Assembly (NCBI GenBank): GCA_964626665.1
Contig: CAZVGK010000047.1
Coordinates: forward strand, 1 to 17,128
Origin: an uncultured Gemmatimonadota bacterium
GTDB lineage: Bacteria > SM23-81 > DAOVCL01
DNA: 17,128 nt
Direction: 5' to 3'
The position numbers and the translations under genes were made by a program. This document shows positions 1-17,128 of this stretch, piece after piece; within the stretch, counting starts at the first letter, position 1; the number at the start of each line of letters is the position of its first letter. Under the pieces are notes generated by a model. The model had not been told where the DNA came from and made no database searches. It was given only the letters and a program-made list of their open reading frames with translations.

Positions 1-41
1 AAATTGGCCTTGCAACTGCTATGCGCCTGTTCTTTACCCAA

Positions 42-180
42 CCGATTCTGCCACCCTCCCTGTGCCCTCAGGTAAGGGCACTTGATAGCTGGCCGATAAC
101 GGTCAGATGAGGCCACCTGACCGCTCAATCAGAGAAGTTGCCCTACGAAACCAGATAGGAAGAAAAATAAGAAGTGTCCC
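42..180. repeat. Element A, partial copy (right part with hairpins and right terminal repeat)
   Basis: Aligns without gaps to 1699-1837 (139 bp, 10 mismatches by eye). Contains hairpins GTGCCCT-N6-AGGGCAC and CGGTCAG-N10-CTGACCG. Ends in aaaataagaagtgtccc. Confidence 0.9.
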
Positions 181-220
181 TATTTTCCCTATTTTCCTTC
201 CCCTATTTTCCCTATTTTCT
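178..220. repeat. Short tandem repeats of CCCTATTTT abutting the element A end
   Basis: Sequence reads ccctatttt ccctatttt ccttc ccctatttt ccctatttt ct. Confidence 0.85.
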
Positions 221-413
221 CCAGAAGGAGGAGAAGGTAATTAGGTTAAGGTTTGGATTGGGTGATGGGCGACCGCGCACCTTGGAAGAGATAGGAACTA
301 TCTTCAACCTGACCAGGGAGAGGGTGAGACAGATAGAGGCCAAAGCCCTGCAGAAGTTAAGGCATCCCAGTAGGGCCGAAAGCCTCAGAAGGTTCTTTGA
401 CCTTTCCCCATAG
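219..413 (+). pseudogene. 5'-truncated primary-type sigma-70 factor (RpoD/SigA-like), region 4 only
   Basis: [50 protein letters not shown] is the classic group 1/2 sigma-70 region 4.2 HTH. The upstream in-frame residues ([15 protein letters not shown]) derive from the repeat, and regions 1-3 are absent. Confidence 0.85.
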
Positions 414-493
414 CTCCCCTCCTGCAAGCTCCTTATTTAGGTAGGGGGTCGGCTGGACGGTGCTCAAATGGTAAGTGTAAAAAGGAGAAAGTC

Positions 494-1552
494 ATGACTG
501 AAAATAAAACTGAAGCGGAATCGAAGGTTAAGCGCGAGGATAGAAAAGTCTGGATTGAGGGTGTGCCGTGGCTGGGTTGGGGAAAGGACAGAGAATGCAC
601 CTTCGCTGGAGCGTTGGAGGCAGCCTTAGCGGCGACAGAGCATCCCTGTAAGTATTCCGATATTATGGGGCTTACTGGCTTGGCCTTTCGTGTGCGCTGG
701 TATCAGGGGGACACCGGGAAGCGATGGTGTCCGTCAAGTCCGGTTGGGGAGTTTCCGGAGGAAATAGCGGCCATCCAAAAGGCCACAGGTTGGCAGTTCC
801 GGGATGAAGTCCTTCTGGGGGAGGGTAACCCGCGGATGGAGCGCTTTGCGCCGGACATCGTTGCTTCCTTGGACGCAGGCAAACCGGTTCTTGCCTACGA
901 AGAAAGGCTGAACATGGATGTGGTATACGGCTATGAGGATAGCGGCAAGACCTTGCTCCTGCGGGATTATTTTAAGGGTGAATCGCCCCTTATGCTGCCC
1001 GCTTCCCAGCTCGGTCCTTTCCTGATCTTCCTCCGTGATCACGCCGAGCCTTTGTCTCCCCTCGCCGCCCTGACAGAGGCTTTGAACATTGCGGTGCGAA
1101 ACTGGCGACGAGATCCCCTTCCTGCTGAAAAGGGCAAATACTGGTACGGCGATGCGGCCCTATCCACATGGATTGAGGATCTCGGTCAAGTTGATGAGTT
1201 GACGGAAAAGGAACGAGAACTGCTATTCTTTGTCAGTTGGTGGAACTTTGACAGCCTGTTCGACGCTCGCCTGGCAGCCGTGTCCTTCCTTCAAGAAAGT
1301 GCTGCAGTCCTAAAAGGGGAAAGCCACGAGGCACTCAAGCGTGCGGCGACGCTATATCAACAGGAAGTGAATCTTCTCGGCTCTGTGTTTACAGAGAAAA
1401 ATGCCTTCCTCGGCCCTTGGAGCGGAAAGTCCACAAAGGACTGGTCTGCTGATGTGCAGCAAAGTGAGAGGGGAATCTTAGTGAAGGCCCAGAAGATAGA
1501 AATGGATGCCATTGCGGAGACGGAGAAGGTTGTAACCGTTGCCGATGTTTAG
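494..1552 (+). CDS. Hypothetical protein (352 aa), possibly a degenerate papain-like (C39/BtrH-like) N-terminal domain plus a helical C-terminal domain
   Basis: Long ORF with RBS AAGGAG at 482-487. Motifs ECTFAGAL, YSDIMGLTGLAFR, SLDAGKPVLA and VVYGY recall C39/BtrH-like folds. The fold call is tentative. Confidence 0.75.
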   Translation: MTENKTEAESKVKREDRKVWIEGVPWLGWGKDRECTFAGALEAALAATEHPCKYSDIMGLTGLAFRVRWYQGDTGKRWCPSSPVGEFPEEIAAIQKATGWQFRDEVLLGEGNPRMERFAPDIVASLDAGKPVLAYEERLNMDVVYGYEDSGKTLLLRDYFKGESPLMLPASQLGPFLIFLRDHAEPLSPLAALTEALNIAVRNWRRDPLPAEKGKYWYGDAALSTWIEDLGQVDELTEKERELLFFVSWWNFDSLFDARLAAVSFLQESAAVLKGESHEALKRAATLYQQEVNLLGSVFTEKNAFLGPWSGKSTKDWSADVQQSERGILVKAQKIEMDAIAETEKVVTVADV

Positions 1553-1626
1553 GGTTAAATTAGGGACACTTCCCATTTTCTGTGCCCTTGGTTAAATTAG
1601 GGACACTTCCCATTTTCTGTGCCCTT
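1553..1626. repeat. Perfect 37-bp tandem duplication that includes the left terminal repeat of element A
   Basis: ggttaaattagggacacttcccattttctgtgccctt at 1553-1589 and 1590-1626. Confidence 0.95.
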
Positions 1627-1837
1627 AAGCAGATGTCTTGTCTTTGAGAAAGGCTATTTCGGTTCGGTATTTAATCCCAAAGGCGAGGTGGCAGAACCCC
1701 GATTCTGCCACCCTCCCCGTGCCCTCAGGTAAGGGCACTTGATGGCTGGCCGAGGGCGGTCAGATGAGGCCACCTGACCGCTCAATCAAAGAAGTTGCCA
1801 TATGAAACCAGATAGGAAGAAAAATGGGAAGTGTCCC
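1600..1837. mobile_element. Element A: non-autonomous MITE/REPIN-like element, 238 bp, with perfect 17-bp TIRs
   Basis: TIRs GGGACACTTCCCATTTT (1600-1616) and AAAATGGGAAGTGTCCC (1821-1837). Three internal hairpins: GGTGGCAGAA/TTCTGCCACC, GTGCCCT/AGGGCAC and GCGGTCAG/CTGACCGC. Second partial copy at 42-180. No ORF. Confidence 0.75.
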
Positions 1838-1875
1838 CATTTTTTTTAAGTGAGAATTAACAGGCTTATTATCGG

Positions 1876-1904
1876 TTGCAATTCTTTTACTTTTATGTTA
1901 TCTT
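1876..1904 (+). promoter_or_regulatory. Putative sigma-70 promoter of the VapBC-like operon
   Basis: TTGCAA, 17 nt spacer, TATCTT with an extended -10 TG. Lies 45 nt before the antitoxin ATG, which has an AAGGAG RBS. Confidence 0.55.
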
Positions 1905-1949
1905 AGAGTGAGCAAAGGCAAATTCAGTAAAAAAAGGAGATGATCGAAG

Positions 1950-2153
1950 ATGAATGACATCACCCTTAAGATCCCTTCCGAAGTAATTATGAAAATCTTA
2001 CGACGAATTCCTCAGAGGCAACTGAGGGAGCTCCAGGGAAAAATCCAGAGGGAGGAGGTAAAATCAGTTCCAGCGGGCTACCTTCTTAAACTCGCTGGCA
2101 TCGCTTCCATCGGAGGAGATGCGGTTAAAGACACGGAAGAAGTATGGCAGTGA
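1950..2153 (+). CDS. Putative antitoxin (VapB-like), 67 aa
   Basis: Small ORF with a strong RBS that overlaps the PIN gene. C-terminus LAGIASIGGDAVKDTEE is typical of small VapB-type partners. Confidence 0.7.
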   Translation: MNDITLKIPSEVIMKILRRIPQRQLRELQGKIQREEVKSVPAGYLLKLAGIASIGGDAVKDTEEVWQ

Positions 2154-2599
2154 ACAAGGCAATCGTAGATGCTAATGTCCTGTTGGCACTGATAGATAAA
2201 GAGGATAAGTGGCACCATAAAGCCGAGACTATTGCGAAGGCTCTAAAAGAAAAAGATTGGGAAGTTGTCTACCTCGATTGTGTGTTGAATGAGGTGGTCT
2301 CAGTTCTCGGTAAAAGGCTTGAAGAACAGAATAAGGTTCACTATTTTACCGGGCTCATAGAAAAACTGGAGGAGACCGTAAGCGAAGAGAAGATCGAGTG
2401 GCTTTACCCCGAAGTGCCGAATCTTTATACCGATATTATGAAATTAGTAAAGGAAAAAGAAGGGAGGCTTAACTTTCACGATGCCTTAATAGCCCTATTT
2501 GCCAAAGAGTATAGCTTAGGCTACATTGTAAGTTTTGACCTGGATTTTGACGGAATAGACTGGATTACAAGAATAAAAAATGAAGAGGAGATAGGATAA
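2144..2599 (+). CDS. vapC: PIN-domain ribonuclease toxin (VapC family)
   Basis: PIN acidic motifs IVDANVL, VLNEVV, LNFHDAL and SFDLDFD. The start could be GTG 2150 (GTGA overlap with the antitoxin stop). Confidence 0.88.
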   Translation: MAVNKAIVDANVLLALIDKEDKWHHKAETIAKALKEKDWEVVYLDCVLNEVVSVLGKRLEEQNKVHYFTGLIEKLEETVSEEKIEWLYPEVPNLYTDIMKLVKEKEGRLNFHDALIALFAKEYSLGYIVSFDLDFDGIDWITRIKNEEEIG

Positions 2600-2704
2600 G
2601 ATTTTCCTCCCTCTAAGGGGTTCTTTTAACCAGTTCTATCATACTACTTCGAGTTGAAAGGCGAGCCTCCAGATTTTAAGGTTTCTTTAGATAGGCACGC
2701 ATAG

Positions 2705-2898
2705 GGGGTCAGGTCTTGCCTTTTGCTACCCTTGAGGCTATCCTGAATAGTGAACCCCCAAGAATTTCTCAACCTCCCTCAGTAGAACCTTGGAGTGCTG
2801 TGACTCCTGTCACAGCATGCGTCAACAGGAGTTGACGCACTCCATAAAATTAGAGCAGATGCACACAGAATAAATAGCAAAAAGCAAGACCTGACCCC
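2705..2898. mobile_element. Element B: MITE/REPIN-like element with 24-bp TIRs carrying an internal REP doublet
   Basis: TIRs GGGGTCAGGTCTTGCCTTTTGCTA (2705-2728) and TAGCAAAAAGCAAGACCTGACCCC (2875-2898), one mismatch. The left end and the REP recur at 7404-7651. Confidence 0.75.
2792..2843. repeat. REP-like doublet (two inverted GGAG-headed hairpins)
   Basis: GGAGT-GCTGTGAC-tcct-GTCACAGC-AT-GCGTCAAC-agga-GTTGACGC-ACTCC. Identical 52-bp copy at 7600-7651. Confidence 0.9.
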
Positions 2899-2925
2899 TA
2901 TTGTTTGATGACCCCTATTGTTTGA
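2892..2925. repeat. 17-bp tandem duplication at the right end of element B
   Basis: tgacccctattgtttga at 2892-2908 and 2909-2925. Confidence 0.9.
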
Positions 2926-2935
2926 CCCACCGGCG

Positions 2936-2963
2936 AGAAAAAATGGGAAGTGTTCCCATTTTT
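2936..2963. repeat. Solo element-A-type terminal repeat
   Basis: agaaaaaatgggaagtgttcccattttt resembles agaaaaatgggaagtgtccccattttt at 1818-1844. Confidence 0.75.
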
Positions 2964-3050
2964 AATGAATAAATCGGGTTAGATAGCAACCCCTGAAAAT
3001 TCCTAAAGTTTTCGCTGGAAAAGTCGATAAAATATTTAGTAAAAAAATGT

Positions 3051-3079
3051 TTGACTTTCAGATCATTCTTGGTTATTCT
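3051..3079 (+). promoter_or_regulatory. Putative sigma-70 promoter with no intact gene immediately downstream
   Basis: TTGACT, 17 nt spacer, TATTCT, preceded by an A-rich tract. Confidence 0.5.
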
Positions 3080-3250
3080 GTGACAGTGTGAAGGGGAAGC
3101 TTGATTTCTGTGAATGGATAGGGAAAGCGATCATAGGTATTTGCATAGAGCTTGTTAGAGTCATATCACTGAGGTGGCACTAAGGAGACAAGGTTTGATC
3201 TGTAGGAGAGCAGCTTTTTATAATTTTATGGACGTCCCCTTATTCCCTTT

Positions 3251-3448
3251 TGCAGAGCGGGGCTCACGAAGCGCGCTACCTGTCATACCTTTCGGCATTC
3301 ATTCGCAACCCATTTGCTGGAAAGCGGATCGGATATCCGTACGTTGCAGGAGCTTTTGGGTCACAAGGATGTGAAAACCACAATGGTTTATACGTAGGTG
3401 TTGAACCGTGGCCCGGTTGGGGTTCGCAGTCCGGCGGACTCCCTGTAA
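3251..3448 (+). pseudogene. intI: Integron integrase remnant (C-terminal ~65 codons with an internal stop)
   Basis: Frame from 3251 reads [64 protein letters not shown]. This holds the tyrosine-recombinase HxxRH, LGH and catalytic Y motifs plus the IntI-typical YT(H)VLNRG..GVRSP.D tail. TAG at 3395-3397 replaces His, and the 5' part is missing. Confidence 0.92.
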
Positions 3449-3595
3449 AGGGGAAGAAAGCGTATTATGCTGATCCATATAAGACCCCTTCTCAATACGA
3501 ATGCGGCACAGAAGCCATTTATAAACAATGACTTGGATGTCGCTCATCCCACGCTTTCCTGAGCATTTTATATTGCAAACTATCTATGACGGGGT

Positions 3596-3626
3596 GTTAT
3601 ATGTATTCATATAATCATTGTTAGGC
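3596..3626 (+). other. Putative integron attI site (crossover G|TTAGGC at 3620/3621)
   Basis: GTTRRRY core GTTAGGC preceded by imperfect palindrome ttatatgtattcatataa (3597-3614). A related motif ttatgctgatccatataa sits at 3465-3482. The core nearly complements the R'' box ACCTAAC of the next attC. Confidence 0.6.
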
Positions 3627-3667
3627 CACTACCCTTTTCTCTCAAGACAAATTCTTCAAGCGAAAGG

Positions 3668-3676
3668 TGGTATAAT
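3668..3676 (+). promoter_or_regulatory. Extended -10 promoter of the TA cassette
   Basis: TGgTATAAT, 45 nt upstream of ATG 3722. RBS GGAGG at 3709-3713. Confidence 0.6.
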
Positions 3677-3721
3677 TTTATTAATTGAGGTTAACTAACA
3701 ACTTATTCGGAGGAAACAACA

Positions 3722-3991
3722 ATGGAGCTTCATGAACTGGTTGTTGAAATGAAATTGTTGGAACGCCGTTTGACTCCTTACGAAGAGAAGTACGGCATCC
3801 TTAGCGAAGACTTCTATAAGGCTTTGATGTCAGGTAAACTGGCAAAATACGATGAATATGATGAAACACGTGCGGATTTCAGCCGTTGGAAGGGGATTTA
3901 CGAAACCTGGCTGCGACGCAAGAAGGCTTATGAGACCCAATTAAAGCAGCGTGATTTAGCCGAAGTCTTGCGCTTTCAGCCTGCGTATTGA
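3722..3991 (+). CDS. TumA-like antitoxin, 89 aa
   Basis: [14 protein letters not shown]....SGKL...DFSRW pattern characteristic of small partners of DUF6516/TumE toxins. GGAGG RBS. Confidence 0.7.
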
Positions 3992-4422
3992 TTATGGAGC
4001 GAAATCTTCTGAGGTCGTTGGACGATAACAGTCGTTTCATAGCCGAGTTGCTTAACCGCCCTGCGGTCAAGCGTTCTACGGTGGTGGTTTGGTCCAGCAG
4101 TCCTTACACGGGGGTGGCCGAAGGGAAAGCCTTCTTCGTGCAAGGTTTCCGGTTGCGGGTGAGGGAGGAGTTGGATTTTGAGACCGGGGTTATAACCTCA
4201 TATGGGTACGAGGTGTATCGGGGTAAAGAGCGGTTGTATTGGTATGATGATTTTCCTCATCCTGATGATCCGACTTTAGCATCAACTTTTCCCCATCATA
4301 AGCATATTCCGCCTGATATAAAGCGTCATCGTGTTCCTGCGCGGGAGATAAGGTTTGATCGTGCCAATTTGCCAGTTGTTATTCAGGAGATTGAGGAGTT
4401 TATAGGTGAGGGGATGACCTAA
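3988..4422 (+). CDS. TumE-like (DUF6516) toxin, ~144 aa
   Basis: YGYEVY...[10 protein letters not shown]...STFPHHKH motif. Overlaps the antitoxin stop; alternative start ATG 3994. Confidence 0.78.
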
Positions 4423-4494
4423 CAACTCGCTCCAGCCGACTGCTTCCTCGCTCGCTTCGCTCGGTCGCAGCGGCTGAGCTCGAAGCCGTTAGGT
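4417..4494 (+). other. Integron attC site, 78 bp
   Basis: R'' ACCTAAC (4417-4423) and R' GTTAGGT (4488-4494) are perfectly complementary. Inner arms CTCCAGCCG and CGGCTGAG pair with one extra-helical base. Central GC-rich palindromic region. Confidence 0.92.
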
Positions 4495-4879
4495 CATGAA
4501 ATTGAATTGCAGACATGTTCGAGAATAGCCCTCAGATGCCGCGACTGAAGCGTAAAACATGAAAGAGAACGCTTGATATTCGATGAATGAAGCTAGAGAT
4601 CCTCCCCCACATTACTACTCTTCGTCATCGCCGTCAACAAAGCCCACGAAGGCACCAACCCAGCAACACTGTCATGACGGAGTTGTGAGAGCAGAAGCAA
4701 GCTTGACGTCATTGAATGTGCCGACGGCAAGCGCCACAACTTGCCAATCAGAACACTTGAAATAGCAGTTGACAATATGTCATATTCAAGCGCAAGATCG
4801 GCTACTACATGCCGAGGATTTATTCATGTGCAAGCACATTTTTACTATTAACAGGGATTCCGTTTTTCAAAAAAGAAAT

Positions 4880-4959
4880 TAAATATTGAAAATGCAAATT
4901 ATTTTCTATCTCATTGCAAAATTGCGATATTTCCTATCTTTAAGCATTTTCAATGTTTA
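4880..4959. promoter_or_regulatory. AT-rich inverted repeat (16-bp arms, 48-nt spacer) upstream of the three-gene operon
   Basis: taaatattgaaaatgc (4880-4895) and gcattttcaatgttta (4944-4959) are 15/16 complementary. Confidence 0.5.
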
Positions 4960-5013
4960 TTTTGAAGACCCAAAAGTGGAATCCCTGATTAAGATAGAAC
5001 GGAGGTGAATATT

Positions 5014-5472
5014 ATGTCATCTGAGTTAGTGTCATCTCAAAGTAATCAAGGGCTTCGCGCTCTCGATCCTGATCTTCCTTTCCTGGCATCAGAGGCTGCA
5101 ATTGATATCGACAATCTGCTCTCAAACAGGTCCAAAGAACTAACGGCCATACGGCGTTTGGCTAGCCGACTGAATAATTCTATTAAACTGGACACTGCTG
5201 GTGGTCCCCCGCGCTCGCTGATGGATCCGGCTATGCTAACCGTACTTGGCGAGGCGATGGGGGAGGCTTTGAAAAACCAGTCTTTGCAGACGGTCGAAGA
5301 TTTGCTTGACGAAGCGACAAAGATAGCCAAAGTCCTATCTAGTGAAGACCTAAGTCAGAGCCCTGTGGAGAGCAAACAGGCGAGGGATTTCTGCGTCGCC
5401 CTCTCAAGGGCTGTAATGGTCTACCACAAGTCAATCCGTGATCTACGCCCGTCGCATCCGTTTCGGAGGTAA
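5014..5472 (+). CDS. Hypothetical, probably all-helical protein (152 aa)
   Basis: SD GGAGGTG at 5001-5007 favours ATG 5014 over GTG 5005. First gene of a tightly packed operon. No family recognised. Confidence 0.75.
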   Translation: MSSELVSSQSNQGLRALDPDLPFLASEAAIDIDNLLSNRSKELTAIRRLASRLNNSIKLDTAGGPPRSLMDPAMLTVLGEAMGEALKNQSLQTVEDLLDEATKIAKVLSSEDLSQSPVESKQARDFCVALSRAVMVYHKSIRDLRPSHPFRR

Positions 5473-5474
5473 AG

Positions 5475-6719
5475 GTGTCCACAATTGTGCATGCACGGAA
5501 GCGGCTCAACGCCGTTCTAAGTGAGATCGATCGGCTGAAACAGTCTGAGTTCCCTTACGCACATCCACGCGATGGGCTGGAACTTTTGGATGGGATGTTC
5601 AAAAAGCAGCAATCCGTGCTGGGAAAGGTATCTCCAAGCGCACCAGCCAACGTGACTCATAACGCGTGTAGCACATCTCTATATCAACTACATGTCTACG
5701 TTCCCATTCTCGGTTTCATACTTCGTTCGACCAATGTTCGCAATGCGTTCGAAGCTTACCCTCTTTTGCTGCGACTTGCTCAAAGTGTCATGGGAACCGA
5801 CACGAAGTTGATCGTATCGTCCGAATGGGAATTTTCACCCTTCGTTTATCGGTCTATGACTGACTTACCTGGCTTCGTTCTTATCGGCTTGCCTGCTCCA
5901 GAATCGTCCAACCCGTTGCTCATCCCCTTGGCCGGACATGAACTGGGGCACTCCGTTTGGGAGACCGAACGCTTCTCGGCTAAGTTCGAGAAACAAATTG
6001 AGGATGGTATCTTGGGTGAGCTGAAAGGTAATCGGTGGCAGGACTATCTGTCGCTTTACCCGCAATCCAAGAAGTCGGATCTTGATGGGACCGATATGTT
6101 CGTACGGTCTACCTGGCTGCCAGCCTACACTTGGGCATTATTGCAATCCGAGGAGATATTCTGCGATTTCTTCGGGTTGTGCCTTTTCGCAGAATCATAC
6201 CTACACGCCTTTGCTTATCTGATTTCTCCAGGCACATCCGGCCAACGCCCGTTACGCTACCCCAACATCACGCGTCGCATAGCTCATCTTGTTGACGCGG
6301 CCAAGAAAATGGCAGTATCGGTTCCGCCAGGATTCAAGTCGGACTTCGCAGATGAAATCGAACCGGTGGAACCAGCGACAAAACTGCTTGTATCAATCGC
6401 CGACACTGTGTCAGACTCCCTTGCGTCTAACCTGATTAGACTAGCGCAGGACTTCGCGAAAGAAAAAACAGTTCCCACACGGAATCTCGCGCAGGTGTCG
6501 GACATCTACGACAAGTTCCGCAAGATGATCGTGCCGACTTCGGCGCAACAGTCCCTTACAGATATATTGAATGCTGGATGGAACTGCGATCTGGAACCAG
6601 ATCTTTGGAAGAATGTTCCTCAGGTCAAGCCTGAGCAGAGGGACCGTATTCTGCGGGATCTCATACTTAAAAGCATGGAGGTCTCTGAAGTCCATGAACG
6701 AACGATGGAATCACCATGA
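5475..6719 (+). CDS. HExxH zinc-metallopeptidase-like protein (gluzincin pattern), 414 aa
   Basis: HELGH at 5937-5951, a downstream EEIFCD (third-ligand E..xD pattern) at 6150 and YPNITRRI resembling the M48-type HPxxxxR motif. SD GGAGG before the GTG. Confidence 0.7.
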   Translation: MSTIVHARKRLNAVLSEIDRLKQSEFPYAHPRDGLELLDGMFKKQQSVLGKVSPSAPANVTHNACSTSLYQLHVYVPILGFILRSTNVRNAFEAYPLLLRLAQSVMGTDTKLIVSSEWEFSPFVYRSMTDLPGFVLIGLPAPESSNPLLIPLAGHELGHSVWETERFSAKFEKQIEDGILGELKGNRWQDYLSLYPQSKKSDLDGTDMFVRSTWLPAYTWALLQSEEIFCDFFGLCLFAESYLHAFAYLISPGTSGQRPLRYPNITRRIAHLVDAAKKMAVSVPPGFKSDFADEIEPVEPATKLLVSIADTVSDSLASNLIRLAQDFAKEKTVPTRNLAQVSDIYDKFRKMIVPTSAQQSLTDILNAGWNCDLEPDLWKNVPQVKPEQRDRILRDLILKSMEVSEVHERTMESP

Positions 6720-7330
6720 TCATTAAAGCTGCACAGATCGCACGCGAATTGAAAAATCCGACGAATCCAGACGATCCATTAGTCATTACACCAAGGCCGG
6801 ATTTAGAGGAACTCCAGAAGTCAGGCGCTGCTTCTGTGGACATACGGCTGGGTTGCTGGTTCTTGGCGTGCCGACCAAGCAGAACAGGACTTCTTGACGT
6901 ATACGAGAATCAAGCTGATGTGCCAAGCGAGGCTAAGCTGACCAAGTCTTATTACGTGCCGTTTGCGGAAGGATTTGTCCTACACCCTAAAGCTTTCGTG
7001 CTTGGGGTGACGTTAGAATGGATTCGGCTACCGGCTGATCGCTCGGCCATTGTCATTGGACGGTCCTCATGGGGAAGACATGGGCTAATCATCGCGACAG
7101 CCACAGGCGTCCATCCAGGTTTTACTGGGTGCCTCACGCTCGAACTCTCTAACATCGGGGAGATCCCCATTATGATAAAGCCTGGAACCACAATTTGTCA
7201 GATATTCATCCACGAAGTGGCAGGTGGAGATCCCAAACTCGTTGATCGAAGTTCCTTTGTTGGCAGAAGGAAACCCACGCTTGGGGCAATTGAACTGGAT
7301 GAAACAGCTAAACGGTTGGCAAAAGGATGA
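6716..7330 (+). CDS. dcd: dCTP deaminase (trimeric dUTPase superfamily), variant
   Basis: Motifs ASVDIRLG, FVLHPKAFVLGVTLEWIRLP, GRSSWGRHGL, PGFTGCLTLELSN and PGTTICQI. ATGA overlap with the upstream gene. Confidence 0.9.
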   Translation: MIIKAAQIARELKNPTNPDDPLVITPRPDLEELQKSGAASVDIRLGCWFLACRPSRTGLLDVYENQADVPSEAKLTKSYYVPFAEGFVLHPKAFVLGVTLEWIRLPADRSAIVIGRSSWGRHGLIIATATGVHPGFTGCLTLELSNIGEIPIMIKPGTTICQIFIHEVAGGDPKLVDRSSFVGRRKPTLGAIELDETAKRLAKG

Positions 7331-7403
7331 CCCGTTGCGCTATTGGTAAGGCAAGAGGGACGCTGGTAAGAAAGTAAGTTGAGATGAGAAGAACGCCATA
7401 AGT

Positions 7404-7651
7404 GGGTCAGGTCTTGCTTTTTGCCATCCTTGAGGCTAACCTGCTTACCCTTGAGTAGTGAATCCTCAAAAGTTCCCCGACTTCCCTAAGTTTCTCCAGC
7501 AAATCCCGGAGGAGGGTTTTGTAACGGCCCCGAAAGAGATGTCTTGCCTTACCGTGCCGCAGATTGAACCTCTGGGTGTAACCCCTAAGGAATAGGTTTG
7601 GAGTGCTGTGACTCCTGTCACAGCATGCGTCAACAGGAGTTGACGCACTCC
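7404..7651. mobile_element. Second, incomplete copy of element B (left TIR plus REP doublet, no right TIR)
   Basis: gggtcaggtcttgctttttgccatccttgaggcta matches 2706-2740. Identical REP doublet at 7600-7651. Longer internal segment than the first copy. Confidence 0.75.
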
Positions 7652-7670
7652 ATATAATTTGATGGGACCC

Positions 7671-8513
7671 TCACTTTCCTACCAATCCCCTGATCACCTC
7701 CATATTCCTCAGGTCGTCCTGATCTGACTTGCGGGGGGTCTCCATTATCCCCGGGAGGTCCTTAAGTTTTGGATGGTTTACTATCCTTCTAAACCCCTCC
7801 AGTCCAATATATCCCTCCCCGATATGCCAATGTCTGTCTGACCGGGAGCCACAAGGAGTCTTGGAGTCATTGAGGTGAAGGAGGTAAAGCTTTTGCCTGC
7901 CAATCAATTGGTCAAGCTCCTGCAAGGCCTTTTCCAACCCTTGAGGGGAGGAAAGGTCATATCCAGCCTCAAACAGGTGGGCGGTATCTAAGCAGATCCC
8001 TATCCTCTGGCTTTGGAGGATCCCCGCAAAGATGAGCTGAAATGATTCGAACCTATCGCCGAGCTCGGTTCCTGCCCCTGCCGTGTTCTCCAGCAGGAGG
8101 ATGACCCCATTTTCCACCAATTGGAAGGTCTCATTGATCCCCTGAGCAATCCTCTCTATGGCCCGCTTTCTATCCCTTCCCAGGCTGCTGCCCACATGCA
8201 TGACCAGATACTTAGCACCAACGAGATCGGCCCGGCGCAGGTCCGCGCAGAGGGAATCCAACGAGCGGCGGTAGGATTCTGGTTGAGGATTGGCTAAGTT
8301 GGGAAGATAGGGCATATGCACCACCACGGGCTCTATCCCCTCCTGGGAGATTCCGGCGCGGAACCCCTCCACCTCCTCCGGGGGCAGGGGAGAGTATTTC
8401 CATCCCCGGGGATTGCGGGAGAATATCTGGATGGCCTCACAGCCCTTGGCCTTGGCCCTGGGGGGCACCTTGGAGAGGCCACCAGCGATGGAGATGTGAA
8501 AGCCAAATCTCAT
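7671..8513 (-). CDS. nfo: Endonuclease IV (AP endonuclease 2)
   Basis: GFHISIAGG, QIFSRNPR, VHMPYLPNL, HVGS, LENTAG, CLDTAHLF, HLNDSK, DRHWHIGEG and METP zinc-ligand motifs. Confidence 0.96.
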   Translation of the reverse strand: MRFGFHISIAGGLSKVPPRAKAKGCEAIQIFSRNPRGWKYSPLPPEEVEGFRAGISQEGIEPVVVHMPYLPNLANPQPESYRRSLDSLCADLRRADLVGAKYLVMHVGSSLGRDRKRAIERIAQGINETFQLVENGVILLLENTAGAGTELGDRFESFQLIFAGILQSQRIGICLDTAHLFEAGYDLSSPQGLEKALQELDQLIGRQKLYLLHLNDSKTPCGSRSDRHWHIGEGYIGLEGFRRIVNHPKLKDLPGIMETPRKSDQDDLRNMEVIRGLVGK

Positions 8514-9262
8514 CCTTCCTCCTTTTTACGGACGATAACAGAGACTAAGATGCTCAACTCATATAAGAAGACCATCGGGATGGCCAAAGCCACCTGGGTG
8601 AAGACATCAGGGGGGGTCAAGAAGGCGGCCAGGACAAAGATGAGGACAAGGGCATACCTGCGTTTTTCCCGCAGAAAACGTGGAGATATTATCCCCAACT
8701 TGGTGAGGAAAAGGGAGAAGATGGGGAGCTGAAAGACCGCTCCGAAGGCCAGGATAAGCTTGGAGACAAAACCAATATATTTCCCCACATCCAACTGAGG
8801 CACTATCTGCGGGGTTCTTAATCCGAGAAGGAACCTCAACCCATTAGGAAGGATGATCAGATAGGAAAAGGCCGCTCCCAAGAGGAAGAAGCCGGTGGAG
8901 AAAAGGGCCAGCCCTCCGATATACCTCTTCTCCCTGGCCAAGAGGCCAGGGGCCACAAAGGCCCAAACCTGATAAAAGATGATGGGGAGAGCAAGGAAAA
9001 CGCCGGAGGCAATCGCCAACCAGATGCGCACGATGAACATCCCAGTGGGGGAGAGGAAAATTATCTTGGGGGGGTGGGGCAGGCTGACCACTGGATGGGT
9101 AAGCAGATTTAAGATCTTCTCAGAAAAGAGGAGGGAGATTAATCCTAAAATGATGATTGCGGCCAAACACTTGATGATCCGCCATCTCAGCTCCTCCAAG
9201 TGGTCTAGGAAGGGCATCTCCTTGGTCCCACCCTTGCCCTCGTAGAATGGCCAGAGGCCCAT
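8510..9262 (-). CDS. tatC: Twin-arginine translocase subunit TatC
   Basis: MPFLDHLEELRWR, YQVWAFVAPGL..REK, FQLP, AAFLTPPD and LYELSI motifs, with multiple TM segments. The start may be ATG 9217. Confidence 0.96.
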   Translation of the reverse strand: MGLWPFYEGKGGTKEMPFLDHLEELRWRIIKCLAAIIILGLISLLFSEKILNLLTHPVVSLPHPPKIIFLSPTGMFIVRIWLAIASGVFLALPIIFYQVWAFVAPGLLAREKRYIGGLALFSTGFFLLGAAFSYLIILPNGLRFLLGLRTPQIVPQLDVGKYIGFVSKLILAFGAVFQLPIFSLFLTKLGIISPRFLREKRRYALVLIFVLAAFLTPPDVFTQVALAIPMVFLYELSILVSVIVRKKEEG

Positions 9263-9266
9263 AACT

Positions 9267-9441
9267 TAGCGAAACTGCGAATGTAAAATGAAGAATATAG
9301 AATTAAGAATGAAAAAACCTGAAGCCAAGGGGCCTGGGACTAAGCTCATTGTCCACCTCTTTCTTCCTGTCTCTAAAACTTGACATAAATTTTGAGCTCT
9401 TGCCTTATGAGGCCAGATAGCGAAACTGCGAATGTAAAATG
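9267..9441. repeat. 24-bp direct repeat pair followed by degenerate heptamer runs
   Basis: tagcgaaactgcgaatgtaaaatg at 9267-9290 and 9418-9441. Heptamers gaatgta aaatgaa gaatata gaattaa gaatgaa. Confidence 0.85.
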
Positions 9442-9534
9442 TAGGATTAAAAATGAGAAAAGCCATTGGCCATGGGAGGACCGGGTAATAGATTCTGTGC
9501 CTCATCCTTAGCGAAGCCCGATGGTCTCATTATC

Positions 9535-10551
9535 TCAGGCCGCTCCCCTCTTCTTCTCCACCCAACCCAAGGCTCCCACCATATCAATCGCCTTTACCGG
9601 ACACCGCTCAAAGCAGAGGCCACAGCCAATACACTTCTCCATATCCACCTGGTGCCTCTGGTCCTTCTCCCCGGAGATGGCCTTGGTCGGGCAGACCTCC
9701 TTGCAGATCTCACACCCTGTACACCCCGTGCCGATCGACGCCTTTGGCCTGGCTTTCACCTTGTCCACAATGGCCTTGGTGGGGCAGACCCAGACACAGA
9801 TGCCACAATTGGTGCATTTGTCATAGTCGAACCAGGGGTAGTTGTCCTTGATGGTAATTGCCTCCTGGGGACATTTCTTGGCACAGAGGCCACACCCTAT
9901 ACAGCCCACAGAGCAAGCCTTCTTCACCACAGCCGCCCTGTCCTTAGACATACAACCCACGAAGACCTGCTGAGAAACGGGCAGGAGGGTGATTATCCCC
10001 CGGGGACAGGCCTGCACACAGAAGCCACAGCCCGTGCACCGCGCATCGTCAACCACGGGGATCCCCCCCTCCCCCATCCTGATGGCCTCAAAGGGACAGG
10101 CCCGCACGCAATCCCCAAACCCCAAACAGCCATACCTACAGGCCTTGGGGCCACCGGAGATGAGGGTAGCCGCCCCACAGCTCTCCAGGCCCTGATAGAT
10201 ATACTTTCCGCGGGCCTGATCTCTCCCCCCCTGGCACTGGACAAAGGCTATCCTCTTGATCCCCTCGCCCACCTCCCTACCCATTATCTCGCCTATCTTC
10301 TGGGCCACCCCCGCCCCCCCAGCCACACAGCCATCGACTGGCGCCTTTTCCGCTACCACCGCCTCAGCAAAGCCTAAGCAGCCAGGATAACCACAGGCCC
10401 CACAGTTGGCCCCCGGCAGAACCTCCAGGACCTTCTCCACCCGGGGGTCAACCTTAACCGCAAACCTCTTGGCGGCTAAGGCCAGGCCTACGCCAAAGAT
10501 CAGGCCCAACCCGCCTATGCTTAATATGGGAATAAGTATCTCCGAGCTCAT
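9535..10551 (-). CDS. rnfB: Rnf complex subunit B (long, polyferredoxin type)
   Basis: N-terminal TM helix, LPGANCGACGYPGC, ACRYGCLGFGDC and five canonical CxxCxxCxxxCP motifs. Confidence 0.95.
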   Translation of the reverse strand: MSSEILIPILSIGGLGLIFGVGLALAAKRFAVKVDPRVEKVLEVLPGANCGACGYPGCLGFAEAVVAEKAPVDGCVAGGAGVAQKIGEIMGREVGEGIKRIAFVQCQGGRDQARGKYIYQGLESCGAATLISGGPKACRYGCLGFGDCVRACPFEAIRMGEGGIPVVDDARCTGCGFCVQACPRGIITLLPVSQQVFVGCMSKDRAAVVKKACSVGCIGCGLCAKKCPQEAITIKDNYPWFDYDKCTNCGICVWVCPTKAIVDKVKARPKASIGTGCTGCEICKEVCPTKAISGEKDQRHQVDMEKCIGCGLCFERCPVKAIDMVGALGWVEKKRGAA

Positions 10552-11157
10552 CTATTCGGTTACCAGACCGGAAAAGCCCAAGAAGGCTATGGACATAATC
10601 CCAGCTACGATGAAGGCTATGGGTATCCCCTGCAACGGCTTGGGGATATCGGCCAGGTCGAGCTTCTCCCTAATCCCCGCCATCAGAACCAAGGCCAGGG
10701 TAAAACCAACGCCGGCGGTGAACCCCTGCACCACGCTCTCCACAAAGCCAAACCTCTTGTCTATGTTCAGCACGGTCACCCCTAAGACGGCACAGTTTGT
10801 GGTGATCAGGGGGAGATATATCCCTAAAGAGCGATAGAGGGTAGGGACGAGCTTCTGCAGCACCATCTCCACCAATTGAACCAAGGCAGCAATCACCAGG
10901 ATGAAGGAGATTGTGCGCAGATAGGTAAGGTCGACCTTCCAGATGGAGGTGGCCGGGGCCAACAAATAGGTGTAGATGATCCAGGTGGAAAGCGAGGCCA
11001 TAGTCATCACAAAGATCACCGCCATTCCCATTCCGATGGCCGAATCGAGCTGTTTGGAGACCCCAATATAGGGGCAGAGGCCTAAAAAGCGGGAGAGAAC
11101 GAAGTTGTTCACCAGGATGGAGGCCACGGCAATGATCAGCAGGTGTCCGATATCCAT
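10552..11157 (-). CDS. rnfA: Rnf complex subunit A
   Basis: [18 protein letters not shown] and [16 protein letters not shown]. Confidence 0.96.
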
Positions 11158-11158
11158 C

Positions 11159-11758
11159 TTAACCCCTCTTTCTCCTCTCTTCCATAAAGTTGAAGAGTCC
11201 CATCAAAAGGCCAATGGTGAGGAAGGCGCCTGGAGGAAGGATGAAGAGGAGGGCCGGGTTATACCCCGAACCAAGGATGATGTGCCCAAATATCTTCCCC
11301 GCACCCAATAGCTCCCTAATCGTCCCAATAATCAGCAAGGCCAGGGTGAAACCTGCCCCCATCCCCAACCCATCGAGCAGGGAGAGGCCCACCCCATTCC
11401 TGCTGGCAAAGGCCTCTGCCCTTCCCAAAATGATGCAGTTGACCACAATCAAAGGGACGAATATGCCCAAGCTCTTATACAACTGAGGGGAGTAAGCCTG
11501 CATAACCATCTCTACCAGGGAGACAAAGGTGGCGATCACCACGATAAAGCAAGGAATCCTAATTCTTTTGGGGATGAATTTGCGCACCAGGGAGATGATG
11601 AAGTTTGAACCCACCAGGACGAAGGTGGCTGCCAATCCCATTCCCAGTCCATTGGCTGCCGATGAGGTCACTGCCAGGGTGGGGCAGAGGCCCAGGGCCA
11701 ACCGGAAGATGGGGTTCTCCTGGTAGAGCCCCTTAAAGAACTCCTTCCCTACCCTCAT
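11159..11758 (-). CDS. rnfE: Rnf complex subunit E
   Basis: [35 protein letters not shown] and LPPGAF. Confidence 0.96.
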
Positions 11759-12336
11759 TTTCCCTTGCTTTCTTCGATCAATTTCTTTAAATGCAAGGCC
11801 CCTTCCTTAATGGAGTTGGCCACCACCCGGGAGGAGATAGTGGCACCGGTGATGCTGATTATTTCCCCTCCATCCTCCTTTACCGCTACCTGGCCTGTTT
11901 TTTCCCCTTTAAATTGGCGCTGAAACCAGGGTTCCGTCTCCCCTGGCTTTGCCTCCACAATCCGGGAGCCGAGGCCCGGGGTCTCCTTCTGGGAGAGCAC
12001 CCTTATCCCAGTGATCACCCCAGAGGTATCCACCCCGACCATCGTTTCAATATCACTGGAAAAGCCTGTGCCCTTGGCCAGAAAGGCGTAACCAACCAGA
12101 TGGGTAGTGTCCTTGTGGGCATAGCCAAGATAATAGCAGACCTTGCCCTTTAGGGAATGGGGGATGATTACCCCATCCTTAGCCTGGGGCAGGACCCAGC
12201 TCAAGGCTTCCTCCTGCTTAGACCTCTTTTGCTCCTCTATTTTCGGTTTGGTTAGGGAATCCACATAGGCCAAAAGGCCAGCCGCTACTCCGGTAATTAA
12301 GAGGAGGAGACCACCAAATTTGATTACCTCTTTCAT
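11755..12336 (-). CDS. rnfG: Rnf complex subunit G
   Basis: N-terminal TM helix, ETPGLG and FMN-attachment motif ITGATISS. Confidence 0.95.
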   Translation of the reverse strand: MKEVIKFGGLLLLITGVAAGLLAYVDSLTKPKIEEQKRSKQEEALSWVLPQAKDGVIIPHSLKGKVCYYLGYAHKDTTHLVGYAFLAKGTGFSSDIETMVGVDTSGVITGIRVLSQKETPGLGSRIVEAKPGETEPWFQRQFKGEKTGQVAVKEDGGEIISITGATISSRVVANSIKEGALHLKKLIEESKGK

Positions 12337-13364
12337 CCTCTCATTTCCCCCAACCTTCTGGGCTTGGTGTATCTGTCTAAAAGGGGAACGACCAGATTCA
12401 TCAAGAGAATGGAGTAGGAGACCCCCTCGGGATATCCGCCTACTAGCCTGATGAGGATGGTGATCAATCCACAGCCAAATCCGAATAGAAGTTTCCCCTT
12501 GGGGGTAACCGGAGAGGTGACCATATCGGTGGCCATAAAGAAGGCACCCAAGGCCAATCCACCGGCCAGGATGTGGAAGAGGGGATCACCAGTAAAGAGA
12601 CCCTGGGATCCTCCAAATATCCAGGCCCCCAGGGCCACTGTGCCGATGAAGGAGAAGGGGATCCTCCAGCCGATATAGCCTTTGATAAAGAGAAGAAACG
12701 CCCCCACAAAGAGGAGGAAGAAGGAGATCTCCCCCAAGGAGCCGCTCACATTGCCACAGAAGAGGTTTCTGTAGGCATGAGGTAGAGAGGCCAGGGTGGC
12801 CTTGGCCTGCGCCAACTGCTCTGGTGATACCCCTTGATGGGCGGAGAGATAGTCCCTGGCCAACTGGTAGACCTTTAAGGGGGTAGCCCTGGTTACCGTG
12901 TCTATTCCGTTCATCGTCCCATACCTGGTGGGGATCCAATCCGTGGTCATATGCACCGGCCAGGAGGCCATCAGGAAAGCCCTCCCCAAAAGGGCGGGGT
13001 TTAAGGGGTTAAATCCCAGCCCCCCAAAGACCTGTTTGCCGATAGCAATGGCAATCACCGACCCCACAGCCGGCATCCAGAGGGGAACACCGGCGGGTAG
13101 GTTAAAGCTTAAGAGTAACCCCGTGATCACCGCAGATCCATCGTAGATAGTCAAGGGCCTCTTCATCAGCTTCTGCAACAGGCCCTCGGTTCCCACCGCG
13201 GCCAGGATGCCCACCACCTCCAACCAAAGGGCCCGCAGCCCGAAAAACCAGAGGGAGCCCAATAGGGCAGGTAGAAGGGCGATGTTCACCGTCCACATTA
13301 TCTTGGAGATGGAGACATCATCCCTGATGTGAGGGGAGGAGGAGAGGATGAGCGGAGAGTCCAT
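12333..13364 (-). CDS. rnfD: Rnf complex subunit D
   Basis: SSSPH, KQVFGGLGFNPLNPALLGR, FMN site TRATPL, GSLGE and FFMATDMVTSP. Confidence 0.96.
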   Translation of the reverse strand: MDSPLILSSSPHIRDDVSISKIMWTVNIALLPALLGSLWFFGLRALWLEVVGILAAVGTEGLLQKLMKRPLTIYDGSAVITGLLLSFNLPAGVPLWMPAVGSVIAIAIGKQVFGGLGFNPLNPALLGRAFLMASWPVHMTTDWIPTRYGTMNGIDTVTRATPLKVYQLARDYLSAHQGVSPEQLAQAKATLASLPHAYRNLFCGNVSGSLGEISFFLLFVGAFLLFIKGYIGWRIPFSFIGTVALGAWIFGGSQGLFTGDPLFHILAGGLALGAFFMATDMVTSPVTPKGKLLFGFGCGLITILIRLVGGYPEGVSYSILLMNLVVPLLDRYTKPRRLGEMRG

Positions 13365-14681
13365 TTAACTCTCCCTCATCTGGGCCAGCTTGGCCTTGGC
13401 ATATTTGAAGAGGTGAACCAGGTTTCTCTTGGCAGGACAGACAAAGGAACAACTGCCACATTCTATACAATCAAATACTCCATACTCCTTGGCCTCGGCG
13501 AACTTCTCCTTTTCCACCAAGTTGCCAATGACATTGGGCATTAGCCCCATAGGGCAAGCGTCAATACACCTCCCGCAATAGATGCAGGGCCGGGGCTTTC
13601 GGTATCTGGCCTCCTTGGGGGACAAGACCAAGACCCCCGATGTCCCCTTGATCACGGGAACTCCATTCGTCTCCACCGCTATGCCCATCATCGGCCCACC
13701 GTTTATCAGCTTGCCCACCTCAGCCATTGTCCCCCCGCACTCCTCAAGGAGTTTGGCAAAAGGGGTTCCCAATCGCGTGCGCAGGTTCTGGGGGTTCTTG
13801 ACTGGGTTACCAGTTACCGTAACTACCCTTTCAATTAAAGGTTTCCCCTTGGCCACAGCCTCATAAACGGCATAGGCCGTCCCCACATTGTGCACCACAC
13901 AACCCACATCCATAGGGAGCCCACCTAAGGGAACCTCTCGTCCAGTAATCGCCTTGATTAATTGTTTCTCCCCCCCCTGGGGATACTTGACCTTCAGGGG
14001 GATAACCTCATAACCATAGGGAGAGGCTAACTTCTGCAGGTTCTTGATGGCCTCCCCTTTGTTCGTCTCAATGCCGATATACCCCTTTTGACAGCCGAGA
14101 ACCTTCATAATTAGCCGCATCCCCTCCAAGATCCCCTCGCCGTTCTCCAACATCAGCCTCTGGTCAGCGGTAAACCAAGGTTCGCATTCGGCCCCGTTGA
14201 GGATGAAGGTATCAATTGGTTTCTCCTGGGGAGGGGAGAGCTTCACATGGGTGGGAAAGGCGGCCCCACCCATCCCGGCAATGCCTGCTTCCTTAATGAT
14301 CTCCCTCAGCTCCTGGGGGGTGAGGCCGCTGTAGTTGGCCCTCTCCTTAACCTCTTCATCCCATTCATCCCCTCCATCCCCTTCTACCTTGATGGCTAAG
14401 CTTAAGCCAAGGGTGGGGTGGGGAAACTCCCCAATCTCTTTAACGGTGCCGGAAATGGAGGAATGGAGAGGAACGGAGACGAACCCCCCCGCCTCAGCAA
14501 TTTTCTGACCGGTCTTCACCCTGTCCTTGGGTTTAACCAACGGTTTGGCTGGAGCGCCAATATGCTGGCTTAAGGGGAGGATAACCTCCTCCGGTAGGGG
14601 CATAGCCGCTATGGGGGATTTGGCGGTAAGCCCCTTTTTTGCTGGGGGGTGAGCCCCCCCTTTGAAGCTTCTCTTCTTCAT
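13365..14681 (-). CDS. rnfC: Rnf complex subunit C
   Basis: FKGGAHP, QHIGAP, GMGGAAFPTHVK, NGAECEP, YPQGGEKQLI, GGPMMG and two 4Fe-4S motifs. Confidence 0.97.
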   Translation of the reverse strand: MKKRSFKGGAHPPAKKGLTAKSPIAAMPLPEEVILPLSQHIGAPAKPLVKPKDRVKTGQKIAEAGGFVSVPLHSSISGTVKEIGEFPHPTLGLSLAIKVEGDGGDEWDEEVKERANYSGLTPQELREIIKEAGIAGMGGAAFPTHVKLSPPQEKPIDTFILNGAECEPWFTADQRLMLENGEGILEGMRLIMKVLGCQKGYIGIETNKGEAIKNLQKLASPYGYEVIPLKVKYPQGGEKQLIKAITGREVPLGGLPMDVGCVVHNVGTAYAVYEAVAKGKPLIERVVTVTGNPVKNPQNLRTRLGTPFAKLLEECGGTMAEVGKLINGGPMMGIAVETNGVPVIKGTSGVLVLSPKEARYRKPRPCIYCGRCIDACPMGLMPNVIGNLVEKEKFAEAKEYGVFDCIECGSCSFVCPAKRNLVHLFKYAKAKLAQMRES

Positions 14682-14692
14682 CTGCAGAGATA

Positions 14693-14722
14693 AACTTAAG
14701 AAAGGCTACGGCTATTTGTCAA
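14693..14722 (-). promoter_or_regulatory. Putative sigma-70 promoter for rnfC
   Basis: Minus strand TTGACA, 18 nt spacer, TAAGTT, ending 11 nt before the rnfC ATG. Confidence 0.5.
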
Positions 14723-14783
14723 GGATTTTTTTGAAGGGCCTTGAAGATAAGTGGGGTAACATTAGGTCTTTATCTGGAAAGGG

Positions 14784-17036
14784 TCATCTGATCACCGCTA
14801 TCTTTCCCCTCCGACTGTTTCCATTCTTATCCCTTACCACCCAGAGATAGACCCCGCTGGCTACCAGGTTTCCGCCCTGATTTCTTCCGTCCCAGCTTAC
14901 CAGGCCAGACCCGTCAGAGGGTATCTCCCTGACCAGCTCGCCGTTAACGGTAAAGATGTATACAATGGATGTGGCCGTAAGCCTTTTGAACTTGACCTCG
15001 GTTCCATCTTGGGAGAGGAGGAGAGGGTTGGGGTAAACCAGAAGCTGGGAAAATGTAGACTCCGGCTCCACTATACCCAACTCATACATAGAAAGTCCCT
15101 TGTCCGTCCCAATCCAGAGGTAACCTTGAGCCTTGTCTAAGAGGAGACAGTTTATCTTCTCGTCCAAAAGGCTACTGGTCTTGGGGGTAAACTCCTGCCA
15201 GAGGAAGTTCTCGCCGTCATATCTGAGCAGACCATTGCTGGTGCCAAACCATTTGTTTCCCTTGGTGTCCACCTCTATGGAGTTGACCTCTCGTTGTCCA
15301 ATCATGTCCAAATAGTTTGGCAGGAACCTGTATCCAGGGATGGGGACCGGGGAGAGCAAGGAATCATATCTGCTCACCCCTTCATCTGTGCCCATCCAGA
15401 TGGAGCCATCAAGGTCAATCGCCAGGGAGTTCACCTTGTTGTTTAGAAGCCCATCCCTCTCCCCCAGGAAGTGCTCCCACTTATCATCATTCCGATTGAA
15501 TGGAGTCCCATTGTCGTCAATGAGATGGCTTATTCCACCCTGGCTGCCCCCTACTCCAGGGAGGTGAGCAAACCATTTCCCCCCCTGGTTATCTATGAGC
15601 ATATCCTGGATTAACGCTGAGAAAAGACCGCCCTCATTTTTCTGGGGGTAGACAATCCAGTTAACCTCCTCACTGTCTAAAACGACTACTCCCCTGTACC
15701 AGTTGGCAAAGTATTTGTTGTTGGCATTGTCCACTATTATCTGGTTTACCACCACATTCCAGGTGGCCCACTTATAATTGGGATCGCTCCACCTGAGGAT
15801 GCTGTTATCCTCATCGTAGAGGGTCTGATTTCCCTCTGGATCAAGCTTGATCACCCCTCCCGCCCAGAGGCCAAACCACTTGTTCCCTAATCTGTCCGCG
15901 GCCACCGCACAGAGGCCTCGTGAGATAGGGCTTTCATGATAACCATTGCTCTCATGAAGTGTAGTATCTGCTATTGGGGTGAAGTTCTCCCATCTCTTTC
16001 CATCGAAGCCGCTCATCCCATACCCTGGAGAGGCCAACCAAAGATTCCCCTCATCATCCAGGGCCATATCCGCTATCCTGTTCCCGATGGATCCCTCGGT
16101 CTCAAAGGGATATTGCCACCCTCCATCTAAGTAGAGGAGGGTTCCCTCCCCCCAGGTCCCCACCCAGAGCTCTCCCTGTGGGCCAACGCTTAACTTACGA
16201 GGAACTGAGGAGGGACATTTCAAGGAGTCGAGATTTGCCCCATCCCACCGCCAAACCCCCTTTGCGGTTATCGCCAGAAGTGTATCAGAGTAAGTCCTCA
16301 GATCGTAGACAACGCCCTTATGCCAATCTCCGCCAACTGCGTGCCAGGAACTATCGGCAAATTTGTAGATACCGTTTTTGGTGCCCGCACATATCTCCCC
16401 CTGGTATGAGGTGATCGTATTAATCTTGTCTTCTCCTAAAGAAGGGTTATTCTCGGTGGTGAAGTAGGTCCACTGGGCAGGGTCCCTCAGGTTTTCCGTC
16501 TGGGTAATATCGATATATGAGATCCCCCCCTCTGTGCCGGCCCAGAGGGTATCCCCCCAAAAGAAGAGGCACCTGATGGGTCGATCCCTCTGCAGCCCAA
16601 CTCCAGGCTGCTCGCAGACCTCTAAGCTGAGCCAGGTTTGGGGGTCAAATTTGATCAGATTCTGTTCGGTGGCCACCCAGAGGTACCCCTGATGGTAAAC
16701 GAGGTCGTTGACGGCAAATCCCAGGGAGGCTCTACTCCATTGCCCGTGGGGCCCCAGCCTGTTTAATACCCCATCTACCAGGCCAAACCAGAGGTTACCC
16801 TCCTCATCTACCTCCACGGCCTGCACATTTATCCCCCCTAAACCCTCTGTGTTCCGATAGATGGTGTAAGAGCTATCCGAGTTATCGTATCTCACTACCC
16901 CACCGGTCGTTCCCCACCAGACCTGGCTGCCTATAACCTTCAGATCGCTAAGATAATTGGTATTGGTATAGGTGCGCCAACCCCCTGCCTGGGCCAGGCC
17001 AGGCAGAAGGATAAGGAAGAGAATGAAGGCTTTCAT
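14784..17036 (-). CDS. Secreted beta-propeller protein with C-terminal FlgD-Ig/T9SS-type sorting domain (PorZ-like)
   Basis: Signal peptide MKAFILFLILLPGLAQA from ATG 17036 (the ORF track starts at 17063). Repeated D..GNxWFGT..G propeller blades. C-terminus VYPNP...IFTVNGELVR...WDGRNQGGNLVASGVY...KIAVIR. Confidence 0.8.
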   Translation of the reverse strand: MKAFILFLILLPGLAQAGGWRTYTNTNYLSDLKVIGSQVWWGTTGGVVRYDNSDSSYTIYRNTEGLGGINVQAVEVDEEGNLWFGLVDGVLNRLGPHGQWSRASLGFAVNDLVYHQGYLWVATEQNLIKFDPQTWLSLEVCEQPGVGLQRDRPIRCLFFWGDTLWAGTEGGISYIDITQTENLRDPAQWTYFTTENNPSLGEDKINTITSYQGEICAGTKNGIYKFADSSWHAVGGDWHKGVVYDLRTYSDTLLAITAKGVWRWDGANLDSLKCPSSVPRKLSVGPQGELWVGTWGEGTLLYLDGGWQYPFETEGSIGNRIADMALDDEGNLWLASPGYGMSGFDGKRWENFTPIADTTLHESNGYHESPISRGLCAVAADRLGNKWFGLWAGGVIKLDPEGNQTLYDEDNSILRWSDPNYKWATWNVVVNQIIVDNANNKYFANWYRGVVVLDSEEVNWIVYPQKNEGGLFSALIQDMLIDNQGGKWFAHLPGVGGSQGGISHLIDDNGTPFNRNDDKWEHFLGERDGLLNNKVNSLAIDLDGSIWMGTDEGVSRYDSLLSPVPIPGYRFLPNYLDMIGQREVNSIEVDTKGNKWFGTSNGLLRYDGENFLWQEFTPKTSSLLDEKINCLLLDKAQGYLWIGTDKGLSMYELGIVEPESTFSQLLVYPNPLLLSQDGTEVKFKRLTATSIVYIFTVNGELVREIPSDGSGLVSWDGRNQGGNLVASGVYLWVVRDKNGNSRRGKIAVIR

Positions 17037-17128
17037 TTTCCCCCGCAATTTCCCCCCTTTCAAAAAGATTGCAAATACATGACTATCGGCTAAATTGTAA
17101 TATAAAGGAAATTAAACGACATTTCTCT

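Follow-up and report, generated by a model that had tools for sequence, protein, structure and literature searches.

The window analysed here, a 17,128-nucleotide stretch of a contig from an uncultured Gemmatimonadota bacterium, contains three tightly linked genes on the forward strand, which we refer to as A, B, and C (Table 1). Because the TAA stop codon of gene A lies at 5470-5472, only 2 bp separate it from gene B, and the start of gene C overlaps the stop of gene B. The open reading frame coordinates thus confirm what an earlier note on this DNA had observed, namely three co-oriented genes with a 2-bp gap and an ATGA overlap. A GTG at 5005 would give a longer gene A reading frame and was judged a less likely start than the ATG. 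The leader between the upstream attC-like site and gene A contains nested inverted repeats (4852-4867/4972-4987 and 4876-4895/4944-4963) and a single weak promoter-like match (4757-4786), and may have a regulatory role. The scan for promoters and terminators otherwise gave nothing decisive, and no Rfam family was found in the window.

Two TA-like pairs, one with a VapC toxin and one resembling TumA/TumE, neighbour the module as previously described, both of them upstream. The second pair is a cassette that ends in an attC-like hairpin, in which the 7-mers ACCTAAC and GTTAGGT are fully complementary and the single strand folds with -23.9 kcal/mol (z -3.81; none of 200 shuffles was as good). The module had been placed directly behind this site. 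The attC-like site itself is real, and is the sole one in the window, but gene A begins 520 bp downstream of it, so the claim of immediate adjacency was wrong. No second attC was found 3' of gene C, either between 7300 and 7700 or in a scan of the whole window, and the only trace of an integrase is a broken integron-integrase (IntI)-like fragment. A-B-C therefore has neither the 3' attC nor the nearby intact intI of an integron gene cassette; these results weaken the integron framing, and the link of the module to an integron is weak. To the right of the module lie nfo, tatC, and the rnf operon, with no nucleotide-metabolism genes, as had been noted. Synteny with genomes of the same genus breaks at nfo and ends at ~7679. 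Direct repeats at 2703-2854 and 7401-7662 were considered as island ends and rejected, since they are dispersed genome-wide, with 58 matches.

Table 1. Features of the module and its surroundings (positions in the window)
Feature	Position	Strand	Details
TA-like pair 1, upstream of module	1950-2153 and 2144-2599		67-aa ORF (1950-2153) and PIN/VapC gene (2144-2599)
IntI-like fragment, broken	3254-3445	+	TIGR02249 positions 252-315; 64 residues scoring 109.1 bits, below the family cut-off of 265; one internal TAG
TA-like pair 2, upstream of module	3722-3991 and 3988-4422		TumA/TumE-like
attC-like hairpin	4417-4494		ends the TumA/TumE-like cassette; complementary RYYYAAC and GTTRRRY boxes
Leader, attC-like site to gene A	4495-5013	+	AT-rich, 0.40 GC
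Gene A	5014-5472	+	152 aa; ATG start; GGAGG at 5001-5005
Gene B	5475-6719	+	414 aa; GTG start; GGAGG at 5465-5469
Gene C	6716-7330	+	204 aa; ATG overlaps the stop of B as ATGA, 6716-6719
Repeat copies, right edge of variable region	7401-7662		58 blastn matches, on many contigs

The assignment of the third gene to the Dcd family, made earlier from the sequence, stands: its product exceeds the curated cut-offs of both PF22769 (E 1.7e-30; 106.5 bits, cut-off 27) and TIGR02274 (106.8 bits, cut-off 92.8; model positions 14-155 of 180). Of 63 module copies, at least 90% retain the GRSSxGRxGL and GCLTLE motifs of C, whose R116-S117-S118...R121 and E143 line up with identical residues in six housekeeping Dcds. 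We take this Ser/Arg motif and the Glu to be catalytic, as they are in E. coli Dcd. At the C terminus, GRRKPxLG (GRRKPTLG in C) and a tail of ~20 aa stand in place of the KYQxQ lid. C is probably a Dcd-fold dCTP deaminase with a non-canonical C terminus; because the canonical lid is absent, it may also lack activity, use a different substrate, or function as a binder. Housekeeping Dcds have the fold family and the GRSSxGRxGL and TLE motifs in common with C. However, those of Alphaproteobacteria score 188-194 bits over TIGR02274 positions 2-180, and C differs from its housekeeping relatives in its missing KYQxQ lid, its accessory distribution, and its phylogeny. In the Dcd tree that the earlier note had called for, the module proteins group together to the exclusion of 10 housekeeping Dcds, with modest support (0.673).

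No match of C to the CDA family (PF00383, NF041025) was found. The NF041025 model was present in the searched library, since it is matched by a ComEB-like protein of the host. The AvcD-type defensive dCTP deaminase is a single 576-aa protein that joins a zinc cytidine-deaminase to an N-terminal kinase domain (10.1101/2021.04.26.441389), which agrees with the earlier statement that its fold is different from that of C. The AvcD type is like C in its predicted chemistry, dCTP deamination on infection that starves phage replication, and like the module in being accessory and having defence genes among its neighbours, whereas C has a 204-aa Dcd/dUTPase fold, lacks a CDA match, and is always accompanied by two further genes.

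The HExxH motif described for the 414-aa product of gene B is present as HELGH at residues 155-159. No variation at H155, E156, H159, E227, or D231 occurs in 79 sequences, and the first four of these are also invariant in 50 of 50 sequences counted separately. B carries the gluzincin hallmark of HExxH plus a downstream Glu throughout the family, and may bind zinc. Its AF2 model (pLDDT 92.8) has a core topology of two strands, an active-site helix, and a Glu helix. This core (residues 88-270) weakly resembles M48/M56 peptidase models in the ESM Atlas, with TM scores of 0.55-0.58 over 132-137 residues in seven of ten matches, a similarity below the service's naming bar. B has no Pfam, NCBIfam, or PADLOC match, and specifically none to PF01435, PF05569, PF10463, or PF06114. 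None of 79 B members matches a peptidase family at E<=5 among the 25 most-matched families listed. Foldseek, suggested earlier as a check, returned no match of B in PDB or BFVD at E<=0.001, and a B profile had four matches at E<=10 among PDB sequences, none of them a peptidase. A PF10463 search of 251 alphaproteobacterial genomes also gave no match; the control genomes likewise gave none, and the search is hence uninformative. B is best described as an HExxH zincin-like protein of an unclassified family, with putative protease activity. The M48/M56 zincins (HtpX, BlaR1/MecR1) and Lit (U49), which are signal-triggered proteases, have the HExxH and downstream helix Glu in common with B; B is unlike them in lacking any sequence or solved-structure match, in its flanking helical domains, and in its dedicated partner A. 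Homologues of B fall into 1837 clusters at E<=1e-3. No longer forms, of 726-2070 aa, turned up, a negative that is weak as evidence. A 620-aa B-C 'fusion' in locus L025 was rejected, since it arises where a changed frame in the end of B lets the ORF run on.

The product of gene A has no Pfam, NCBIfam, or PADLOC match. It is modelled by AF2 as five helices (pLDDT 89.7), for which a search found no structural relative. Complex prediction, which covered the A-B pair of the multimer models proposed in the earlier note, predicts that A binds B: the pair reached an ipSAE of 0.83, against 0.00 for the best of three controls. In the benchmark, 58 of 80 solved complexes attained the ipSAE mark, as did 2 of 110 mismatched pairs. 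Contact agreement between runs is at least 78%, and partner pLDDT is at least 80. Conserved Cys residues lie on both sides of the predicted contact and may act as a switch. Gene A is fast-evolving by sequence comparison, with a mean pairwise identity of 23%, compared to 35% for B and 50% for C. This order fits a variable sensor or inhibitor combined with a conserved effector. The A, B, and C distances are correlated (Mantel r 0.87-0.88), as expected for any linked genes.

The three genes occur together almost invariably elsewhere. Of 80 genome loci from many bacterial phyla, 72 extend at least 650 nt beyond B, and in 71 of these C comes next; 77 extend at least 500 nt ahead of B, and 76 of them have an A-like frame there. 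Median intergenic gaps are 9 and 14 nt. The order is also intact in genome G336. The module is rare, accessory, and mobile. It is absent from both same-genus and all four same-phylum genomes compared, and B is encoded by only 2 of 401 sampled Alphaproteobacteria, each with a strong C match adjacent. At the same time, 10 large conjugative Rhizobium plasmids carry the module, and the sequence identity of B stays at 57-64% across Desulfobacterota, Nitrospirota, Methylobacter, and others. Chromosomes account for most of the 80 loci, and many lie near housekeeping genes. A scan of IMG/VR produced three loci with both B and C, two of which have an A-like frame while the third is cut at the locus edge; no match to the module was found in 50,697 GenBank phage records.

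Eleven alphaproteobacterial loci have an extra gene of ~115 aa upstream of the module, and six of these carry a CapP-like HTH-M78 gene in the same orientation one gene further out, in the second position before A. The CapP-like M78 protein of locus L078 has an N-terminal HTH, and the upstream genes of five tested loci match PADLOC capP (E 2e-16 to 3e-14). These loci recall the CapH/CapP, ImmR/ImmA, and DdrO/IrrE pairs, of which CapH/CapP activate defence operons after DNA damage (10.1101/2022.04.27.489752). CapP-type regulators are add-ons confined to a subclade and are absent from the window, and B itself matches neither PADLOC capP nor PF06114 (Peptidase M78). For 62 loci, the PADLOC matches of the 202 ORFs closest to the module, as raw counts uncorrected for background, comprise capP (4), capH, mad8, subtilase, and caspase (2 each), and single instances of AbiEii, mREase IV, HEC-06, ThsB, SoFic, and PD-T4-3. 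Other neighbours include methyltransferases, integrases, and transposases, as well as a Fic pair and genes for an S8 peptidase, a trypsin-like peptidase, and an AAA ATPase on the Rhizobium plasmid; many have ordinary housekeeping roles, PFK, CTP synthase, and gyrB among them. The view that the architecture belongs to no named system held up against PADLOC-DB v2.0.0, in which A, B, and C match no family at E<=0.01. In literature search listings, no paper paired a Dcd-fold deaminase with a zincin; candidate-system tables in the supplements of defence-discovery papers may include the module.

The host genome, which is 99.65% complete, has no separate housekeeping dcd: C is its only Dcd/dUTPase-family gene, an outcome that the earlier note had listed against a defence role. 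This objection is offset by the other genes of the lineage: the Dcd/dUTPase family is missing from same-genus genomes, all six same-genus and same-phylum genomes encode a ComEB-like dCMP deaminase, and the host has one directly after glyA, plus thyX. As the only family member there, C could nevertheless contribute to metabolism in this host. Further Dcd or dut genes accompany the module copy in all five other hosts examined. Searches of the host for two dUTPase families gave no match, and both UDG and Nfo are present. The sequencing runs listed as containing this DNA are salt-marsh metagenomes, its possible source, with no RNA run among them. In annotation, module copies appear as 'dCTP deaminase' with two hypothetical proteins, and RefSeq labels the Rhizobium copy dcd.

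We give about an even chance to the reading that A-B-C is a self-contained, horizontally mobile conflict module, most likely one for anti-phage defence or abortive infection; the interpretation offered in the earlier note is, as a whole, partly supported. C would be the effector, a deaminase of the trimeric fold that has kept the catalytic Ser/Arg/Glu motifs and lost the canonical lid. Once set free, it would turn dCTP into dUTP, starving replication of dCTP and flooding the cell with dUTP; in this host, which has UDG and Nfo but gave no match to the dUTPase families searched, DNA containing uracil would be cleaved. B would be a soluble zincin of the HExxH...E type, its M48/M56-like core flanked by helical domains at the N and C termini. 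A, the fast-evolving helical subunit, would sit on the N-terminal bundle of B beside the catalytic core and keep B inactive until an infection or DNA-damage cue removes or alters A. B would then turn C on, either by processing its atypical C terminus or by releasing it. More tentatively, and with somewhat less than even confidence, we suggest that the triad may represent a new, widespread anti-phage family, in which a deaminase of the Dcd/dUTPase fold, so far untied to immunity, poisons the dNTP pool under the control of a new zincin family and a hypervariable, trans-acting, prodomain-like inhibitor or sensor.

The roles of B and C could instead be reversed, which we consider unlikely: B would kill in the manner of Lit, by proteolysis of an essential host protein, with A as its inhibitor and C as an accessory or a sensor of nucleotides such as dCTP, dUTP, or phage-modified dCTP. 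B is the largest of the three components and its architecture is as constant as that of C; the predicted contact of A is with B, in the one pair modelled; C has lost its canonical lid; and trimeric dUTPases can be signalling partners of the Stl repressor. The ESM Atlas feature matches of B also include clusters with 20-38% Peptidase_U49 (Lit family) members, but these do not reach the significance level set by the tool itself, and hhalign of B with E. coli Lit aligns 25 columns around the HExxH alone, with a probability of 0.67%. Moreover, a pure binder would not be expected to keep the full Ser/Arg/Glu deaminase motif in at least 90% of the 63 C copies. It is likewise improbable, in our view, that the triad is a TA-like addiction module that stabilizes plasmids or islands, with C as toxin, A or A-B as antidote, and no dedicated anti-phage role. 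Such a module would suit the compact, overlapping genes, the 10 conjugative plasmids, the adjoining TA pairs of the window (VapC, TumE), and the Fic genes of the plasmid. Yet the loci are mostly chromosomal and often close to housekeeping genes, a simple TA pair needs no conserved 414-aa zincin, and the CapP-like regulators point to expression induced by damage or infection.

The sole-copy status of C in a nearly complete genome, together with the plain dcd label of the Rhizobium copy, would fit a regulated metabolic variant in which C makes dUTP or dUMP for thymidylate synthesis, with A and B as factors for assembly or regulation. We regard this as very unlikely, since the host already has thyX and the ComEB-like dCMP deaminase after glyA, and the six relatives that share this deaminase lack the module. 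C would also be redundant with housekeeping Dcd and dut in the five other hosts, and the gene set is rare (2 of 401 Alphaproteobacteria) and has no nucleotide-metabolism neighbours. Phage Dcd-like enzymes reportedly support the synthesis of dU-DNA, and the IMG/VR loci would be compatible with an offensive module of phages or mobile elements used for this purpose or for counter-defence. With only three such loci, none among the GenBank phage records, and carriers that are chromosomes and plasmids, the chance of this is slight enough to be nearly negligible.

If the defence reading is correct, nucleotide-pool immunity would have evolved from unrelated deaminase folds on at least two occasions, with the housekeeping Dcd fold turned into a weapon. 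A and B would constitute two new protein families, that of B with ~1800 clusters at 50% identity, and the module would provide a tractable three-part switch composed of a sensor or inhibitor, a protease, and an effector. The 'dCTP deaminase' label on module copies would then mislead metabolic reconstruction, as in this metagenome-assembled genome, whose lineage is otherwise without the Dcd/dUTPase family.

The window takes up an entire 17,128-bp contig (C47) of a 3.17-Mb genome with 99.65% completeness. The three co-oriented plus-strand genes, encoding a small helical protein (A), an HExxH zincin-like protein (B) and a Dcd-family dCTP deaminase (C), lie exactly where the earlier note placed them when it proposed a candidate defence operon, with the 2-bp gap and ATGA overlap that it described. 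Family profiles match a PIN/VapC pair and a TumA/TumE-like pair upstream of this triad; nfo, tatC, the rnf operon and a beta-propeller protein are encoded downstream on the opposite strand. The TumA/TumE-like pair (3722-4422) also gives a weak PADLOC match to the candidate system PDC-M44A/B (E 6.8e-05 and 1.8e-04). Farther upstream, a 352-aa ORF (494-1552) has no Pfam, PADLOC or NCBIfam match and carries copies of a 145-nt repeat on both flanks. Nested inverted repeats at 4852-4987 (arms of 16 and 20 nt), in an AT-rich leader just 5' of the A ribosome-binding site, may form an operator or structured leader.

Features of the triad, its conserved cysteine codons, repeats in the window and an accessory gene at other loci
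Feature	Position	Strand	Remark
Gene A	5014-5472	+	152 aa; GGAGG, then ATG eight bases on
Gene B	5475-6719	+	414 aa; GGAGG, then GTG five bases on; 2 bp past A stop
Gene C	6716-7330	+	204 aa; ATG shares ATGA with B stop
A C127	5392-5394		codon
B C65	5667-5669		codon
B C230	6162-6164		codon
Dispersed repeat copies	7598-7655 and 2790-2854
Dispersed repeat copies	7404-7493 and 2703-2783
Dispersed repeat copies	42-186 and 1699-1843
Dispersed repeat copies	163-187, 1820-1844 and 2939-2963
~115-aa gene	extracted loci L057, L059, L063, L065, L066, L067, L069, L070, L071, L078, L081		just upstream of A

Co-occurrence of the three genes elsewhere, on which the earlier note made its reading depend, is near complete. 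B relatives of similar length number 1207 in a 90%-identity collection; among the 120 listed, none has a Pfam domain and all source names shown are 'hypothetical protein'. A B profile search of 50%-identity clusters returned 1837 at E<=1e-3 and 703 at E<=1e-30, and nearly all of the 150 listed of the 1837 are 400-460 aa long. Scanning one genome per species gave 80 loci with B, which record titles assign to Desulfobacterota, Nitrospirota, Alpha- and Gammaproteobacteria, Planctomycetota, Verrucomicrobiota, Acidobacteriota, Actinomycetota, Gemmatimonadota, Fimbriimonadaceae, Hydrogenedentales and Ca. Electryonea. By tblastn, C lies directly 3' of B in 72 of the 80 and is present in 71 of the 72 loci having at least 650 nt after B; the sole exception with room (L076) holds only a fragment of B. 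A was detected by tblastn in 49 of the 80 loci. With a profile built from these, the ORF upstream of B was matched at 73 of the 77 loci that had room for it; A-like frames, one frameshifted, in three of the four left over bring the total to 76/77. This gene order recurs in another alphaproteobacterial genome and at three IMG/VR loci. The matrices of pairwise identity for the three genes correlate with one another (Mantel r 0.87-0.88), as linkage would lead one to expect, so that the correlation does not prove the point independently. Identity between pairs averages 23% for A, 35% for B and 50% for C; A is thus evolving fastest, and C is under the tightest constraint. A 620-aa B-C read-through in a Verrucomicrobiae MAG (L025, 6001-7863) was rejected as a fusion: the B end is out of frame, and the ORF is thus probably an assembly or frameshift artefact.

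C matches the Dcd family (PF22769, E 1.7e-30; TIGR02274, 106.8 bits, cut-off 92.8); canonical alphaproteobacterial Dcds score 188-194 bits across the whole TIGR02274 model. The motifs G-R-S-S-x-G-R-x-G-L (R116, S117, S118, R121) and G-C-L-T-L-E (E143) are kept in at least 90% of 63 module copies, and a conserved G-x-R...P segment and ~20-aa tail replace the canonical KYQxQ C-terminal lid. The five numbered residues presumably have the catalytic roles known from E. coli Dcd. The earlier note would have taken a grouping of C with housekeeping enzymes as a refutation; in a FastTree phylogeny with 63 Dcds from the module and 10 of the housekeeping type, built after removal of four duplicate loci and of any ORF not 185-260 aa long, the module copies instead form a clade without any housekeeping copy inside (support 0.673, stem 1.26 substitutions per site). 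That note also counted it against defence if C were the only Dcd of its host. Formally this is so, C being the sole Dcd/dUTPase-family match in the genome, but the lineage itself lacks the family, which is absent from both same-genus and all four same-phylum genomes; 23 of 24 more distant genomes have a match. Neither a dimeric dUTPase nor thyA was found in the host genome, which, like its lineage, has thyX and UDG. A ComEB-like dCMP deaminase gene directly after glyA, overlapping its end (locus L126, 1489-1938), scores 124.8 bits to TIGR02571, under the equivalog cut-off; ORFs of its size occur in both same-genus genomes, and through it dUMP could plausibly be made without Dcd. The two same-genus genomes retain nfo-tatC (84% and 78% nucleotide identity), and synteny with them ends at the nfo end, near window position 7679. 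Prevalence of B is low (2 of 401 sampled alphaproteobacterial genomes, including the query's own), and strong C matches next to B occur in the same two. The module was also located on ten conjugative plasmids of Rhizobium.

Neither A nor B has a match in Pfam, NCBIfam or PADLOC-DB v2.0.0. The predicted fold of B is of high confidence (pLDDT 92.8, pTM 0.91) and comprises, from the N terminus, a three-helix bundle, two strands, the HExxH helix (147-164), a long helix (208-250) with Q224, E226, E227, C230 and D231, and a helical C-terminal domain. Across 79 sequences, residues H155, E156, H159, E227 and D231 never vary (50/50 in another count). No solved structure or viral protein model resembling B was matched. 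For residues 88-270 of its ESM Atlas model, 7 of 10 rows are M48/M56 peptidase models at TM 0.55-0.58, which falls short of the service's naming bar, and feature matches in the same atlas include clusters with Peptidase_U49 in 20-38% of members. Because the HExxH and Glu residues are invariant but family and structure matches are weak or absent, B is described here as zincin-like and of an unclassified family, and is not placed in M48, M56, M78 or U49.

A is modelled as a five-helix bundle (pLDDT 89.7) for which no structural relatives were found; only A29, F126 and C127 are near-invariant, and many copies have an HPxRR end. A is predicted to bind B: three runs of the complex scored 0.83, 0.83 and 0.80, and the best of three controls 0.00. 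Of solved complexes, 58 of 80 attain the mark of the A-B pair, as do 2 of 110 mismatched pairs; these counts hold only roughly because the alignments were self-made. The runs share at least 78% of contacts, with partner pLDDT of at least 80. The interface involves residues 17-42, 71-79, 90-97 and 124-146 of A and 45-74, 128-130, 172, 176, 206-223 and 259-261 of B, that is, the N-terminal bundle and elements beside the catalytic helices. In these models A looks like a stable regulatory subunit of B rather than an extended substrate peptide. Conserved cysteines are A C127 (47/50), B C65 (39/50) and B C230 (49/50); the three loci missing A C127 also lack B C65, a coincidence that does not amount to a statistical test because the loci are kin. 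Since B 63-67 contacts A 124-132 in the predicted complex, a disulfide or metal switch across the contact is possible.

The earlier note set the triad directly behind an integron attC. An attC-like site does exist at 4417-4494 (R boxes fully complementary; fold -23.9 kcal/mol, z -3.81), after the TumA/TumE-like pair, but it is 520 bp ahead of A, and the window has no other candidate, including 3' of C. An integron-integrase-like fragment at 3254-3445 (ORF 3250-3531) spans 64 residues with an internal TAG. With a lone distant site and a broken integrase, the region resembles an integron-like array in decay, and the triad lacks the boundaries of a cassette. The genome has 23 integron-integrase-like matches, on contigs including C52, C59, C2, C5 and C3, none above the TIGR02249 cut-off; a 370-aa ORF on C52 is a near full-length match, also under it. 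A further pair of attC-like ends was located at C2:183456-183581. Direct repeats apparently framing 2703-7662 were rejected as island ends, since they belong to repeat families dispersed over many contigs. Several such families occur in the window, including a 58-nt double-hairpin unit (~50 copies genome-wide), the 145-nt repeat (51 matches) and the palindrome AAAAATGGGAAGTGTCCCCATTTTT (30 matches); they punctuate the variable region, resembling cassette separators.

When the two ORFs closest to the module on either side were pooled (202 ORFs, 62 loci), no common family emerged, their Pfam matches being as varied as housekeeping enzymes, integrases and transposases. PADLOC matches include capP (4), capH, mad8, subtilase and caspase (2 each), single AbiEii, type IV REase, HEC-06, ThsB, SoFic, PD-T4-3, PDC-S66 and PDC-S04 matches, and several methyltransferases; these raw counts of defence-type neighbours are suggestive only. 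Directly 5' of A, 11 alphaproteobacterial loci carry an extra ~115-aa gene of no known family, preceded in six by a co-oriented CapP-like M78 gene, giving a five-gene operon; the CapP-like gene of L078 carries an HTH. CapH/CapP are described as derepressing defence operons upon DNA damage, and their fused forms as going with other defence systems (10.1101/2022.04.27.489752). Plasmid pRetR611c of Rhizobium phaseoli has the triad under the labels hypothetical, hypothetical and dcd; a Fic pair flanks it on one side, and directly after it come genes for an S8 peptidase, a trypsin-like peptidase and an AAA ATPase. The latter stretch (L093, 10040-17212), with its 930-aa S8 peptidase, looks like another conflict system.

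The triad fits a mobile conflict module in which the Dcd-fold deaminase C would be the conserved effector and the A-B zincin complex the control layer. Its likeliest role is anti-phage, through dCTP depletion and dUTP flooding, and to this we give about even chances. It is unlikely that B acts as a protease effector of the Lit kind while C senses nucleotides; hhalign of the B family against E. coli Lit aligned the HExxH motif alone (probability 0.67%). A plain addiction module is equally unlikely. We consider a metabolic variant quite improbable; in all five other hosts examined the module Dcd is additional to housekeeping Dcd and/or dut. Least probable is an offensive module of phages: none turned up in GenBank phage records, and an IMG/VR scan gave three module loci.

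A literature search, judged from its listings and with supplements outside its reach, found no published description of the triad. The known defensive dCTP deaminase is outlined as a zinc CDA plus kinase protein (10.1101/2021.04.26.441389), whereas C has the Dcd fold. Thus, if the anti-phage role through dCTP depletion and dUTP flooding is true, the triad would represent the same strategy, invented independently.
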